Source: Candidatus Nanopelagicaceae bacterium
GTDB lineage: Bacteria > Actinomycetota > Actinomycetes > Nanopelagicales > Nanopelagicaceae
Assembly (NCBI GenBank): GCA_046091905.1
Contig: JBJTCN010000076.1
Span: forward strand, 2,597-66,596
Direction of reading: 5' to 3'
DNA: 64,000 bases
The position numbers and the translations under genes were made by a program. Under the pieces are notes generated by a model. It did not search any database and was not told the DNA's origin. It worked only from the letters and a program-made list of their open reading frames with translations. This document shows, one piece after another, positions 1 through 64,000 of the stretch. Every line of letters starts with the position of its first letter. Position 1 is the stretch's first letter.

Positions 1-546
1 TTCCATCAAATCTGCACGAGGGTTAAAAGTTGCAATTGATCTAAACCAGACAGATACTGTTTCGCGGTAGTTGTATCCATCAGGATATTTACCAGGTAGG
101 TTTAATAAATTTATTCCGATGGTGTTATAGACACCGAGCGCTACAAGTGAACCCAGAACTAGATACATTAACTTATCGGTCTTGGTAGTAACTTGGAAAA
201 CGCGAAGCACAGTACGACGTCGATAAATCAAAATTGTCATACCGCTTACAACCATAACGCCAGCGACTGAACCAAGCGCAACTGCTACAACATGGTAAAG
301 ATGTTCGCTGATCCCAATTTTTTCAGTTAACGATGCCGGAATTACCAAGCCCATAATGTGGCCACCTAAAGCCATCAAAATTCCAATATGAAATAAGGGA
401 GATCCAATTCGAAGCAACTTTGCTTCATAGATTTGCGAAGAACGTGAAGTCCAACCATATCTATCGTATTTGTAGCGCCAAATCATTCCTACAATGAAGA
501 CCATCGTGACAATGTAAGGGCCAGAGTTCCAAAAAACTTCTAACAT
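1..546 (-). CDS. narI: Respiratory nitrate reductase gamma subunit NarI (C-terminus cut off by the window edge)
   Basis: My own minus-strand translation from the ATG at 544-546 gives MLEVFWNSGPYIVTMVFIVGMIWRYKYDRYGWTSRSSQIYEA..., a typical NarI N-terminus. It lies just downstream of narJ in narGHJI order. The frame stays open to base 1. Confidence 0.85.
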   Translation of the reverse strand, partial: MLEVFWNSGPYIVTMVFIVGMIWRYKYDRYGWTSRSSQIYEAKLLRIGSPLFHIGILMALGGHIMGLVIPASLTEKIGISEHLYHVVAVALGSVAGVMVVSGMTILIYRRRTVLRVFQVTTKTDKLMYLVLGSLVALGVYNTIGINLLNLPGKYPDGYNYRETVSVWFRSIATFNPRADLME

Positions 547-1157
547 GTCGCACCTGCCTTTGCGCTCTCACCATAAGGTGCCAGACCAACCGTTTCAGCG
601 GGTGGCCCTGATTGAATCAATTTAAGTGTTAACGGAGTTGAATCTCCCGGAATTCGATTATGAATCTCTTTGATTAAAGGTGCATAAGGAGATTTCATAT
701 CTCTAAGTGCAATCTCAAGAAGTGCGATACCGGCTTTATGCTCTTGTAATAGCGCAAAACCAGCTGGGGATGCGGTAACTGCGATAAATTCAAGCAAAAT
801 TGGAAGGTAATCATCTAGCTCTTCGCCAGATGTTGCCCAACCTTCGGCTGCAAATACTTGTTTGAAATCAAGGAGTGCCATGCCACGTCTACGGGTATCC
901 CCATTTAAATAATAAGAGAGATATAGGCAGGCGCGACGTTTGCGATCAAAGAGATTCACGTATTCAACTTGTAGATCCATAATGGATTTGCTTGAAAAGT
1001 GCGTAATTAATTGCCAGAGCACCGATTTGGTCTCAGGTGAGAATGAATCCAATTCGAATTCGATCTCTTCAAATGATTTCAACCAATCTCGTTCTGGATA
1101 TCGAAGTGCAACCGAGGCTGTTGCAAATAAGCGCCGAGTTTCTAAATCAATCATCAC
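540..1157 (-). CDS. narJ: Nitrate reductase molybdenum cofactor assembly chaperone NarJ
   Basis: 205-aa ORF between narH and narI. It has a 4-nt overlap with the narH stop. Size and position fit NarJ. Confidence 0.85.
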   Translation of the reverse strand: MMIDLETRRLFATASVALRYPERDWLKSFEEIEFELDSFSPETKSVLWQLITHFSSKSIMDLQVEYVNLFDRKRRACLYLSYYLNGDTRRRGMALLDFKQVFAAEGWATSGEELDDYLPILLEFIAVTASPAGFALLQEHKAGIALLEIALRDMKSPYAPLIKEIHNRIPGDSTPLTLKLIQSGPPAETVGLAPYGESAKAGATC

Positions 1158-2716
1158 TCGACCTCCTTATAAGTTTCAGCTGCGGCACGTCTCTTTGTCA
1201 GATGGAAAGATTCGATAGCAATCGGAACCGGCTTGCTTTCGGCAAGACCAGGTCCACCAGGGATCTCTGTGAAATCTACGCTGCAACCTGAATTCATCGC
1301 TTCTTCTAACTTATCTGCAGTCTCTTGATGAGCAGCAGGGATGACGTAACGATCTTGGTATTTTGCAATAGCCAGAAGTTTGTACATCTCATACATATCT
1401 TCTGCGCTCATGCCTACTGAATTAGGAATTTCTTCATTGAAGTCATTTCCTAAGTTGAAATCGCGCATATAAGAACGCATCGCAGCTAGTTGCTTTAGGA
1501 CTTTATCAATTACCGAAACATCGCCAGCTGACATCAAATTTGCCAAGTATTGCGCTGGAATACGTAAAGTATCGATCGCTGCAAATAGATTACTTACATC
1601 CTCTGCATCATTACCGGTGTTCTTTAGCGCATCAACTACCGGAGATAGCGGCGGGATATACCAAACCATTGGCATGGTGCGATATTCCGGATGTAGTGGC
1701 AGCGCCACCTTATATTTCTTTGCAAGTGCGTAAACAGGGGATTTCTTAGCAGCCTCTAGCCAATCTTCAGGAATGCCATCACGACGTGCTTGCGCAATGA
1801 TTTCTGGATCATTTGGATCAAGAAGTAGATCTAACTGCGCTTCATATAGATCTTTATCATCTTTAACTGATGCTGCAGCTAAAACTTTATCTGCATCATA
1901 AAGAAATAGTCCGATATAACGTAAGCGACCAACACAAGTTTCGGCGCAGACAGTTGGCTGACCAACTTCAAGACGAGGAAAACACATCGTGCATTTTTCG
2001 GCTTTGCCGCTCTTATGATTGAAATAAACCTTCTTGTAAGGGCAACCAGTAACGCACATACGCCATCCGCGGCATTTATCGCCATCGACTAGAACAATGC
2101 CATCTTCACTTCGCTTGTACATCGCGCCTGATGGACATGCGGCAACGCATGCAGGATTTAGGCAGTGTTCACAGATACGTGGCAGATAGAACATAAATGA
2201 TTTTTCGAATTCGAATTTAACTTGATCTTCAATGCCTTTAAGCATTGGATCTTTATGTCCAGTTTCGTAAGTGCCGCCAAGATCATCATCCCAGTTGGCG
2301 CTCCATTCGATTTTCATATCTTTTCCAGTAATCATCGATTTCGGACGTGCAACTGGAGTGGTATCTGTAGTTGGAGAGCTGATCAGATTGTCATAGTCAT
2401 AAGTCCATGGCTCGTAGTAATCATCAAGCCCTGGAAGTTTTGGATTGCTAAAGATTTTAGTTAGGCGATCAAATCTGCCGCCTGATTTAAGTCTTAACTT
2501 TCCATTCTTCTTAAGTTCCCAACCACCTTGCCATTGATCTTGGTTCTCGTATTGGCGCGGATATCCAACGCCAGGACGAGTTTCTACATTGTTAAACCAT
2601 ACATATTCCACGCCTTGGCGATTGGTCCAAGTCTGCTTGCAGGTAACAGAGCAGGTATGGCAACCAATGCATTTGTCGAGGTTCATCACCATTCCGATTT
2701 GAGCCATGATTCTCAT
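1154..2716 (-). CDS. narH: Respiratory nitrate reductase beta subunit NarH (Fe-S)
   Basis: N-terminus MRIMAQIGMVMNLDKCIGCHTCSVTCK, plus further Cys clusters (CEHCLNPACVAACPSGA, CRGWRMCVTGCPYKK). TAATG overlap with narG. Confidence 0.95.
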   Translation of the reverse strand: MRIMAQIGMVMNLDKCIGCHTCSVTCKQTWTNRQGVEYVWFNNVETRPGVGYPRQYENQDQWQGGWELKKNGKLRLKSGGRFDRLTKIFSNPKLPGLDDYYEPWTYDYDNLISSPTTDTTPVARPKSMITGKDMKIEWSANWDDDLGGTYETGHKDPMLKGIEDQVKFEFEKSFMFYLPRICEHCLNPACVAACPSGAMYKRSEDGIVLVDGDKCRGWRMCVTGCPYKKVYFNHKSGKAEKCTMCFPRLEVGQPTVCAETCVGRLRYIGLFLYDADKVLAAASVKDDKDLYEAQLDLLLDPNDPEIIAQARRDGIPEDWLEAAKKSPVYALAKKYKVALPLHPEYRTMPMVWYIPPLSPVVDALKNTGNDAEDVSNLFAAIDTLRIPAQYLANLMSAGDVSVIDKVLKQLAAMRSYMRDFNLGNDFNEEIPNSVGMSAEDMYEMYKLLAIAKYQDRYVIPAAHQETADKLEEAMNSGCSVDFTEIPGGPGLAESKPVPIAIESFHLTKRRAAAETYKEVE

Positions 2717-5700
2717 TAGTAAGTAACCTCCTGTGAACGGCGACGGATAACTGTGACTTCATCACGTTGATTTCCGGTTGGACCGTAGTAATTAAATCCA
2801 TATGAAAGTTGTGCATAACCACCAATTAAGTGCGATGGTTTTAGAAGTAAACGAGTTAAAGAGTTATGAATTCCACCGCGCTTACCGGTTGCTTCAACTC
2901 TTGGAACATCGATGGTGCGATCTTTTGCGTGGTACATGTAGACCAAACCTTCTGGCATACGGTGTGACACCACTGCGCGAGCTACGACAACACCGTTGCG
3001 ATTTACCGCTTCGATCCAATCGTTATCTTTAACGCCAATTTTTTCAGCATCTTCAACGCTCATCCAAATATCTGGTCCGCCACGAGATAGCGCCAACATA
3101 AATAAGTTATCTTGATATTCAGAGTGGATGGACCACTTTGAATGTGGCGTTAAATATCGAACTGCAATACCTAGCTCATCTTGCGCGCCAATCTTTGGAT
3201 AGTTAGATAATGTTGTTAAATTCAATGGAGGCCGGAAGATAGGCATCTGTTCGCCTAGCTCCGACATCCATTGATGATCAAGGAAGAAATGTTGACGCCC
3301 AGTCAATGTATGCCAAGGCTTCAAACGCTCCACGTTGATAGTGAACGGAGAGTATCGACGACCACCGTGTTCACTTCCTGACCACTCCCATGAAGTAATC
3401 ACGCCTTGCGGACGTGATTGAGTATCGGCAAAAGTTATTTGTTTGCCTTCATTATCAAGCGCTAGATCGGCAAGTTTCTGACCGGTGCGCTTCTCTAACT
3501 CTCTAAAGCCAGCAACTGCTACATGGCCATTAGATACACCTGATAACGCCAGAATTGTTTCGCAAGCTTGTTCGGCAGTTTGAAGCAGTGGTCGACCCGC
3601 TGTCAGTGGTTCATGCGAAACACCATTGATATTCTTTAAGTATTCGACTGCCTGACCCTGCTTAAGAGTTACTCCTTTAACTACAGTTCCTAAATTCTCT
3701 ACATTAGGCCCAAGGGTCTGCATCTTCTGTGCAATTGCACTGTAATCACGTTCTACAGTTACAAGTGTTGGCATAGTCTTACCTGGAATTGGTTCACATT
3801 CGCCGAGCTTCCAATCTTTTACAATTCCAAAAGGTTGAGCAGCTTCAGTTGGAGTGTCATGTTGTAGCGGTAGCGCGACGATATCGCTCTGAGTTCCCAA
3901 ATGTTTCTGCGCTAAATGGCTAAAGACTTGAGACATCTTCATAAATGCGTCGTAATCTGTTCGTGCTTGCCAAGGTGGATTGATAGCGGCATTAAATGCA
4001 TGAATAAATGGATGCATATCTGTTGAAGAGAGATCGTACTTCTCATACCAAGTTGCAGCCGGAAGTAAAATATCTGAGAAGAGGCCGGTGCTGGTCATAC
4101 GAAAATCAAGTGAGACCAGCAGATCTAATTTTCCGGTTGGTGCCTCATCGTGCCACTTCATCTCTTTTGGTCGCTTCTCTACCGGAGTCTCTGGTCCGCT
4201 CTGTGCACCTTCAACTCCAAGTAAATGATGTAGGAAATATTCATTTCCCTTTCCGGATGAACCAAGCAAATTAGCGCGCCATACAGTTAATACGCGCGGA
4301 AAGTTAATTGGATTATCAGGATCAGCAACTGCGAAATCTAAAGAACCATCTTTAAGAGATTGGACAACATAATCTTTTGGATCCTTACCTTGTTCTTTAG
4401 CTTCTTTAACAATTGTTAATGGATTCTTATTAAAGGTAGGAAATGATGGCGTCCAACCCATTCGAGTTGCTTTAACTAAAGTATCGGCCATCGAAGTTTT
4501 ACTTAATGTGCCGCGGGAAAGTGGCGAAGTCAGCTCTTCTGCGCCCCATGCGTCATAACGCCATTGATCAGTAGCTAAATACCAGTAAGAAGTACCGGCC
4601 ATCTGGCGAGGTGGACGAGACCAATCTGCGCCAAATGCCAATTGCGCCCATCCGGTAAATGGTCGAGCTTTCTCTTGGCCAACATAGTGCGCCCAACCGC
4701 CACCATTTTTACCTTGGCAACCAGTTAATAAAACTAAAGAAATGATTGCGCGATAGATGGTATCTGAGTGATACCAGTGATTGGTTCCTGCTCCCAATGT
4801 AATCATCGAACGTCCGCCAGAATCCTTTGCATTCTGGGCAAATTCACGTGCAATTCTTTCAACAGTTGCAGCGCTCACCGAAGTAATTTCCTCTTGCCAA
4901 GCTGGGGTATAAAGTGAAGTGGCATCTTCATACGAAGTTGGCCATTCACCAGGCAGACCGTCTCTTCCAACTCCGTATTGGGCAAGGATTAAATCATAAA
5001 CAGTAGTAACTAAATGGCTACCAATTTTTCTTGTTGGTACGCCACGATTGATTATCTCTTCCTTTTCATCAAATCTAGGAAGCGAGATTGCATGGAATTC
5101 ACCATCGTTATAGAAAGATAACTTTGGATCTCTACCTTCTAAATCTAAATTCCACTTACCCATTCCCACTTCGGTATGTCGATCACCAATAGTGCCATTT
5201 GGAATAAATACTTCGTTAGAAGAGCTATCTACCAACAGTGGTTTCCATTCAGATGAATCAACTTCCATACCCAAATCAGATGCGGTTAAGAATCGATCAG
5301 GTGTTAACTTTCCATTAATTTCAGTTAGTGAAACCAAGAATGGTAGATCGGTAAATTTCTTTGAATAATCTAGAAACTCTGGAGTCTCTTTATCAACGTA
5401 GAATTCTTTAAGAATCACGTGACCCATAGCCATCGCAAGCGCGCCATCTGTTCCAGGCTGAGCAGGTAACCACTCATCAGCAAACTTGGTGTTATCTGCA
5501 TAATCTGGGCTGACAGATACGACTTTTTGCCCTTTATATCTAGCTTCAGTCATGAAGTGCGCATCTGGTGTTCTCGTCGTTGGGATATTAGAACCCCACA
5601 TAATTAAATAGGAAGCGTTCCACCAATCTGCAGATTCAGGAACATCTGTTTGATCTCCCCAAATTTGTGGTGATGCAATTGGTAGATCGCAATACCAATC

Positions 5701-6387
5701 ATAAAAACTTAACATCGTGCCGCCGATTAATGATGTGTAACGGGCACCGGCAGCATGCGATGCCATTGACATCGCAGGAATTGGTGAGAAACCTGCAACA
5801 CGGTCAGGACCAAATTCCTTAATTGTATGAACTTGAGCAGCTGCAACAATTTCTAGCGCTTCATCCCAAGTTGCGCGAACAAATCCGCCTTTACCTCGAA
5901 GCGATTTATAAGTTTTAGAAACTTCTTTATTTTCAATAATTATCGCCCAGGCATCAACCGGATCTCCGCCCACTGCAACTTTTGCTTTACGGTATGCGTC
6001 AAGTAAAAATCCGCGAATATATGGATAACGAATTCGAGTAGGAGAGTAGGTATACCAAGAGAAAGCTGCACCGCGAGGACATCCACGAGGTTCGTATTCA
6101 GGTGATTCAGCGCCTATTGATGGGTAATCAGTCTGTTGTGTTTCCCAAGTAATAACGCCATCTTTTACATAAACTTTCCAAGAACATGATCCGGTGCAAT
6201 TAACTCCGTGTGTTGATCTAACAATTTTGTCATGTGACCAACGTTCGCGATAGAAAGAATCGCTATCTCTTCCGCCTTCATAAAATACAGCGCGATGATC
6301 TTCTGAAATTTTACTTTTCGAAAGAAATGATCTGGTCGAAATTAAGTAATCGATAAAAGAATCGTCTGCTAACTGTTTCTTGCTCAT
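2716..6387 (-). CDS. narG: Respiratory nitrate reductase alpha subunit NarG (molybdopterin)
   Basis: 1223 aa. N-terminal FS0 motif HGVNCTGSCSWKVYVKDG. Length and overall architecture fit NarG. Confidence 0.95.
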   Translation of the reverse strand: MSKKQLADDSFIDYLISTRSFLSKSKISEDHRAVFYEGGRDSDSFYRERWSHDKIVRSTHGVNCTGSCSWKVYVKDGVITWETQQTDYPSIGAESPEYEPRGCPRGAAFSWYTYSPTRIRYPYIRGFLLDAYRKAKVAVGGDPVDAWAIIIENKEVSKTYKSLRGKGGFVRATWDEALEIVAAAQVHTIKEFGPDRVAGFSPIPAMSMASHAAGARYTSLIGGTMLSFYDWYCDLPIASPQIWGDQTDVPESADWWNASYLIMWGSNIPTTRTPDAHFMTEARYKGQKVVSVSPDYADNTKFADEWLPAQPGTDGALAMAMGHVILKEFYVDKETPEFLDYSKKFTDLPFLVSLTEINGKLTPDRFLTASDLGMEVDSSEWKPLLVDSSSNEVFIPNGTIGDRHTEVGMGKWNLDLEGRDPKLSFYNDGEFHAISLPRFDEKEEIINRGVPTRKIGSHLVTTVYDLILAQYGVGRDGLPGEWPTSYEDATSLYTPAWQEEITSVSAATVERIAREFAQNAKDSGGRSMITLGAGTNHWYHSDTIYRAIISLVLLTGCQGKNGGGWAHYVGQEKARPFTGWAQLAFGADWSRPPRQMAGTSYWYLATDQWRYDAWGAEELTSPLSRGTLSKTSMADTLVKATRMGWTPSFPTFNKNPLTIVKEAKEQGKDPKDYVVQSLKDGSLDFAVADPDNPINFPRVLTVWRANLLGSSGKGNEYFLHHLLGVEGAQSGPETPVEKRPKEMKWHDEAPTGKLDLLVSLDFRMTSTGLFSDILLPAATWYEKYDLSSTDMHPFIHAFNAAINPPWQARTDYDAFMKMSQVFSHLAQKHLGTQSDIVALPLQHDTPTEAAQPFGIVKDWKLGECEPIPGKTMPTLVTVERDYSAIAQKMQTLGPNVENLGTVVKGVTLKQGQAVEYLKNINGVSHEPLTAGRPLLQTAEQACETILALSGVSNGHVAVAGFRELEKRTGQKLADLALDNEGKQITFADTQSRPQGVITSWEWSGSEHGGRRYSPFTINVERLKPWHTLTGRQHFFLDHQWMSELGEQMPIFRPPLNLTTLSNYPKIGAQDELGIAVRYLTPHSKWSIHSEYQDNLFMLALSRGGPDIWMSVEDAEKIGVKDNDWIEAVNRNGVVVARAVVSHRMPEGLVYMYHAKDRTIDVPRVEATGKRGGIHNSLTRLLLKPSHLIGGYAQLSYGFNYYGPTGNQRDEVTVIRRRSQEVTY

Positions 6388-6444
6388 GAGTGCTACCTCT
6401 CTACTGCCCTGTAACTAATCATCTCGCTACGCAGAAAAAAGTAA

Positions 6445-6464
6445 GTAGGGTCTTTAGTCCCTAT
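6445..6464. promoter_or_regulatory. DosR/DevR-like palindromic box in the divergent narG / narK promoter region
   Basis: GTAGGGTCTTTAGTCCCTAT matches the mycobacterial DosR consensus TTSGGGACTWWAGTCCCSAA at 15/20 positions, and at 13/14 in the core. It lies 58-77 nt upstream of the narG ATG and 81-100 nt upstream of the narK ATG. Confidence 0.5.
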
Positions 6465-6544
6465 TTCGCCAGACCTCTATTGACCCATACTCCAACATAA
6501 TTCAATCAATCAACTTTCAATTAACTTTGAACTCGGAGCCCACA

Positions 6545-7855
6545 ATGAGCGAAAAGCGTGAGCAAAACTCAGTACTCACATTGAGTTTTATAGCGTTTAC
6601 TTTGATGTTTGCAGTTTGGCTCGAATTTGGCATTCTTGCAATTCCAATTCAAAAAGAATTTGGTTTAAGTGATACACAGTTCTATTGGTTAACTGCGTTA
6701 CCAGTATTGAACGGATCAATTTGGCGTTTATTTACTGGAATTTGGGCAGATAAATACGGCGGTCGCAAAGTAATGATGACTTTATTGTTGTTATCTGCAA
6801 TCCCAACTGCACTGTTAACTCGTGTTCACGATGTAACAGCTCTTTTTATTTTAGCTTTTCTAATTGGTATTGCCGGAAATTCATTTAGCGCAGGTATTGC
6901 ATGGAATAGCGCCTGGTTTCCTAGAGAGCATCAAGGATTTGCACTAGGTGTATTTGGCGCCGGAAATGTTGGAGCATCTGTAACAAAGTTAATTGGCCCA
7001 GCAATAATTTCCGGAACCGCAGGAGCGGTATACCTTGGAGGTTTAGCTACCGGTGGGTGGCGCTTGGTACCGGCGATCTACACAGCGCTTTTAGTAATTA
7101 TGGCGATTGCCATATTTCTATTTACTCCGCGCCAGGATCGGATGCCAGGTTCTTCGGTTCCACTTAAAGAACAACTAGAACCGCTAAAAGAGATTCGTGT
7201 TTGGCGATTCTCGCTTTATTACACCGTGGTATTTGGGGCATATGTATCGCTCTCATCCATGTTGCCCAAATATTATGAAGCGGTATTTGGTGTAGAACTA
7301 TGGAAAGCAGCGTTATTAACCGCTCTATTTATATTTCCGGCTTCTCTACTTAGACCACTTGGTGGATCGCTATCTGACCACTTTGGAGCACGAAGAGTTA
7401 TGTATTGGACTTTCGGGGTAATGCTTTTAAGTAGCGGAATTTTGATGATGCCGCAAGGACACATAATTGTTGAGGTAACTAAAGAGAAATCACCAAGTGG
7501 TGTGGTTGAAGTTCTGCCGTGGCATGTAAATATCGTGATGTTTACTCTGCTAACAATTCTCCTTGGTTGCGCGATGGGAATTGGCAAAGCTGCAGTCTTT
7601 AAACATATACCTGAATATTTTCCGACCCACGTTGGATCAGTTGGCGGATTAGTTGGCATGTTAGGTGCACTTGGTGGCTTCTTCTTACTTCCTATCTTCG
7701 GTTACACCCAGAGTTTCACCGGGATTAGATCTTCGCCATTTGCAGTCCTTTTCGTACTTACCCTCATCTGTTTAATCTGGATGCATTTGGTTGTGATGCA
7801 TATTTTGCAGAAGAGTTCCCCAAACCTTTTACATATTTTTGAAAGAAAACATTAG
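6545..7855 (+). CDS. narK: MFS nitrate/nitrite transporter (NarK family), copy 1
   Basis: Multi-TM MFS protein divergent from narG. I prefer the ATG at 6545 (MSEKREQ..., GGAG a few nt upstream) over the TTG at 6527 given in the ORF track. Confidence 0.85.
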   Translation: MSEKREQNSVLTLSFIAFTLMFAVWLEFGILAIPIQKEFGLSDTQFYWLTALPVLNGSIWRLFTGIWADKYGGRKVMMTLLLLSAIPTALLTRVHDVTALFILAFLIGIAGNSFSAGIAWNSAWFPREHQGFALGVFGAGNVGASVTKLIGPAIISGTAGAVYLGGLATGGWRLVPAIYTALLVIMAIAIFLFTPRQDRMPGSSVPLKEQLEPLKEIRVWRFSLYYTVVFGAYVSLSSMLPKYYEAVFGVELWKAALLTALFIFPASLLRPLGGSLSDHFGARRVMYWTFGVMLLSSGILMMPQGHIIVEVTKEKSPSGVVEVLPWHVNIVMFTLLTILLGCAMGIGKAAVFKHIPEYFPTHVGSVGGLVGMLGALGGFFLLPIFGYTQSFTGIRSSPFAVLFVLTLICLIWMHLVVMHILQKSSPNLLHIFERKH

Positions 7856-7864
7856 GAGCAGATA

Positions 7865-9253
7865 ATGAATCAAAAGAAAAGTAATCGTTGGCTAGATGGT
7901 TGGCATCCAGAAGAAGGAAACTGGGATCCCAAACTTGCACATATGACGGGAATGATTACCACTTTCAATCTGGGCTTAGCTTTTGCTACCTGGTTTCTTG
8001 CCAGTGCGCTGGCTCCTAAATTACAAGGTTTAGGTTTTACTTTAAGTAAGAGCGAGCTCTATTGGATCACGGCAATGCCTGGATTAGCAGGTGGACTACT
8101 CCGTTTAGTGTGGATGTTCTTGCCGCCTATTTTTGGTACTCGTAAATTGGTAACTTTCACAACGCTCTTACTATTAATTCCATTAGTTGGCTGGGGTATG
8201 GCAGTCCAAGATCCAAATACCAGCTACAAACACTTCTTATTGCTGGCATTCTTATCTGGCATTGGTGGCGGGGCTTTCTCTGGATTTATGCCAAGTACTT
8301 CCTACTTCTTCCCGAAGCGATTGCAGGGAACCACATTAGGTTTGCAAGCTGGTTTAGGTAATTTTGGCGTGAGCTTTGTACAGTTCTTAACCCCTTGGAT
8401 TGTGGGCTTCTCACTCGTTGGAATTATGGGACCTGCTAGAAAATTTACCAACCCAGTAAATGGAGTGGTCTCTGATGCTTGGTATCAAAATGCAGCTTAT
8501 GTATATGTTCCATTTGTAATTATTGGTGCAATTCTTGCTTGGACTGTTTTAAAGAGCGTTCCAGTTACTGCAAATTTCAAAAAGCAGATGGATATTTTTA
8601 AGAATGTAGATACGCTTTGGATGACGCTTCTATATGTAATGACCTTCGGAATTTTCTCTGGCTTCTCTGCACAATTTGGTCTATTGATTAAAAATATTTT
8701 CGGCGCAGGAAATGGCAAGATTGTCGAAGTTGCCGATGGAGTAAATAATCTATTAGTTGCTGGTTACACAATTCCAGATGTTGCCAAATATGCATTCCTT
8801 GGACCATTAGTTGGAGCAGGAGCTCGAATTGCATTTGCACCACTTACAGATAAATTCGGTGGCGCACCTTGGACCTTAATCTCATCTGTCGGTTTATTCT
8901 CTTCAATTCTATTTACCGCACAACATGTAAGCCCTGATGTATCTCTTGGCTCAACATATCTAACTAGTGAATTCCACTCATTTCTCTACGGAATGATTGC
9001 AATCTTCTTCTTTGCAGGTATCGGAAACGCTTCGACCTTTAAACAGATGCCAATGATCTTCGAACCGCGACAGGCAGGTGGAGTAATTGGCTGGGTCTCA
9101 GCTATCGCTGCATTTGGTCCATTCCTATTTGGAATTGGCTTAGTGGCATTTTCTCCATACCAATTCCAAATAGGTCTCTCAGGGTATGTAGCCCTCTGCT
9201 TCTTAATAACCTGGTTTAGATATGCAAAACCAGGAGCTGCCAAAAAGTCCTAG
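7865..9253 (+). CDS. narK: MFS nitrate/nitrite transporter (NarK family), copy 2
   Basis: 462-aa multi-TM MFS protein starting 9 nt after copy 1, with AGGAG upstream of the ATG. This tandem NarK1/NarK2 arrangement is common next to nar operons. Confidence 0.85.
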   Translation: MNQKKSNRWLDGWHPEEGNWDPKLAHMTGMITTFNLGLAFATWFLASALAPKLQGLGFTLSKSELYWITAMPGLAGGLLRLVWMFLPPIFGTRKLVTFTTLLLLIPLVGWGMAVQDPNTSYKHFLLLAFLSGIGGGAFSGFMPSTSYFFPKRLQGTTLGLQAGLGNFGVSFVQFLTPWIVGFSLVGIMGPARKFTNPVNGVVSDAWYQNAAYVYVPFVIIGAILAWTVLKSVPVTANFKKQMDIFKNVDTLWMTLLYVMTFGIFSGFSAQFGLLIKNIFGAGNGKIVEVADGVNNLLVAGYTIPDVAKYAFLGPLVGAGARIAFAPLTDKFGGAPWTLISSVGLFSSILFTAQHVSPDVSLGSTYLTSEFHSFLYGMIAIFFFAGIGNASTFKQMPMIFEPRQAGGVIGWVSAIAAFGPFLFGIGLVAFSPYQFQIGLSGYVALCFLITWFRYAKPGAAKKS

Positions 9254-9281
9254 AAGTCCTAAAAGTCTTAGAGGCGCAAAT

Positions 9282-9314
9282 AGTTGGCGATTAGGCGATT
9301 TCTAATCGCCAACT
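9282..9314 (+). terminator. 12-bp perfect hairpin after narK2 and 13 nt before the fur-family gene (terminator and/or operator)
   Basis: AGTTGGCGATTA-(9 nt)-TAATCGCCAACT, followed by TAAAATTAT. Confidence 0.45.
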
Positions 9315-9326
9315 TAAAATTATGCT

Positions 9327-9734
9327 ATGGCTGGAAAACACGAACTACATCAAAAGGGCTTACGCCTTACCCCGCAACGTGAATTGGTACTTGCAGCAGT
9401 TCGCGAACTTGGCCACTCCGCACCAGAAGCAATTGCTGAACATGTGCGCAAAACACATCCCGGCATCAATCTTTCAACGGTTTATCGCAACTTAGAAACT
9501 CTGGAAAATGTGGGGTTAGTACAACACACACATTTAGGACACGGTAGCGCGACTTATCATGCATCAGAAGAGTTAAATCACCTGCACTTAGTCTGCGAAA
9601 ATTGCGGAGAAATTGGTAATGCACCGCTAGAAGTTGCAGCGCAATTTGTGCAAGCGCTCTCAGATGATTACGGTTTTAGAACCGATGTTTCACACTTCGC
9701 AATTAGCGGGCTGTGCAGTAATTGCTATAAGTAA
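9327..9734 (+). CDS. Fur-family metalloregulator (metal specificity not determinable)
   Basis: 135 aa. Winged-helix region LTPQRELVL...STVYRNLETL, C-terminal CENC...CSNC pairs, and an HLGHG His cluster. Confidence 0.8.
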   Translation: MAGKHELHQKGLRLTPQRELVLAAVRELGHSAPEAIAEHVRKTHPGINLSTVYRNLETLENVGLVQHTHLGHGSATYHASEELNHLHLVCENCGEIGNAPLEVAAQFVQALSDDYGFRTDVSHFAISGLCSNCYK

Positions 9735-9756
9735 TCACAGATAACTGCAATCAATA

Positions 9757-10662
9757 ATGACCGTGGAACCAATCGCACATAACGGAAGACTGTTGGTTGG
9801 GACGGGTCCAGACCGCGGCGCTACCTTACATTTTGGCGATCCAGTAAAAGAACAGCGGGCACTTGCCGAAGGCAAAGCTTGGGCAGATTTATCACATTTA
9901 GAAATAATCGCAGTTAAAGGCGTGGATCGCTTACGTTGGTTACATGATTTAACTACGCAGCATTTAGAAACTTTTACTGGTGGCTGGAGCGATGGATTAA
10001 TTCTGGATCACTTAGGCCATATCGAACATCAATTCCTAATATTCGATTCCTTAGATTCGAGCGAAACTGCCTGGTTAATTGTGGATGTAGATCGCGCAGC
10101 GCCACTGATTGAATACTTAAATAAGATGCGTTTTACGATGCGCGTAGAGGTGCGCGATGCATCTAATGAGAAATCTTTGATTCGCATTCCAGGATTAACT
10201 GATGATTTAGGTGGGCCATACCAATTAGTAAATCGCGGCGAACTGCCAGATTTTTCGGGCGCTACTCAAGTTGGAATTTGGGCGCTAGAAGCAGAGCGCG
10301 TAGAAAAAATGCGTCCGCGTTTGGGGTTAGAAACGGATCACAAATCAATTCCAAATGAGATTGGTGTATTAAATAAATCAGTGCATATGAATAAAGGTTG
10401 CTATCGCGGACAGGAAACGGTCGCCAAGGTGCATAACTTGGGGCAACCACCGCGAAAGCTAGTGCTGCTGCATTTAGATGGCTCTGAAGTGGATTTGCCT
10501 GCAGTAGGCGCGGATGTTGAAAGAGATGGCATCAAAGTAGGTTTTATCGGCACCGTTGCCCGCCATTATGAATTGGGCAATATCGCTTTGGCGGTCGTAA
10601 AGCGCAACGTTAAGGCCGATAGCGCACTTTTAGTGAACGGAATTGCTGCAAAAATTAACTAA
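9757..10662 (+). CDS. ygfZ: YgfZ/GcvT-like folate-binding protein (Fe-S cluster repair)
   Basis: Contains the family signature KGCYRGQE. 301 aa. Confidence 0.8.
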   Translation: MTVEPIAHNGRLLVGTGPDRGATLHFGDPVKEQRALAEGKAWADLSHLEIIAVKGVDRLRWLHDLTTQHLETFTGGWSDGLILDHLGHIEHQFLIFDSLDSSETAWLIVDVDRAAPLIEYLNKMRFTMRVEVRDASNEKSLIRIPGLTDDLGGPYQLVNRGELPDFSGATQVGIWALEAERVEKMRPRLGLETDHKSIPNEIGVLNKSVHMNKGCYRGQETVAKVHNLGQPPRKLVLLHLDGSEVDLPAVGADVERDGIKVGFIGTVARHYELGNIALAVVKRNVKADSALLVNGIAAKIN

Positions 10663-10671
10663 ACTGCGCGA

Positions 10672-10788
10672 GTGGAATATTTAACTTCGATCTTACTTGG
10701 CTTAGTCGCAATTGTTGTGGGCATAGCTTTGATAGTTTACGGAGTTATCTCAAAACCGAAACAGCGACCATTACGGAGAATCAAATAA
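10672..10788 (+). CDS. Possible 38-aa single-TM peptide (too short for the ORF track)
   Basis: GTG-initiated VEYLTSILLGLVAIVVGIALIVYGVISKPKQRPLRRIK. Its TAA directly abuts the ATG of the next gene. Confidence 0.3.
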   Translation: MEYLTSILLGLVAIVVGIALIVYGVISKPKQRPLRRIK

Positions 10789-11289
10789 ATGGCCTTTAGC
10801 ATCCCAGAGAATCTTCCTGAAGATTTATTTCCACTTGCTTGGTTAATTGGTACTTGGTCGGGCAAAGGCCAAGGTGAATATGAAGGCGTTGCGCCATTTC
10901 AATTTGCGCAAGAAGTTACCTTTAATCACGATGGTCGTAATTTCTTAACTTATTACTCTCGCTCTTGGATTATTGATGACAATAATGAAATCATCAAACA
11001 AGCTGCTTCCGAAACCGGTTTCTGGAATATCCGCGACGGAAAAATTCTGGATGTGATGTTGTCACATTCAAATGGACATGCAGAATCTTGGGTCGGTTTA
11101 GTAGATGGCCCACGCATTCAATTGGCATTTGATGGTGTAATTAATGGCGTGAAAGCCAAAGAAGTATCCGGTGGCCATCGCCTATATGGATTAGTCGAAG
11201 GCGAACTCTTTTTTGCATATGACATGCAGACTCCAACTAAAGAGCTGCAACCACATATTTGGTCGACCATGGCGCGCATGCCGTCATAA
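10789..11289 (+). CDS. FABP-family / nitrobindin-like beta-barrel protein (DUF1794)
   Basis: N-terminal LAWLIGTWSGKGQGEYEGV...F.QEVTF pattern, typical of actinobacterial nitrobindins. 166 aa. Confidence 0.7.
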   Translation: MAFSIPENLPEDLFPLAWLIGTWSGKGQGEYEGVAPFQFAQEVTFNHDGRNFLTYYSRSWIIDDNNEIIKQAASETGFWNIRDGKILDVMLSHSNGHAESWVGLVDGPRIQLAFDGVINGVKAKEVSGGHRLYGLVEGELFFAYDMQTPTKELQPHIWSTMARMPS

Positions 11290-11303
11290 CTTGAAAAGAA
11301 ATT

Positions 11304-12224
11304 ATGCACGAATCTGTATTAGCCGAATATGTCCGCGATGGAGTTATTGAATCAAAACATTTTGGCCATCTAATCGCGCTGGATTCATCTGGCGCGCCAG
11401 CATTAATTAAAGGAGATCCAAATGAACTTATTTACCCTCGTTCGGCGATTAAGTCGATTCAAACTAGTGCGATGGTTCGGGCGGGTTTGGATCAAGAGGT
11501 ACGGCATCTTGCTATTATCTGCGCTAGTCACTCTGGTTCGCGGACGCATACAGAAGTGGCTCTTGAAATCCTCAAGACCGCTGGATTAGATGAAACTGCA
11601 CTTCAATGCGTAAAAGATCGCCCAATTGGCGTGCAGGAACGTAAAGATTGGGGCGATCAAGAACCTACTCGCCTGGCCATGAATTGCAGCGGAAAACATG
11701 CCGGAATGCTGGCTACCTGCGTGGTAAATAATTGGCTGATTGAAAGTTATTTAGATCCAACTCATCCACTGCAAGTTGCAATTCGCGAAGAGTTGGAAAC
11801 TTTATCGGGCGAAAAAGTTGCCAAAATTTCAGTTGATGGCTGCGGTGCGCCGCTATTTTTACTTTCTTTACGTGGTTTAGCAAATGCCTTTCACAAATTA
11901 GCTACATCAAATGATCCGATTCATAAGAAAGTTATCGCCGCTTGTTTAGCTTTTCCAGAATTGGTTGCTGGCATTGGTCGCGGAGATACTGAATTGATGA
12001 AACAAGTACCTGGGCTATTTATGAAAAATGGTGCAGAAGGAGTGCAGAGTGCTTTCTATAAAGATGGCAGCACTGTGTTTTTCAAAGTTTCAGATGGCGC
12101 AGAACGCGCACATCAAGTTATTTTGCAAGATGCTTTTGGCAAAATGGGAATCCACTTTGATGTTAAGCACCCAGAAGTTTTAGGTGGCGGCAAAGTTATT
12201 GGCGAAATTAGGGCGGTTAAATGA
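11304..12224 (+). CDS. Asparaginase (asparaginase II family, Rhizobium etli type)
   Basis: Motifs HSGSRTH and CSGKHAGMLATC. 306 aa. Confidence 0.7.
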   Translation: MHESVLAEYVRDGVIESKHFGHLIALDSSGAPALIKGDPNELIYPRSAIKSIQTSAMVRAGLDQEVRHLAIICASHSGSRTHTEVALEILKTAGLDETALQCVKDRPIGVQERKDWGDQEPTRLAMNCSGKHAGMLATCVVNNWLIESYLDPTHPLQVAIREELETLSGEKVAKISVDGCGAPLFLLSLRGLANAFHKLATSNDPIHKKVIAACLAFPELVAGIGRGDTELMKQVPGLFMKNGAEGVQSAFYKDGSTVFFKVSDGAERAHQVILQDAFGKMGIHFDVKHPEVLGGGKVIGEIRAVK

Positions 12225-14812
12225 AAAAGTTAATTGCGTTTATTGCCGCATTAATGGTGCTGCCGATTTCGCCAGTGCAAGCGGTCGAAACCAGAACTAT
12301 TGATATTGTTGCAATCACTTGGCCAGGCGCGCCAGCGCCGGCAGTGAGCGTTAATGACGTTAAAAGCGCAATTGATAATGAAGTCACTACTAGGTGGAAT
12401 TTTCTAGCGCAGAACTGGCCGGGTGGAATTAATTTCTCTGTGGGCACGGTGCAGAGCACGCCAATTCAAATGACGATTCCGCTGGTCTGCGAAGGCGGCG
12501 AATCTTCAATTTATATGCGCGATGCGCGCCGCGCTTTTTACACCAAATACCCAATGGCGGATTACGCATCGCATTACTTGATTTTGCTCAGCCCAGCGCC
12601 AAGACCAAACTGTATTTGGGAAGGTAAATCGCTAATTGGCGATGCCGCTACTCCTGGTGGCTTGATGGTGATCAAAAATAATGCTTCTGCTTTTGTGATT
12701 ACTCATGAATTAGGCCATTCGCTAGGACTTGGCCATACCAATTTAATTCGCTGCCCAGGAAATGGACCAGATGGCGCTTGGGCAAATTGCAATGCCATTG
12801 AATATGGCGGCGCAGTTGATGTAATGAGCAACGTTGATGTTAAAGGGCCGTTAAGTACTTACCATCAATGGCGCATGGGAATTATTAAAGATAGCGATGT
12901 CACCCAAGTTTGGAAAACACAGACCATTGATTTGAAATACACCAATGCGTCGTCGGGCACTCGCGCCATCTTTGTGCGCGATGGTAAACAGACTTATTGG
13001 ATTGAATATCGAAAAGCTGCAGATGGTTACACACCAGGTCTTGCAATTTATCGTACTGATCCACCACCAGCATCATCAGTAGTTTCGCCAAATTCATCTG
13101 ATGCCGTAGAAGCACCAAACGATGCCGTAACTAGCGATGTTTGGTTGATGAATTTAGATTCTTTTAGTTATACCAGTTCTGCAACTACAACTGGTTCTCC
13201 AACTTTGCCGATCGGACAAACATTTCTTGATGCCAGCGGCAATGTCTCAGTTGCGGCAGCGCTAAAAGATAGCGATACCGTATCGGTAACCATTACGCGC
13301 AATGCAGATACGGTGGCACCGCCAACGCCGGTATTAACTAATCCAAATACCTGGGTCTCACCAGAATCTGAATTAATTACCGCCGGTTATGAAGATGCGG
13401 AATCCATTATCGACAAGTTTCAAATTTCGGTTGATGAAAAAGTTTCGGATGTAACGGGAAGTGCATCTAGTAGCTGGTTTGCCACCTATTTATCGCCGCT
13501 AAACCCGATAAAAAGCTTGCATGTAAAAGATCTGCCAGAGGGCACATATGCGCTAAAAGCACGCGGGGTTGATATTTATGGCAACGCTAGCGCCTGGTCA
13601 AAGTCGGTAAATGTAATTATCGATCGCGGTGCACCAGTGGTAACTAGTGATTTTAAAGTCACCACCATAAATACCAAAGGCACCAAATTAACTTGGAGCG
13701 GCGCCACCGATGCCGGTAGCGGAATTTGCAGCGTGCAAGTTTTAAATAGCGATGGCCTTGTCGTAGCACGTATCGATCGCACCACCAATGTGAAGAGTGC
13801 GCCAGAGTTAAATTTCACCGGTGACACAGTTGGTCGCGCACAAGTATTTGATTGCCGCGGAAATGGCGTGGTTGGCGACTTAACTTTAGGTTTTACTTAC
13901 ATTCCAGCATTTAACGCTAAGACCACCGGCAAGGTAACTATTAATAAAACAGATTCTGCATGTATTGGTAGTTGCAGCTTCTCATTTAGCGTCGCTGGTG
14001 ACTTAGAGGTAAAAGTTGCGAAAGGTAGCGGCACCGCATATATCAATGGCGTACCAAGTGGCACCTTTAAAGCAGGCGGGGAAACTCTAAAACTTGCCAT
14101 CGGTAAAACCAAAAAAGTAGTGCGCTTACAAGGTAAAGATTTGATAATTCAAGGTTTGGCAAAGGTCAGTGTGCAATGGAAAGAGAGCGGCAAGCTACAA
14201 CGAAAAGTAGCGGTCGTGGATCCATCTCTTGAAGATAAAGATCAATTAGCGATTTCTAAATATGGTTTTCAGATCTCTGATTTCGATCAGGATTATCAAT
14301 TGCTACCAATTGCGCGCGGCACCACGCTATTGGATGCCACGTTAGATGTTTGTAGCGGCGATTTCCCATCTGAAAAATCCCGCGTATTACGCCGACAAGT
14401 AGCGGCCTTTAAAGAGGGCAGTCCATACTCATTTTTAAGTACCGAAACTGTTAAATACAAAGATAGCGCTAGCGCTGAGAGTGCGTTAACTGATTTAGAT
14501 ACCGTGGTAGCAAAGTGCAAAATTGCAGGTGGCGTAAAAGGTGCAGATGGTGCCATCACCAAATATGCATTTAGCGATACTCCGAAATTTACCTATGCTG
14601 ATGGCGTTAAAGGTCGCGTGCTACTTACGCTAATTGGTGAAGGTGCAAATGCGCGTTGGTTGCTTGGTTTCTTCCAAATTAAGGGTGAACTAGCCGTGAA
14701 CACATATTTAGTTCGTGCCGAAAAATTCACCGATGCAGATATCAAGCGTTGGTCGCAGGTAGCATCAGAAATCTCAACTAGGTTAAGTGGGTATACGCCA
14801 GTAAACTTATAG
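12221..14812 (+). CDS. Secreted 863-aa protein with a metzincin-type zinc-protease motif and Ig-like repeats
   Basis: Signal peptide MKKLIAFIAALMVLPISPVQA. Motif HELGHSLGLGH (HExxHxxGxxH). Ig/FN3-like segments (YGNASAWSKSVNVIIDRGAPVV). No C-terminal anchor was seen. Confidence 0.65.
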   Translation: MKKLIAFIAALMVLPISPVQAVETRTIDIVAITWPGAPAPAVSVNDVKSAIDNEVTTRWNFLAQNWPGGINFSVGTVQSTPIQMTIPLVCEGGESSIYMRDARRAFYTKYPMADYASHYLILLSPAPRPNCIWEGKSLIGDAATPGGLMVIKNNASAFVITHELGHSLGLGHTNLIRCPGNGPDGAWANCNAIEYGGAVDVMSNVDVKGPLSTYHQWRMGIIKDSDVTQVWKTQTIDLKYTNASSGTRAIFVRDGKQTYWIEYRKAADGYTPGLAIYRTDPPPASSVVSPNSSDAVEAPNDAVTSDVWLMNLDSFSYTSSATTTGSPTLPIGQTFLDASGNVSVAAALKDSDTVSVTITRNADTVAPPTPVLTNPNTWVSPESELITAGYEDAESIIDKFQISVDEKVSDVTGSASSSWFATYLSPLNPIKSLHVKDLPEGTYALKARGVDIYGNASAWSKSVNVIIDRGAPVVTSDFKVTTINTKGTKLTWSGATDAGSGICSVQVLNSDGLVVARIDRTTNVKSAPELNFTGDTVGRAQVFDCRGNGVVGDLTLGFTYIPAFNAKTTGKVTINKTDSACIGSCSFSFSVAGDLEVKVAKGSGTAYINGVPSGTFKAGGETLKLAIGKTKKVVRLQGKDLIIQGLAKVSVQWKESGKLQRKVAVVDPSLEDKDQLAISKYGFQISDFDQDYQLLPIARGTTLLDATLDVCSGDFPSEKSRVLRRQVAAFKEGSPYSFLSTETVKYKDSASAESALTDLDTVVAKCKIAGGVKGADGAITKYAFSDTPKFTYADGVKGRVLLTLIGEGANARWLLGFFQIKGELAVNTYLVRAEKFTDADIKRWSQVASEISTRLSGYTPVNL

Positions 14813-14814
14813 CC

Positions 14815-16065
14815 ATGAGTAGCATGCGAAATAAAGTGGCTTTAGTGATGGTGCATACCTCCCCACTTGAACAAGCTGGCATTGGTGATGCCGGTGGCAT
14901 GAATATCTACGTAATTGAATCCGCAAAACGCATGGCCACAGTCGGGGTAGATGTAGATATCTTCACTCGCAAAATTTCGGCAGATCAACCAGATGTGGTG
15001 CAATACGAAAAAGGCATTCGCATTGTGCATTTAGATTTACCAATCGGAACAAAAAAGGAAGAGATTCCTGCATTGATTCCAGCGATGGCCGAAGATTTCA
15101 GAGTAAAAATTAAAGGCGTGGGCTACCAAGTAATTCATAGCCACTATTGGATTAGCGGCAAAATTGCGCTGCCGGCTGCCAAGGAATTTGGAATTCCGTT
15201 AGTGCACACCATGCACACGATGGCACGAGTTAAGAATGCATTCTTAGCCGAAGGCGAGAGCCCAGAACCGATGATTCGCGTGCAGGGCGAAACTCAAATA
15301 GTTGAAGCGGCAGATGCGTTAATTGCCAATACTGATGCCGAAGCTGCTTGTTTAGTGGGTCAGTACGGTGCATGTCCTGACATTGTGCAAGTTGTTGCGC
15401 CAGGTGTGGATCTATATAGCTTTACCCCAGATCGCAAAGATGCCCGGAAGAATTTAGGTTTAGATCCAAAGAAATTGATTATCTCTTTTGTGGGCCGAAT
15501 TCAGCCACATAAAGGCCCTGAAGTTTTGGTGCGTGCAATTAATGAAATGATGCAACATAACCCTGAATTGCGTGCAGTTTTGCAGGTTTTGATTACTGGC
15601 GGCGCATCTGGTGCTGGCAATAATGAAGCGCTTAGAATTCGCGAATTAGTATCATGGTTAAAACTTGATGATGTTATTAATTTCTTAGAACCAATTAGTC
15701 GAGATAAGTTACCGGATTTATATCGTTCATCTGATTTAGTTTGTGTGCCAAGTTATTCTGAAAGTTTTGGTTTAGTGGCACTGGAAGCGCAAGCATGTGG
15801 CACGCCGGTAGTTGCAAGTGCGGTTGGTGGCTTAAGAACTGCAGTTGCTGATGGTATTTCTGGTGTGTTAGTGGATGGACATAATCCAAAAGCTTGGTCT
15901 TCAGTTATTGCACGTTTGTTGATGGAACCGCAGCGTCGAATCACACTTTCAATAGGCGCAGTGGAACATGCATCACACTTTGGTTGGGATGCAACGGCTC
16001 GTGGCACTTTAGATGTCTATGACCGTTTGATTAATCACCTGCCAATGGCAAAATACGCCCCATGA
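14815..16065 (+). CDS. mshA: D-inositol-3-phosphate glycosyltransferase MshA (mycothiol biosynthesis)
   Basis: N-terminus [28 protein letters not shown]4 fold. Conserved position upstream of gpmA. Confidence 0.9.
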
Positions 16066-16808
16066 GCAAATACACGCTAATACTTTTGCGCCACGGCGAA
16101 TCCGAATGGAATGCACTTAATCTTTTTACAGGTTGGGTGGATGTTCGTCTCTCTGCAACTGGAGAAGCCGAAGCAAAGCGTGGCGGCGCCTTGATGCTTG
16201 AGCGCGGATTACTGCCAGATATCGTGCACACATCATTATTGCGCCGTGCGATTCATACTTCGCAACTTGCGCTTGATGTATGCGATCGCCACTGGATTCC
16301 GGTGAAGCGTTCTTGGCGCTTAAACGAGCGCCATTACGGTGCGCTACAAGGCAAAGATAAAGCGCAGACATTAGCTACCTACGGCGAAGAGCAATTTAAA
16401 TTATGGCGCCGTTCTTTTGATGTGCCACCACCACCAATCGATGAAAATGATGAATTTTCGCAGGCGCACGATGCTCGTTATGCAGATTTAGCAGAGGTGC
16501 CACGCACCGAATGCTTAAAAGATGTAGTCGCGCGCATGATTCCTTACTGGAACGAATCAATAATTCCAGATTTAAAGGCAGGCAAGAAAGTTTTAATTAC
16601 CGCACATGGCAATTCACTACGCGCATTAGTTAAACACTTAGATGGAATTTCAGATGCCGATATCGCAGGTTTAAATATTCCAACCGGAATTCCGTTGCTC
16701 TATGAATTAAATGAATATTTCACACCGGTTAAAACAGGTGGCGAATATTTAGATCCCGAAGCAGCGAGAGCAGCCATCGAAGCAGTAGCAAACCAGGGTA
16801 AGAAGTAA
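16062..16808 (+). CDS. gpmA: 2,3-bisphosphoglycerate-dependent phosphoglycerate mutase
   Basis: [12 protein letters not shown] catalytic His motif. 248 aa. Confidence 0.95.
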
Positions 16809-16836
16809 CTCTTAACTTATAGATTTACTTATAGAT

Positions 16837-17481
16837 TTAAGAGTTATATTCGCCGTTAACCATGTAGTAAACGCGGCGACCCACAGATACCGCATGGTCT
16901 GCGCAGCGCTCGTAATAACGGCCAAGCAGCGTCATATCAATCGCAATTTCGGTGCCATGCGCCCAAGTAGATTCCATTAAAGTCTTAAAGAGCTGGCGAT
17001 GTAATTTATCCATCTCATCGTCATCTTGTTCTAGTTGTAGCGCCAAAGTGGTGTTGCGAGTATCAATCGCGGCGGTGGTTTTTTGAATAATTCCCACAGC
17101 CACGCGATCCATATTTCGAATAATTTCGCGGAGCTCTTCAGGAACTGCAATATTTGGATAGCGCATGCGGGCTAGCTTTGCGATGTGGTGTGCCATATCG
17201 CCCATACGCTCTAGATCTGCAGACATACGTAGAGAAGTGACCAGAGTTCTTAAATCGCCCGCAACCGGTGATTGGCGCGCGATAATCATCATGGTGCGCG
17301 CATCTAATTCATGCTGCATATCATCGATGGTGTCATCGTCTTTAATTACCTTCTCTGCAATCTCAAGGTTTGGTTCGAGTAGCGCGCGAGTTGCAGCGGA
17401 CATTGATTCCTCAACGATACGTCCCATTTTGACTAGGGTGTCGTGGATGGAATCAAGCTCTTCCTGAAAGGCATTACGCAT
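16837..17481 (-). CDS. phoU: Phosphate signalling complex protein PhoU
   Basis: 214 aa with two PhoU repeats. Divergent from senX3, as in mycobacteria. Confidence 0.9.
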   Translation of the reverse strand: MRNAFQEELDSIHDTLVKMGRIVEESMSAATRALLEPNLEIAEKVIKDDDTIDDMQHELDARTMMIIARQSPVAGDLRTLVTSLRMSADLERMGDMAHHIAKLARMRYPNIAVPEELREIIRNMDRVAVGIIQKTTAAIDTRNTTLALQLEQDDDEMDKLHRQLFKTLMESTWAHGTEIAIDMTLLGRYYERCADHAVSVGRRVYYMVNGEYNS

Positions 17482-17546
17482 GGAGGAATTTTACCTTTCG
17501 GCCAAGGTAAAGGCGCCCAAACAAGTGAACAAATGATTAACAGATT

Positions 17547-18704
17547 ATGAAGGGTTATTTATTACACGATAATAGGCTCATGGGGCGAATTAGAGAGATC
17601 TACGATGCGCTTATGTATCGCCGTGCCCCAATCGACGATGAAGATTTATTAGCAGTCGGTCAGGGTTCAGATTCACGATTGTATGAAATTTTAGATTTAA
17701 CTGATGCCGATTACATTCTGGTTAATGCCGATGATTTGGTGATCTCGTGTTCGGAAACTGTTTCTAATATCGGGTTGGTTAAAAATAATTGCATTACCTC
17801 TGAAGCGGTTCGTAAATTGATCCGAAGCGCTCGCAATAAAAATGAGATTATCGAATCCGAAGTTGCGATTCCACGCGGCGTGATTGCAGCGGGGTATCAC
17901 GAACGACGAGTGCGAATTGGGCGTATCGGCAAGCAGGGCGAAGTCGCCGCGCTGATTTTTGATGACTCAGAAGCCAATCGATTAGATGCAGTCCGTCGAG
18001 ATTTCGTAGCCAATATTTCGCATGAACTAAAGACGCCTATCGGTGGTATGTCAATTTTAGCCGAAGCGATATCTGAAGGTAGCGAAGATCCCGTTCTAGT
18101 TAAGAATTTCTCCGAACGTATGAAAATTGAAGCTAATCGCTTAACTAATTTAGTACAAGAGATTATTGATTTATCCCGCATTCAAGATCAAGATGCGATG
18201 CAGAACGCGGTAATGCTCCAACTTAATACCGTGATTGAAGAAGCGATTTATCAATCTAAAGTTCGTGCCGAAAAGAAGGCCATCGAAATCAATTTTGTTG
18301 CTGAGGATAAAGTGGAGTTTTTTGGCGATAAGAAACAGACGGTGATGGCAATTAGTAATTTAATTGAAAACGCCATCAATTATTCGCCAGAACGCACCAC
18401 GGTGACCGTGGTTCTAAAGCGCAGCGATGATTTCACCGAAATAACTATCAAAGATCAAGGCGTGGGTATTGCCGAGGCAGATTTAAATCGCATCTTCGAA
18501 CGTTTCTATCGCGTTGATGCAGCGCGCTCCAGAGAAACAGGCGGTACAGGCTTAGGTTTATCAATCGTTAAACACGTGATTTCAAATCATGGCGGCGATA
18601 TTCAAGTTTGGAGCGCACCTGGCACGGGCAGTACCTTTACCGTCTTATTACCGATTGTTAATTCAGAACTTAATTCCAAGCGCGAAGTAGGTGATGCTAA
18701 ATGA
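17547..18704 (+). CDS. senX3: Sensor histidine kinase SenX3-like (no TM segment seen)
   Basis: H-box FVANISHELKTP and an HATPase G-boxes region (GGTGLGLSIV). 4-nt overlap with regX3. Confidence 0.85.
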   Translation: MKGYLLHDNRLMGRIREIYDALMYRRAPIDDEDLLAVGQGSDSRLYEILDLTDADYILVNADDLVISCSETVSNIGLVKNNCITSEAVRKLIRSARNKNEIIESEVAIPRGVIAAGYHERRVRIGRIGKQGEVAALIFDDSEANRLDAVRRDFVANISHELKTPIGGMSILAEAISEGSEDPVLVKNFSERMKIEANRLTNLVQEIIDLSRIQDQDAMQNAVMLQLNTVIEEAIYQSKVRAEKKAIEINFVAEDKVEFFGDKKQTVMAISNLIENAINYSPERTTVTVVLKRSDDFTEITIKDQGVGIAEADLNRIFERFYRVDAARSRETGGTGLGLSIVKHVISNHGGDIQVWSAPGTGSTFTVLLPIVNSELNSKREVGDAK

Positions 18705-19390
18705 CTCGCATTTTGATTGTGGAAGATGAGCAATCTTTCTCAGAGCCACTTAGCTTTTTGCTGGGCAAAGAGGGCTACGAAACTGATATTGCACCAGATG
18801 GCAATAAAGCGTTAGAAATCTTCGGCAAAAAAGGCGCAGATTTAATCCTCTTAGATCTAATGCTGCCCGGAATGGCCGGTACTGAAGTCTGCAAACAGAT
18901 TCGCGCTAACTCCACAGTGCCAATCATCATGCTCACCGCAAAAGATGATGAGGTAGATACCGTGGTTGGCCTGGAATTAGGCGCAGACGATTATGTAACT
19001 AAGCCATATTCATCCAGAGAACTTTTGGCTCGCATTCGTGCGGTACTGCGTCGCAGAAGCGATTTCGCGCTCGAAGAGGGACAAGGCGCGACAGTTCAGG
19101 TAGGCCAAATTCGTTTAGATACCGACAGACATCTAGTTACCTTTAATAATGAGAATATCTTGCTGCCGCTAAAAGAGTTTGAATTATTGGAATATTTAAT
19201 GCGCAATGCTGGTCGCGTCTTAACCAGAATTCAAATTATCGATCGCATCTGGGGTAATGATTATGTGGGCGATACCAAAACCCTTGATGTGCATATCAAA
19301 CGCTTACGCTCTAAATTTGAAAAAGACCCAGCCAATCCAGAGTTAATTCAGACTGTGCGCGGCTTGGGTTACAAGATGGAATTAAATTAA
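18701..19390 (+). CDS. regX3: OmpR-family response regulator RegX3
   Basis: Receiver domain (ILLDLMLPG) plus winged-helix domain (TLDVHIKRLRSK...VRGLGYK). Confidence 0.9.
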   Translation: MTRILIVEDEQSFSEPLSFLLGKEGYETDIAPDGNKALEIFGKKGADLILLDLMLPGMAGTEVCKQIRANSTVPIIMLTAKDDEVDTVVGLELGADDYVTKPYSSRELLARIRAVLRRRSDFALEEGQGATVQVGQIRLDTDRHLVTFNNENILLPLKEFELLEYLMRNAGRVLTRIQIIDRIWGNDYVGDTKTLDVHIKRLRSKFEKDPANPELIQTVRGLGYKMELN

Positions 19391-19839
19391 GCGTTTACAA
19401 CTAAAGCATCAACAGAAACAGAACCAGCTAAGCCAAAGAAGAATGAGACCGGAACTCGGTGACCGGCAATCAAACCAGCAGCGGCGAGCGCAGCTTCAGT
19501 ATTGGCAGAGTCGCCGCCAAAGATAATTGGCTTATTCTGTAACGCAATTTGTGGCACGATCTTAATTCCGACTTTATTGATTGCTACGGCAATTAGCGCA
19601 TCTTGAGTTGGCTTTTGATTAACAATGGTGCCAACCAATGAGGCATCGCCCGCGGCATTAACTGCTACATAGATATTGCGTAGGTAAATTAAATTGCCTT
19701 CAGATGCCAGGTTTGCCTCAACGCCATCTGTTACTTGATTAATCATTCTAGTAGGAGCGTTATTTCCAGTCCCGCTGCATGCGGTCAATGAAGTTGAAAG
19801 AATTGCTGCAGCAAAGGCGATGGCAAATTTCTTTTGCAT
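19387..19839 (-). CDS. Hypothetical lipoprotein
   Basis: Signal peptide with lipobox (LSTSLTAC). No recognisable catalytic motif. Confidence 0.5.
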   Translation of the reverse strand: MQKKFAIAFAAAILSTSLTACSGTGNNAPTRMINQVTDGVEANLASEGNLIYLRNIYVAVNAAGDASLVGTIVNQKPTQDALIAVAINKVGIKIVPQIALQNKPIIFGGDSANTEAALAAAGLIAGHRVPVSFFFGLAGSVSVDALVVNA

Positions 19840-20034
19840 TAATAACTCCCACGATTTTTAAAACTTTTGAGACTCGCGTATTTTATCAGTAGAAATGGTT
19901 CGCTTATAACCGCAAAATCAAGCTAAGAAATAGCGATTTACAATGATTTTTCGCGAGAAAAACTGATAGTGACTCTCTTATTAATCCATGCTAAAATTAT
20001 CCTTCTGCTTAACTCTTCTCCTGAAAGGCGTTAA

Positions 20035-20517
20035 ATGTCATTTAAGGTCGGCGAAACAGTTGTTTATCCTCATCACGGCGCAGCTCTAATCGAAGCAATC
20101 GAAAAACGTGTGATTAAAGGTGAAGAGAAGACCTACTTAGTTTTAAAGGTAGCTCAGGGCGATTTAACAGTCCGAGTACCAGCAGATAATGTGGATTTAG
20201 TTGGTGTACGAGATGTAGTTGATTCCGCAGGACTTGATCGCGTATTTAACGTATTGCGCCAGCCATACACCGAAGAACCAACCAACTGGTCACGTCGTTA
20301 CAAAGCAAATCTAGAGAAATTGGCTTCTGGCGATGTTATTAAAGTCGCAGAGGTAGTGCGCGATCTTTATCGTCGCGATTTAGACCGCGGTCTTTCAGCT
20401 GGCGAGAAGCGTATGTTGGCTAAGGCAAAGCAGATTTTGGTTTCAGAGTTAGCGTTGGCAGAACGCACCGATGAGGAAAAAGCAGCAACTATCCTCGACG
20501 AAGTACTTGCCTCATAA
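20035..20517 (+). CDS. carD: RNA polymerase-binding transcription factor CarD
   Basis: [20 protein letters not shown]... is the typical CarD/CdnL N-terminus. 160 aa. Confidence 0.95.
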
Positions 20518-21151
20518 ACTTTTAGTAATAGTTACGGTTGGCAGTCCTTTAGCGCTTCAACCGCTTAATGGAAGCAATCTTTTATCCGCAGCGCTTTCAT
20601 CTGCCTATCAATTCTCTGCCGAAACCAGCATTTCAAATCAATTATATGTCGCGGCGCAAGATTTAAATGCTGTTCGAGAAGCTACTAAAGGTATATCAAT
20701 AAATTTTTTGGACCTTGAATGTGACCCTAATAATCCAATTGAATTGGTAAAAGCAATTCAACCTTTGGAATTTGAAATGGTGGCAATACATGATGCGCAG
20801 CGGCCATTAACGCGAAGTACCCAATTTCATCGCACTTTAGAAGGTTTGTTTGGTTGCGATGCAGTTCGACCAACCATGGCATTTACGGAAACTTTGAAGG
20901 CGGTAAATGAATCATCTGAGCTTACGCACACAATTGATCGGACCAAATTTCGTCGCATTTCGAGCCCAGAAATTATCCGTCGCACAGTAATCGATTTTTC
21001 AGGAGGCGAAAGTAGTTGGATGGTTCCGTTAGTCAAGGAAGCTCGACTTTCAGAAGTAGAAGCAGATCCTGATTCAATTAGAATCAACAACGCAGAAGAA
21101 ATTACGCTGATGGAGGCTTTCCTTCATTGGCAACAGAAGATCGCTAAATAA
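20471..21151 (+). CDS. Degenerate IspD-like protein at the ancestral ispD position (pseudoenzyme or decaying gene)
   Basis: Keeps IspD-like blocks ([32 protein letters not shown]). The CTP-binding loop AAGxGxR...K is replaced by [10 protein letters not shown]. The only canonical start I found upstream of the IspD-like region is the ATG at 20471, which overlaps carD by 47 nt. Confidence 0.55.
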
Positions 21152-21161
21152 TTTAGATAAA

Positions 21162-21449
21162 TTACTTACCAAAGAGATTTTTGATCTCTTCCCAGAACTT
21201 CCGTGGCTGACCAAGGGCTTGACCTGGAAATTCAGTAAAAGTCTTCGTAGGGTTGCGCCAAAAGCGGCGCAATAACCTAAATGGCTTTGTTTTAATTCGA
21301 TGCTCTAAATCTTTTACATAAGCAACGCGTAAATCATCAGGCTCATGTTGCACCTTTGTTTTACAAACAGTGCAGGTTGTAGATGCAAGCAAACGGCCGG
21401 CATAAACAAGTTCGTGCACAGTTTCGGTCTTGCAATGTGCGCATTCCAA
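21162..21449 (-). CDS. Zinc-ribbon protein, function unknown
   Basis: CAHC...CTVC pairs in the first 33 residues and a basic C-terminus. Starts 22 nt downstream of ispD on the same strand. Confidence 0.5.
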   Translation of the reverse strand: MECAHCKTETVHELVYAGRLLASTTCTVCKTKVQHEPDDLRVAYVKDLEHRIKTKPFRLLRRFWRNPTKTFTEFPGQALGQPRKFWEEIKNLFGK

Positions 21450-21471
21450 AGTCGCGCTTATTGATTCGTGC

Positions 21472-22164
21472 TTAATCTTTATACCCCCTCTTTGCTAGAA
21501 CGTGTTCGGCAATCGCCAAATCCTGCGGATAGGTAATCTTTACATTTGTCGGTTCGCCTGTCACGGAGTGCGTCTTAATTGATGGAAAGTATCTCTCAAT
21601 ACAGGCACCCGTGTCAGTACCGGTAAATGAATCTTCAGCAGCTTTCAAGTAAGCCGATAGTAGCTCTTTGGCAATAAAACCTTGCGGGGTTTGTACGCGA
21701 ACTACTGGCACGTTCTGTTTAATATCCATTTCAATTGGCTCAACAGTAATCGTCGGAATCGCACCGCCATGTGTAACTGCTTCGGTAGCAATCTCTTTAA
21801 ATAAAGTAGGAGTGGCAAGCGGACGAGCACCATCGTGAATAAGCACCACATCGATTTCGCCCGAATCGATTCCGCTTCGTAAATGTATTAGCGCCTGATA
21901 TTCAGATTCATGGCGGGTTGCACCACCATAAACAATCTCAACTTTTAATTGCGGTACTTCGCGAGCTAAAACTTCTTTAGCCATCGCTTCATCATCTGGG
22001 TGAATAACCAAGACCAGGCGCGCTTTGTTAAAAGGCTTTGCTGCATTAACAAGAGATCTACTAATAATTCGACGGCCAGATAGGGGTAGCCAAACCTTGT
22101 TGGTACTGTGGCCAAAACGGGAACCAGAACCGGCTGCTAAAACAACGACAGCTGTGCGTTTCAT
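21472..22164 (-). CDS. ispD: 2-C-methyl-D-erythritol 4-phosphate cytidylyltransferase IspD (intact motifs)
   Basis: VVVLAAGSGSRFGHSTNKVWLPL, IHDGARPL, RVQTPQGF and VKITYPQDL are all present. Confidence 0.85.
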   Translation of the reverse strand: MKRTAVVVLAAGSGSRFGHSTNKVWLPLSGRRIISRSLVNAAKPFNKARLVLVIHPDDEAMAKEVLAREVPQLKVEIVYGGATRHESEYQALIHLRSGIDSGEIDVVLIHDGARPLATPTLFKEIATEAVTHGGAIPTITVEPIEMDIKQNVPVVRVQTPQGFIAKELLSAYLKAAEDSFTGTDTGACIERYFPSIKTHSVTGEPTNVKITYPQDLAIAEHVLAKRGYKD

Positions 22165-22190
22165 GTCGTAATTGTGGCAGACTTAAACGC

Positions 22191-22454
22191 ATGTGGCTTC
22201 CGAAGAGATTACGTAAGTCCACCGACCCTGTGGCAAAAGCTGCAGAGATAAAGGCTAAATTCGAGGCGAAGCGTAAACAACAGGGGTTATTTACTCCAGC
22301 ACAAGAAGCGTTGATGGATGAACTTGGTTTAAAGCCAGGAAGTAAAAAATCTGAATCGAAATCGAAACGTATTAAAAATACGAAAGCGCGCATTCCTCTG
22401 ACCGCGCGCCAACGTAAATTAGCTGAAGAACTTGGACTTATAAAGCCCGATTAA
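22191..22454 (+). CDS. Hypothetical small basic protein with an internal two-fold repeat
   Basis: 87 aa. Repeats LFTPAQEALMDELGLKP and LTARQRKLAEELGLIKP. It is the only + strand ORF inside the island, and coding status is uncertain. Confidence 0.35.
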   Translation: MWLPKRLRKSTDPVAKAAEIKAKFEAKRKQQGLFTPAQEALMDELGLKPGSKKSESKSKRIKNTKARIPLTARQRKLAEELGLIKPD

Positions 22455-22470
22455 GTTCGATTAATAACTC

Positions 22471-23763
22471 TTAGGCGTAGGTAAGTCCCATCGCATCTTG
22501 CTGGCGACGTAACTTCACGATTAATGAATCTTCATTTAGTTCAACATGATCGTAAGTTAATAGCTCGCCAGCTTTAATTGCTCTAACAATTGTGGCACCT
22601 TGAACCAAACCAATTGGTACCAAATTATCTCGCTTGGCATCCTTTGCAACATCTGCATAACCACGGACTGTGTATCCACCGATACCATCAATCTTGTCGC
22701 CAGGATTTAGTTCCTTCTTGGTCATACATACAACTTCTGCCATCAAACTTTCAGCATAAAGTGAAGATTCGCGATCGATAACAGCGCGTGCAACTGTCAT
22801 TGGAGCCTCTACCGACGCTAAGTGATATGGACGGTATAGCGCGAAATATGGACCAGGGCCCATTGAAAGGTATGACATTTCATGTGCAACATAAGGTGAA
22901 TCTGTTCGAACAATTACGAAAACACCTGGTGCTACATCGCCGGTGCAGTAATCAACTACACCTGGGCGATCTAAAACGCCGCCATCTGCTTGCAATGCGA
23001 AAGTCTCTTGCAGAGTTTTAACTGAAGAAGCCGGGCCATACATACCGCGCTTAGATAGCTCTAGCCCAGTGGTATTTGCCAGCGCTACCATCTCAGTCAT
23101 GGTCTTTGAACCATCAGTGAAAGAGCAGAGCATCTTCGGATTCATCTTCTTTGCATTTGCGCGATCACGTACCGTATCTGGATTGCTAAATGGTTCGAAG
23201 GGATTATTTTTACCTTTTCCAGCACAGACAATTTCAAAATTCAAATCTCTCGCAAAATCAACTAAAACTTTGGCCTCAACTGGTTCATCACCATGGCAGA
23301 CCGCATAGATTGCGCCGTTTTCGACCGCTTTCTTATTTAGCAATGGCCCAATAGTTACATCCATTTCCACGTTTAGCACAGCGATATCTTTCTTCGCCTC
23401 TAGCGCGCTATAGGTGATTTGCGCCCCGATATCCGGAACGCCAGTGCACTCAACAATAAAATCGATAGCTTCTAGGTCGCTAAGGAACTCGGTAGTGGTA
23501 GTTCCGGCTGATTTTCCTTCATTTAGAGCTTTTGCAATCTCTTTGGCGTCATTGCTGATGACTACATCAGAGACGCCAAGATCTTTAAATAGCTCAGTGA
23601 TGCGATTGGTATCAATATCAATAACTAAACGAACTGAAAGTCCTTGCATACGATGAACTTGGTTTCCAAAGCCACGCCCCATCTGACCCGCACCAACTAA
23701 GCCAATTCGAACGTCATGACCCAATTGTTTTGCGTGTTCTAATAATTTGTGACTGTATGCCAC
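22471..23763 (-). CDS. NAD(P)-dependent oxidoreductase of the COG4091 / SAF-domain family (DRL-like, 'predicted homoserine dehydrogenase')
   Basis: N-terminal Rossmann motif IGLVGAGQMGRG. 430 aa. The middle block GKGKNNP...DGSKTM.EM and the C-terminal SAF-like block (IKAGELLTY) are typical of the family that includes Brucella DRL. Family assignment is from motif recognition and no search was run. Confidence 0.6.
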   Translation of the reverse strand: MAYSHKLLEHAKQLGHDVRIGLVGAGQMGRGFGNQVHRMQGLSVRLVIDIDTNRITELFKDLGVSDVVISNDAKEIAKALNEGKSAGTTTTEFLSDLEAIDFIVECTGVPDIGAQITYSALEAKKDIAVLNVEMDVTIGPLLNKKAVENGAIYAVCHGDEPVEAKVLVDFARDLNFEIVCAGKGKNNPFEPFSNPDTVRDRANAKKMNPKMLCSFTDGSKTMTEMVALANTTGLELSKRGMYGPASSVKTLQETFALQADGGVLDRPGVVDYCTGDVAPGVFVIVRTDSPYVAHEMSYLSMGPGPYFALYRPYHLASVEAPMTVARAVIDRESSLYAESLMAEVVCMTKKELNPGDKIDGIGGYTVRGYADVAKDAKRDNLVPIGLVQGATIVRAIKAGELLTYDHVELNEDSLIVKLRRQQDAMGLTYA

Positions 23764-23793
23764 TTTATACTTCCTCGTTCTCTTAGCGGACTT

Positions 23794-24159
23794 TTAGTTT
23801 CTTGCAATAATTTCGAACTTATCGCCAACATTAATTATTGGCATTGGTCGAGCTTCAATATTGGTATCACCAGGAAGCTCAGCTTCATTTAATCCATTTG
23901 CCTTTAAATCTAAGTGCCCCAAATTTAATAAATTTTCAGAAACAACCGAACCAACTGCAAGCACATTGAATTCTTCATTGTTAATTCGTATTAAATCGCC
24001 AACTAATGGAGCTCGTTGGCTAATTTCAACTTTGTGTAGTACCGAAAAGTCGTGAAGCTCTTCGGGAGCGCCTTCGCCAAAGAACACAAGAATTCCTTGA
24101 TCTCGAAAATCTGATACTAATTCTCCGACTGCGGTGACCGTAGTTGAATAAACGACCAT
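23794..24159 (-). CDS. srlB: PTS glucitol/sorbitol-family EIIA component
   Basis: 121 aa. FGEGAPEEL...AVGSVVSENLLNLGHLDLKANGLNEAELPG is colinear with E. coli SrlB. Confidence 0.85.
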   Translation of the reverse strand: MVVYSTTVTAVGELVSDFRDQGILVFFGEGAPEELHDFSVLHKVEISQRAPLVGDLIRINNEEFNVLAVGSVVSENLLNLGHLDLKANGLNEAELPGDTNIEARPMPIINVGDKFEIIARN

Positions 24160-24530
24160 TACGCCGGCTTGATGTTTTCGGGCTTTACTCCAGATACGAA
24201 GAGATCTTTGGTGATAAACATCGCAAGTGGCCCAGCAGGGCTAGCCGCGTGGATATCAACTGTAAGCACTTTCTTCATTGGATAAACACCGACGCGGGCA
24301 GTACCGCCGCAGTCAATAACTGCAACTGCAATCTCATCAAATGGCTTTGAAGATTTGAAACCATCGAATGGCTCGCCGCCAGTGGCATCTGCAATTGCTT
24401 GTGCCACCGGATGTATTCCACCACCTGTTACAGAATAAATATATTTCTTTTTATCGGTTGGCAGGACTTCAAGTGGGCCGCCCCAGCCACCTTTACCTGC
24501 TTCAATAATGACTTTTTTATAATTTCCCAT
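24159..24530 (-). CDS. srlE: PTS glucitol-family EIIB domain protein (equivalent to the N-terminal third of SrlE)
   Basis: GKGGWGGPLEV and AVAVIDCGGTARVGVYP (phospho-Cys motif). It has its own AGGAG RBS. Confidence 0.85.
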   Translation of the reverse strand: MGNYKKVIIEAGKGGWGGPLEVLPTDKKKYIYSVTGGGIHPVAQAIADATGGEPFDGFKSSKPFDEIAVAVIDCGGTARVGVYPMKKVLTVDIHAASPAGPLAMFITKDLFVSGVKPENIKPA

Positions 24531-24585
24531 TGTAACTCCTAGATATTTACCTTAGTAATTGAGTGAATCTTACGTACTAAGTAAT

Positions 24586-24621
24586 CGAGGGCCAAAGTGA
24601 ATTTCTCCACTCTGGCCCTCG
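24586..24621 (-). promoter_or_regulatory. Strong intra-operon hairpin between the EIIC2 and EIIB genes
   Basis: CGAGGGCCAAAGTG-(8 nt)-CACTCTGGCCCTCG, 13/14 bp paired. It starts 8 nt after the EIIC2 stop. No U-tract follows on the minus strand. Confidence 0.5.
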
Positions 24622-24629
24622 AATACTCT

Positions 24630-25178
24630 TTATTTACTTACGGAGTAAAGTCCAAAGCTTGCAAAGTAAGCAATTACTACTGAAAGCGGACCGGTTACCA
24701 AGCGGCTAAATAGAACCGCAGGCACACCAACTTCAACAGTCTCTGGTTCAGCTTCGCCAAGAGCGAGACCTACCGGAATAAAGTCGCAACCAACCTGTGG
24801 GTTGATTGCAAATAGTGCTGGTAATGCGTATTGGGCAGGAATATTTCCCTTGCCGATTTCCACACCAAGCAGAGTTCCAACGATCTGTGCAATAACAGCT
24901 CCTGGTCCAAGCAATGGAGATAGAACTGGAAGAGCACAAACGATTGAGATTAATAGCAAACCTGGAAGTGAAGAAGCGGAACCCTTGATTCCCTTTGCAA
25001 TCCAGTCGCCGACACCGGTTGTAAGAATTAAACCGATGATGAAAGAGATAAACGCCATAAATGGAATGACGTTACGAATTACTGTATCAACAGTGTCACG
25101 ACCAGCCTGATAGAGAGTTCCAACTACTCCACCAACGCTGCGGCCGATTCTTGTAAGAAATGCGCTAATGCCACCCAT
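24630..25178 (-). CDS. srlE: PTS glucitol-family EIIC2 membrane component (equivalent to the C-terminal part of SrlE)
   Basis: FLTRIGRSVGGVVGTLYQAGRDTVDTVIRNVIPFMAFISF resembles the SrlE membrane half. It has its own GGAGG RBS. Confidence 0.8.
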   Translation of the reverse strand: MGGISAFLTRIGRSVGGVVGTLYQAGRDTVDTVIRNVIPFMAFISFIIGLILTTGVGDWIAKGIKGSASSLPGLLLISIVCALPVLSPLLGPGAVIAQIVGTLLGVEIGKGNIPAQYALPALFAINPQVGCDFIPVGLALGEAEPETVEVGVPAVLFSRLVTGPLSVVIAYFASFGLYSVSK

Positions 25179-25182
25179 GTTC

Positions 25183-25779
25183 TTATGCCTCCTTCTTCGC
25201 CATCATGCGAGCGGTAATCCACTCAGTCACGATGCCGCGAATAAAGATAACTACTAGGCCAACAAGTAAGTAACGAACTGCTAGGTCTCCAAGACCTAAA
25301 CCAAGTTGCGTAATACCTGTTGCAATACCTACATACACGAACAATTCGCCTGGGTTTGCGTGAGGGAAAATTCCCAGGATTGGGTGAACGAATGAAACAG
25401 CAGAATCGTAGAAAGCTGGCTTGTAACGCTCTGGTAAGAAGCGTCCCATTGTGTATGCCATTGGGTTTGTTAATACGAATACCGCTACGAAAGGAAGAAT
25501 GATGTAACGAACTGGGTACCACTGGATACCTGGTCGCGCAGCAGCCTTACCTAAGTTTTCAATCTTCTCAGGTCCGATGATTCGAACGAGAGCGTTTACA
25601 GCAGTTAGCAGCACAACAAGAGTTGGAAGAATTCCGCCCATAAGTGAGAGCAGAACTGATCCACCTTTGTTGAAAACTTTAATAAAGTCTTCAGCTGCCG
25701 TAGCCAATGCGCCAAGTACGCCGGTTGGCTTATCAACGGTTACCTCCGCTAAGCGGTAACCAACTGATAGTAGGTTCAA
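25183..25779 (-). CDS. srlA: PTS glucitol-family EIIC1 component
   Basis: GRFLPERYKPAFY...FPHANPGELFVYVGIATG matches SrlA. TTG start with GGAGG 6 nt upstream. Confidence 0.85.
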   Translation of the reverse strand: MNLLSVGYRLAEVTVDKPTGVLGALATAAEDFIKVFNKGGSVLLSLMGGILPTLVVLLTAVNALVRIIGPEKIENLGKAAARPGIQWYPVRYIILPFVAVFVLTNPMAYTMGRFLPERYKPAFYDSAVSFVHPILGIFPHANPGELFVYVGIATGITQLGLGLGDLAVRYLLVGLVVIFIRGIVTEWITARMMAKKEA

Positions 25780-25860
25780 TGCACACCTCCTAAGTGTGTC
25801 GTGGGATCAATAAGTCAGTTACGACTTATTGGAAACAAACGCCCGTACGGTGATCGTTTG

Positions 25861-26277
25861 CTATTCCGCATCGTCAGATTTACTGCGATTAATATGAGCA
25901 TCGATATGTTCTGCCGCCATCCGTGTAGCGTCAGTTATCTTCTGCTTTCTATTCGCAGCAACTCGGTCGCCCGAGATTATTTCTTTGATGTGGAATCCTT
26001 TGTAATCAGTAAAGGGCTTACCTTTTGCCATTACTGTGATGCCGGTAAGTAGTAATCCATCGGAAACTACTCCGTTTTTATCTGCTAAAAGTGCAACATA
26101 TGAGCGACCACCGCGATAGCGCCTGCCACCTACTCCGATTGCGACAATACCGCCGTCGATGCTTTTACGAAGGTCTGCTAACTGTTTCTGAAAACGATTG
26201 GCTTGCCGCCAAGCTAGAAATAACTGGAAAGCCCAGGCAATACCTAGAACTGTAAATAGCGTACCTAGACCGCTCAT
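25861..26277 (-). CDS. gutM: GutM-like glucitol operon activator
   Basis: N-terminal TM segment plus AWRQANRFQK, and a GutM-like length if started at MSGLGTLF (ATG at 26275-26277, ATGA overlap with the sorC stop). The ORF-track start at 26328 is unlikely. Confidence 0.65.
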   Translation of the reverse strand: MSGLGTLFTVLGIAWAFQLFLAWRQANRFQKQLADLRKSIDGGIVAIGVGGRRYRGGRSYVALLADKNGVVSDGLLLTGITVMAKGKPFTDYKGFHIKEIISGDRVAANRKQKITDATRMAAEHIDAHINRSKSDDAE

Positions 26278-27272
26278 GCTGTTCGTGCCTCCGAGCCAGA
26301 TAAAAATTTCAAAATAGCATTTGCACAAGCCAAATCTAAAATTAATTGATCAACTAATTTGCTGCGAGCAGCTCCTACAACTCCAAGCACTTTATCTGCA
26401 CCTGTAGCCACACCAATTACCCGAGGAATTTTTCTAACTTCATCTAAAGAAAGCCCTATGACTCGGCTATCAATGGCAGTTGAAAGGATTTTGCCTTGCG
26501 CATTATAAAAACGCGCTGCGATATCACCTGCCATATTTCTAAAAATAGATTCACGTTCAGACTTGGGTAAGCCAAATTCCTCGACCAACATCTCAGAAGA
26601 TGTAGATCCTGCAGAGCCAATGCCTACCAGTGCAACGTCCGCTTTACGTGCCACATTTAAAACTCTAGTAACTGCTGGTTCGGCCATTAACGAATCGCGA
26701 GTTTTCTGTGAGCTCACTACAACTGGTGCGCTAAAAGGTATGAAATCTGCATTTAAGTTACGAGCAAGTGTGCGGCCTACTTCTTCAGCGCTTACCGATG
26801 TAATCACATTGGACATAGAGCCCATTAATTGAGTAACCTTCAAACCGGGAAGGCTATCTTTGCGACAATTAACTACAGTAGCTTCAAGACCGCGCCCCCA
26901 AGAAATCGCAATAGTTTGATTGGCCCTTAAACCTTTTTGCAATGTTTGCGCAGCGCTTCTACCTACGGCATTTAAAGCTAAGTCATTTCTATCAGGGGCG
27001 ATAACTTGTATTTCATCAATTCCAAGCTTTTCGATTAATTGTTGCGCTAGATAATCATGTCGAGATGTAGGCGCAATGATTCGAATTTCAACGTAACCTA
27101 AACGTTTCGCCGCGGTAAGCATTCTGGAGATATTTGAACGAGAAGTATTTAATTTAGAAGCAACTTGATCTTGTGAAAGCTCATCTTCGTAATAAAGGCG
27201 CGCGGCTTGCAAAATAAGCTCGGTTTCGCGCTGTTTCATCAAGATCCGATCTACCTGATCTACTTTGACCAA
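26274..27272 (-). CDS. SorC-family sugar-binding transcriptional regulator
   Basis: LQAARLYYEDELSQDQVASKLNTSRSNISRMLTAAKRLGYVEIRI HTH region, plus a sugar-phosphate binding domain. Confidence 0.85.
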   Translation of the reverse strand: MVKVDQVDRILMKQRETELILQAARLYYEDELSQDQVASKLNTSRSNISRMLTAAKRLGYVEIRIIAPTSRHDYLAQQLIEKLGIDEIQVIAPDRNDLALNAVGRSAAQTLQKGLRANQTIAISWGRGLEATVVNCRKDSLPGLKVTQLMGSMSNVITSVSAEEVGRTLARNLNADFIPFSAPVVVSSQKTRDSLMAEPAVTRVLNVARKADVALVGIGSAGSTSSEMLVEEFGLPKSERESIFRNMAGDIAARFYNAQGKILSTAIDSRVIGLSLDEVRKIPRVIGVATGADKVLGVVGAARSKLVDQLILDLACANAILKFLSGSEARTA

Positions 27273-27306
27273 GTTTTAACCTTAGTTGTCCTGCGGGTTG
27301 GCGATA

Positions 27307-27377
27307 GTGTGCTCCAGCACACAGTTGCGGTCAAGGACATTTGTGAGCGTTTTTGTGAATTACTGGCACGTACGTGC
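27307..27377. promoter_or_regulatory. Two perfect palindromes between the E2 stop and the sorC start
   Basis: GTGTGCT-CC-AGCACAC (27307-27322) and GCACGTACGTGC (27366-27377). Confidence 0.35.
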
Positions 27378-27380
27378 AGA

Positions 27381-28421
27381 TTAAATGTGGGCAATGAGGT
27401 GATCTAACAAGTTGGCTCCATCATAAAAATCAAGCGCTCGCAGGTCGATAGTCAGTGAAAGCGAGAGCGCGCCCTGCAAATCCACGCCGACATTTAGCGC
27501 CGTGCTTTGATTTGGAAAGAGCACTGGCCTATTGGATGCCATCTTGTAACTTGTTAAATCAAAGATGGTGGTGGTGGCGCCGTTTAACATTGCAAGTGGA
27601 ACTTTGCCATTCATAGCTTGTTCGGTAGTTGTTGCGACTAATTGGATCAGAGAAGTAAAATCCAATTGGTCTGGGTTTTTAAATACGGGAAGAGCACTTC
27701 CGTACTTTGATTCGATAATTAATGCGACACCAATATCCGTTAATCCGAAACCTCTTAAAGTCTTTGCCCAATTAGCTAGCAAGTTGGCATGCCACTCAGC
27801 TTGGCCTGCGGAGCGCTTCTGCACTGCGCGAGTAAATGAAGTCTGTGCAATGCCCAAGTTCATCTCAATGCCCTTGGCAATTAGAGCTTTATTGGCTTCT
27901 TTTCGAGCTGTGATTGCTGGGTCAATATTCGAATTTAAAACATCTTCGTAAGAGATTGTTTCAAATGGCCCCGTTGGATGAATAGTTTTCAGATCTATTC
28001 CCTTTTCCGTCGCTAGCTTTCTTGCAGCAGGTACGGATTTTGGGTTGTCATTTATAATTACAGAATCTGCTACTACAGGGGCAACTGGAGTCGCAACCAC
28101 AGGTGGAACCCCTGCCTCACTTGCATTGTCGTTGGGCTCGGACATATCGAAATCAAAACTCAAGATTTGAGATTGGGTCTCCATAATCAAAACGGGTTTA
28201 CCAATTTCCAACACTGCACCAGGTGCTGCAACCAGTTTTTCGACTATTCCATCAGCAGGAGCTTCGACTTCCATGTCAATCTTGTCGGTCATTACTTCAA
28301 AAAGCACGTCTCCAGCTTTCACTTCTTGTCCTTCAGAGACATGAAAACCAATTAATTCGCCGGTTTCCATAGTCATGCTCATCTTTGGCATCACAACTGT
28401 GTGCTTGAAACTCATCGCCAC
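27381..28421 (-). CDS. Lipoyl-domain E2-like protein with a shortened, motif-eroded acyltransferase core
   Basis: The lipoyl domain is intact ([17 protein letters not shown]) and a peripheral subunit-binding domain is present ([14 protein letters not shown]). The core has [10 protein letters not shown] where GGTFTISNLG is expected, and [10 protein letters not shown] where DHRxxDG is expected. Confidence 0.75.
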
Positions 28422-29410
28422 TGCCTAACAATTTCTACAGCAGCGGCGTAAATATCTTCAACTTGTGGTACCGCAGCTTTTTCAAGTTGTGGCGCGTAAG
28501 GAATTGGAATATTTAGACCAGCAAGTTTCTTAATAGGCGCTTTTAATGACCCAAAAACATGTGAACCTGCAACTTGGGCCACAATTTCATTGATAAAGCC
28601 ACCATGTGATGGACCTTCTTGGACGACCAATAAACGACCAGTAGAAGTTACTGAATCAAAAGTTGTCGTCATATCAAGCGGAGAAATAGTGCGCGGATCG
28701 ATAACAGTTAATTCGATACCTTCAGATGCGAGTTTCTCTGCTGCTTCGAGAGCTTTCATTACCATAATTCCGGTAGCGACTACAGTTAAATCTTTACCAG
28801 TACGAATTACTCGACTTACACCAAGTGGAATTCGGGTATTCCCTTCAGGCACAGCCTCCCAGCCAGGAGTTTTGTACAGCAATTTGTGTTCTAGGAAAAC
28901 AACTGGATTAGGATCATCAATTGCGGAAAGTAAAAGTCCTTTTGCATCTGAAGGATTTGATGGAACTACAACTTTTAATCCTGGAACATTGGTAAACCAA
29001 TTCTCAACAATCTGTGAATGTTGTGCCGCCGCACCGGTACCTGAACCTTGTGGAGCGCGGATAACCATCGGAACATGTAGCGCGCCACCTAACATAAAGT
29101 GAATTTTCGCCGCTTGGTTTGCAATTTGATCCATTGCTTGTGCAGAAAAGTCAGAGAATTGAATTTCTGCAATCGGGCGCATTCCAGAAAGTGCAGCACC
29201 TACCGCTGCTCCAATGTATCCAAGTTCAGAGATTGGTGTATCGATTACGCGATCTGCACCAAACTTTTCAAACATTCCAGCAGAGACACCAAATGCGCCG
29301 CCATAAATACCGACATCTTCGCCCATTAAAAACACTTCTGGACGTTCTTCCATGGCAATGGTCATTGCTTCACGAACAGCTTCTGCCATGGTCAACATGC
29401 GATCTGACAC
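28412..29410 (-). CDS. acoB: TPP-dependent 2-oxoacid/acetoin dehydrogenase E1 beta subunit
   Basis: MAEAVREAM...FLMGEDVG...VIDTPISE pattern. 10-nt overlap with the E2 gene. Confidence 0.8.
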
Positions 29411-30421
29411 TTACATTTTTCCAATCTGTGAATCCATGAATACCGCGGCTTCAAGACTGGCAGGATCTGACGCTTTTGCTTTAACTGATTCATTAACGGC
29501 CGCGATTATTTCATCAGTTGCTTGTTGTTGCACCGCATCCATCTCTTCCTGAGTTAAAAGGTTTTTCTCATGGAGTAGAGACATAAATTTTGCTATTGGT
29601 TCTTTAGTTTTCCACTCTTCAATTTCTTCTTTAGTGCGATAAAGATTTTTATCAGAACGAGAATGACCTTTCCAACGATAAGTCACACATTCAATTAATG
29701 TTGGGCCAGCACCGTTGCGGGCTGATTCAATAGCTCGTTCGGCTGCCTCGTAAACAGCAACTACGTCATTGCCATCAACTGTCACACCAGGAATTCCATA
29801 ACCAAGTCCGCGGTCTGCGAGATTTTCTAGCGCAAATGCTTTTTCAGTGGAATTAGACATTCCATATTTATTATTTTCACAGACAAAAACCACTGGTAAT
29901 TTCCAAATTGCGGCCATATTTGCAGCTTCATGAAAAGCACCTTCATTAAGAGCACCATCGCCGAAAAAAGAAACGGCGATTGTTTCTCTCTTCATCAATT
30001 TAGATGCAAGTGCCGCACCAGTTGCAATAGGAATTCCACCAGCCACAATTCCATTTGCGCCAAGATTGCCGGTTTCAACATCAGCAATATGCATAGAACC
30101 GCCGCGACCGCCGCAATAACCAATTTCTTTTCCTAGGAGCTCTGCAATCATGCGAGTGAGATCAGCACCTTTTGCGATGCAATGTCCGTGGCCGCGATGT
30201 GTTGAAGTAATTTGATCAGTAAGCTTAAGAGCCATACAGACTCCGGTAGGAGAGGCTTCTTGGCCAATTGATAAATGCATGGTTCCGTGCATCATTCCTC
30301 GACCAAACAAATCTTCAACAGCTTCTTCGAATTTTCGAATCTTCCACATGTAAAGAAGTGCATGTGATGCGTGCGCTTTAGAAGAGAGCGGGTGGCCAAT
30401 TAGTAAATTTTTTGTCGCCAT
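29411..30421 (-). CDS. acoA: TPP-dependent E1 alpha subunit, acetoin-dehydrogenase (AcoA) type
   Basis: HLSIGQEA, STHRGHGHCIAKG and GDGALNEGAFHEAANMAAIWKLPVVFVCENNKYGMS (TPP motif). The THRGHGHCIAKG block is characteristic of the AcoA clade, in my recollection. Confidence 0.75.
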   Translation of the reverse strand: MATKNLLIGHPLSSKAHASHALLYMWKIRKFEEAVEDLFGRGMMHGTMHLSIGQEASPTGVCMALKLTDQITSTHRGHGHCIAKGADLTRMIAELLGKEIGYCGGRGGSMHIADVETGNLGANGIVAGGIPIATGAALASKLMKRETIAVSFFGDGALNEGAFHEAANMAAIWKLPVVFVCENNKYGMSNSTEKAFALENLADRGLGYGIPGVTVDGNDVVAVYEAAERAIESARNGAGPTLIECVTYRWKGHSRSDKNLYRTKEEIEEWKTKEPIAKFMSLLHEKNLLTQEEMDAVQQQATDEIIAAVNESVKAKASDPASLEAAVFMDSQIGKM

Positions 30422-30432
30422 TAATCTACTTT

Positions 30433-30464
30433 CACATATGTGCAGATCGCTGAACAGATGTTCA
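30433..30464. promoter_or_regulatory. Two palindromes in the 78-nt divergent region between the E1 alpha gene and ptsH
   Basis: CACATATGTG (30433-30442) and TGAACA-GA-TGTTCA (30451-30464). Confidence 0.35.
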
Positions 30465-30499
30465 TATTTAACAGGAGAAGATTCAATTACGCTAGCCCA

Positions 30500-30778
30500 A
30501 TGAAGGAATTTCTCACAAAAGTAGGTTCTCCAGTGGGGCTACACGCCCGCCCAGCATCGCTATTTGCAAAGGCTGCTAAGGAATCTGGATGCAAAGTTTC
30601 ACTTGCCAAGATCTCTGAAGATGGCAGTGAATCTCCTTTTGTCGATGGTGTATCGTTATTAAAAATTATGGCGCTTGGAATTAAATGCGGCGAATCAATC
30701 AAAGTGCAAGTCGAAGGCGATAATGAAGAAACCGCAGCTGCGGCACTGCAAGCAATTGTTGAAAGCTCCGATCACTAA
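30500..30778 (+). CDS. ptsH: Phosphocarrier protein HPr
   Basis: Starting at the ATG at 30500 places GLHARPA with the His at residue 15. 92 aa. The longer GTG-initiated ORF from 30440 is not supported. Confidence 0.85.
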   Translation: MKEFLTKVGSPVGLHARPASLFAKAAKESGCKVSLAKISEDGSESPFVDGVSLLKIMALGIKCGESIKVQVEGDNEETAAAALQAIVESSDH

Positions 30779-30785
30779 CTTCTAT

Positions 30786-31274
30786 ATGTCTATAAATAAT
30801 CTACGAACCGGTGTCGGTGTTGATGCGCATAAGTTTGTGCAATCGGCATCTGATGGACCATGCCATTTGGCAGGTTTGGAGTGGACAGAAAGTAATCGTT
30901 TGGAAGGCCATTCAGATGGCGATGCCGCAGTGCACGCGCTATGCGATGCCGTCTTAGCAGCCGCCGGTTTAGGAGATGTGGGACAAGTATTTGGAATTGA
31001 TAAACCAGAATGGAAGGGCGCAAGTGGCACAAAGATGATTGAACATCTGCGCACTTTGATTTCGGAAAAGGGAATTGAAATCAATAATGTTTCGATTCAA
31101 ATTGTAGGAAATACACCAAAGATTGCTAAACGCCGCGATGAAGCCCAGCAAGTCTTATCAAAAGCACTTGGCGCACCTGTCACAATTGGCGCTACTACTA
31201 CTGACACAATGGGATTTACTGGACGCGGCGAAGGGGTATTCGTGATTGCAAATGCTTTGGTGCGTCTGCCATGA
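30786..31274 (+). CDS. ispF: 2-C-methyl-D-erythritol 2,4-cyclodiphosphate synthase IspF
   Basis: GVGVDAHKF...GHSDGDAAVHAL...TTTDTMGFTGRGEG. The ATG at 30786 gives the normal ~160 aa length. Confidence 0.9.
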   Translation: MSINNLRTGVGVDAHKFVQSASDGPCHLAGLEWTESNRLEGHSDGDAAVHALCDAVLAAAGLGDVGQVFGIDKPEWKGASGTKMIEHLRTLISEKGIEINNVSIQIVGNTPKIAKRRDEAQQVLSKALGAPVTIGATTTDTMGFTGRGEGVFVIANALVRLP

Positions 31275-32644
31275 AGCTCTACAACACTCGTACTCGCGAG
31301 ACTTCTGAATTTAAACCGCTAGTTGCCGGCAAAGCAGGCATCTATGTCTGCGGTGCAACGGTGCAATCATTTCCGCATATTGGACATGTTCGAAGTGGAA
31401 TTAATTTCGATATTTTGCGCCGTTGGTTAACTGCCAACGGCTACGACGTCACCTTTATTCGTAATGTGACTGATATCGATGACAAAATTCTTGAGAAATC
31501 AAAGGCTGAAAATATGCCTTGGTGGGCTTTAGCTTTTAAGTACGAACAAGAATTTCAAAAAGCATATGCGCTATTAAACGTATTACCACCAACTTATGAG
31601 CCACGCGCTACTGGTCACATCACACAAATGATTGAATTAATGGAGAAATTGATTGCTAATGGCGCGGCATACGCACCAGGTAATGGCGATGTGTATTTAG
31701 AAGTTCGTAAATTAAATTCTTATTTAACGCTTTCACGCCAGAAGTTAGATGATCTGCTGCCTGCCGCAGATGCAGATGAAAGTGCCAAGCGCGATGTCCG
31801 CGATTTCGCGCTATGGAAAGCAGCTAAAGCTGGCGAACCATCATGGCCAACTCCTTGGGGCGCAGGTCGCCCAGGTTGGCATTTGGAGTGCTCTGCCATG
31901 GCACACTCTTATTTAGGTGAAGCTTTTGATATTCACGGCGGTGGCTTAGATTTAATTTTCCCGCACCACGAAAACGAGATTGCACAATCAGAAGCGGCTG
32001 GTTATAAGTTTGCCAATATTTGGATGCACAATGCTTGGGTTACGCAATCTGGCGAAAAAATGTCTAAATCACTTGGTAACACCATGCAAGTGAAGGAATT
32101 TGTAAAGCAAGTTCGCGGAATTGAGTTACGTTTCTATTTAGGAAGCGCGCATTACCGTTCTATGTTGGAATTTTCACCAGCAGCGCTACAAGAAGCGGCC
32201 ACTAATTTCCAACGTATTGAGAACTTCCTTATCCGCGCCAAAGAACTTGTTGGCAATGTTGAAGGAGTTATCAGTGCGCCAGTTAAAGCGGCATTTGATG
32301 ATGATTTAGCAGTACCGCAAGTACTGGCACAGATTTCAGATGCCCTTCGTCGCGGAAATAGTGCAATTACTGAAAATTCTAAAGATGCAGTTAAAGCAGC
32401 GGCGGCAGAAATTCGCGGTGCGTTAAGTATTTTAGGTTGCGATCCATTTGATGCTGCTTTTGGTTCAGTTGGCGCTGTTTTAAGCGATGCATTAGATGGT
32501 GTAATTCAATTAGCGTTAGCGCAACGTGCAGCCGCACGCGAACGTAAAGATTTTGCTAGCTCTGATGCCATTCGTGATGGACTTGCTGCGCTAGGAATTG
32601 CAATTGAGGATACGCCTCAAGGACCACGTTGGAGTATTAAATAA
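31271..32644 (+). CDS. cysS: Cysteine--tRNA ligase
   Basis: HIGH-type motif (FPHIGHVRSG) and KMSKS. Confidence 0.95.
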   Translation: MKLYNTRTRETSEFKPLVAGKAGIYVCGATVQSFPHIGHVRSGINFDILRRWLTANGYDVTFIRNVTDIDDKILEKSKAENMPWWALAFKYEQEFQKAYALLNVLPPTYEPRATGHITQMIELMEKLIANGAAYAPGNGDVYLEVRKLNSYLTLSRQKLDDLLPAADADESAKRDVRDFALWKAAKAGEPSWPTPWGAGRPGWHLECSAMAHSYLGEAFDIHGGGLDLIFPHHENEIAQSEAAGYKFANIWMHNAWVTQSGEKMSKSLGNTMQVKEFVKQVRGIELRFYLGSAHYRSMLEFSPAALQEAATNFQRIENFLIRAKELVGNVEGVISAPVKAAFDDDLAVPQVLAQISDALRRGNSAITENSKDAVKAAAAEIRGALSILGCDPFDAAFGSVGAVLSDALDGVIQLALAQRAAARERKDFASSDAIRDGLAALGIAIEDTPQGPRWSIK

Positions 32645-33604
32645 ATGGCTGGTAATTCATCGCGTCGCGGAGCTGTGCGCAAAGGCAAGAAGGGTCCTTC
32701 CAAAGGTACTGGCGGAAACAATAAGAAACGTTTAGCTGGCAAAGGCCCAACTCCAAAAGCAGAGGATCGTCCGTATCACGCCGCCGCAAAACGAAAAACT
32801 ACGCGTGGTGCAGCAAAGCATGCGCGCAGTGCAGCAAAGCCTGCGCGTTCTGAAAAGCGTAGCAATTTCTCATTCCATGGCGAAATGGTCGCTGGGCGAA
32901 ATGCTGTTTTAGAAGCGTTACGCGCGGATGTGCCATCGACAGAATTAATCGTGGCTCGTTCAATTGATATCGATGATCGCATTGAAGAATCTCTAATACT
33001 TGCACTTAAGAAAACGCTACCAATTCGCGAAGTACATCGTGCAGATGTAGAGAAAATTTCCATGAATTCACAAGGTATCGCGCTATCAATCAAGCCATAC
33101 CAATACTCATCACTTGATGAAATTCTGCTTCGCGCATCGCAACCCGGTTTAATCGTGGCACTTGATGGCGTAACCGATCCACGTAACTTAGGTGCCATCA
33201 TTCGATCTGCCGCTGCATTTGGCGTCGATGGCGTAATCATTCCGGAACGTCGCTCAGCTGCGATGACCGCTGCAGCATGGAAAACCTCCGCTGGCGCAGC
33301 GGCACGTATGCAAGTCGCGCAAGTTACCAATTTAAATCGCGCAATCGAAGAGGTGCAGGAGCGTGGTTATTTTGTAGTTGGTTTAGATGGCGAATCAGAT
33401 GAGCTAATTGGCAATATGAAGGTAGCCACCGAACCAATCATGATCATTGTGGGCTCGGAAGGTAAGGGCCTTCATAAATTAACTCGTGAAAAGTGCGATC
33501 TCGTAGTAAAAATCCCAATGCGTTCGACTACTGAAAGTTTGAATGCAAGTGTTGCTACATCTATCGCGCTCTATGCGGTGGATGAGGCGCGCAGCAATGG
33601 CTGA
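32645..33604 (+). CDS. rlmB: TrmH/SpoU-family 23S rRNA 2'-O-methyltransferase (RlmB-like)
   Basis: Basic N-terminal tail plus a SpoU domain (GVTDPRNLGAIIRSA, IVGSEGKG, ESLNASVA). Conserved position after cysS. Confidence 0.85.
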   Translation: MAGNSSRRGAVRKGKKGPSKGTGGNNKKRLAGKGPTPKAEDRPYHAAAKRKTTRGAAKHARSAAKPARSEKRSNFSFHGEMVAGRNAVLEALRADVPSTELIVARSIDIDDRIEESLILALKKTLPIREVHRADVEKISMNSQGIALSIKPYQYSSLDEILLRASQPGLIVALDGVTDPRNLGAIIRSAAAFGVDGVIIPERRSAAMTAAAWKTSAGAAARMQVAQVTNLNRAIEEVQERGYFVVGLDGESDELIGNMKVATEPIMIIVGSEGKGLHKLTREKCDLVVKIPMRSTTESLNASVATSIALYAVDEARSNG

Positions 33605-34418
33605 TTCAACCGAAAACTATAAATACTTTAAAAACTTTATTGTTTTAGGCGATTCCTTCTCTGAAGGCATGACCGATGTTGAAATTGATGGCAAATATCG
33701 AGGCTGGGCTGACCGCGTGGCTGATGTAATGGCCACACATGTAGATGGATTTAAATATGCCAATCTTGCCGTGCGCGGCAAGTTAATTCGCCAAGTCGTG
33801 GCAGATCAAGTACCAGCAGCTCTGCAATTAATTACCTCTGATACTTTGGTTTCATTTCACGCCGGCGCTAATGATGTAATTCGCCCAAAGTATTTTCCAG
33901 AAATTACGCTTCCAGAATACGCCAACGCAGTGCGCCAACTTGCCGCAGAACTGCAGAAATATGGCGCGCAGCTAATGTTATTTAGCGTGCAAGAAAGCGC
34001 CGCGGCAAATACTCGTACCGGTGTGATTTGGAATCAGCGATTTAAAGATTTCAATAAACAAGTTCGAGAGTTAGCCGTTGAAACTGGCGCGATTCTCAAT
34101 GAAGCAAATGATGGACGTTATCCAAATGATATTCGCTTTTTGGCATTTGATCGCCTACATTTAAATCCCGAAGGTCATCATCGCGTAGCGCAAGGTGCGT
34201 TAGAGAATCTGGGTTTACCTTTTGATGAAGGTTATAAAATTCCATTGCCACCTGCGCCAAAGGAAAATCTGGTTAAGAAAAAGATTATTAATGCACTTTG
34301 GATTGCAACATTTGTAATTCCTTGGTTGATTCGCAGATTACGTGGCAAATCATCAGGTGATGGCCGTCAACCTAAATATCCAACGCTTACTGCATGGCCG
34401 ATTTCAGATAATCGCTGA
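33597..34418 (+). CDS. SGNH/GDSL hydrolase
   Basis: FIVLGDSFSEG block I. The ATG at 33597 overlaps the rlmB stop. Confidence 0.75.
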   Translation: MADSTENYKYFKNFIVLGDSFSEGMTDVEIDGKYRGWADRVADVMATHVDGFKYANLAVRGKLIRQVVADQVPAALQLITSDTLVSFHAGANDVIRPKYFPEITLPEYANAVRQLAAELQKYGAQLMLFSVQESAAANTRTGVIWNQRFKDFNKQVRELAVETGAILNEANDGRYPNDIRFLAFDRLHLNPEGHHRVAQGALENLGLPFDEGYKIPLPPAPKENLVKKKIINALWIATFVIPWLIRRLRGKSSGDGRQPKYPTLTAWPISDNR

Positions 34419-34447
34419 TATTTGCCATAATTGCGCCCGCAACAATT

Positions 34448-34522
34448 GCCTCCCTAGCTCAGTGGTAGAGCATCCGCCTTGTAAGCGGAAGGTCGTCAGT
34501 TCAATCCTGACGGGGGGCTCCA
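34448..34522 (+). tRNA. tRNA-Thr (anticodon UGU), CCA encoded
   Basis: Hand-folded cloverleaf. Acceptor GCCTCCC/GGGGGGC (one G-U pair), D arm GCTC-AGTGGTA-GAGC, anticodon arm TCCGC-CTTGTAA-GCGGA, T arm GTCAG-TTCAATC-CTGAC. Confidence 0.9.
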
Positions 34523-34549
34523 GATTATTTAATCCGCTAAAATTCTCAA

Positions 34550-35197
34550 ATGCCCAATGACTTGAAGCGTGAAATAAAACGGAAACCGAATCGAGTAGTC
34601 GAAGATCGATTAGGTGCATATCAAATTCTTGATGAAGGATATGTTGCACACGTTGGCTTTGTAGATCCAGATAGCTCTGAAACCGTAGTAATTCCAGCAG
34701 GTTATGTGCGGGATAAAGATCGGATAATTCTTCACGGATCAACCGGTTCTAGATTTTTTATGGCCTTGAAAGATGGCGTCCAGGTTTGTGCAACAGTTAC
34801 TCTCCTGGATGGATTAGTTTCGGCGCGCTCTCCATTCAATTCTTCAATGAATTATCGATCAGTAATGATTTTTGGAAAGACTAAAGCGCTTGAAGGCGAA
34901 GAAAAAATCGCTGCCTTGAAAGAAGTATCCGAAAAATTGATTCTCGGACTCTGGGATGCTGGTCGAGAAATGACTGCCAAAGAATTTGCGCAAACAATGG
35001 CGTTAGAGCTCTCACTAGAAGATATGACTGCAAAGAAACGCGCAGCTGGCGCGTTAGATGTCGAGAATGCAGATCTACCGATTTGGGCCGGCCAGATACC
35101 TTTCGAAACAAAGTTTGGTCAGCCAATTCCAAATGAAGAGTGTGTAGATTTGCCATTACCTGATTACATTAAAAATTTAATCAAGCGTAAAGGTTAA
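34550..35197 (+). CDS. Pyridoxamine 5'-phosphate oxidase-family FMN-binding protein
   Basis: 215 aa. General similarity to the COG3467 / Pyridox_ox_2 pattern (GYVAHVGFVD...VIP). Confidence 0.55.
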   Translation: MPNDLKREIKRKPNRVVEDRLGAYQILDEGYVAHVGFVDPDSSETVVIPAGYVRDKDRIILHGSTGSRFFMALKDGVQVCATVTLLDGLVSARSPFNSSMNYRSVMIFGKTKALEGEEKIAALKEVSEKLILGLWDAGREMTAKEFAQTMALELSLEDMTAKKRAAGALDVENADLPIWAGQIPFETKFGQPIPNEECVDLPLPDYIKNLIKRKG

Positions 35198-35227
35198 ACA
35201 TATATTGAGTTGAGATTTGCGATTAGG

Positions 35228-36451
35228 CTATCCAATATCGATAATATGGCGATTTCCGCGATCATAAGTTAGATAGTTCCACATCCAATCTACTGTGGTG
35301 GCCAACTTATTGCGTCCACCTAATAGATAGAACAGGTGCAACCAAAGCCAGGCATACCAGGCAATTGCGCCACTTAATTTAAATTTCTTCACTTCAACAA
35401 CCGCTTTATGTTTTCCGATTGTGGCCATAGCGCCTTTGTCTACGTATGTAAAAGATTTTAACTTCTGCCCTTTGATTGCAAGCAATATTTGTCGACTGAT
35501 AAAACGACCTTGTTGCATTGCAACGGGTGCCACCATTGGAAGTAATTTGCCATCTTTGCCGTAGGTAGCTGCGATATCTCCAATCGCAAAAATCACAGGA
35601 TGCTCTTTAACCTGCAGAGTCTCCTCAACCGCAATGCGATTAAATTCAATTGGCAAAGAAAATTTATTAATAATTGGTTCACCCATTACGCCAGCTGCCC
35701 AAATAGTTATTTGAGAATCAAAAGCGCTACCATCTCTAAAATGAATTAAATTCTCTTCTAGCTTGGCTACGCTCGCATTGGTTAAGACGCCCACACCTAA
35801 TTTTTCAAGATCTTTCTTGGTTCGCTCTGATAGAGATGGGGCGAAACTTGGCAATAAACGGGGCCCAGCTTCAATGATTGAGACTTGAATTCTTTTAGCA
35901 GCATCAGGATTATCAGATTTCAGAGGGCCTCTTGCTAATTCTGCAATTGCACCTGCTAGCTCAACTCCAGTTGGTCCACCACCAATCACCGAAATGGATA
36001 ATCGAGTTTCATCGTCAAAGCGGCAGAGATCCTCAAATTTGCGCATGATGTTGGCACGGATAGTAAGTGCTTCAGTTACCGTTTTCATACCGAGTGCATG
36101 TTGAGCCACGCCTGAGATGCCGAAATCATTTGTAGCAGAGCCCAAAGCGATGATTAAGAAATCAAATGAGAGAGTTTCATTGGAATCTAATTGAACCGTT
36201 TTTTGATGGTAATTTATAGAAGTAGGCGAGCCCATCCGAAATTGAATAGACTTTTTTCGAAGTGCACCTCGGATTGGGTATGCCACATGATCTGCAGCTA
36301 ATCCGGCAGTTGATACTTGATAAAGAAGTGGTAAAAAAGTTTGAAAATTGTGTCGGTCTACTAAAGTAACATCAGCTACTTTTTCGAGTGATTTTGCCGC
36401 AGTCAATCCACCAAAGCCGGCACCAAGAATCACAACTTTGGGTTTCTTCAT
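35228..36451 (-). CDS. ndh: Type II NADH:quinone oxidoreductase (Ndh)
   Basis: VVILGAGFGGL and VIGGGPTGVELAG dinucleotide motifs. 407 aa. Confidence 0.8.
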   Translation of the reverse strand: MKKPKVVILGAGFGGLTAAKSLEKVADVTLVDRHNFQTFLPLLYQVSTAGLAADHVAYPIRGALRKKSIQFRMGSPTSINYHQKTVQLDSNETLSFDFLIIALGSATNDFGISGVAQHALGMKTVTEALTIRANIMRKFEDLCRFDDETRLSISVIGGGPTGVELAGAIAELARGPLKSDNPDAAKRIQVSIIEAGPRLLPSFAPSLSERTKKDLEKLGVGVLTNASVAKLEENLIHFRDGSAFDSQITIWAAGVMGEPIINKFSLPIEFNRIAVEETLQVKEHPVIFAIGDIAATYGKDGKLLPMVAPVAMQQGRFISRQILLAIKGQKLKSFTYVDKGAMATIGKHKAVVEVKKFKLSGAIAWYAWLWLHLFYLLGGRNKLATTVDWMWNYLTYDRGNRHIIDIG

Positions 36452-36507
36452 TAAGCAATAGTACTTCTAACCCTGGGCTCGTTTTGAATTTGAATTCATG
36501 TCGTTAA

Positions 36508-36873
36508 TTATGAGCTCTGCTTAATTATCCAGTGCAAAATTCTCACTAATAAACCATTGCGATGTGTCGCCACATAGCGATAGCCAAATGCGCCAATAGG
36601 GCCCAATAAACGCAAAATTAAGGCTAGGAATTTATGGCCAGATTGGTTAAGTAAGAACGCAACGGCTTTAGCAGCGAAGTAAGTGCGATCTGCTATTACT
36701 ACTACTGACTTTTCACATTGCGCTTTGGTTACGCCATATTCATCTGGGTCAATACTTTGGTTAGAGAGTGCGTTAATTTCAACTCGCGCCTTTACCCACT
36801 CAACACAAGAGATGCAGAAGTCACATTCACCGTCATAAATCACGGTAGTAGCCATGGCGTAATCATCTACCAA
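36508..36873 (-). CDS. DCC-family thiol-disulfide oxidoreductase (DUF393)
   Basis: VIYDGECDFCISCVEW motif. The start may be the internal ATG at 36855. Confidence 0.7.
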   Translation of the reverse strand: MVDDYAMATTVIYDGECDFCISCVEWVKARVEINALSNQSIDPDEYGVTKAQCEKSVVVIADRTYFAAKAVAFLLNQSGHKFLALILRLLGPIGAFGYRYVATHRNGLLVRILHWIIKQSS

Positions 36874-36910
36874 ATCTTCCCAATCTCATATTTCCTGATT
36901 AGATAGCGCA

Positions 36911-37612
36911 ATGGCATTGGCATTCGTAACTGGTGGTTCGCGCGGCTTAGGCTTCGAAACTGCAAGGGCGCTAAAAGCAGCTGGCAATGAAGTGGTGCTA
37001 TTTGCGCGCAATACTGAAAAGTTGTACCAAGCAGGCAAAGAATTAAATTCGCCAATTGAATTTGTTGAGTTGTCAGATATCGTTGCCACGCGTGAAGTAT
37101 TTAAAACCGCGGTAGAAAAATATGGTGTGCCAGATATTTTGATGCTGGCTCAGGGCGTGATGTCTGATCGCTTAGCAAAAACATTAAAAACCAATGATGA
37201 AGAGTGGCGCCGGGTAATGACTATCAATTTAGATTCAGTCTTCACAATTGTTAATGAAGTTGGCGCGAAGATGGCCGAAGCCAGAAAGGGCAGAGTGATT
37301 GTTTACTCTGCTTGTTTAGGCAGAATGTCCGGCCCCGGAAATGCTGGTGGTTTAGCGCCATATCGAATTTCCAAAGCCGGAGTAAATGCTTTGGTAAGAA
37401 ATTTGGCGCATGAAACTGGACATGGATCACGAGGATTTTGGATTGATGCAATCTGCCCAAATCATTCGCGTACCGATATGGGCGGCGATAACGCGCCACG
37501 CTCAGCCCAAGAAGGTGCGGCAACTGCAGTTTGGCTTGCCACCCGAGAATTAATTCCGGGCGTTACCCAAACCGGATTACTTTGGGAAGATAACGAAGTT
37601 ATTGATTGGTGA
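36911..37612 (+). CDS. Short-chain dehydrogenase/reductase
   Basis: TGGSRGLG cofactor motif and YRISK catalytic motif. Confidence 0.8.
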   Translation: MALAFVTGGSRGLGFETARALKAAGNEVVLFARNTEKLYQAGKELNSPIEFVELSDIVATREVFKTAVEKYGVPDILMLAQGVMSDRLAKTLKTNDEEWRRVMTINLDSVFTIVNEVGAKMAEARKGRVIVYSACLGRMSGPGNAGGLAPYRISKAGVNALVRNLAHETGHGSRGFWIDAICPNHSRTDMGGDNAPRSAQEGAATAVWLATRELIPGVTQTGLLWEDNEVIDW

Positions 37613-37614
37613 TT

Positions 37615-38082
37615 TTAATTTCTCGCCGCGTAGCTAAATGAGAGCGCGGCCGCGGTAATAACCCAAATTTGATATGGCGAAAAAAGCAAACCATAAATAA
37701 TTGAAGATTTATAAGTTAAAAAGGTAAGCGGTAAAGTCAAAATTGCGGTCAAAATTAAGCTTGTTGCGGCGATTTGTAAATTATGAGGTACATAAAATTG
37801 ATAATCCCAATTAAGTGCAAAAGTTACGCTGAGTGCAAAGATGGTTAACCAAGCAATTGCAGTATTTCTACTTTGGTTATGCACAATGTGTACAGCGGTA
37901 AAACCAATAACTAAGAAGTTATAGGGCCAGATCAGGCCAAAAATGAAATCTGGTGGCTGCCAACTTGGTCGATTTAGAGAGGTATACCAACCAGGTGAAG
38001 TGTTCACCCAGATTCCAGATCCGCCAGCGTAAACAAGTACCAAAATGATTCCAAGTGCAGAGGCGATAGTTTTAAAATCCAC
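37615..38082 (-). CDS. tspO: TspO/MBR tryptophan-rich sensory protein
   Basis: LNRPSWQPPDFIFGLIWPYNF. Five TM segments, 155 aa. Confidence 0.8.
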   Translation of the reverse strand: MDFKTIASALGIILVLVYAGGSGIWVNTSPGWYTSLNRPSWQPPDFIFGLIWPYNFLVIGFTAVHIVHNQSRNTAIAWLTIFALSVTFALNWDYQFYVPHNLQIAATSLILTAILTLPLTFLTYKSSIIYGLLFSPYQIWVITAAALSFSYAARN

Positions 38083-38083
38083 T

Positions 38084-38878
38084 TTAACTACCTACCGAAA
38101 TAGTTTTTAGAGTTTCACTAATCACTGCATCAACTTGATCCCACATTGGCGCATGGCCTGATTGTGGCAGCACTACCCAACTGCAATGTTCTGACGCAAG
38201 AGATTTTTCTTGGCTATTTGCAGCCGGTAAGGTGTAGTCAGTATCGCCAAAGATAATGGTCACGGGAATGTTAGATGAAATAGCTTTATCAAAACGATTT
38301 CCCAAAAAAGCATCCCACAATTTGTAATAACCACTAGCGCTACCCATTGCAATTGCCGCCTTAGCACAAGTCTCTGGCGTGAACTGCTCCCATTGTGGGC
38401 TAACCAATTTAAATCCAATTTTGCGTAGCGTTTTTACTTTTGAAATCGGAGTAGCAAAGCGATATGTGGCTTTTGCTAAGTACCTACTAATTGCTAATTC
38501 GCCATTGCGGTGAGTTTTTGGTGTTAACCAAAGCCCAGCCGGCGCAACTCCAGTTACCGATAAAACGTTTTGAGGAAAGGCGGCCGCCATTTCAAGTGCA
38601 ATCCAGCCACCTAAAGAATTACCAATTAGATGAAATTCTTCGATTCCAAAATCTCTAAGTTCATTTATCAAGAGCTCTGCAATTTTGGCAGGAGTCATAT
38701 CTAGCGTGGCCGGCATATTAGCTTCACCGTGACCTGGTAGATCTAAGGTAATAAATTGAAAGTGTTTAGATAGTTCAGGTTGCACCAAATCCCAAGCGGT
38801 ACTTGCCGAACCCAAGCCATGAATAGCCACTAATTTGGTTGGACCTTGGCCGTAGCTACGGATATTTAACCGATTCAA
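38084..38878 (-). CDS. Alpha/beta hydrolase
   Basis: GNSLGG nucleophile elbow and HGLGS oxyanion region. Confidence 0.75.
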   Translation of the reverse strand: MNRLNIRSYGQGPTKLVAIHGLGSASTAWDLVQPELSKHFQFITLDLPGHGEANMPATLDMTPAKIAELLINELRDFGIEEFHLIGNSLGGWIALEMAAAFPQNVLSVTGVAPAGLWLTPKTHRNGELAISRYLAKATYRFATPISKVKTLRKIGFKLVSPQWEQFTPETCAKAAIAMGSASGYYKLWDAFLGNRFDKAISSNIPVTIIFGDTDYTLPAANSQEKSLASEHCSWVVLPQSGHAPMWDQVDAVISETLKTISVGS

Positions 38879-40368
38879 ATCTCACCTCTGGATAGACCTT
38901 CAAGTATGCGCTTGCTCTCCACCTTTAATTCTGGCAAATCCTTTAGCCGTTTTAGGCCACTTACCTGCTGAAACATCCGGTGGTTACCTTGGAATTCAAC
39001 CAGATGCTCATCAATAAAATTCCAATAGAGATTGGTAAATGGACAGGCGGTATCGCCAGTTCTTAGCTTTGGATCGTATTTACAGCCTTTGCAGAAATTA
39101 CCCATCTTAGAAATATACGAACCACCAGAGATGTAGGGCTTGGTCATCATCTGCCCGCCATCTGAGTGCATTCCCATTCCAATTACATTAGGAACCATCA
39201 CCCAATCTGCGGCATCAATAAATACTTCGCGCATCCAACCCAAGAACTCATCGGGTTTCACACCGGCAAGCAAAGCTAAATTACTAAGCACCATTAAACG
39301 TGGAATGTGATGCACCCAAGCTCGTTCTTTAATATCCGAAATTTGTTTGGAAACACAGACCATGGATGTCTTTCCGGGATCTTGAAAAAGTGGCAGCAAT
39401 GGTCTGGTAAGTTCAAAGTGATTTTGTTTACGGTATTCATCGCCAAAGAACCAATAAACACCATTTATATATTCACGCCAACCTATTACTTGGCGTACAA
39501 ATCCTTCGCAAGAAGCAAGCGGCACGTCACCTTTTTGATAGCGCTTACGAATCGCATCAATCACTTCAGATGCATGAATCAAACCAATATTTAAGTAAGG
39601 ACTTAACAAGGAGTGATGTAGCGACCAATTCTCATCCAACATCGCATCTTCATAGGGACCAAAGTAGGCAAAGTGATTTTTGAGAAAGTAATCCAACTGC
39701 GCAAGGGCAGCCTTGCGAGAAGTGCCCCAGGTGGTACCAGGATGATCTCCCCAAAGATTTAATTTGGAATTAGTTAGCTCTCTTTCCACTTCTAAATCTA
39801 AGTCATCTTTTTGATGGGTTAAATAAGCAGGAAATTTGTAATCTTTAGGTGGCGTTAAGCGATTCTCTTTATCAAAATTCCAAGCGCCACCTACTGGTTT
39901 TTCACCATCCATCAGGATATTTAGCCGTTTGCGTTGTTGGCGATAGAAATTCTCCATTAATAATGATTTTTGACTCTTAGCCCAATTTAGAAAATCTTCT
40001 TTATTGGTTAAGAAGAAATCATTCTCAAGGTAATTAACTATCGGTTTGAGGCTTTCGTAAAGTCGATATGAGTTAGGTGCTGCTGCGATAACCTCATTTA
40101 AACCCTGCTCTTTGATAACTTGCTCAATACCAGCTTTAGTAGTTTGGGCCTTTAGATAGTGAACTTCAAAACCTTCAGCCGTTAAGTCATGTGCAAAATG
40201 TCTAGCTGCAGAGATCATGAACCAAAGCCGCTGAAAATGCCACTTTCTGCTGGTCAACATGCGCTGGCTTTCGATAAGAATTATCAAATCTTTTTTCGGA
40301 TCCGCGTTTTTAAGTGCACCATAATTGCGATGCAATTGATCAAAGGCTACATAAATACCGCGCTTCAT
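38875..40368 (-). CDS. Cryptochrome/photolyase-family protein of the FeS-BCP / CryPro type (COG3046)
   Basis: 497 aa. N-terminus FDQLHRNYGAL...SRKWHFQRLWFMISAARHF and a C-terminal Cys cluster (CKGCKYDP...ACPFTNLYW). Confidence 0.7.
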   Translation of the reverse strand: MKRGIYVAFDQLHRNYGALKNADPKKDLIILIESQRMLTSRKWHFQRLWFMISAARHFAHDLTAEGFEVHYLKAQTTKAGIEQVIKEQGLNEVIAAAPNSYRLYESLKPIVNYLENDFFLTNKEDFLNWAKSQKSLLMENFYRQQRKRLNILMDGEKPVGGAWNFDKENRLTPPKDYKFPAYLTHQKDDLDLEVERELTNSKLNLWGDHPGTTWGTSRKAALAQLDYFLKNHFAYFGPYEDAMLDENWSLHHSLLSPYLNIGLIHASEVIDAIRKRYQKGDVPLASCEGFVRQVIGWREYINGVYWFFGDEYRKQNHFELTRPLLPLFQDPGKTSMVCVSKQISDIKERAWVHHIPRLMVLSNLALLAGVKPDEFLGWMREVFIDAADWVMVPNVIGMGMHSDGGQMMTKPYISGGSYISKMGNFCKGCKYDPKLRTGDTACPFTNLYWNFIDEHLVEFQGNHRMFQQVSGLKRLKDLPELKVESKRILEGLSRGEI

Positions 40369-40391
40369 ACGGATTACCTCATCTTCTTAAG

Positions 40392-40991
40392 TTAGAAGAT
40401 TTGATTGCCATACTTTAAAATAATTGCAATCGCCAAGAATGTGTAAATTGCAGAGTAGATGACCCGACCCCAACCACGATCTAGGAAATTCATAACTTTG
40501 GCGTAATTAGCTTCAGATAAGTTCCAAGTATTCTCGACTAAATTTATGCGGGTCATAGTGCTGAAAACAGTTACCGTGGAAACAGTCACTAGTAAGCACC
40601 ATGGGCAGAAAGCTTTAATGACAAAGAAACTTTGGGAAAGTAACCAGAGCGCAAAGATAAGACCTAAGCCGTATACAACATGAGCTACGCGCAAAAATAA
40701 TTTAGGAAAAGTGACTAATCCCAGACCTGCAATTGCCACTGTGATAACCACAGGTTCGGTCATCAATCCAATAAAGGAATTTGGGAAACCAAGGAGCGTT
40801 GATTGCCAAGCTTTTGCGACTTTTCCGCAAGAAACTACCGCATTGATATCGCAGGCAAATTTAGAGTTTGGATTTCCGGTTAATTTCCAAGCATCAATTG
40901 AGAGCACCAAAGAGGCAATCAGACTGAGCACCGAGCTAATTAGCATCGCAATGTATGTCTTGCGATAAGCCAGCAATCGCTCTGAAGTCAT
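40392..40991 (-). CDS. Vitamin K epoxide reductase (VKOR) family protein
   Basis: CDINAVVSCGKV loop cysteines and a CPWC redox motif. I prefer the ATG at 40989-40991 (MTSERLL...) over the ORF-track start at 41072, which would overlap the divergent gene. Confidence 0.7.
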   Translation of the reverse strand: MTSERLLAYRKTYIAMLISSVLSLIASLVLSIDAWKLTGNPNSKFACDINAVVSCGKVAKAWQSTLLGFPNSFIGLMTEPVVITVAIAGLGLVTFPKLFLRVAHVVYGLGLIFALWLLSQSFFVIKAFCPWCLLVTVSTVTVFSTMTRINLVENTWNLSEANYAKVMNFLDRGWGRVIYSAIYTFLAIAIILKYGNQIF

Positions 40992-41043
40992 GCGGAGAAG
41001 TTTAGCGCAGCGCCAAGTGGCGCTATCCAATAAACTTTGGCCT

Positions 41044-41562
41044 ATGCCGGCCCAAGAATTTCCACATGACAAATTTGATGATCTTTTAGCTGCGAACTCT
41101 GAATATCAAAAGAGCTTTAAATATTCAGAATTAACTGGCCGGGCACAAAAAGGCTTAGCAATTGTTACCTGTATGGATTCTCGAATTAATCCGCTTTCAG
41201 TAGTTGGTATGCGTTCGGGTGATGCCAAAATCCTAAGAAATGCCGGAGCACGCGTAACCGAAGACGTATTGCGCACCTTGGTTCTGGCGACTTACCTATT
41301 AGGAGTAGAGCGCATCTTGGTAATGCCACATACTGATTGCCGAATGGCAAAATCAGAAGAGCCAGAAATACATGCAACAATTTTGGAACAATTTGATGTT
41401 GATACTAGATCTTTAGAATTTCGCACCGTTTCAGATCAAATAGGTGCACTTGCAATTGACGTGCAGAGAATTCGTTCTTATCCGTTAATCCGTAAAGGCG
41501 TTTCGGTCGCAGGCGCAATTTACGATGTAGCTAATGGCTCAGTTACGCCAATTGATTGCTAA
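41044..41562 (+). CDS. Beta-class carbonic anhydrase
   Basis: CMDSRI and HTDCRM zinc-ligand motifs. The ATG at 41044 is preferred. Confidence 0.8.
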   Translation: MPAQEFPHDKFDDLLAANSEYQKSFKYSELTGRAQKGLAIVTCMDSRINPLSVVGMRSGDAKILRNAGARVTEDVLRTLVLATYLLGVERILVMPHTDCRMAKSEEPEIHATILEQFDVDTRSLEFRTVSDQIGALAIDVQRIRSYPLIRKGVSVAGAIYDVANGSVTPIDC

Positions 41563-42776
41563 CTGAGATTGTTAACTTAGATCGCTCAATGTATTTAAAA
41601 ATAGTGCTCCTAAAAGCCAGAGCAATAGGCGCACTCTCTAGATTATTAAGACAAGGTAATGGCGTAGTTATTGCCGGCCGCTTTATTTTAAAATTTGCGC
41701 CAAATTCAGTTTCTAAATTGGCTGCTAATAAAAGAGTGGTTTTGATCTCTGGCACTAATGGAAAATCAACTACTGCTAAATTAATTGCGGAAGCACTTGG
41801 TACGAAGTACTCAGTAGCTCACAATCACACTGGTGCTAATCTTTTTGCCGGAGTCGCGGCAGCTCTTGGCGCTAATCCAAAAGCAGAAGTTGCGGTTTTA
41901 GAAGTAGATGAATTGGTGCTGCCGTGGGCAATTGAAAAGACCAAACCTGAATTGGTGGTCTTACTTAATTTAGGGCGCGATCAGTTGGATCGACTATCTG
42001 AAGTGCGGATAGTCTCTAATAAATGGCGCGCATCGCTACAAGGTCAAAGAGTTTTGGCATCCACAGATGATCCCTTTGTAGTTTTTGCCGCGCAAAGCGC
42101 CGAAGCCCAAATCTGGTTTAGCGCGCAGGAAAAGGGCCATCTGGATGCGGCCACCTGCCCAGCATGTGGCCAATTACTTAATTGGGAAGCTGATGGCGCT
42201 AACTATTGGTGCCAATGTGGATTTAAGAAACCAGATGCCATTTGGACGCTAAGCGGCGATACTTTAAATCAGGAATTTAAAGTAGCAAGCGCAATCCCGG
42301 GTTTTGCTGCGCAACAAAATGCTGCGCGCGCATTTATCGTGGCAAATGAATTTGGCATTGATTTAGCTGCTGCTAATAAGGCAATTGGTATCGTGAAGGC
42401 AGTTGATGGTCGTTTTTCAAATAAGAAAATTGGTGAAACTAATTTTCGATTGCTGCTTTCCAAGAACCCCTCATCATGGCGAGAAACTTTAGCCACCAGT
42501 AAGTTAGGTCCGAAGCAAGTTTTATTGGTAGTAAATGCCAATACTCAAGATGGTAAGGATACCTCTTGGTTATGGGATGTAGATTTCACTCCGCTATCAG
42601 GTCGTGAAGTTTTAGTTACTGGTGATCGCAGAGCTGATGTTGCCGCGCGATTAACTGTTGATGGTATTACTTATAGAGTAGTTGAGAATGAAGTAGCTGC
42701 TTCAAAGATATTTGGAGCTATTGACGCGGACATTATTGCCAGCTATACCGCATTTCATCGATTGGCTAACAAATGA
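41556..42776 (+). CDS. murT: Lipid II isoglutaminyl synthase subunit MurT (Mur ligase family)
   Basis: SGTNGKSTT P-loop and a zinc ribbon CPACG...CQCG. Followed by gatD. The start is uncertain (TTG at 41556 or ATG at 41589). Confidence 0.85.
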   Translation: MLTEIVNLDRSMYLKIVLLKARAIGALSRLLRQGNGVVIAGRFILKFAPNSVSKLAANKRVVLISGTNGKSTTAKLIAEALGTKYSVAHNHTGANLFAGVAAALGANPKAEVAVLEVDELVLPWAIEKTKPELVVLLNLGRDQLDRLSEVRIVSNKWRASLQGQRVLASTDDPFVVFAAQSAEAQIWFSAQEKGHLDAATCPACGQLLNWEADGANYWCQCGFKKPDAIWTLSGDTLNQEFKVASAIPGFAAQQNAARAFIVANEFGIDLAAANKAIGIVKAVDGRFSNKKIGETNFRLLLSKNPSSWRETLATSKLGPKQVLLVVNANTQDGKDTSWLWDVDFTPLSGREVLVTGDRRADVAARLTVDGITYRVVENEVAASKIFGAIDADIIASYTAFHRLANK

Positions 42777-43471
42777 TAAAAATTATCAATTTGTTACCGG
42801 AGCTACTTGGAACTTACGGTGATCAAGGAAATGTCGCCACGTTATCTTGGCGTTTAAGTCAGCGCGGCATTGAAAATCAAATAATTCATGCATCGGCTTA
42901 CCATTCATTACCTACCGATGGAGATTTTTATCTTTTAGGTGGCGGAGAAGATGATGCGCAAGTTGCCGCAGTTGAATTATTAAGACGTGAAAATGTTTTG
43001 CAGCGCGCGTTAGATAATGGCGCACAGATTTTTGCAGTCTGCGCAGGATTTCAATTATTAGGTAGTAGCTTTCCGGCATCTGGTGGCCGAATAATTGCAG
43101 GGCTTGGGCTACTGCCGATTGTGACCGAACCAGCTACACCTAGAAGTGTGGGTGAACTATTAGTTGATTCCACGATTGGAATTGGCCAATTAACGGGCTT
43201 TGAAAATCATGCGGGGCAGACGAAATTTGTAGAGAAGCTGCAACCGCTCGGAATCACTAAGCGTGGAATTGGCAACCACGCCATGGAAGCTTGTGATGGC
43301 GCAGTAACGGATCAAATCATCGCAACTTATATGCATGGACCAGCGCTAGTTCGAAATCCAAAACTTGCCGATTATTTCTTAGGTAGAAAAGTTAGCGCGC
43401 TGGCACCGATTAAAGATGATTCCGTATTTACTGAGCTTCACGCATCTTGCGTCGCTCGGGCCGCGAAGTAA
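42773..43471 (+). CDS. gatD: Lipid II isoglutaminyl synthase glutaminase subunit GatD
   Basis: LLPELLGTYGDQGN and the nucleophile motif AVCAGFQLLG. Confidence 0.85.
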   Translation: MIKIINLLPELLGTYGDQGNVATLSWRLSQRGIENQIIHASAYHSLPTDGDFYLLGGGEDDAQVAAVELLRRENVLQRALDNGAQIFAVCAGFQLLGSSFPASGGRIIAGLGLLPIVTEPATPRSVGELLVDSTIGIGQLTGFENHAGQTKFVEKLQPLGITKRGIGNHAMEACDGAVTDQIIATYMHGPALVRNPKLADYFLGRKVSALAPIKDDSVFTELHASCVARAAK

Positions 43472-44213
43472 CTGGATATTCGTGGTTTAATAAAAAGTCT
43501 CGGATTATTTTATTTAGAAGTACTGGCTGATCTTTATCTATGGAATGTGAGGCGCCTGGAATAATTGCTAGGCGCGAATTTTCAATAGCTTCATAGATCT
43601 CTTTGGTATGTTTTAAATCAACCACATCGTCGTCACCTGCGATAACCAGCGCTGGGCATTTAATACTCTTTAATTGTTTCTTGGTCATATTTGGTTCGGT
43701 GGACCAAATCTTGGCCATCTTCTTAATTTTCTTAATTAAGGTCTCTGCTCCATCGGGAGAAAAGGCTGCATATTTAGCTTTTTCCGCATCGCCCGGAACC
43801 CAAGGTTCAATTGATACGCCGCCGTGATGATAATTAGCGCCAACTAAAGTTATGGTCTTAACTAAATCGGGGCGATTAATGGCAACTAAGAGCGCGATGA
43901 TTCCGCCATCGGAAAAACCAATTAGATGCGCAGGTTCTTTAACTACATCTTCTAGAAAAGCAATTGCTTCTTGGTTTTGAAAATCAAAGTGAAAACTGCC
44001 TGTCTGATCCGGCGTACGTCCATGGCCAGCGCGATCATATGAATAGACGTGAAAACCTTTCACACTTGGCAGCAGCCGACCATCAAAACCTTCAGATTGC
44101 GACATACCACCATGCAGCAGTACGACCTTCTCCTTGGAGCCGAATAATGGTTTGGCCTGACTTGCCCAAATCTTCTGGCCACGTAAATTGATGTAGCTGC
44201 GCTGGAACTTCAT
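43428..44213 (-). CDS. Alpha/beta hydrolase
   Basis: GFSDGG nucleophile elbow and LLHGG. Confidence 0.7.
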   Translation of the reverse strand: MKFQRSYINLRGQKIWASQAKPLFGSKEKVVLLHGGMSQSEGFDGRLLPSVKGFHVYSYDRAGHGRTPDQTGSFHFDFQNQEAIAFLEDVVKEPAHLIGFSDGGIIALLVAINRPDLVKTITLVGANYHHGGVSIEPWVPGDAEKAKYAAFSPDGAETLIKKIKKMAKIWSTEPNMTKKQLKSIKCPALVIAGDDDVVDLKHTKEIYEAIENSRLAIIPGASHSIDKDQPVLLNKIIRDFLLNHEYPVTSRPERRKMREAQ

Positions 44214-44245
44214 GGGTTAAATCTTATTGAAACTGGTGGCAGAAT

Positions 44246-45601
44246 TTGTGCGTGCATAAATTTAATGCAGAGGTCGAAGAGGTTGCAGATGAGATTCTGG
44301 CCTACGCACTTGATCGCCTTCGCTTAGAACCGCCACTCGATGGGCCGCTAACTGCTGCAGAGCTCTATGAAAAAGTTGGCAACACCATCACTGAAAAAGG
44401 TTTAGGCGGCTTACCTACTTTAGAAATTTTCAAAGAGGTTTTAGCCAAAGCCTGTATCTCCACAGATCACGAGAGATATTTGGCATTTATTCCAACTGCG
44501 CCATCTGAGTATTCATCGCTCTTTGATTTAGTGGTCTCTGCAGCATCGATTTATGGCGGCTCATGGCAAGAAGGCGCAGGCGCAGTCTTTGCAGAGAATC
44601 AGGCGCTACGTTGGTTGGCAGATTTAGCCGGCTTTCCAGAATCGGCAGGTGGCGTATTTGTATCTGGCGGCACGATTGGAAATTTATCGGCGCTAGTTGT
44701 GGCGCGTGAAGATGCTAGACGAAATCATCCAGACCATAAGGGTAAGTGGGCAGTGGTCTGTGGCGACCAAGCGCATTCTTCAATTGCTGGCGCTGCCAAA
44801 ATTATGGATGTCGAAATTATTAAAGCAAAACGCAGCGCGGATGGAAAAATTTATGGCGATGCAGTTGAAAGCGCAATCGAAGAGTATGAGAAAAATGGCG
44901 GCCGAGTTTTCTGCATCGTGGCAACCGCTGGCACTACTAATTTAGGAATTGTTGATCACCTTGATTCAATTGATGATGTCGCAGTGGTACGCGATATCTG
45001 GTTTCACGTTGATGGCGCATATGGCTTAGCCGCGCTCTGCGCACCATCTGTGCGCGCCAAATTTGATGGCATTGAATATGCAGATTCATTTATTGTAGAT
45101 CCACATAAATGGTTATTTGCACCATTTGATGCCTGCGCACTTATCTATAAAGATCCGAAGTTAGCTAAAGAATCATTGGCGCAGCATGCAAGTTACTTAG
45201 ATACCCTGCATGAAAATGATGATTGGAATCCATCAGATTATGCAATTCATTTAACTAGACGTACCCGTGGTTTGCCATTCTGGTTTAGTTTGGCGGCCAA
45301 TGGCACTGATGCATATAAAGATGCAATGGAATACACCATGTTGATTGCGAAAAAAGCGGTGGAATTAATTAAGGCCCATCCAAATTTAGATTTACTTATG
45401 GAACCAGAACTTTCCATTGTGGCATTTACGAGAAAAGGCTGGCAGAAAGAGGATTATCAGCGCTGGTCCGATAAATTATTAAAAGATCAGATTGGATTTG
45501 TCACCCCGTCATCGCATGAAGGCCAGCCAATATTGCGTTTTGCAATCGTAAATCCTTGGACAAATGTCGATGATTTAGAGAAGATTTTAGAGACGATGTA
45601 G
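44246..45601 (+). CDS. Group II PLP-dependent amino-acid decarboxylase
   Basis: SGGTIGNL, and DPHKWLFAPFD with the PLP lysine. Confidence 0.8.
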   Translation: MCVHKFNAEVEEVADEILAYALDRLRLEPPLDGPLTAAELYEKVGNTITEKGLGGLPTLEIFKEVLAKACISTDHERYLAFIPTAPSEYSSLFDLVVSAASIYGGSWQEGAGAVFAENQALRWLADLAGFPESAGGVFVSGGTIGNLSALVVAREDARRNHPDHKGKWAVVCGDQAHSSIAGAAKIMDVEIIKAKRSADGKIYGDAVESAIEEYEKNGGRVFCIVATAGTTNLGIVDHLDSIDDVAVVRDIWFHVDGAYGLAALCAPSVRAKFDGIEYADSFIVDPHKWLFAPFDACALIYKDPKLAKESLAQHASYLDTLHENDDWNPSDYAIHLTRRTRGLPFWFSLAANGTDAYKDAMEYTMLIAKKAVELIKAHPNLDLLMEPELSIVAFTRKGWQKEDYQRWSDKLLKDQIGFVTPSSHEGQPILRFAIVNPWTNVDDLEKILETM

Positions 45602-45605
45602 TAGA

Positions 45606-45872
45606 GTGCGCCATATGTCAGCGATGGAAAATATCAGTGCGGTTACCACGCTCTCTGATTTGGAATCTCGGATCCTAGATTTCGAAAGATCATGGTGGCG
45701 TTATGCCGGTGCCAAGGAGAGCGCAATTAAAGAGCTCTTTGATTTAACTCCAGCGCGCTACTATCAATTATTAAATGATTTGATTGATCGCGATGATGCT
45801 TTAGCAGCAGCGCCAATTTTGGTTAAGCGACTTCGTCGCCTGCGCGAAGCGCGCACCACTGCACGTTTTTAA
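45606..45872 (+). CDS. DUF3263 domain protein
   Basis: ILDFERSWWRYAGAKESAIKELF...ARYYQLLN pattern. Confidence 0.65.
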   Translation: MRHMSAMENISAVTTLSDLESRILDFERSWWRYAGAKESAIKELFDLTPARYYQLLNDLIDRDDALAAAPILVKRLRRLREARTTARF

Positions 45873-46435
45873 TTATTCTCCGCTAACTCAAAACCCGCTA
45901 AAAATGCCTCAGCTTCTAAATGGCGCGGATAGCGATGTAAAAATTCATAAAACTCTGGACCATGATCTGCATGTTGAAGATGAATCGCTTCGTGATAGAG
46001 CACAAACTCCAATACATATTCTGGCGCTCGCTGTAATTTGCTAGCCAAACGGATGGTTCGATCCACTGAGGTACAAGAACCCCAACGTTCATTCATAGGC
46101 CGCCAAGCAACACTTGCTGGTCGAAGCGTGATCTCTGGTGCGTAGCGGCTTAGCAACTGTTCTGCGGCCTCCATTAGCTCTGATTCAGCCGGCGCCACCT
46201 CTTTAGCTCGAATTTTGGCGATCATCTCAGGGACTACCTGGCGCTCTTCCGCCTTTGAAAGCCGGGCCGGGATTGAGATGATGATCTTGCCACCTTGCCT
46301 AAAGGCGGCGATGTTTCGTTTCCGCTTTTTAGAGCGGATTACCACAATTTCGCCCTCATCGATACCCGGCAGAGTTTGTTCAATCACATCGTCAATCAAA
46401 CTATTCACCAATTTATCAACGGAACCATCAACCAC
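45869..46435 (-). CDS. YgjP-like (DUF45) zinc metallopeptidase-fold protein
   Basis: YHEAIHLQHADHGPEF (HExxH context). GTG start. Confidence 0.65.
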   Translation of the reverse strand: MVDGSVDKLVNSLIDDVIEQTLPGIDEGEIVVIRSKKRKRNIAAFRQGGKIIISIPARLSKAEERQVVPEMIAKIRAKEVAPAESELMEAAEQLLSRYAPEITLRPASVAWRPMNERWGSCTSVDRTIRLASKLQRAPEYVLEFVLYHEAIHLQHADHGPEFYEFLHRYPRHLEAEAFLAGFELAENN

Positions 46436-46613
46436 GACTTTATTCTTTCATCTCTACTTCTGAAATATTCGGATATGCCAAGGAAAAACACGGAAAGTTT
46501 TGGCAGAAACTCTATGGAACTATGTAAAGGTATGAAAAAAACCGTAGAAATTTCTCAAAAATTTACGTTGTCAAGTTTGCTTACGATGGAAAGTAAGTCT
46601 AAGTTTTGCCTCA

Positions 46614-46687
46614 GCAAGATCCTCGGATAACTTTTTCGATAGCTGCAAGGGGAAGGCAGTTATAGAGAATGGGCCCGAGGATTTTGC
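46614..46687. ncRNA. Candidate structured RNA element inside a 356-nt non-coding gap (family unknown)
   Basis: Closing stem GCAAGATCCTCGG / CCGAGGATTTTGC (12/13 bp). It encloses nested helices (ATAACT/AGTTAT, CTGC/GCAG). On the minus strand the apical loop is C-rich (CTTCCCCTT). Confidence 0.25.
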
Positions 46688-46791
46688 CTTGTCCGGAGCT
46701 GTTACAGAAATAAACTGAACGAATGGTTCCGCAGCAGCCGTGAACACCAATAGATACTTGCTTTAACCCTAATCTTTAACCCTAATCAAAT

Positions 46792-48129
46792 TTACTTATC
46801 AAACAACCCAGATAGATCATCCGGAACTTCAGTTGAGCTAATGAACGCTAATGGATCTAAGAGCTCTTTCTCAGTTGGAAGTAAGCCAGCCCAAACTTTA
46901 TCTCTGCTTTCGATATCGCGTTTGTTACGAAGTTCGTGCCAGAAAAATGTAGCTTCGCGAATTCGCTTTGGTGAAACTTCTAAATTAAAGAGCGCTTTAA
47001 ATAATTGTTGAATTGGGGAGTTAGAAACGCGCTCGCGGCGAAGCAGCTCTGAAAGTGCGGCAAGTGATGGCAAACGATTATCCGCTGCCAAAGCAATTAC
47101 CTCTTCGACCCAACCATCAATTAGCGCTAATGCAGTTTCTAACTTTTCTAAAGCGGCCGCCTGTTGTGGCGACTCTTCTGGCGTAAATAAACCATTATTT
47201 AGCGCAATCGTAAAACTCTCGGGATTTTGCGGATCAAAACTTTCACCAGCATCTTCCATGCTACGCATGGTCTCTTCTGCTTGGCGTTGAATCGCATCTA
47301 AATCAATATGAATTCCTTTTCCATATTCTGCAATTGCTGCTTGCATATAAGAAACTAACCATGGATTACTTTCAAATAAACGGACTGTCGCTGCTTCGCG
47401 AAGCGCGAAATAGATTGCGATTTCAGTTTCAGGGATCTCTAAATCTTGGCCAAATTTGCGCAAACTCTGCGGCAAAAGCGATGGTTTTGATGCACTGATA
47501 ATTGGTAGCGCGGCATCATGTGCACCTTTGGAAGCGCTAGCTAGCGCACCAATGGTCTGTCCCATCTGGGTCGCCAGCATGCTGCCGATAAATCCGCGAA
47601 GAATCTGCGCCATTGGCCCAAGCTGCGCTGGTACTTGACCTTCCATAGTTGCCGATGCCTCTTCAACTAACTTGGTTACTGCATCGGTCAAACCAACTGC
47701 AAGTGGTTCAAAAGTTCCATGCCAACCTTCAATGGTGATGTTTAACCAATCCAATGGGCTAATGGCTGGATGATCGGGAGTCACAATCGGAAATACCGTT
47801 GCTTGATTCAACCAAGTATTTGCAATCGACAGCGCCTCTTCACATTTTGCTTGATCGTTTGCGCCAACTGGTTGGCTACCTTGCGCTTGAATAAAACTCT
47901 TGGCAACCTCACGAATCACTTCTTTAGGCAGCGCGCCAGTTCCGCTAGCGCCGCCAAATAAATTGGCAGGATTTATAAATCCAAATTGAGGTGAAATTTT
48001 CTGAAACTCAGATTGCATCCGACGCATAATTTCATTGAAATCAAAATTCTCAGGATTTTCGGAGTTTTCGGAATTCCCGGAATTGTTTCCGGAGTTCTCA
48101 TCGGGTGGGCCAAAGCCAAATGGTGTCAT
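46792..48129 (-). CDS. DUF2342-family protein (usually annotated as zinc-dependent metalloprotease/hydrolase)
   Basis: The ATG at 48127-48129 is preceded by GAGGAGGG. Low-complexity N-terminus NSGNNSGNSENSENPEN. Its position next to the UPF0182 gene matches mycobacteria. Confidence 0.55.
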   Translation of the reverse strand: MTPFGFGPPDENSGNNSGNSENSENPENFDFNEIMRRMQSEFQKISPQFGFINPANLFGGASGTGALPKEVIREVAKSFIQAQGSQPVGANDQAKCEEALSIANTWLNQATVFPIVTPDHPAISPLDWLNITIEGWHGTFEPLAVGLTDAVTKLVEEASATMEGQVPAQLGPMAQILRGFIGSMLATQMGQTIGALASASKGAHDAALPIISASKPSLLPQSLRKFGQDLEIPETEIAIYFALREAATVRLFESNPWLVSYMQAAIAEYGKGIHIDLDAIQRQAEETMRSMEDAGESFDPQNPESFTIALNNGLFTPEESPQQAAALEKLETALALIDGWVEEVIALAADNRLPSLAALSELLRRERVSNSPIQQLFKALFNLEVSPKRIREATFFWHELRNKRDIESRDKVWAGLLPTEKELLDPLAFISSTEVPDDLSGLFDK

Positions 48130-48266
48130 TTTGACCCTCCTCACATTTTCAGGTTACTGCTTTTGATTATTTCTGGTTATTTCGCCGTGTAGTAAGGGTA
48201 ACGGCCCGCGCGAAAGCGATATTCCCGCTTTGCAACTTCTTAGCTCAAGGCCCATAAACTAGGGCC

Positions 48267-48434
48267 ATGTCAGCCGCAGCCGCCGCACTCATCTGGTGGA
48301 TTGTGCCTGCGTTGGGCCTCATTGGCGCACTTAGCTATGCGGTCTGGGTTTCAAAGTTTAAGCGGAAATATGAGAACGATGTATTGCGTTCTACTAGTGC
48401 ATTCTCAAAGTTCCAGAACACCTTTCGTAAGTAA
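48267..48434 (+). CDS. Possible 55-aa single-TM protein (too short for the ORF track)
   Basis: MSAAAAALIWWIVPALGLIGALSYAVWVSKFKRKYENDVLRSTSAFSKFQNTFRK. Ends 36 nt before the UPF0182 gene. Confidence 0.4.
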   Translation: MSAAAAALIWWIVPALGLIGALSYAVWVSKFKRKYENDVLRSTSAFSKFQNTFRK

Positions 48435-48470
48435 CCCCGCACGGACCAGCTCAGGGAGATAAGGAAAGCA

Positions 48471-51353
48471 ATGTCCTTCAATAACTTCGGCAATCAATTC
48501 GGCAATAACTTTGGTAATCAATTTAATCGAAATGTGCAGAAGCTGCGCCGCAATCCGCTAGCCATCACCTTAATCGCATTGGTGATCTTGGGCGGAATCT
48601 TGGTATCAATCAGCTCTTTCTACGCCGACCTACTCTGGTTTAAATCAGTAGGTTATGAATCTGTTTGGCAGACCACGCTCTTTACTAAAGCCTCGCTATT
48701 TGTAGTGGCCGGTTTAGTCACCGCAGCGTTGGTTTTACTAAATGTGTTTATTGCATATCGAAATCGCCCGATTTATGCACCGATGGCTATTGAAGCAGAT
48801 AATTTAGAACGCTATCGCACTCAAATCGAACCAAAGAAGAAGTTATTTGCAATCGGTATTTTTGCGCTGGTTTTTTATATGAGTGGCAGTTCCGCGACAC
48901 CACTTTGGTCAACTTGGTTGCAATTTAAAAATTCAACTGATTTTGGGGTTAAAGATCCACAATTTGGTTTAGATATTTCATTCTTTTCATTTAAGTTGCC
49001 GATTTATCAATCTCTAATTGGTTGGGCAACCACCACTTTGATTATTGCTTTAATTGCTGCAGTTGCGGTGCATTACTTATATTCTGCAATTCGCCTGCCA
49101 CAACCTGGACAGAAGAGCGCCACAACTGGCGCAGCGCAGGTACAACTTTCGATTCTCCTTGGGTTAATTGTTTTAACTAAAGCAGCAGCATATTGGCTAG
49201 ATCGCTACGCACTTCAGCTCAAAGAGGGGCGTTTAATCACAGGCTCTACCTACACAGATATCAATGCGCTACTTCCTGCCAAAGTTATTTTAGCGGCTAT
49301 TGCGATTGTTTGCGCGCTTTTGTTCTTCTCAAATGTAGTTCGAAAATCATGGTCGTTGCCAGTAGTTGGCGTTGGTTTATTGCTGGTTTCATCGATAGTA
49401 ATCGAAACTGCATATCCTGCGATTATTCAGCAATTCCAGGTAAAGCCATCTGAATCAAATAAAGAAGCGCCGTTTATTCAGCGCAACATCGAGGCCACCA
49501 GAGCGGCCTATGACATCTCAGATGTCGAAGTTAAGGATTACTACGCGACCTTAAGTGCAAGTGCGGGGCAGTTAACTAATGATGCCAACACCATTGCCAA
49601 CATCCGTTTGATGGATCCAAATGTGCTCTCTGCGACTTATCGTCAGTTACAGCAGATCAAGCCTTATTACACCTTCGCTGAGACTTTAGATATTGATCGC
49701 TATCAAATCAATAACACTCAACGCGATGCGGTAGTTGCAGTTCGTGAATTAAATATTGATGGTAATCCAGTTCGAAATTGGATTAACAATCACTTGGTTT
49801 ACACACATGGATTTGGTTTTGTAGCAGCTTACGGAAACACCGTAGATGCGGATGGAAAACCAAACTTCATTGTGGGCGATTTGCCACCGACTTCAGGTTT
49901 AGGAAAATTCGAACCACGTATCTACTTTGGTGAGAATGTGCCAGATTATTCAATCATTGGTGGCAATTCCAAGACCGATGTCGAATTCGATTATCCAGAT
50001 GATGCTTCACCTAATGGCCAGAAGAACACCACTTACAAAGGTAAAGGTGGCGTTCCGGTAGGAAATTTATTTAATCGCCTGGTCTTCACAATCAAGTATC
50101 AAGAGCAGCGAATCTTGCTCTCTAATTTGATTAACTCAGAATCGAAGATTTTATTTAATCGCAACCCACGCGAACGCGTATCAAAAGTTGCGCCATGGTT
50201 AACTCTTGATGGAGACCCATATCCAGCGGTTATTGATGGCAAAGTTAAGTGGATAATCGATGGTTACACCACTTCAGCTGGCTATCCATATTCACAGAAG
50301 ACCACGCTCTCTGGTGCCACTAGCGATGCGCTAAGCGCTAATTCCAATGCCATTACCGCACAGAGCGATCGCACCATCAACTACATTCGAAATTCAGTTA
50401 AAGCAACGGTTGATGCCTACGACGGCACAGTTTCGCTTTATGAATGGGATGTCGCAGATCCCGTATTAAAGACTTGGAATAAGGCATATCCAGGGGTAGT
50501 TAAGCCAAAGTCTGAGATCTCGAAGGCTCTGATGTCGCACCTACGTTATCCAGAAGATCTCTTTAAGGTTCAGCGCGACGTCTTGTCTTCATATCACGTT
50601 ACAAATGCAACCGCCTTCTATGGTGGACAGGATTTCTGGCGCGTGCCACGTGATCCATCAACATTTGGTGGCAACATTGCAAACCAGCCTCCTTATTACA
50701 CAACGCTACAGATGCCAGGCGATAAGAACTTAAGCTTCATGTTGGCAACGCCATTTGTGCCACGAGGTGGTCGTGAAAACTTATCTGCATTCGCGGCGGT
50801 AAATGCTTCTCCGGGAAGTGAATACGGAAAGATCACGGTCTTGCAATTGCCACGTAGTACAAATATTCCAGGACCAACTCAGGTTGCTTCAAACTTCGAA
50901 GCAAAACCAGAGGTAGCCACCACGCTATCTCTACTTCGCCAAGGCGGATCTGATGTGGTGCTTGGTAATTTGTTAACGCTTCCAGTTGGTGGCGGTCTAC
51001 TTTTTGTACAACCGGTTTATGTTCGCGCAACTGCAAATGCTGCGGCCTATCCATTGCTACAGAAAGTACTGGTCTCATTCGGTGATCAAATTGGATTTGA
51101 TGACAATTTAAAGGGCGCTCTTGATCAAGTGTTCGGTGGAAATTCCGGAACTTCTGCAAGTGGTACCTCAACTGGCGGCGGTACAACCACTGCTACCTCT
51201 TCTTCACTTTCCGCAGCGCTAAATAGTGCAAAGCAAGCAATTGCAGATGCACAGCGCGCACTTACTAAGGGCGATTTTGCAGCATATGGAAAAGCACAAG
51301 ATCGCTTGAAGGCCGCTATTAGCGCTGCAATTGCAGCGCAAGGAAAGAAGTAA
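48471..51353 (+). CDS. UPF0182-family large membrane protein
   Basis: 960 aa. Seven or so N-terminal TM segments followed by a large extracytoplasmic region, resembling mycobacterial Rv3193c. Confidence 0.8.
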   Translation: MSFNNFGNQFGNNFGNQFNRNVQKLRRNPLAITLIALVILGGILVSISSFYADLLWFKSVGYESVWQTTLFTKASLFVVAGLVTAALVLLNVFIAYRNRPIYAPMAIEADNLERYRTQIEPKKKLFAIGIFALVFYMSGSSATPLWSTWLQFKNSTDFGVKDPQFGLDISFFSFKLPIYQSLIGWATTTLIIALIAAVAVHYLYSAIRLPQPGQKSATTGAAQVQLSILLGLIVLTKAAAYWLDRYALQLKEGRLITGSTYTDINALLPAKVILAAIAIVCALLFFSNVVRKSWSLPVVGVGLLLVSSIVIETAYPAIIQQFQVKPSESNKEAPFIQRNIEATRAAYDISDVEVKDYYATLSASAGQLTNDANTIANIRLMDPNVLSATYRQLQQIKPYYTFAETLDIDRYQINNTQRDAVVAVRELNIDGNPVRNWINNHLVYTHGFGFVAAYGNTVDADGKPNFIVGDLPPTSGLGKFEPRIYFGENVPDYSIIGGNSKTDVEFDYPDDASPNGQKNTTYKGKGGVPVGNLFNRLVFTIKYQEQRILLSNLINSESKILFNRNPRERVSKVAPWLTLDGDPYPAVIDGKVKWIIDGYTTSAGYPYSQKTTLSGATSDALSANSNAITAQSDRTINYIRNSVKATVDAYDGTVSLYEWDVADPVLKTWNKAYPGVVKPKSEISKALMSHLRYPEDLFKVQRDVLSSYHVTNATAFYGGQDFWRVPRDPSTFGGNIANQPPYYTTLQMPGDKNLSFMLATPFVPRGGRENLSAFAAVNASPGSEYGKITVLQLPRSTNIPGPTQVASNFEAKPEVATTLSLLRQGGSDVVLGNLLTLPVGGGLLFVQPVYVRATANAAAYPLLQKVLVSFGDQIGFDDNLKGALDQVFGGNSGTSASGTSTGGGTTTATSSSLSAALNSAKQAIADAQRALTKGDFAAYGKAQDRLKAAISAAIAAQGKK

Positions 51354-51406
51354 TTACTACTCGATTTTGATATTGAGTGCGGCTCTACTAAAGTTGGGTT
51401 CACCGA

Positions 51407-51483
51407 CGCGGGGTGGAGCAGCTCGGTAGCTCGCTGGGCTCATAACCCAGAGGTCATAGGTTCAAATCCTGTCCCCGCTACCA
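51407..51483 (+). tRNA. Initiator tRNA-fMet (anticodon CAU), CCA encoded
   Basis: CGCGGGGTGGAGCAGCTCGGTAGCTCGCTGGGCTCATAACCCAGAGGTC... It has a C1:U72 mismatch and three G-C pairs closing the anticodon stem. Confidence 0.9.
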
Positions 51484-52121
51484 AAGACCGTCAGAATTGC
51501 GGCTATAAAGTGGCAAATAAAAGCTGCCGCGGTTAGCGCATGAAATAGTTCATGAAAGCCAAACCAATTTACATTGAAATTTGGTCTCTTTAACGCATAA
51601 ACCACGCCGCCTGCGGTGTAGCACAGTCCACCTAATGCGATCAATGTAAATACCACTACGCCACCATTGCGATAGAAAGTTGGAATGAAAGCAAGCGCCG
51701 CCCAACCAAGCAAAATGTAAGCAGCCACATAAAGCCAACGCGGTGCACTTAGCCAAACAATTCTTATGAATGAAGTACTTAAAGCACCAACCCAGACTGC
51801 AATTAGCAGAATTTTTCGCTGCTCTGGATTGAGCAGAAATACTGCAAATGGTGTGTAAGTACCTGCAATCAAAATAGGAATATTGGCATGGTCGATTCGG
51901 CGCCATAAACCACGGTATTTATTGCTCCAATTAACGCGGTGATAGAGCGCGCTACAGGTAAAGAGGGTTACGGCAGTCAAAGTGAAGATGCCAAGTGTGA
52001 TCCGCCCGCGTAGCTCAGAAGCGGCAGAGATCATGACTAAACCTGCTACTAAAGAGATCGGCGACATCACTAAATGAATTACGCCGCGAAGTTTTGGCTT
52101 AGCTACTTGATTCATGCGCAA
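51462..52121 (-). CDS. Hemolysin III / PAQR-family channel protein
   Basis: Seven TM segments. HRVNWS...DH and HELFHALT motifs. Confidence 0.8.
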   Translation of the reverse strand: MRMNQVAKPKLRGVIHLVMSPISLVAGLVMISAASELRGRITLGIFTLTAVTLFTCSALYHRVNWSNKYRGLWRRIDHANIPILIAGTYTPFAVFLLNPEQRKILLIAVWVGALSTSFIRIVWLSAPRWLYVAAYILLGWAALAFIPTFYRNGGVVVFTLIALGGLCYTAGGVVYALKRPNFNVNWFGFHELFHALTAAAFICHFIAAILTVFGSGDRI

Positions 52122-52145
52122 AGCCTATAGCGATTTGCACGCAAA

Positions 52146-54449
52146 CTACTTAATACGAAGTGAATTGGTTACTACAAAGAGACTTGATAGCGCCATCGCG
52201 GCAGCGCCATACATTGGATGAAGTAAACCAAGCGCGGCAACTGGAATTCCAATTACGTTATAGAAGAGCGCCCAAACTAAATTACCGCGAATCGTTCCCA
52301 AAGTTTTCTTTGAGAGATCCAGGGCATCATTAATTGATTTAAGCGCTGGATTGGTCAAAGTAATATCGGCAGTCGCAATTGCAGTATCGGTTCCGGTGCC
52401 CATCGCCATAGATAGATCTGCTGCTGCAAGAGCCGCCGCATCATTAACGCCATCGCCAATCATCAATACTTGCTTACCTGAAGCTTGCAATTGCTTAATG
52501 TGATTGATTTTGGCTTCAGGTGAGGCCTCTGCAATTACATGGTTTTCATGAATCCCAACTGCATGCGCAGTATTTAGCGCGACATCTTTATGATCGCCAG
52601 TAAGTAGCCAAACGTTGATATCTCGCGCATTTAGAACTGAAATTGCACTCTGTGCATCAGACTTTATGGAATCACCAACAGCAAAAACCGCTAGCGCCAC
52701 ACCTTCCCATGCCAATACTGAAACCGATAAACCTTGCGCTTCGTTCTCCGCAATTGACTTAGCAATCTTTGGATGAAATGCCATCGCAGAATGCGCGACC
52801 GCAGCTGGTGAGCCGATAATTACAATTGCAGATTGGGCAGATTGCGCGCCATTTTCAGTGCTGATTGTTACTCGACCAGCGGCACCAGCGCCGGGGGCAA
52901 TCTGAAAATCGCTAACTGTAAATGGCTTTTCAATCTTGGCATAACGAACAATGGCTTCCGCTATCGGATGGTTATTTTGTGATTCAATTGCAGCGGCAGA
53001 TTCCAAAATAGATTTTTCGCTAGCAATCTTGCTCCAAGATTCACCAAGTACCGCAACCGCTTCTGGAACAACAGTTGCGCTGATTACTTTCATCTGACCG
53101 GTAGTTAGCGTTCCAGTCTTATCCAAAACCACATCAGTGATGCGTTTTGCGGTTTCAAGTGCAGATGGCTTACGAATCACGATTCCGCGCTGTGCGCCTC
53201 GACCTGAAGCCACCAGTAGCGCGACCGGAGTTGCTAAACCAAGTGCACATGGACAAGCAATCACTAATACCGCGACCGCAATTTCAATGGATCTGGCGAT
53301 GCTCTCGCCATTTGTAAAGCGCCAAAAGAGAAATGTGGCGATGGAAAGGGTAGTAACAATCGGTACGAAAATGGCAGAGATGCGATCAGCCAATCTTTGA
53401 ATTGGAGCCTTTTCGCCTTGTGCGCTAATTACCATCGCAGTAATTCGAGCAAATTCAGTCTCTTTACCAACGCGAGTAGCGCGAACTTCTAAACGACCAT
53501 TCTGGTTAACGGTAGCGCCGATTACGCGATCACCAGCTGCAACTTCTACCGGCACGGATTCGCCAGTAATCAATGAATTATCAATGCTAGAAGCGCCAGA
53601 AACCACTACGCCATCAGTAGCAACTCGTTGTCCAGGTAGCACCACAAAGATGTCACCAATTTCTAATTGCTCAACTGGAATTACCATTTGTAAGTCACCG
53701 CGTTTAACGGTTACCTCTTTAGTAGAAATTTTTAATAGTTCTTGAAGTGCATTGCTAGCGCTGCGCTTTGCACGTGATTCTAAGTACCGACCCAGTACTA
53801 CCAGCGTGACAATCGATGCCGAAACTTCAGTGTAAACCGTATCTAAATCGTAAATGGTGGCATAGATAGACCAACCAAATGCAGTTAGCGAACCAAGTGA
53901 AATTAAATTATCCATAGTTGGATGGAAGAAATTTCGGATTGCAGCTCTATGAATTGGGAAAGCCACAATCAAAACCACTGGCGCGCTGAGAATTAAAAGC
54001 GCCGCATTAACTAATTGATGAAAACTATTAGTTGGCATCGCTAGATTGAAATATTCAAAGACGCTAACTAGCCAAGAGCCAAATTGCATCTGCAAATCCA
54101 TAAACATGGAGAAGAGCGCAACTGGAATAGTGAAGATCAGACCAAAAATTAAAGCTACCGCTGATTTTTTACTGTGCAGTGTGATACTTTCATTATCGCC
54201 AATTTCTTTAGCTTTATATCCAGCAGCTTCAATTTTTTTGATGATCTCTTTGCCACTTACCTCTGCTGGTGCTAAAACGTGCGCAGTTTCTGCAGCAAAA
54301 TTAACGGTGGCAGAGACTCCGGGCATAGAATTTAAAGCACGCTCTACAGTATTCACGCAGGCGTTGCAGGTCATCCCAGTAACTTTGAAAGTCTTTGGCT
54401 CGAGAGCCACATTGCTAATCTCTTTGCTAGTCTCTATTAACTCAGCCAT
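52146..54449 (-). CDS. copA: P1B-type copper-translocating ATPase
   Basis: HMA domain GMTCNACV, CPC (ACPCALGLATP), DKTGTLT, YN...P in TM7 (FYNVIGIP), and MALSS in TM8. Confidence 0.9.
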   Translation of the reverse strand: MAELIETSKEISNVALEPKTFKVTGMTCNACVNTVERALNSMPGVSATVNFAAETAHVLAPAEVSGKEIIKKIEAAGYKAKEIGDNESITLHSKKSAVALIFGLIFTIPVALFSMFMDLQMQFGSWLVSVFEYFNLAMPTNSFHQLVNAALLILSAPVVLIVAFPIHRAAIRNFFHPTMDNLISLGSLTAFGWSIYATIYDLDTVYTEVSASIVTLVVLGRYLESRAKRSASNALQELLKISTKEVTVKRGDLQMVIPVEQLEIGDIFVVLPGQRVATDGVVVSGASSIDNSLITGESVPVEVAAGDRVIGATVNQNGRLEVRATRVGKETEFARITAMVISAQGEKAPIQRLADRISAIFVPIVTTLSIATFLFWRFTNGESIARSIEIAVAVLVIACPCALGLATPVALLVASGRGAQRGIVIRKPSALETAKRITDVVLDKTGTLTTGQMKVISATVVPEAVAVLGESWSKIASEKSILESAAAIESQNNHPIAEAIVRYAKIEKPFTVSDFQIAPGAGAAGRVTISTENGAQSAQSAIVIIGSPAAVAHSAMAFHPKIAKSIAENEAQGLSVSVLAWEGVALAVFAVGDSIKSDAQSAISVLNARDINVWLLTGDHKDVALNTAHAVGIHENHVIAEASPEAKINHIKQLQASGKQVLMIGDGVNDAAALAAADLSMAMGTGTDTAIATADITLTNPALKSINDALDLSKKTLGTIRGNLVWALFYNVIGIPVAALGLLHPMYGAAAMALSSLFVVTNSLRIK

Positions 54450-55278
54450 TTAAGCGTTTTAACACCACTTCTTTTAATACGGCATTTGTTGAGATGCCAC
54501 TTTTGCCAAATGGTCCATCATTGCCATCCATATCGAAAAAGTGGCCGCCAGCTTCACGCACCACGATTGCAAGTGGCGCCATATCCCAAAGCGCCAGAGA
54601 TGGTTCGATCGCTAAATCCATTACACCCTCTGCCACCAACATATGTGACCAGAAATCGCCAACTGCACGGGTGCGCCAAGCCTCATTAACTAATGATTGA
54701 AATGCAGCTAAGCGATCGCCAAAGCCGACAAAATCAGAGTAGCCAAGATGTGCATCGTGAATATTATTAACTAACGAAACCGAAATCTTTCTTGGCTGCC
54801 CGCTATTTGGCGCGCTAGGTGCATCAAACGTTGTGTAGGCACCGCCACCTTTGGTTGCAAACCAAGTGCGTGCAAGTGCAGGCGATGAGACCAATCCGAC
54901 TACTACTTCATGTTTTTCAACGCCGGAGTCATTTGTAACTTCGACAAGTGCGATTAAAGTCGACCAAACTGGTAGCCCGCGTAAGAAAGATTTGGTGCCA
55001 TCGATTGGATCAATTACCCAGTAACGGTTCTTGCCAGTGATATCAGAACCAAACTCTTCGCCAAGGATTCCATCGTTGGGGCGTTCAGTTTCTAAAATTT
55101 CGCGAATACATTTTTCGGTGGCTTTATCCGCATCGGTAACTGGCGAAGCATCAGGTTTAGTTTCGATTATTAAATCTTGTGCCAAAAAACGCGCCATTGA
55201 AACTGCATCTGCAGCTTTGCCAATCTTTCGAACTAATTGCAGATCAGCTGCATATTTTTCATTAGCAAACTCGGCCAT
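54442..55278 (-). CDS. hisN: Inositol monophosphatase-family histidinol-phosphatase (HisN-like)
   Basis: DASPVTDADK and WVIDPIDGT motifs. Actinobacterial HisN-like N-terminus. Confidence 0.65.
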   Translation of the reverse strand: MAEFANEKYAADLQLVRKIGKAADAVSMARFLAQDLIIETKPDASPVTDADKATEKCIREILETERPNDGILGEEFGSDITGKNRYWVIDPIDGTKSFLRGLPVWSTLIALVEVTNDSGVEKHEVVVGLVSSPALARTWFATKGGGAYTTFDAPSAPNSGQPRKISVSLVNNIHDAHLGYSDFVGFGDRLAAFQSLVNEAWRTRAVGDFWSHMLVAEGVMDLAIEPSLALWDMAPLAIVVREAGGHFFDMDGNDGPFGKSGISTNAVLKEVVLKRLNG

Positions 55279-55282
55279 TTCC

Positions 55283-56305
55283 TTATTCTAACCCTGCGGC
55301 AAGCAAGTTGCGAAGGCTAGTTACGCGAGCTACACGCTCAGGGAGTTCAACACCATCTGGCGCCATCCATGCATTTAATTTGCAATCAGCTTCATTGTGT
55401 GAGCAATTCGTCATACATGAATTTGTGATTTCTAATAAATCATCAAATGCGGCGATGATTGCATTAGGATCTAAGTGCGAGAGCCCAAATGCGCGCATTC
55501 CTGGAGTATCAATAACCCAGCTATTAGCGCTGGCTTTACGGCCAGGGAAATCCTTTAACGCCACCGCATAAGCAGATGAAGAGGTATGTCTGCCGCGCCC
55601 TGTTACATCATTTACATCGCCAGTTTCGCGATTAGCTTGTGTTAATTTATTTAAGAGCGTTGATTTACCCACGCCAGAATGGCCAACTAAAACTGATACT
55701 TTGCCATTTAATAAATCATGTAATTCATTTAAATCGCTATCCAAATTGGTAGTAATACATCTGACTCCAATGGATTGGTATTCAGAGAGAAAATCTGGCG
55801 CAGCTGCTAAATCTGTTTTGGTAATTACTAATACTGGTTCAATTTTTTCGGTAAAGGCGCTGACTAGAAATCGGTCGATTAGTCCGCGACGTGGTTCGGG
55901 GTTTGCAGCGGCTGCCACAATTACTAATTGATCAATATTCGCAGCGATATTTCTTTCAAATTGCGCCGCATCATCAACAGTTCTAACTAAAACGCTTTTG
56001 CGCTCTTCAATCGCCACAATTCTGGCCAAAGTGCCTTCAGATCCAGTGGTGTCACCAACCAAACGAACATAATCTCCAACTACAACTGATTTGGGGCCCA
56101 ATTCGCGCGCCTTCATCGCTGTAACAATGGTGCCATCAGGCAAGGTGCAAGTAGTACGTCCGCGATCTACTGTAATTACAAATCCAGTTATTGCATCATC
56201 GTGCGATGGACGATCTTTAGTGCGCGGCTTAGTTCTTCTACTTGGCCGAATCTTCACATCGGATTCGTCGTAATCGCGGCGGCTCATGAAAGAAGCGAGC
56301 TCCAA
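55283..56305 (-). CDS. rsgA: Ribosome small-subunit-dependent GTPase A
   Basis: GHSGVGKSTLLN and a C-terminal zinc knuckle (CMTNCSHNEADC). Confidence 0.9.
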   Translation of the reverse strand: MELASFMSRRDYDESDVKIRPSRRTKPRTKDRPSHDDAITGFVITVDRGRTTCTLPDGTIVTAMKARELGPKSVVVGDYVRLVGDTTGSEGTLARIVAIEERKSVLVRTVDDAAQFERNIAANIDQLVIVAAAANPEPRRGLIDRFLVSAFTEKIEPVLVITKTDLAAAPDFLSEYQSIGVRCITTNLDSDLNELHDLLNGKVSVLVGHSGVGKSTLLNKLTQANRETGDVNDVTGRGRHTSSSAYAVALKDFPGRKASANSWVIDTPGMRAFGLSHLDPNAIIAAFDDLLEITNSCMTNCSHNEADCKLNAWMAPDGVELPERVARVTSLRNLLAAGLE

Positions 56306-57615
56306 AGCCCTGGAAAATCAGTAATAGTTTTCCGGGTAGTTGCGATGTTTTCGACTTCAATTCCATCAACAACTAATCCAATAGTGGCGCCAGATGTCGC
56401 AAGTCGATGATCTTCATAGGTGTGAAAAATTCCCGCGTGCAACGGTTTTGGATTGATACGAAGTGCAGTTGGCTCTTCAGTGAAATCCCCACCTAGCGCG
56501 TTAAATTCAGTGCGCAGCGCAGCCAAACGATCTGTTTCATGTAGTCGCAGATGGCCAATTCCCTGTAAATATGATGGCGAATCCGCCAATGCACATAGCG
56601 CAGCGATCGCGGGGGTTAATTCGCCAACATCGTGTAAATCAACTTCAATGCCATGTATTGCACCGCCCGTGATTTTTAAATCCCAATTATTTCCATTTGG
56701 AACAAATTCAATTGTCGCGCCCATCTTGGTAAAGATATCTCTAAGTTGATCACCTGGCTGAGTAGTAACTTTTGGCCAATCGGCAATAGTTACCGAACCT
56801 CCGCAGACCATTGCAATTGACATAAATGGTGCGGCATTTGATAAATCTGGTTCAATAACTAAATCCTGCGCCTTTAATTTTCCTGGTGCCACCTGCCAAG
56901 TATTTGCGCTTTTATCAACGCTAACTTCGGCGCCAAAATCGCGGAGCATCTGCACCGTCATTTCAATGTGTGGCATCGAAGGAAGCGCACCGCCAACATG
57001 TTTAACTTTGATACCCAACTGAGTACTTGGCGCAATTAAAAGTAACGCTGATAAGAATTGAGAAGAAGCGCTGGCATCAATTTCAATTTCGCCGCCGCGG
57101 ATTTTTCCGCCCGATTTATTCTCCATTTTAAATGGCAGCGCATATCGACCGCCGTGATCAATAGATATTCCCAACTCTTCTAAAGCTTTAATTACTGGGC
57201 CTAAAGGACGTTTATGCGAACGTGGATCGCCATCAAATTCAATTTGGCCAACTGCTAAAGCGGCAAGCGGTGGCAAGAAACGCATCACGGTTCCCGCATT
57301 TCCAACTTCGATTTTTGCCGGCCCTTTAAGTGCGCCACCGGTGACATTAAAAATTAATTCGCGCTGACCATTTACGTCTTCAAAACTTTCCATAATTGAT
57401 AAACCAAGCGCTTTTAAGCCACCCATCATCAACTCTGAATCCCTTGAAACCAGTGGGCGGCGCAGCTTTGAAGTGCCTTCAGCTTGAGCTGCCAAAATCA
57501 AAGCACGATTAGTTACTGATTTAGATCCGGGAATTACTACCCGAATATCGACTGGTTTTTTTCCGCGAAAAGGTGCAGGCCAGTTATTTGCAGCCATGCT
57601 TTCGCGATTTGTCAT
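56284..57615 (-). CDS. aroA: 3-phosphoshikimate 1-carboxyvinyltransferase (EPSP synthase)
   Basis: PGSKSVTNRALILAA and GNAGTVMRFL motifs. Confidence 0.9.
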   Translation of the reverse strand: MTNRESMAANNWPAPFRGKKPVDIRVVIPGSKSVTNRALILAAQAEGTSKLRRPLVSRDSELMMGGLKALGLSIMESFEDVNGQRELIFNVTGGALKGPAKIEVGNAGTVMRFLPPLAALAVGQIEFDGDPRSHKRPLGPVIKALEELGISIDHGGRYALPFKMENKSGGKIRGGEIEIDASASSQFLSALLLIAPSTQLGIKVKHVGGALPSMPHIEMTVQMLRDFGAEVSVDKSANTWQVAPGKLKAQDLVIEPDLSNAAPFMSIAMVCGGSVTIADWPKVTTQPGDQLRDIFTKMGATIEFVPNGNNWDLKITGGAIHGIEVDLHDVGELTPAIAALCALADSPSYLQGIGHLRLHETDRLAALRTEFNALGGDFTEEPTALRINPKPLHAGIFHTYEDHRLATSGATIGLVVDGIEVENIATTRKTITDFPGLWSSLLS

Positions 57616-57658
57616 ATGGCAAATTCTATCGTGAAGAATCCTATGTAGAATTCCGATT

Positions 57659-58384
57659 ATGTGCGGGCGATATGCGCAAACTCAAGAGATGCGCGACTTA
57701 GTTGAAGAATTTGCAGTAACTGGCAAATTCCCAGAGTACGCGCTGCCTGCAAGTTGGAACATTGCACCTACCAATGAAATTTATATTGTGCGAAATGATG
57801 AAAATAATAATCGCGAACTTGCTACCGCATCTTGGGGAATGATTGGTCCATGGCTTACCGATGAAGCAGAGGCGCGCGCTTCACAATCTCGCGCAATTAA
57901 TGCGCGCTCCGAATCAATACACGAAAAACCTACCTTTCGTGATTCATTTAAATCTCGTCGTTGCTTAGTGCCCGCCGATGGTTATTATGAATGGGCGACC
58001 GAGCTAGGTCGTTACAAAACCAAACAACCTTTCTTTATTTCCAGTGATAATGGCGAGACACTTCCAATTGCGGGAATCTGGAATACCTGGCGCTCTCCAT
58101 CTGGAGTTTTTATGCAGAGCGCTTCTATCATTACTCGCGAAGCAGTCGGAGAGCTAGCAACTATTCATCATCGAATGCCGGTAATGATGCCGCGTGAACG
58201 TTGGTCGGCTTGGTTAGATAATAAGAATAACGATGTTCGCGAACTTATAAATTTAATGTCTAACGAACATCCTGATGCGCATCTGCATCCGTTACCAGTT
58301 AGCGATGCGGTGAATAAGGTTGCCAACAATGGCCCGCAATTAGCCGTGCCCATCTCAATTACCGAACCTGAGACGCTCTTTTAA
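57659..58384 (+). CDS. SOS response-associated peptidase (SRAP/YedK family)
   Basis: MCGRYA N-terminal catalytic Cys2. 241 aa. Confidence 0.85.
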   Translation: MCGRYAQTQEMRDLVEEFAVTGKFPEYALPASWNIAPTNEIYIVRNDENNNRELATASWGMIGPWLTDEAEARASQSRAINARSESIHEKPTFRDSFKSRRCLVPADGYYEWATELGRYKTKQPFFISSDNGETLPIAGIWNTWRSPSGVFMQSASIITREAVGELATIHHRMPVMMPRERWSAWLDNKNNDVRELINLMSNEHPDAHLHPLPVSDAVNKVANNGPQLAVPISITEPETLF

Positions 58385-58387
58385 CCG

Positions 58388-58413
58388 GGAATAGCGCTCT
58401 GCAGAATCTGGTT
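58388..58413 (+). promoter_or_regulatory. SigH/SigR-type promoter GGAAT-N18-GTT directly upstream of sigH
   Basis: GGGAAT-(18 nt)-GTTG. The GTT ends 10 nt before the ATG at 58424, so the transcript would be nearly leaderless. Confidence 0.6.
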
Positions 58414-58423
58414 GTAAAGACAA

Positions 58424-59119
58424 ATGGTCACGGATAAAGGCAGTAAAGGTAACGAGGTAGCGCCTTCTCGCAAAAAGGTTGCAAAGAGCGTTCTTGAAGC
58501 GCTGCCTGTAGTCTTGGGGCAAATGGCATCCAAAGAGTTGGTCAAAGAGACCCCAGCAGATCGTAATTCGCGTTTCGAACGCGATGCGATGCAATTTGCC
58601 GACCAACTTTATGCAGCAGCAATGCGCTACACAAAAAACCCAGAAGATGCCAAAGATTTAATGCAGGATACTTACTTAAAGGCCTTCGCTTCTTTTCATC
58701 AATTTGAAGAGGGCACAAATTTAAAGGCTTGGTTATACCGAGTTCTGCAGACAACTTTTATTAATAACTATCGCAAAGCGCAGCGCCAACCTCAATTATC
58801 TGCAGATGCTGAAGTTGAAGATTGGCAGTTACATGCTGCGGCATCGCATACTTCCAACCAGGGTAAATCTGCGGAAATTTCAGCGCTAGAAAATTTGCCA
58901 GATTCAGATATCAAACGCGCGCTGCAAGAAATTCCGGAAGAGTTTCGAATGGCGGTTTATTTAGCGGATGTTGAAGGATTTTCTTACAAGGAAATCGCAA
59001 AGATCGTTGGAGTTCCAGCCGGAACCGTCATGTCCCGACTTCACCGTGGCCGCAAGCAACTTCGCGAGAAGCTAACTGGCTATGCAACTGAACTTGGCTA
59101 TGTGAAGGGCGGTGAATGA
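58424..59119 (+). CDS. sigH: ECF sigma factor SigH/SigR (long form; a shorter form could start at Met35, 58526)
   Basis: [47 protein letters not shown] and [14 protein letters not shown] are colinear with SigH. Confidence 0.9.
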
Positions 59120-59523
59120 TGGCGCACGATGTAGAGATGCCTTGCACCCAAGTTAAGCAAGCACTTTTATTGCTAGTCGATGGCCCAGAATTCTTCGAAG
59201 CCAATCAGATTGATCCAATCTCAGTAGATCGCCATTTGGCCGCTTGCACACCTTGTAAATTGGAAGTGGAAGCCGAAAAGATGGTCCACCAATTGATGCG
59301 TTCGCTCTTGAAGCGCTCTTGCAACGAAAAGGCCCCCGAATCTCTCATTGATTCTATTCATCAGCAATTGCAAGCTGCGATGTTCCAGCAATCTGTGCCG
59401 CAAGTTGTTACCGAATTTCGAATGAGCCAAGTCTCAATTGAGATCGATGAATTTGGCCAAGTAACACAACGCGAAATTCATATTGAATCTACCCAAGAAT
59501 TCCACGATCCAGAGAATATTTAA
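59116..59523 (+). CDS. rshA: Zinc-binding anti-sigma factor (ZAS; RshA/RsrA-like)
   Basis: Cys10 plus HLAACTPC (HxxxCxxC). 4-nt overlap with sigH. Confidence 0.8.
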
Positions 59524-59537
59524 GTTATAAATGGGGC

Positions 59538-59966
59538 GTGAGTACCGCCCAGATCAATGGGATGCCCGAAGGCATTGTTGGCGCGCTCGGTTTTGCCACC
59601 ATGGTGGTGCGCCCCGGAGATACGGCGGCAGCAAATGGAATTGGCGATTTAACTGTCGTAAATAATGCAGCCCTAGTTTCACTTATGGAATCAGCGGCCA
59701 TTGCTGCAATTAATGAATTTTTCGAAACTGGAATTTCAACTATCTCTACTTCAATGAATTGTAACTTTGTAACGAGCGCTGCAATTGGCGCAGAACTTCA
59801 AGCAAGCGCACAATGCATCGCGCAAAATGGCTATGACATGGATTTTAATATTGAAATTTATGAAGGCGAACGTTTAGTTGCCCAATCGACACAACGTCGA
59901 CAGATAGTCGATCGCGTAACTTTTCTAGCCCGCACTGCTGCGCAGAGTCTCTTCGAAGCGAAGTAA
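59538..59966 (+). CDS. Hotdog-fold thioesterase-like protein
   Basis: The pattern GDLTVVNNAALVSLMESAAI resembles COG5496-type thioesterases. GTG start. The assignment is weak. Confidence 0.4.
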   Translation: MSTAQINGMPEGIVGALGFATMVVRPGDTAAANGIGDLTVVNNAALVSLMESAAIAAINEFFETGISTISTSMNCNFVTSAAIGAELQASAQCIAQNGYDMDFNIEIYEGERLVAQSTQRRQIVDRVTFLARTAAQSLFEAK

Positions 59967-59977
59967 CTAGCTAAATA

Positions 59978-60009
59978 AAAAGGACCCCATCTTTCGATGA
60001 GGTCCTTTT
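59978..60009. terminator. Bidirectional intrinsic terminator between convergent genes
   Basis: AAAAGGACCCCATC-TTTC-GATGAGGTCCTTTT, 13/14 bp paired, with an A-tract and a T-tract on either side. Confidence 0.75.
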
Positions 60010-60019
60010 AAAAAGAGTT

Positions 60020-60394
60020 TTATTTCTTGGTAGCCCAGAAAATTTCTGCGATTTCGTCAATCTTTGCGATCAACTTATCTGCAACTGCAACATCCTGAGT
60101 GCCCTTAGTTCCAGTAGCGCCAGCAAGCTTGGTGGCTTCATTAAATAGCGCATGTAGTTGTGGGTAGGCTTCAAAGTGATTTGGCTTGAAGTAATCAGTC
60201 CAGAGCACCCATAGGTGTTCCTTAACTTGGTGTGAACGCTCTTCCTTAATTGCAACTGAGCGCGCTTTGAAATCTGCATCGCTTGAAGCGGCGTACTTCT
60301 CCATGCAAGCCTTTACAGAAAGTGCTTCGATACGAGCCTGCGCTGGGTCATAAACGCCGCAAGGTAGATCGCAGTGAGCCTTAACAATCTTCAT
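60020..60394 (-). CDS. sodN: Nickel superoxide dismutase precursor
   Basis: HCDLPCGVYDPA nickel hook directly after a short propeptide MKIVKA. The ATG at 60392-60394 is preceded by GGAGAGAGAA. Confidence 0.9.
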   Translation of the reverse strand: MKIVKAHCDLPCGVYDPAQARIEALSVKACMEKYAASSDADFKARSVAIKEERSHQVKEHLWVLWTDYFKPNHFEAYPQLHALFNEATKLAGATGTKGTQDVAVADKLIAKIDEIAEIFWATKK

Positions 60395-60540
60395 TTCTCT
60401 CTCCAATTCGATTCAATTTACTACTTCTTTTACTTCTTCTATTACTACTTGAATTACAACTAGTTTTACTGCTTTTTTCATTTGAAAATCTCTAAAGCTT
60501 TAAACGCTCTGGTTAGGCGAGTTATTTCCGAACCAAGTAC

Positions 60541-60900
60541 TTGGCGCTTAGGCTTAGGTTGGAAAGGTTACTCGGGGAGTTAATTTTGCGCATCTTTGGC
60601 TTTGAAATCGTCCAAGTCCAGGGCAATTCAATGCTTCCTGCCTACGCCGATGGTGACCGAATTTTGATTAAACACCGAAGCTCTGATTTGCAGCCGATTC
60701 ATCAAGGGGAAGTTGTGATGATTGAACGTGAAGGCGAATTGATGTTGAAGCGCATCATTCGATATGAAATCGGTGGCCACACTGGCCAAGGAATGGTTAC
60801 CGTTGAAGGTGATAACAAAGAGGAGTCGATTGATTCAAGACATTGGGGCGCAGTGCCAAGTAGGTTTGTAAAAGCGAGAGTAATTAAAAAGCTAACTTAA
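60541..60900 (+). CDS. sodX: S26-family NiSOD maturation protease SodX
   Basis: VQGNSMLP and GDNKEESIDSRHWG motifs. Divergent from sodN. Confidence 0.8.
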   Translation: MALRLRLERLLGELILRIFGFEIVQVQGNSMLPAYADGDRILIKHRSSDLQPIHQGEVVMIEREGELMLKRIIRYEIGGHTGQGMVTVEGDNKEESIDSRHWGAVPSRFVKARVIKKLT

Positions 60901-60948
60901 ATTACAGAAACTTTAGTGCCGAATAAAACCTGACCCGACGAAAACAAC

Positions 60949-63900
60949 TTAACGTGTAAACGCTTCCTGCATTAGAGCTTTCTGCTCATCTTCATGCAGG
61001 TGATGATTTCCAGTTGCCGGTGATGCAGTTGCGCGGCGCGATACTCGACGAAGTGCACGGCCACCAAATCCTGGACCACCAAATTGTTCTGAAGTACGTA
61101 GCGCAATAAATGACCATGGACCTTGGTTTGCTGGTTCATCTTGCACCCAAAGTAAATTCGCATTTGGATGCTTTGCCGCAATCTCTGCCATGTCTCTTGC
61201 CGGAAGTGGATAGAGCAGCTCTACGCGAACAATCGCAGTCGAGGTCTCTTGTAACTTCTCGCGCTCTGTAATTAAATCGTAGTAGACGCGACCAGAGCAG
61301 AAGATTACGCGAGATGCATTTACAACTGATGGATCATCAATAACTTTTTGGAAGCTACCATTTGTAAAGTCTTCAACTTTTGAAGTTGCAGCCTTTAGAC
61401 GAAGTAGCGATTTAGGCGAGAAATAAACCATTGGACGCTTTGCTGGATTCTTGATGTGCCAACGCATTACATGGAAGAACTGCGCTGGAGTAGTTGGTTG
61501 CACGATGGTCATATTCTGTTCTGCGCAAAGCTGTAAGTAACGTTCGATACGCGCTGAAGAGTGATCCGGGCCTTGACCTTCATAACCATGTGGCAGCGCC
61601 AAAACTACAGAGGAGCGCTCACCCCACTTCTGCAGCGCAGAAGAGACAAATTCATCGATGATGGTTTGAGCACCGTTAGCGAAATCGCCGAATTGGCCTT
61701 CCCAAATAACTAACGCCTCTGGGCGAATTGTTGAGTAGCCATACTCAAAGCCCATTGCTGCATATTCAGAGAGCAATGAATCCACTACGAAGAATTGTGA
61801 ATCATAATTTGTTAGCGCACGAAGCGGCGTCCACTCATTTCCGTTTTCGCGATCAATTACAACTGCATGGCGATGGCTAAATGTGCCACGACGTGCATCT
61901 TGACCTGCAATACGTACTGGATGCCCATCAATTAACAAAGATCCATAAGTAAGGATTTCGCCCATACCCCAATCAATAGTGCCATCTTTAATCATCTCAA
62001 CACGTTTTTGTAGCTGTGGCAATAACTTTTGATGAACTGTAAATCCTTCCGGAATCGCAATTTGAGTTTCTGCAATCTTTTCAATTACCAACTTGCTAAC
62101 CGCAGTGGCATTATCTTGTGGCTCTGCAGTCGATGGGATCTTCCATTCTGGAGATTCAGGTTCAACGTTATGCACTGCAGCATAAATAGATTCAAGTTCT
62201 GCATGGAACTCTTTTGAAATCTGATCGTTTTCGTCAGCCGTGATATCGCCGCGACCTACGAGCGCCTCTGCATAAAGTGCACGAGTGGTGCGCTTTGCGT
62301 CAATTAACTTATACATCTGTGGTTGAGTGAAACTTGGCTCGTCACCTTCATTATGGCCACGACGGCGGTAGCAAACTAAATCAATCACGACATCTTTATT
62401 GAATGTTTGGCGATATTCAAAGGCCCAACGCGCAACGCGAACGCAAGCTTCAGGATCATCACCATTTACATGAAAGACCGGCGCATTAATCATCTTGGCA
62501 ATATCAGTTGAATAACGCGCAGAGCGAGAAGCATGTGGTGAGGTAGTAAAACCAACTTGGTTATTAACCACGATATGAACGGTGCCTCCAGTGCGATAAC
62601 CACTTAACTGGCCCATCTGCAAGGTTTCCATATTTACGCCTTGACCAGCAAAAGAGGCATCTCCGTGTAGCAAAATTGGCATCACGTTATATGCATTCTT
62701 CACATTTAGCTTGTCCTGCTTTGCGCGAACAATGCCTTCGAGTACTGGGTTAACTGCTTCTAAATGTGAAGGGTTTGCTGCTAAATAAATCTTGGTCGTT
62801 GCACCATTTGCAGCGGTGAACACACCTTCGGTACCTAAGTGATACTTAACATCGCCAGAACCTTGAACTTGATTCTCTTGGTAATGGCCTTCGAACTCTT
62901 GGAAAATCTGGCCATGTGGTTTGCCAGCGATATTTGCCAGAACATTTAAACGACCACGGTGTGGCATACCGATGCAAACTTCTTCAAGTTTTTGATCAGC
63001 CGCATTGCCGATTAACGCATCCAACAGGGGAATTACCGCTTCGCCACCTTCAAGTGAGAAGCGCTTCTGTCCCACGAATTTTGTTTGCAAGAAAGTTTCA
63101 AATGCTTCAGCGCTATTTAATTTGCGCAATACATGAATCTGTTCTTCTTTAGGTAACTTCGGCGCGCCAACTTCTACCATTTTCTGAATAAAGTTGCGTT
63201 CAACCGGATCGTCAATAAACATGTATTCAATACCGATGGTGCGGCAATATGAGTTGCGCAAAATTCCCAAAATATCGCGCAGCTTCATGAAATCTTTGCC
63301 GCCAAAACCTGCGGTAGGGAAGGTGCGATCCAAATCCCATAGTGATAATCCATGTGATTCCACATCAAGATCTGGATGTGAACGCATCACGAATTCAAGT
63401 GGATCAACATCAGCCATCAAGTGACCGCTCACGCGATATGCATTAATTAGTTCAAGAACGCGCTCTGATTTTGCAACTAAATCTTCTTCCGGCGCGACAT
63501 CAGTTGCCCAACGAATTGGAACATAAGGAATACGTAGCGCGCTAAATACAGAGTCATAGAAGGCATCAGATAACAACAATTCGTGAATGCGCTTTAGGAA
63601 ATCTCCAGAAGTTGCACCTTGAATAATGCGGTGATCGTAGGTAGAGGTAAGTGTTACAACCTTGCTAATACCGAGCTTGTTTAAAGTCTCTTCACTTGAT
63701 CCCTGGAATTCTGCTGGGTAATCCATTGCGCCAACACCAAGAATCAAACCTTGGCCTTGCACCAAGCGTGGGACTGAGTGAACAGTTCCGATGGTTCCAG
63801 GGTTGGTTAACGAAACAGTTGTGCCTGCGAAATCTTCAACAGTCAGTGCACCATTTCTCGCCTTCTTCACTGTTGCTTCATAAGCTGCCCAGAACTGACC

Positions 63901-64000
63901 GAAATCCATTGCTTCGCAGCCCTTAATTGATGGCACTAGCAACTGACGTGAGCCATCATCTTTTGCTAAATCAATTGCGATACCCAAATTGATATGTTCT
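60949..64000 (-). CDS. kgd: Multifunctional 2-oxoglutarate dehydrogenase/decarboxylase E1 (Kgd/OdhA type with a fused E2-like acyltransferase domain); N-terminus lies outside the window
   Basis: E2-like segment ending in STYDHRIIQGA, followed by the SucA E1 domains. The frame is open to the window edge. Confidence 0.9.
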   Translation of the reverse strand, partial: EHINLGIAIDLAKDDGSRQLLVPSIKGCEAMDFGQFWAAYEATVKKARNGALTVEDFAGTTVSLTNPGTIGTVHSVPRLVQGQGLILGVGAMDYPAEFQGSSEETLNKLGISKVVTLTSTYDHRIIQGATSGDFLKRIHELLLSDAFYDSVFSALRIPYVPIRWATDVAPEEDLVAKSERVLELINAYRVSGHLMADVDPLEFVMRSHPDLDVESHGLSLWDLDRTFPTAGFGGKDFMKLRDILGILRNSYCRTIGIEYMFIDDPVERNFIQKMVEVGAPKLPKEEQIHVLRKLNSAEAFETFLQTKFVGQKRFSLEGGEAVIPLLDALIGNAADQKLEEVCIGMPHRGRLNVLANIAGKPHGQIFQEFEGHYQENQVQGSGDVKYHLGTEGVFTAANGATTKIYLAANPSHLEAVNPVLEGIVRAKQDKLNVKNAYNVMPILLHGDASFAGQGVNMETLQMGQLSGYRTGGTVHIVVNNQVGFTTSPHASRSARYSTDIAKMINAPVFHVNGDDPEACVRVARWAFEYRQTFNKDVVIDLVCYRRRGHNEGDEPSFTQPQMYKLIDAKRTTRALYAEALVGRGDITADENDQISKEFHAELESIYAAVHNVEPESPEWKIPSTAEPQDNATAVSKLVIEKIAETQIAIPEGFTVHQKLLPQLQKRVEMIKDGTIDWGMGEILTYGSLLIDGHPVRIAGQDARRGTFSHRHAVVIDRENGNEWTPLRALTNYDSQFFVVDSLLSEYAAMGFEYGYSTIRPEALVIWEGQFGDFANGAQTIIDEFVSSALQKWGERSSVVLALPHGYEGQGPDHSSARIERYLQLCAEQNMTIVQPTTPAQFFHVMRWHIKNPAKRPMVYFSPKSLLRLKAATSKVEDFTNGSFQKVIDDPSVVNASRVIFCSGRVYYDLITEREKLQETSTAIVRVELLYPLPARDMAEIAAKHPNANLLWVQDEPANQGPWSFIALRTSEQFGGPGFGGRALRRVSRRATASPATGNHHLHEDEQKALMQEAFTR

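Follow-up and report, generated by a model that had tools for sequence, protein, structure and literature searches.

How does an E1 component of the pyruvate/acetoin dehydrogenase type dispose of its C2 unit when the sole E2-like protein of its operon appears unable to pass an acetyl group to CoA? The question is raised by a gene in the window, the whole 64,000-nt stretch of Candidatus Nanopelagicaceae contig JBJTCN010000076.1 that was analyzed. Its product, here called E2′, lies on the following features.

27381-28421, minus strand: open reading frame holding E2′
27384..28415, minus strand: coding sequence of E2′ (344 aa; stop codon 27381-27383), a predicted catalytically disabled E2 paralogue
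28185..28400, minus strand: lipoyl domain (PF00364 Biotin_lipoyl, residues 8-79, 56.3 bits)
28038..28184, minus strand: Ala/Pro/Val-rich variable linker, its length varying in the family alignment
27936..28037, minus strand: peripheral subunit-binding domain (PSBD), where E1/E3 dock (PF02817 E3_binding, residues 129-162, 39.3 bits)
27384..27935, minus strand: trimmed CAT-like core of approximately 184 aa, lacking the catalytic residues (PF00198, partial)
27552..27581, minus strand: 10-residue block replacing GGTFTxSNLG, catalytic Ser to Phe (alignments and translation)
27414..27449, minus strand: 12-residue block replacing xDHRxxDGAxAA, catalytic His to Leu and Gly to Phe (alignments and translation)

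Domain layout of E2′

Because homologues begin MSFKH, the true start of E2′ is the ATG at 28413-28415, whose codon overlaps the stop codon of the E1 beta gene (ATGA). The lipoyl domain and the PSBD, described as canonical in an earlier note on this DNA, were both intact by Pfam, the PSBD scoring above the PF02817 cut-off of 23.7 bits. The third Arg of PSBDs of the B. stearothermophilus type is presumably not conserved in E2′. The codon of the lipoyl-lysine, K45, is at 28281-28283 in the motif TDKIDME (translation checked); TDK was invariant in the E2′ family, and the domain as a whole was nearly so. The match to the 2-oxoacid_dh profile PF00198 was weak and partial (residues 169-314, 32.6 bits, profile positions 41-180 of 232), passing the cut-off of 23 bits over that part of the profile. 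None of the curated E2 equivalog models of NCBIfam was reached (best TIGR01349, 91.8 bits against a cut-off of 445), and the AcoC equivalog NF011457 was not matched over its full length (82.9 bits against a cut-off of 307, lipoyl region only).

Loss of the catalytic centre

E2′ has the same domain order as bacterial E2 proteins with known cores (G. stearothermophilus E2p, 1B5S; C. glutamicum AceF, 6ZZI; A. vinelandii E2p, 1EAA/1DPB), and three independent alignments (HMMER against PDB chains, and MAFFT twice) were concordant in placing the motifs. Aligned on GGTFT(I/V)SNLG, the Ser block showed Ser replaced by Phe and Asn by Asp; IDLRALDF fell on xDHRxxDG, with His replaced by Leu and the Gly of DG by Phe. 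A hairpin of 12-17 aa was deleted between the two blocks, ahead of the His strand. The N-terminal half of the core was short by two segments of about 20 and 16 residues, and neither the inner linker nor the 'ENPxxLL' tail at the C-terminus was present. These results agree with the earlier note, which had read by eye a core of about 185 aa, substituted Ser and His blocks, and about 13 residues missing between them; as a small correction, the alignment of DLRALDF needs no insertion. Across the family, remote members included, no position of the core held a conserved His. An alternative catalytic His was rejected on this ground. Neither canonical catalytic residue remains, and we infer from the sequence that acetyl transfer to CoA is lost.

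The fold itself was retained in the model. The AF2 model of the core reached a pLDDT of 90 once intact module E2s (see below) had been added to the alignment (58.9 with the 17-member family alignment alone), and Foldseek matched it to E2 cores with a probability of 1.0 (E about 1e-12 and TM 0.6-0.68 for 1B5S, 6ZZI, and 1EAA/1DPB). At the sequence level, a family profile searched against PDB sequences matched no better over the core.

Conservation and selection

The catalytic-block changes, Ser to Phe and His to Leu included, were invariant in 17/17 aligned family members and persisted in remote members of 45-47% identity. The family search gave 931 matches. The family is Planktophila/Nanopelagicales-wide, with the same length and motifs in four genera, and the metagenome proteins examined were 338-375 aa long with the same motifs. 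The dN/dS ratio was lowest in the lipoyl domain (0.006-0.02, the most conserved part of E2′), followed by the PSBD (0.03-0.05), the core (0.08-0.16, indicating purifying selection), and the linker (0.12-0.29). In the E2-core tree, with the caveat of long branches, E2′ grouped with the module E2s of Nanopelagicales, Streptomyces, and Pseudonocardiales.

That the core is a decaying relic, a functionless pseudo-domain or an assembly artefact, would fit its weak match to the E2 core profile and the long stem branch leading to E2′ in the tree. This reading is very improbable, however, given the dN/dS of the core, the uniform length and motifs across metagenome proteins and genera, and the confident AF2 model. 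A pseudogene was rejected on dN/dS and family conservation; the motif loss is a fixed state and not decay. Selection has fixed the dead E2′ in a bacterial group that ranks among the most abundant in fresh water, and it indicates that uncoupling of a lipoyl carrier from the transferase of the same protein is possible. In the literature searched, no bacterial E2 that is catalytically dead and retains its lipoyl arm was reported; the known example, E3BP, is from eukaryotes.

Purifying selection acts on the remodelled blocks, which do not vary within the family, as would be the case if E2′ were still an acyltransferase, or another transferase, using other residues of the channel; the invariant Asp and Tyr of FDLT and LDFYDG, or ESKYG, are the candidates. 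Module E2s in which Ser is His, Tyr, or Ala and the His is intact would suggest a gradual change of chemistry of this kind. We nevertheless consider such catalysis quite unlikely: the core is without a conserved His, five structural elements are deleted, every NCBIfam E2 model is far below its cut-off, and the bulky hydrophobic replacements (Phe, Leu, Phe) would fill the channel instead of lining it.

Gene neighborhood

The genes around E2′ are arranged as follows.

21472..22164, minus strand: IspD-type cytidylyltransferase, part of the block (TIGR00453, 142.8 bits, below the curated cut-off of 181.3)
22471..23763, minus strand: DRL, a DXR-II-type oxidoreductase with SAF domain (PF21135, 210 bits)
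23794..26328, minus strand: GutM and glucitol-type PTS (Pfam)
23794-24159, minus strand: PTS IIA
24159-24530, minus strand: PTS IIB
24630-25178, minus strand: PTS IIC2
25183-25779, minus strand: PTS IIC1
26274..27272, minus strand: SorC-family regulator (profile match)
27307-27322: 16-nt palindrome GTGTGCTGGAGCACAC, in the gap upstream of the SorC-family regulator gene
28412..29410, minus strand: E1 beta, its stop overlapping the E2′ start
29411..30421, minus strand: E1 alpha, PDH/acetoin-dehydrogenase alpha2beta2 type (profile matches)
30500..30778, plus strand: HPr, divergent from E1 alpha and followed by ispF-cysS

In E1 alpha the TPP motif GDG...NN and the His of GHS are retained, and the IspD-type gene was syntenic in all relatives examined. 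An E2 gene directly after E1 alpha and E1 beta, beside a glucitol-type PTS, a SorC regulator, and DRL, was found in the window, in relatives, and in other phyla; this widespread, undescribed module is present in Priestia, Agrobacterium, many Actinomycetota, Chloroflexota, Spirochaetota, and Bacillota. Most module E2s outside the E2′ family retain Ser and His, commonly with lpdA as a neighbor. The E2 centre has been weakened repeatedly and, among the modules compared, only in Actinomycetota. Thus, Ser is replaced by His or Tyr in Streptomyces, with the His kept; in two MAGs the Ser block is altered and the His kept (one is a Nanopelagicales MAG with Ser to Ala); and both residues are lost in Kineosporia and in acI. 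No lpd was found beside 13 of the 17 actinobacterial modules examined, which suggests that E3 was already borrowed.

The distribution of DRL was complementary to that of Dxr. Sediminivirga, Terrimesophilobacter, and an Alkalispirochaeta MAG combine the gut-PTS and DRL with HMG-CoA reductase and are without IspG, Dxs, and Dxr; E1 alpha/beta and E2 lie beside DRL in the first two and were not seen so in the Alkalispirochaeta MAG. The module is catabolic in these carriers. Ordinary sorbitol catabolism was rejected: the operon is without sorbitol-6-P dehydrogenase, IspD/IspF lie alongside it, and DRL and Dxr have complementary distributions.

DRL interconverts MEP and DXP. From this reaction, from the DRL/Dxr complementarity, and from the report (Testa 2004), as relayed in PMC3994034, of methylerythritol transport by the sorbitol PTS of Salmonella, we infer that DXP is the E1 substrate and methylerythritol the PTS substrate. 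The chemistry of the module is likely to be methylerythritol to MEP to DXP, the last in equilibrium with GAP and acetyl-lipoyl. A literature search found no description of methylerythritol catabolism or of the module in acI. The module helps to explain the scattered distribution of DXR-II.

A proposed lipoyl carrier and dock served in trans

The C2 unit would be handled in an unusual way, with hand-off, carboligation, and a structural role as live alternatives. We favor hand-off, to which we would give slightly less than an even chance: E2′ may be a noncatalytic lipoyl carrier and dock of the E3BP kind, and the housekeeping E2 would act in trans on the acetyl group that E2′ carries. Imported 2-C-methylerythritol would be phosphorylated to MEP, DRL would interconvert MEP and DXP, and E1 alpha/beta would split or form DXP, with glyceraldehyde-3-P and an acetyl group on the lipoyl arm as the other side of the reaction. 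The E2′ core, a trimmed E2 fold, would presumably serve oligomerisation. The acetyl-dihydrolipoyl arm would then be discharged in trans (or loaded in trans if the pathway is reversed) at the site of a housekeeping E2 of the DlaT/SucB type or of the E2-like domain of OdhA, and the sole detected Lpd candidate would re-oxidise it. The source genome has AceE, Lpd (the only candidate detected), LipA, and LipB, one intact E2, and OdhA with an E2 domain.

The proposed hand-off has a parallel in the actinobacterial PDH/ODH hybrid complex (OdhA, AceF/DlaT, and Lpd), in which OdhA uses lipoyl domains in trans, the lipoyl domain of one protein being served by the transferase of another (PMC10415282, PMC7568260). 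By its sequence, E2′ would be the mirror image of this arrangement: OdhA is catalytic without a lipoyl domain, whereas E2′ would be a lipoyl domain without catalysis.

E3BP is a eukaryotic protein. Like E2′, E3BP (protein X; PDB 6H60, 1ZY8, and 8OHS chain C) consists of a lipoyl domain, a subunit-binding domain, and an E2-like core without the catalytic His, and E3BP chains were among both the sequence and the fold matches of E2′. It is a noncatalytic adaptor, as proposed here for E2′, which would be its bacterial functional analogue if discharge in trans is the true reading. The two differ in descent, which is not common, since E2′ groups with the actinobacterial module E2s (E2-core tree, subject to the long-branch caveat). 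E3BP is also encoded alongside an active E2, whereas E2′ is the lone E2-like gene of its operon and its core is further trimmed. E3BP integrates into an active-E2 core; similar integration of E2′ is conjectural.

Some observations run against the hand-off proposed here. Acceptance of a foreign lipoyl domain by DlaT or OdhA is itself conjecture. Other Actinomycetota with the same housekeeping complexes keep an intact module E2. The presumed lack of the third PSBD Arg also weighs against it. The conserved core blocks sit at the old active-site channel, and the residues that have become invariant there (F, D, L, F, Y, D) could point to a function newly gained and not just to a scaffold.

Relation to dxs

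E2′ marks a gene block that stands in the place of dxs: between DRL and ispF, the block fills the dxs slot of relatives (loci L015 and L016 compared with the window and L012). Dxs was absent in 8/15 block carriers and in 1/106 noncarriers (Fisher p = 6e-8); accordingly, 8 of the 9 dxs-less genomes within the order carry the block. All 10 dxs-less genomes tested keep IspG and are without HMG-CoA reductase, so that they still need the MEP route. DRL, E1 alpha/beta, and E2′ are retained under strong selection in all of these genomes.

These data, and the finding that aceE point mutants replace dxs in E. coli (PMC3424233), would fit an insulated acetyl shuttle, in which E2′ would be a dedicated carrier, its dead core preventing the loss of acetyl to CoA, and E1 alpha/beta would run in reverse to make DXP. 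AceE, or E1 alpha/beta decarboxylating pyruvate, would load acetyl onto the lipoyl arm; acetyl-dihydrolipoyl and GAP would then yield DXP and oxidised lipoyl and, together with DRL, replace DXS and DXR. Such a shuttle would account for a possible advantage of killing the transferase. We regard it as rather doubtful, on several grounds. Dead E2 and Dxs occur together in genus g4 genomes and in Kineosporia, which indicates that the dead core predates dxs loss, and one dxs-less Nanopelagicales MAG retains the His of its module E2. The PTS genes are strongly conserved in dxs-less genomes, so uptake still matters; lipoate is unneeded for direct carboligation; and the association with dxs loss may reflect lineage (genome streamlining) and not mechanism. 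Strict coupling of dead E2 and dxs loss was rejected on the g4 and Kineosporia genomes.

Direct carboligation would make E1 alpha/beta a stand-alone enzyme, either DXS-like (pyruvate and GAP to DXP) or a DXP lyase, with lipoate outside the main flux and E2′ merely scaffolding or regulating it through the PSBD. The PSBD is conserved; no sequence of the dxs-less source genome is more DXS-like than E1 alpha/beta (63.6 bits against a cut-off of 466); and PDH E1 is reported, in a statement within PMC3424233, to make deoxyxylulose from pyruvate and glyceraldehyde. We consider this reading unlikely, and the extreme conservation of the lipoyl domain, with K45 invariant, would be hard to explain if lipoate were unused. 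In addition, E1 alpha keeps the GHS His, which acts in lipoyl acetylation.

Block carriers without dxs would depend either on scavenged methylerythritol, a new auxotrophy, or on an undescribed lipoate-linked route to DXP. The dxs-less genomes need a source of DXP/MEP, which a catabolic complex with discharge in trans explains only through methylerythritol salvage or reversal; this too runs against that reading. For acI/Planktophila without DXS and DXR, without mevalonate, and with the rest of the MEP pathway kept, it is conceivable, if improbable, that DXP is made by a lipoate-dependent reverse E1. If true, the precursors of isoprenoids, and possibly of thiamine, would have a third entry route that was not known before, and loss of the E2 transferase would have a selective reason.

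Comparison with acetoin dehydrogenase and DXS

Acetoin dehydrogenase (AcoA/AcoB/AcoC) resembles the module in its alpha2beta2 E1 acting on a methyl-ketol and not on a 2-oxo acid, and in the order E1 alpha, E1 beta, E2; DXP is a phosphorylated sugar analogue of acetoin. AcoC differs from E2′ in being active, of either the CAT type or the alpha/beta-hydrolase type, and the genomic partners of E2′ are PTS, DRL, and IspD. DXS, like the module E1, is a TPP enzyme generating hydroxyethyl-TPP, and E. coli aceE suppressors show that a PDH-type E1 can supply DXP. The module E1 differs from DXS in being nonorthologous and heterotetrameric and in having a lipoyl partner. The annotations 'pyruvate dehydrogenase E1/E2' given to the module genes in these genomes are wrong.

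Gene structure and catalytic center of E2′

The reading frame of E2′, an E2-like protein with a lipoyl domain, a peripheral subunit-binding domain (PSBD), and a catalytic-like core, was confirmed at 27381-28421 (−). Homologues open with MSFKH, which places the start at the ATG at 28413-28415. This start overlaps the E1-beta stop as ATGA, implying translational coupling. Pfam matched three domains, the first two as the earlier note had read them:

Lipoyl domain, minus strand (56 bits)
PSBD, minus strand (39 bits)
E2 catalytic domain, minus strand, weak and partial (32.6 bits, profile positions 41-180 of 232)

E2′ fell far under the cut-off of every curated NCBIfam E2 model (top score 91.8 bits vs. 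445).

Motif placement was the same whether E2′ was aligned by HMMER to E2 chains of solved structure or by MAFFT with intact E2s (two alignments). Ser was replaced by Phe and Asn by Asp in the block aligned on GGTFTxSNLG; IDLRALDF aligned on xDHRxxDG, with His replaced by Leu and Gly by Phe. The core was shortened as well: it had lost a 12-17-residue hairpin preceding the His strand and two stretches from its N-terminal half, and neither the inner linker nor the "ENPxxLL" tail at the C terminus remained. An alternative catalytic His was sought in the family alignment and remote members, and none was conserved at any position of the core. Because the alignments agree on the motif losses and no core His is conserved, the earlier note's observation of a lost center, with altered Ser and His blocks and residues missing between them, is confirmed; as a small correction to it, an insertion in the His block was not needed. 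Five deletions and the bulky hydrophobic character of the replacements argue against catalysis by noncanonical means, which is unlikely.

Conservation, selection, and predicted fold

E2′ had 931 relatives in the database. Those listed were 338-375 aa long, except one of 319 aa, with 61-100% identity, and some were named by their sources as Actinomycetota or Actinomycetales MAG proteins. When the core alone was the query (exhaustive HMMER), only eight representative clusters were found at E ≤ 1e-10, and ordinary E2s scored next. The catalytic changes proved common to the orthologues: (F/L)D and DLR persisted even in members of 45-47% identity. The family alignment contained three invariant blocks, GKVPL.ML.GATTT.FDLT and two others of 13 and 12 residues.

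dN/dS of E2′ by region (Nei-Gojobori, three relatives compared)
Lipoyl domain: 0.006-0.02
PSBD: 0.03-0.05
Core: 0.08-0.16
Linker: 0.12-0.29

The AlphaFold model of PSBD plus core had pLDDT 90.3 and pTM 0.77. It matched known E2 cores, among them 1B5S, 6ZZM, 3MAE, 4N72, and 1EAA, with Foldseek probability 1.0 (E ~1e-12, 14-19% identity). The core is under purifying selection and is predicted to be a trimmed yet folded E2 domain. These selection data contradict decay of E2′, which is scarcely credible. A lipoate-independent carboligase is an unlikely reading, given how extremely conserved the lipoyl domain is.

State of the E2 center across modules

We surveyed about 50 E2s of the module, that is, the set of gut-type PTS, DRL (DXR-II), E1 alpha/beta, and E2 genes. 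His was kept in all and Ser in nearly all, apart from the exceptions listed.

Exceptions among module E2s
Streptomyces: Ser position His or Tyr; His kept
Actinomycetota MAG (L063): Ser position Thr; His kept
Nanopelagicales MAG (L065): Ser position Ala; His kept
Kineosporia: Ser lost; His lost; very long branch
acI family (Planktophila/Nanopelagicales-wide E2′ orthologues): Ser position Phe; His position Leu

The Asn after the Ser position was Asp in the acI family and in the His-keeping exceptions, and the region of the hairpin ahead of DHR in L065 was much shorter than in intact E2s. By sequence, the center has thus been weakened repeatedly, in Actinomycetota only. Most actinobacterial modules examined had no lpd gene of their own. 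The acI stem measured 0.39 substitutions per site in the E1-beta tree vs. 2.04 in that of the E2 core; within the acI family, selection on the core was tight again (dN/dS). In Kineosporia sp. R_H_3 (L083:4501-5781), whose genome has Dxs and Dxr, SNLG and DHR were both lost independently.

Gene block around E2′

The minus-strand order was E1 alpha, E1 beta, E2′, SorC, GutM, a glucitol-type PTS (IIC1, IIC2, IIB, and IIA), a DRL/DXR-II-type oxidoreductase, and an IspD-type gene, with HPr-ispF-cysS-rlmB divergent. Related loci came from Candidatus Planktophila and Nanopelagicales (GTDB-derived), and synteny was complete down to 43% E2′ identity. In many relatives (L012:10301-12001; L014:12778-14472) the E1/E2′ operon includes PTS Enzyme I, located between E2′ and SorC; in the window's own genome (~1.33 Mb, 92% complete), Enzyme I was on another contig (C29:604-2265). 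Minor features were as follows:

22191-22454, plus strand, 87-aa ORF opposite the block, between DRL and IspD (relatives 43-88% identical)
24159-24530, minus strand, IIB
24630-25178, minus strand, IIC2 membrane half
27307-27322, perfect 16-nt palindrome GTGTGCTGGAGCACAC in the 108-nt E2′-sorC gap, a candidate operator

No terminator-like site was found in that gap. The SrlE-type EIIBC is split into two genes in swapped order, IIC2 ahead of IIB (24159-25178). IIC2 also precedes IIB in acI, Nocardioides, Klenkia, and some Chloroflexota modules, and the IIB-IIC2 order is retained in Streptomyces and Microbacteriaceae. Besides the block's IspD, a second IspD-like gene adjoins carD in relatives (L004:17272-17952; L007:17389-18030).

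Loss of dxs in the order

Profile searches of the window's own genome found neither Dxr nor Dxs; the top "dxs" matches were the block's E1 beta and E1 alpha. IspG was present and HMG-CoA reductase absent. Among 121 genomes of the order Nanopelagicales, Dxr (93 genomes) and DRL (28 genomes) were nearly perfectly complementary (Fisher P = 1e-24), DRL occurring in 27 of the 28 genomes lacking Dxr; one genome, G100, had both. Dxs was missing from nine genomes, eight with E2′ (three of them complete and single-contig) and the ninth a 94%-complete MAG with Dxr. Dxs was missing in 8/15 E2′ carriers vs. 1/106 noncarriers (P = 6e-8), an association confounded by shared ancestry. DRL was not detected in one E2′ carrier, G099, which may reflect its fragmented assembly (~40 contigs).

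Two relatives had the locus IspD-DRL-Dxs | IspF-CysS, and the window type reads IspD-DRL-[PTS, SorC, E2′, E1 beta, E1 alpha] | HPr-IspF-CysS, which places the block in the dxs slot. All 10 dxs-less genomes tested in the E2′ lineage kept IspG and lacked HMG-CoA reductase. By gene content, these genomes need DXP or MEP and lack a canonical means of making either. A dead core that keeps an acetyl pool insulated, for use in making DXP, would best account for dxs loss without invoking auxotrophy; it coexists, however, with Dxs in genus g4 and Kineosporia, and we consider this role possible but doubtful.

The module in other organisms

The module was found in many Actinomycetota, Chloroflexota, Spirochaetota, and Bacillota, and most carriers outside the E2′ lineage had canonical Dxs and Dxr. 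In Priestia it was on a plasmid that also encoded LpdA, and its E1 alpha/beta genes were accompanied by a 451-aa E2. On an Agrobacterium plasmid, an ABC transporter and PfkB kinase stood in place of the PTS, then DRL, E1 alpha/beta, E2, LpdA, and LipA. Sediminivirga luteola, Terrimesophilobacter mesophilus, and an Alkalispirochaeta MAG (L097, L102, and L103) had gut-PTS and DRL, with E1 alpha/beta and E2 seen beside DRL in the first two only. All three had HMG-CoA reductase and lacked IspG, Dxs, and Dxr, and therefore use the mevalonate route; DRL there is thus not an enzyme of isoprenoid synthesis, and the module must be catabolic.

DRL interconverts DXP and MEP. The Salmonella sorbitol PTS is cited in PMC3994034 (reference 30, Testa 2004) as transporting methylerythritol. 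Given this substrate, the DRL reaction, and the catabolic role in three organisms, the most economical chemistry would be methylerythritol to MEP to DXP, followed by an acetoin-dehydrogenase-like split of DXP to GAP and acetyl-lipoyl, the E1 and PTS substrates being inferred. On Ligilactobacillus salivarius plasmid NZ_CP101686 (L024), fructose-6-phosphate aldolase and transketolase come after DRL, gut PTS, GutM, and SorC, taking the place of E1 alpha/beta and E2; these two enzymes may provide an alternative split of the same intermediate.

Proposed role of E2′

The window's own genome encodes AceE, Lpd, LipA, and LipB, together with OdhA, which has an E2-like domain, and a single intact E2 of the DlaT/SucB type bearing two lipoyl domains. 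In Corynebacterium, the transferase domain of OdhA acts on AceF-borne lipoyl domains (PMC10415282, PMC7568260), and servicing of a lipoyl arm in trans is therefore established in Actinomycetota. We tentatively propose, with slightly less than even confidence, that E2′ is a docking protein and acetyl-carrying arm. Its PSBD would dock E1 alpha/beta and Lpd, its lipoyl arm would ferry acetyl between E1 alpha/beta and the transferase site of DlaT or OdhA, and its core would serve assembly only. On this reading, E2′ would be the bacterial counterpart of E3BP. The proposed E1 step releases no CO2. By a rough estimate from standard values, DXP + CoA + NAD+ ↔ GAP + acetyl-CoA + NADH is near equilibrium, and the machinery could therefore run in reverse.

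The window also holds an OdhA-type fused E2-like/E1o gene (1251 aa) at 60949-64000, which continues past the window end to position 67300 of the same contig (C76). Its E2-like domain retains TSLTNPG and DHR.
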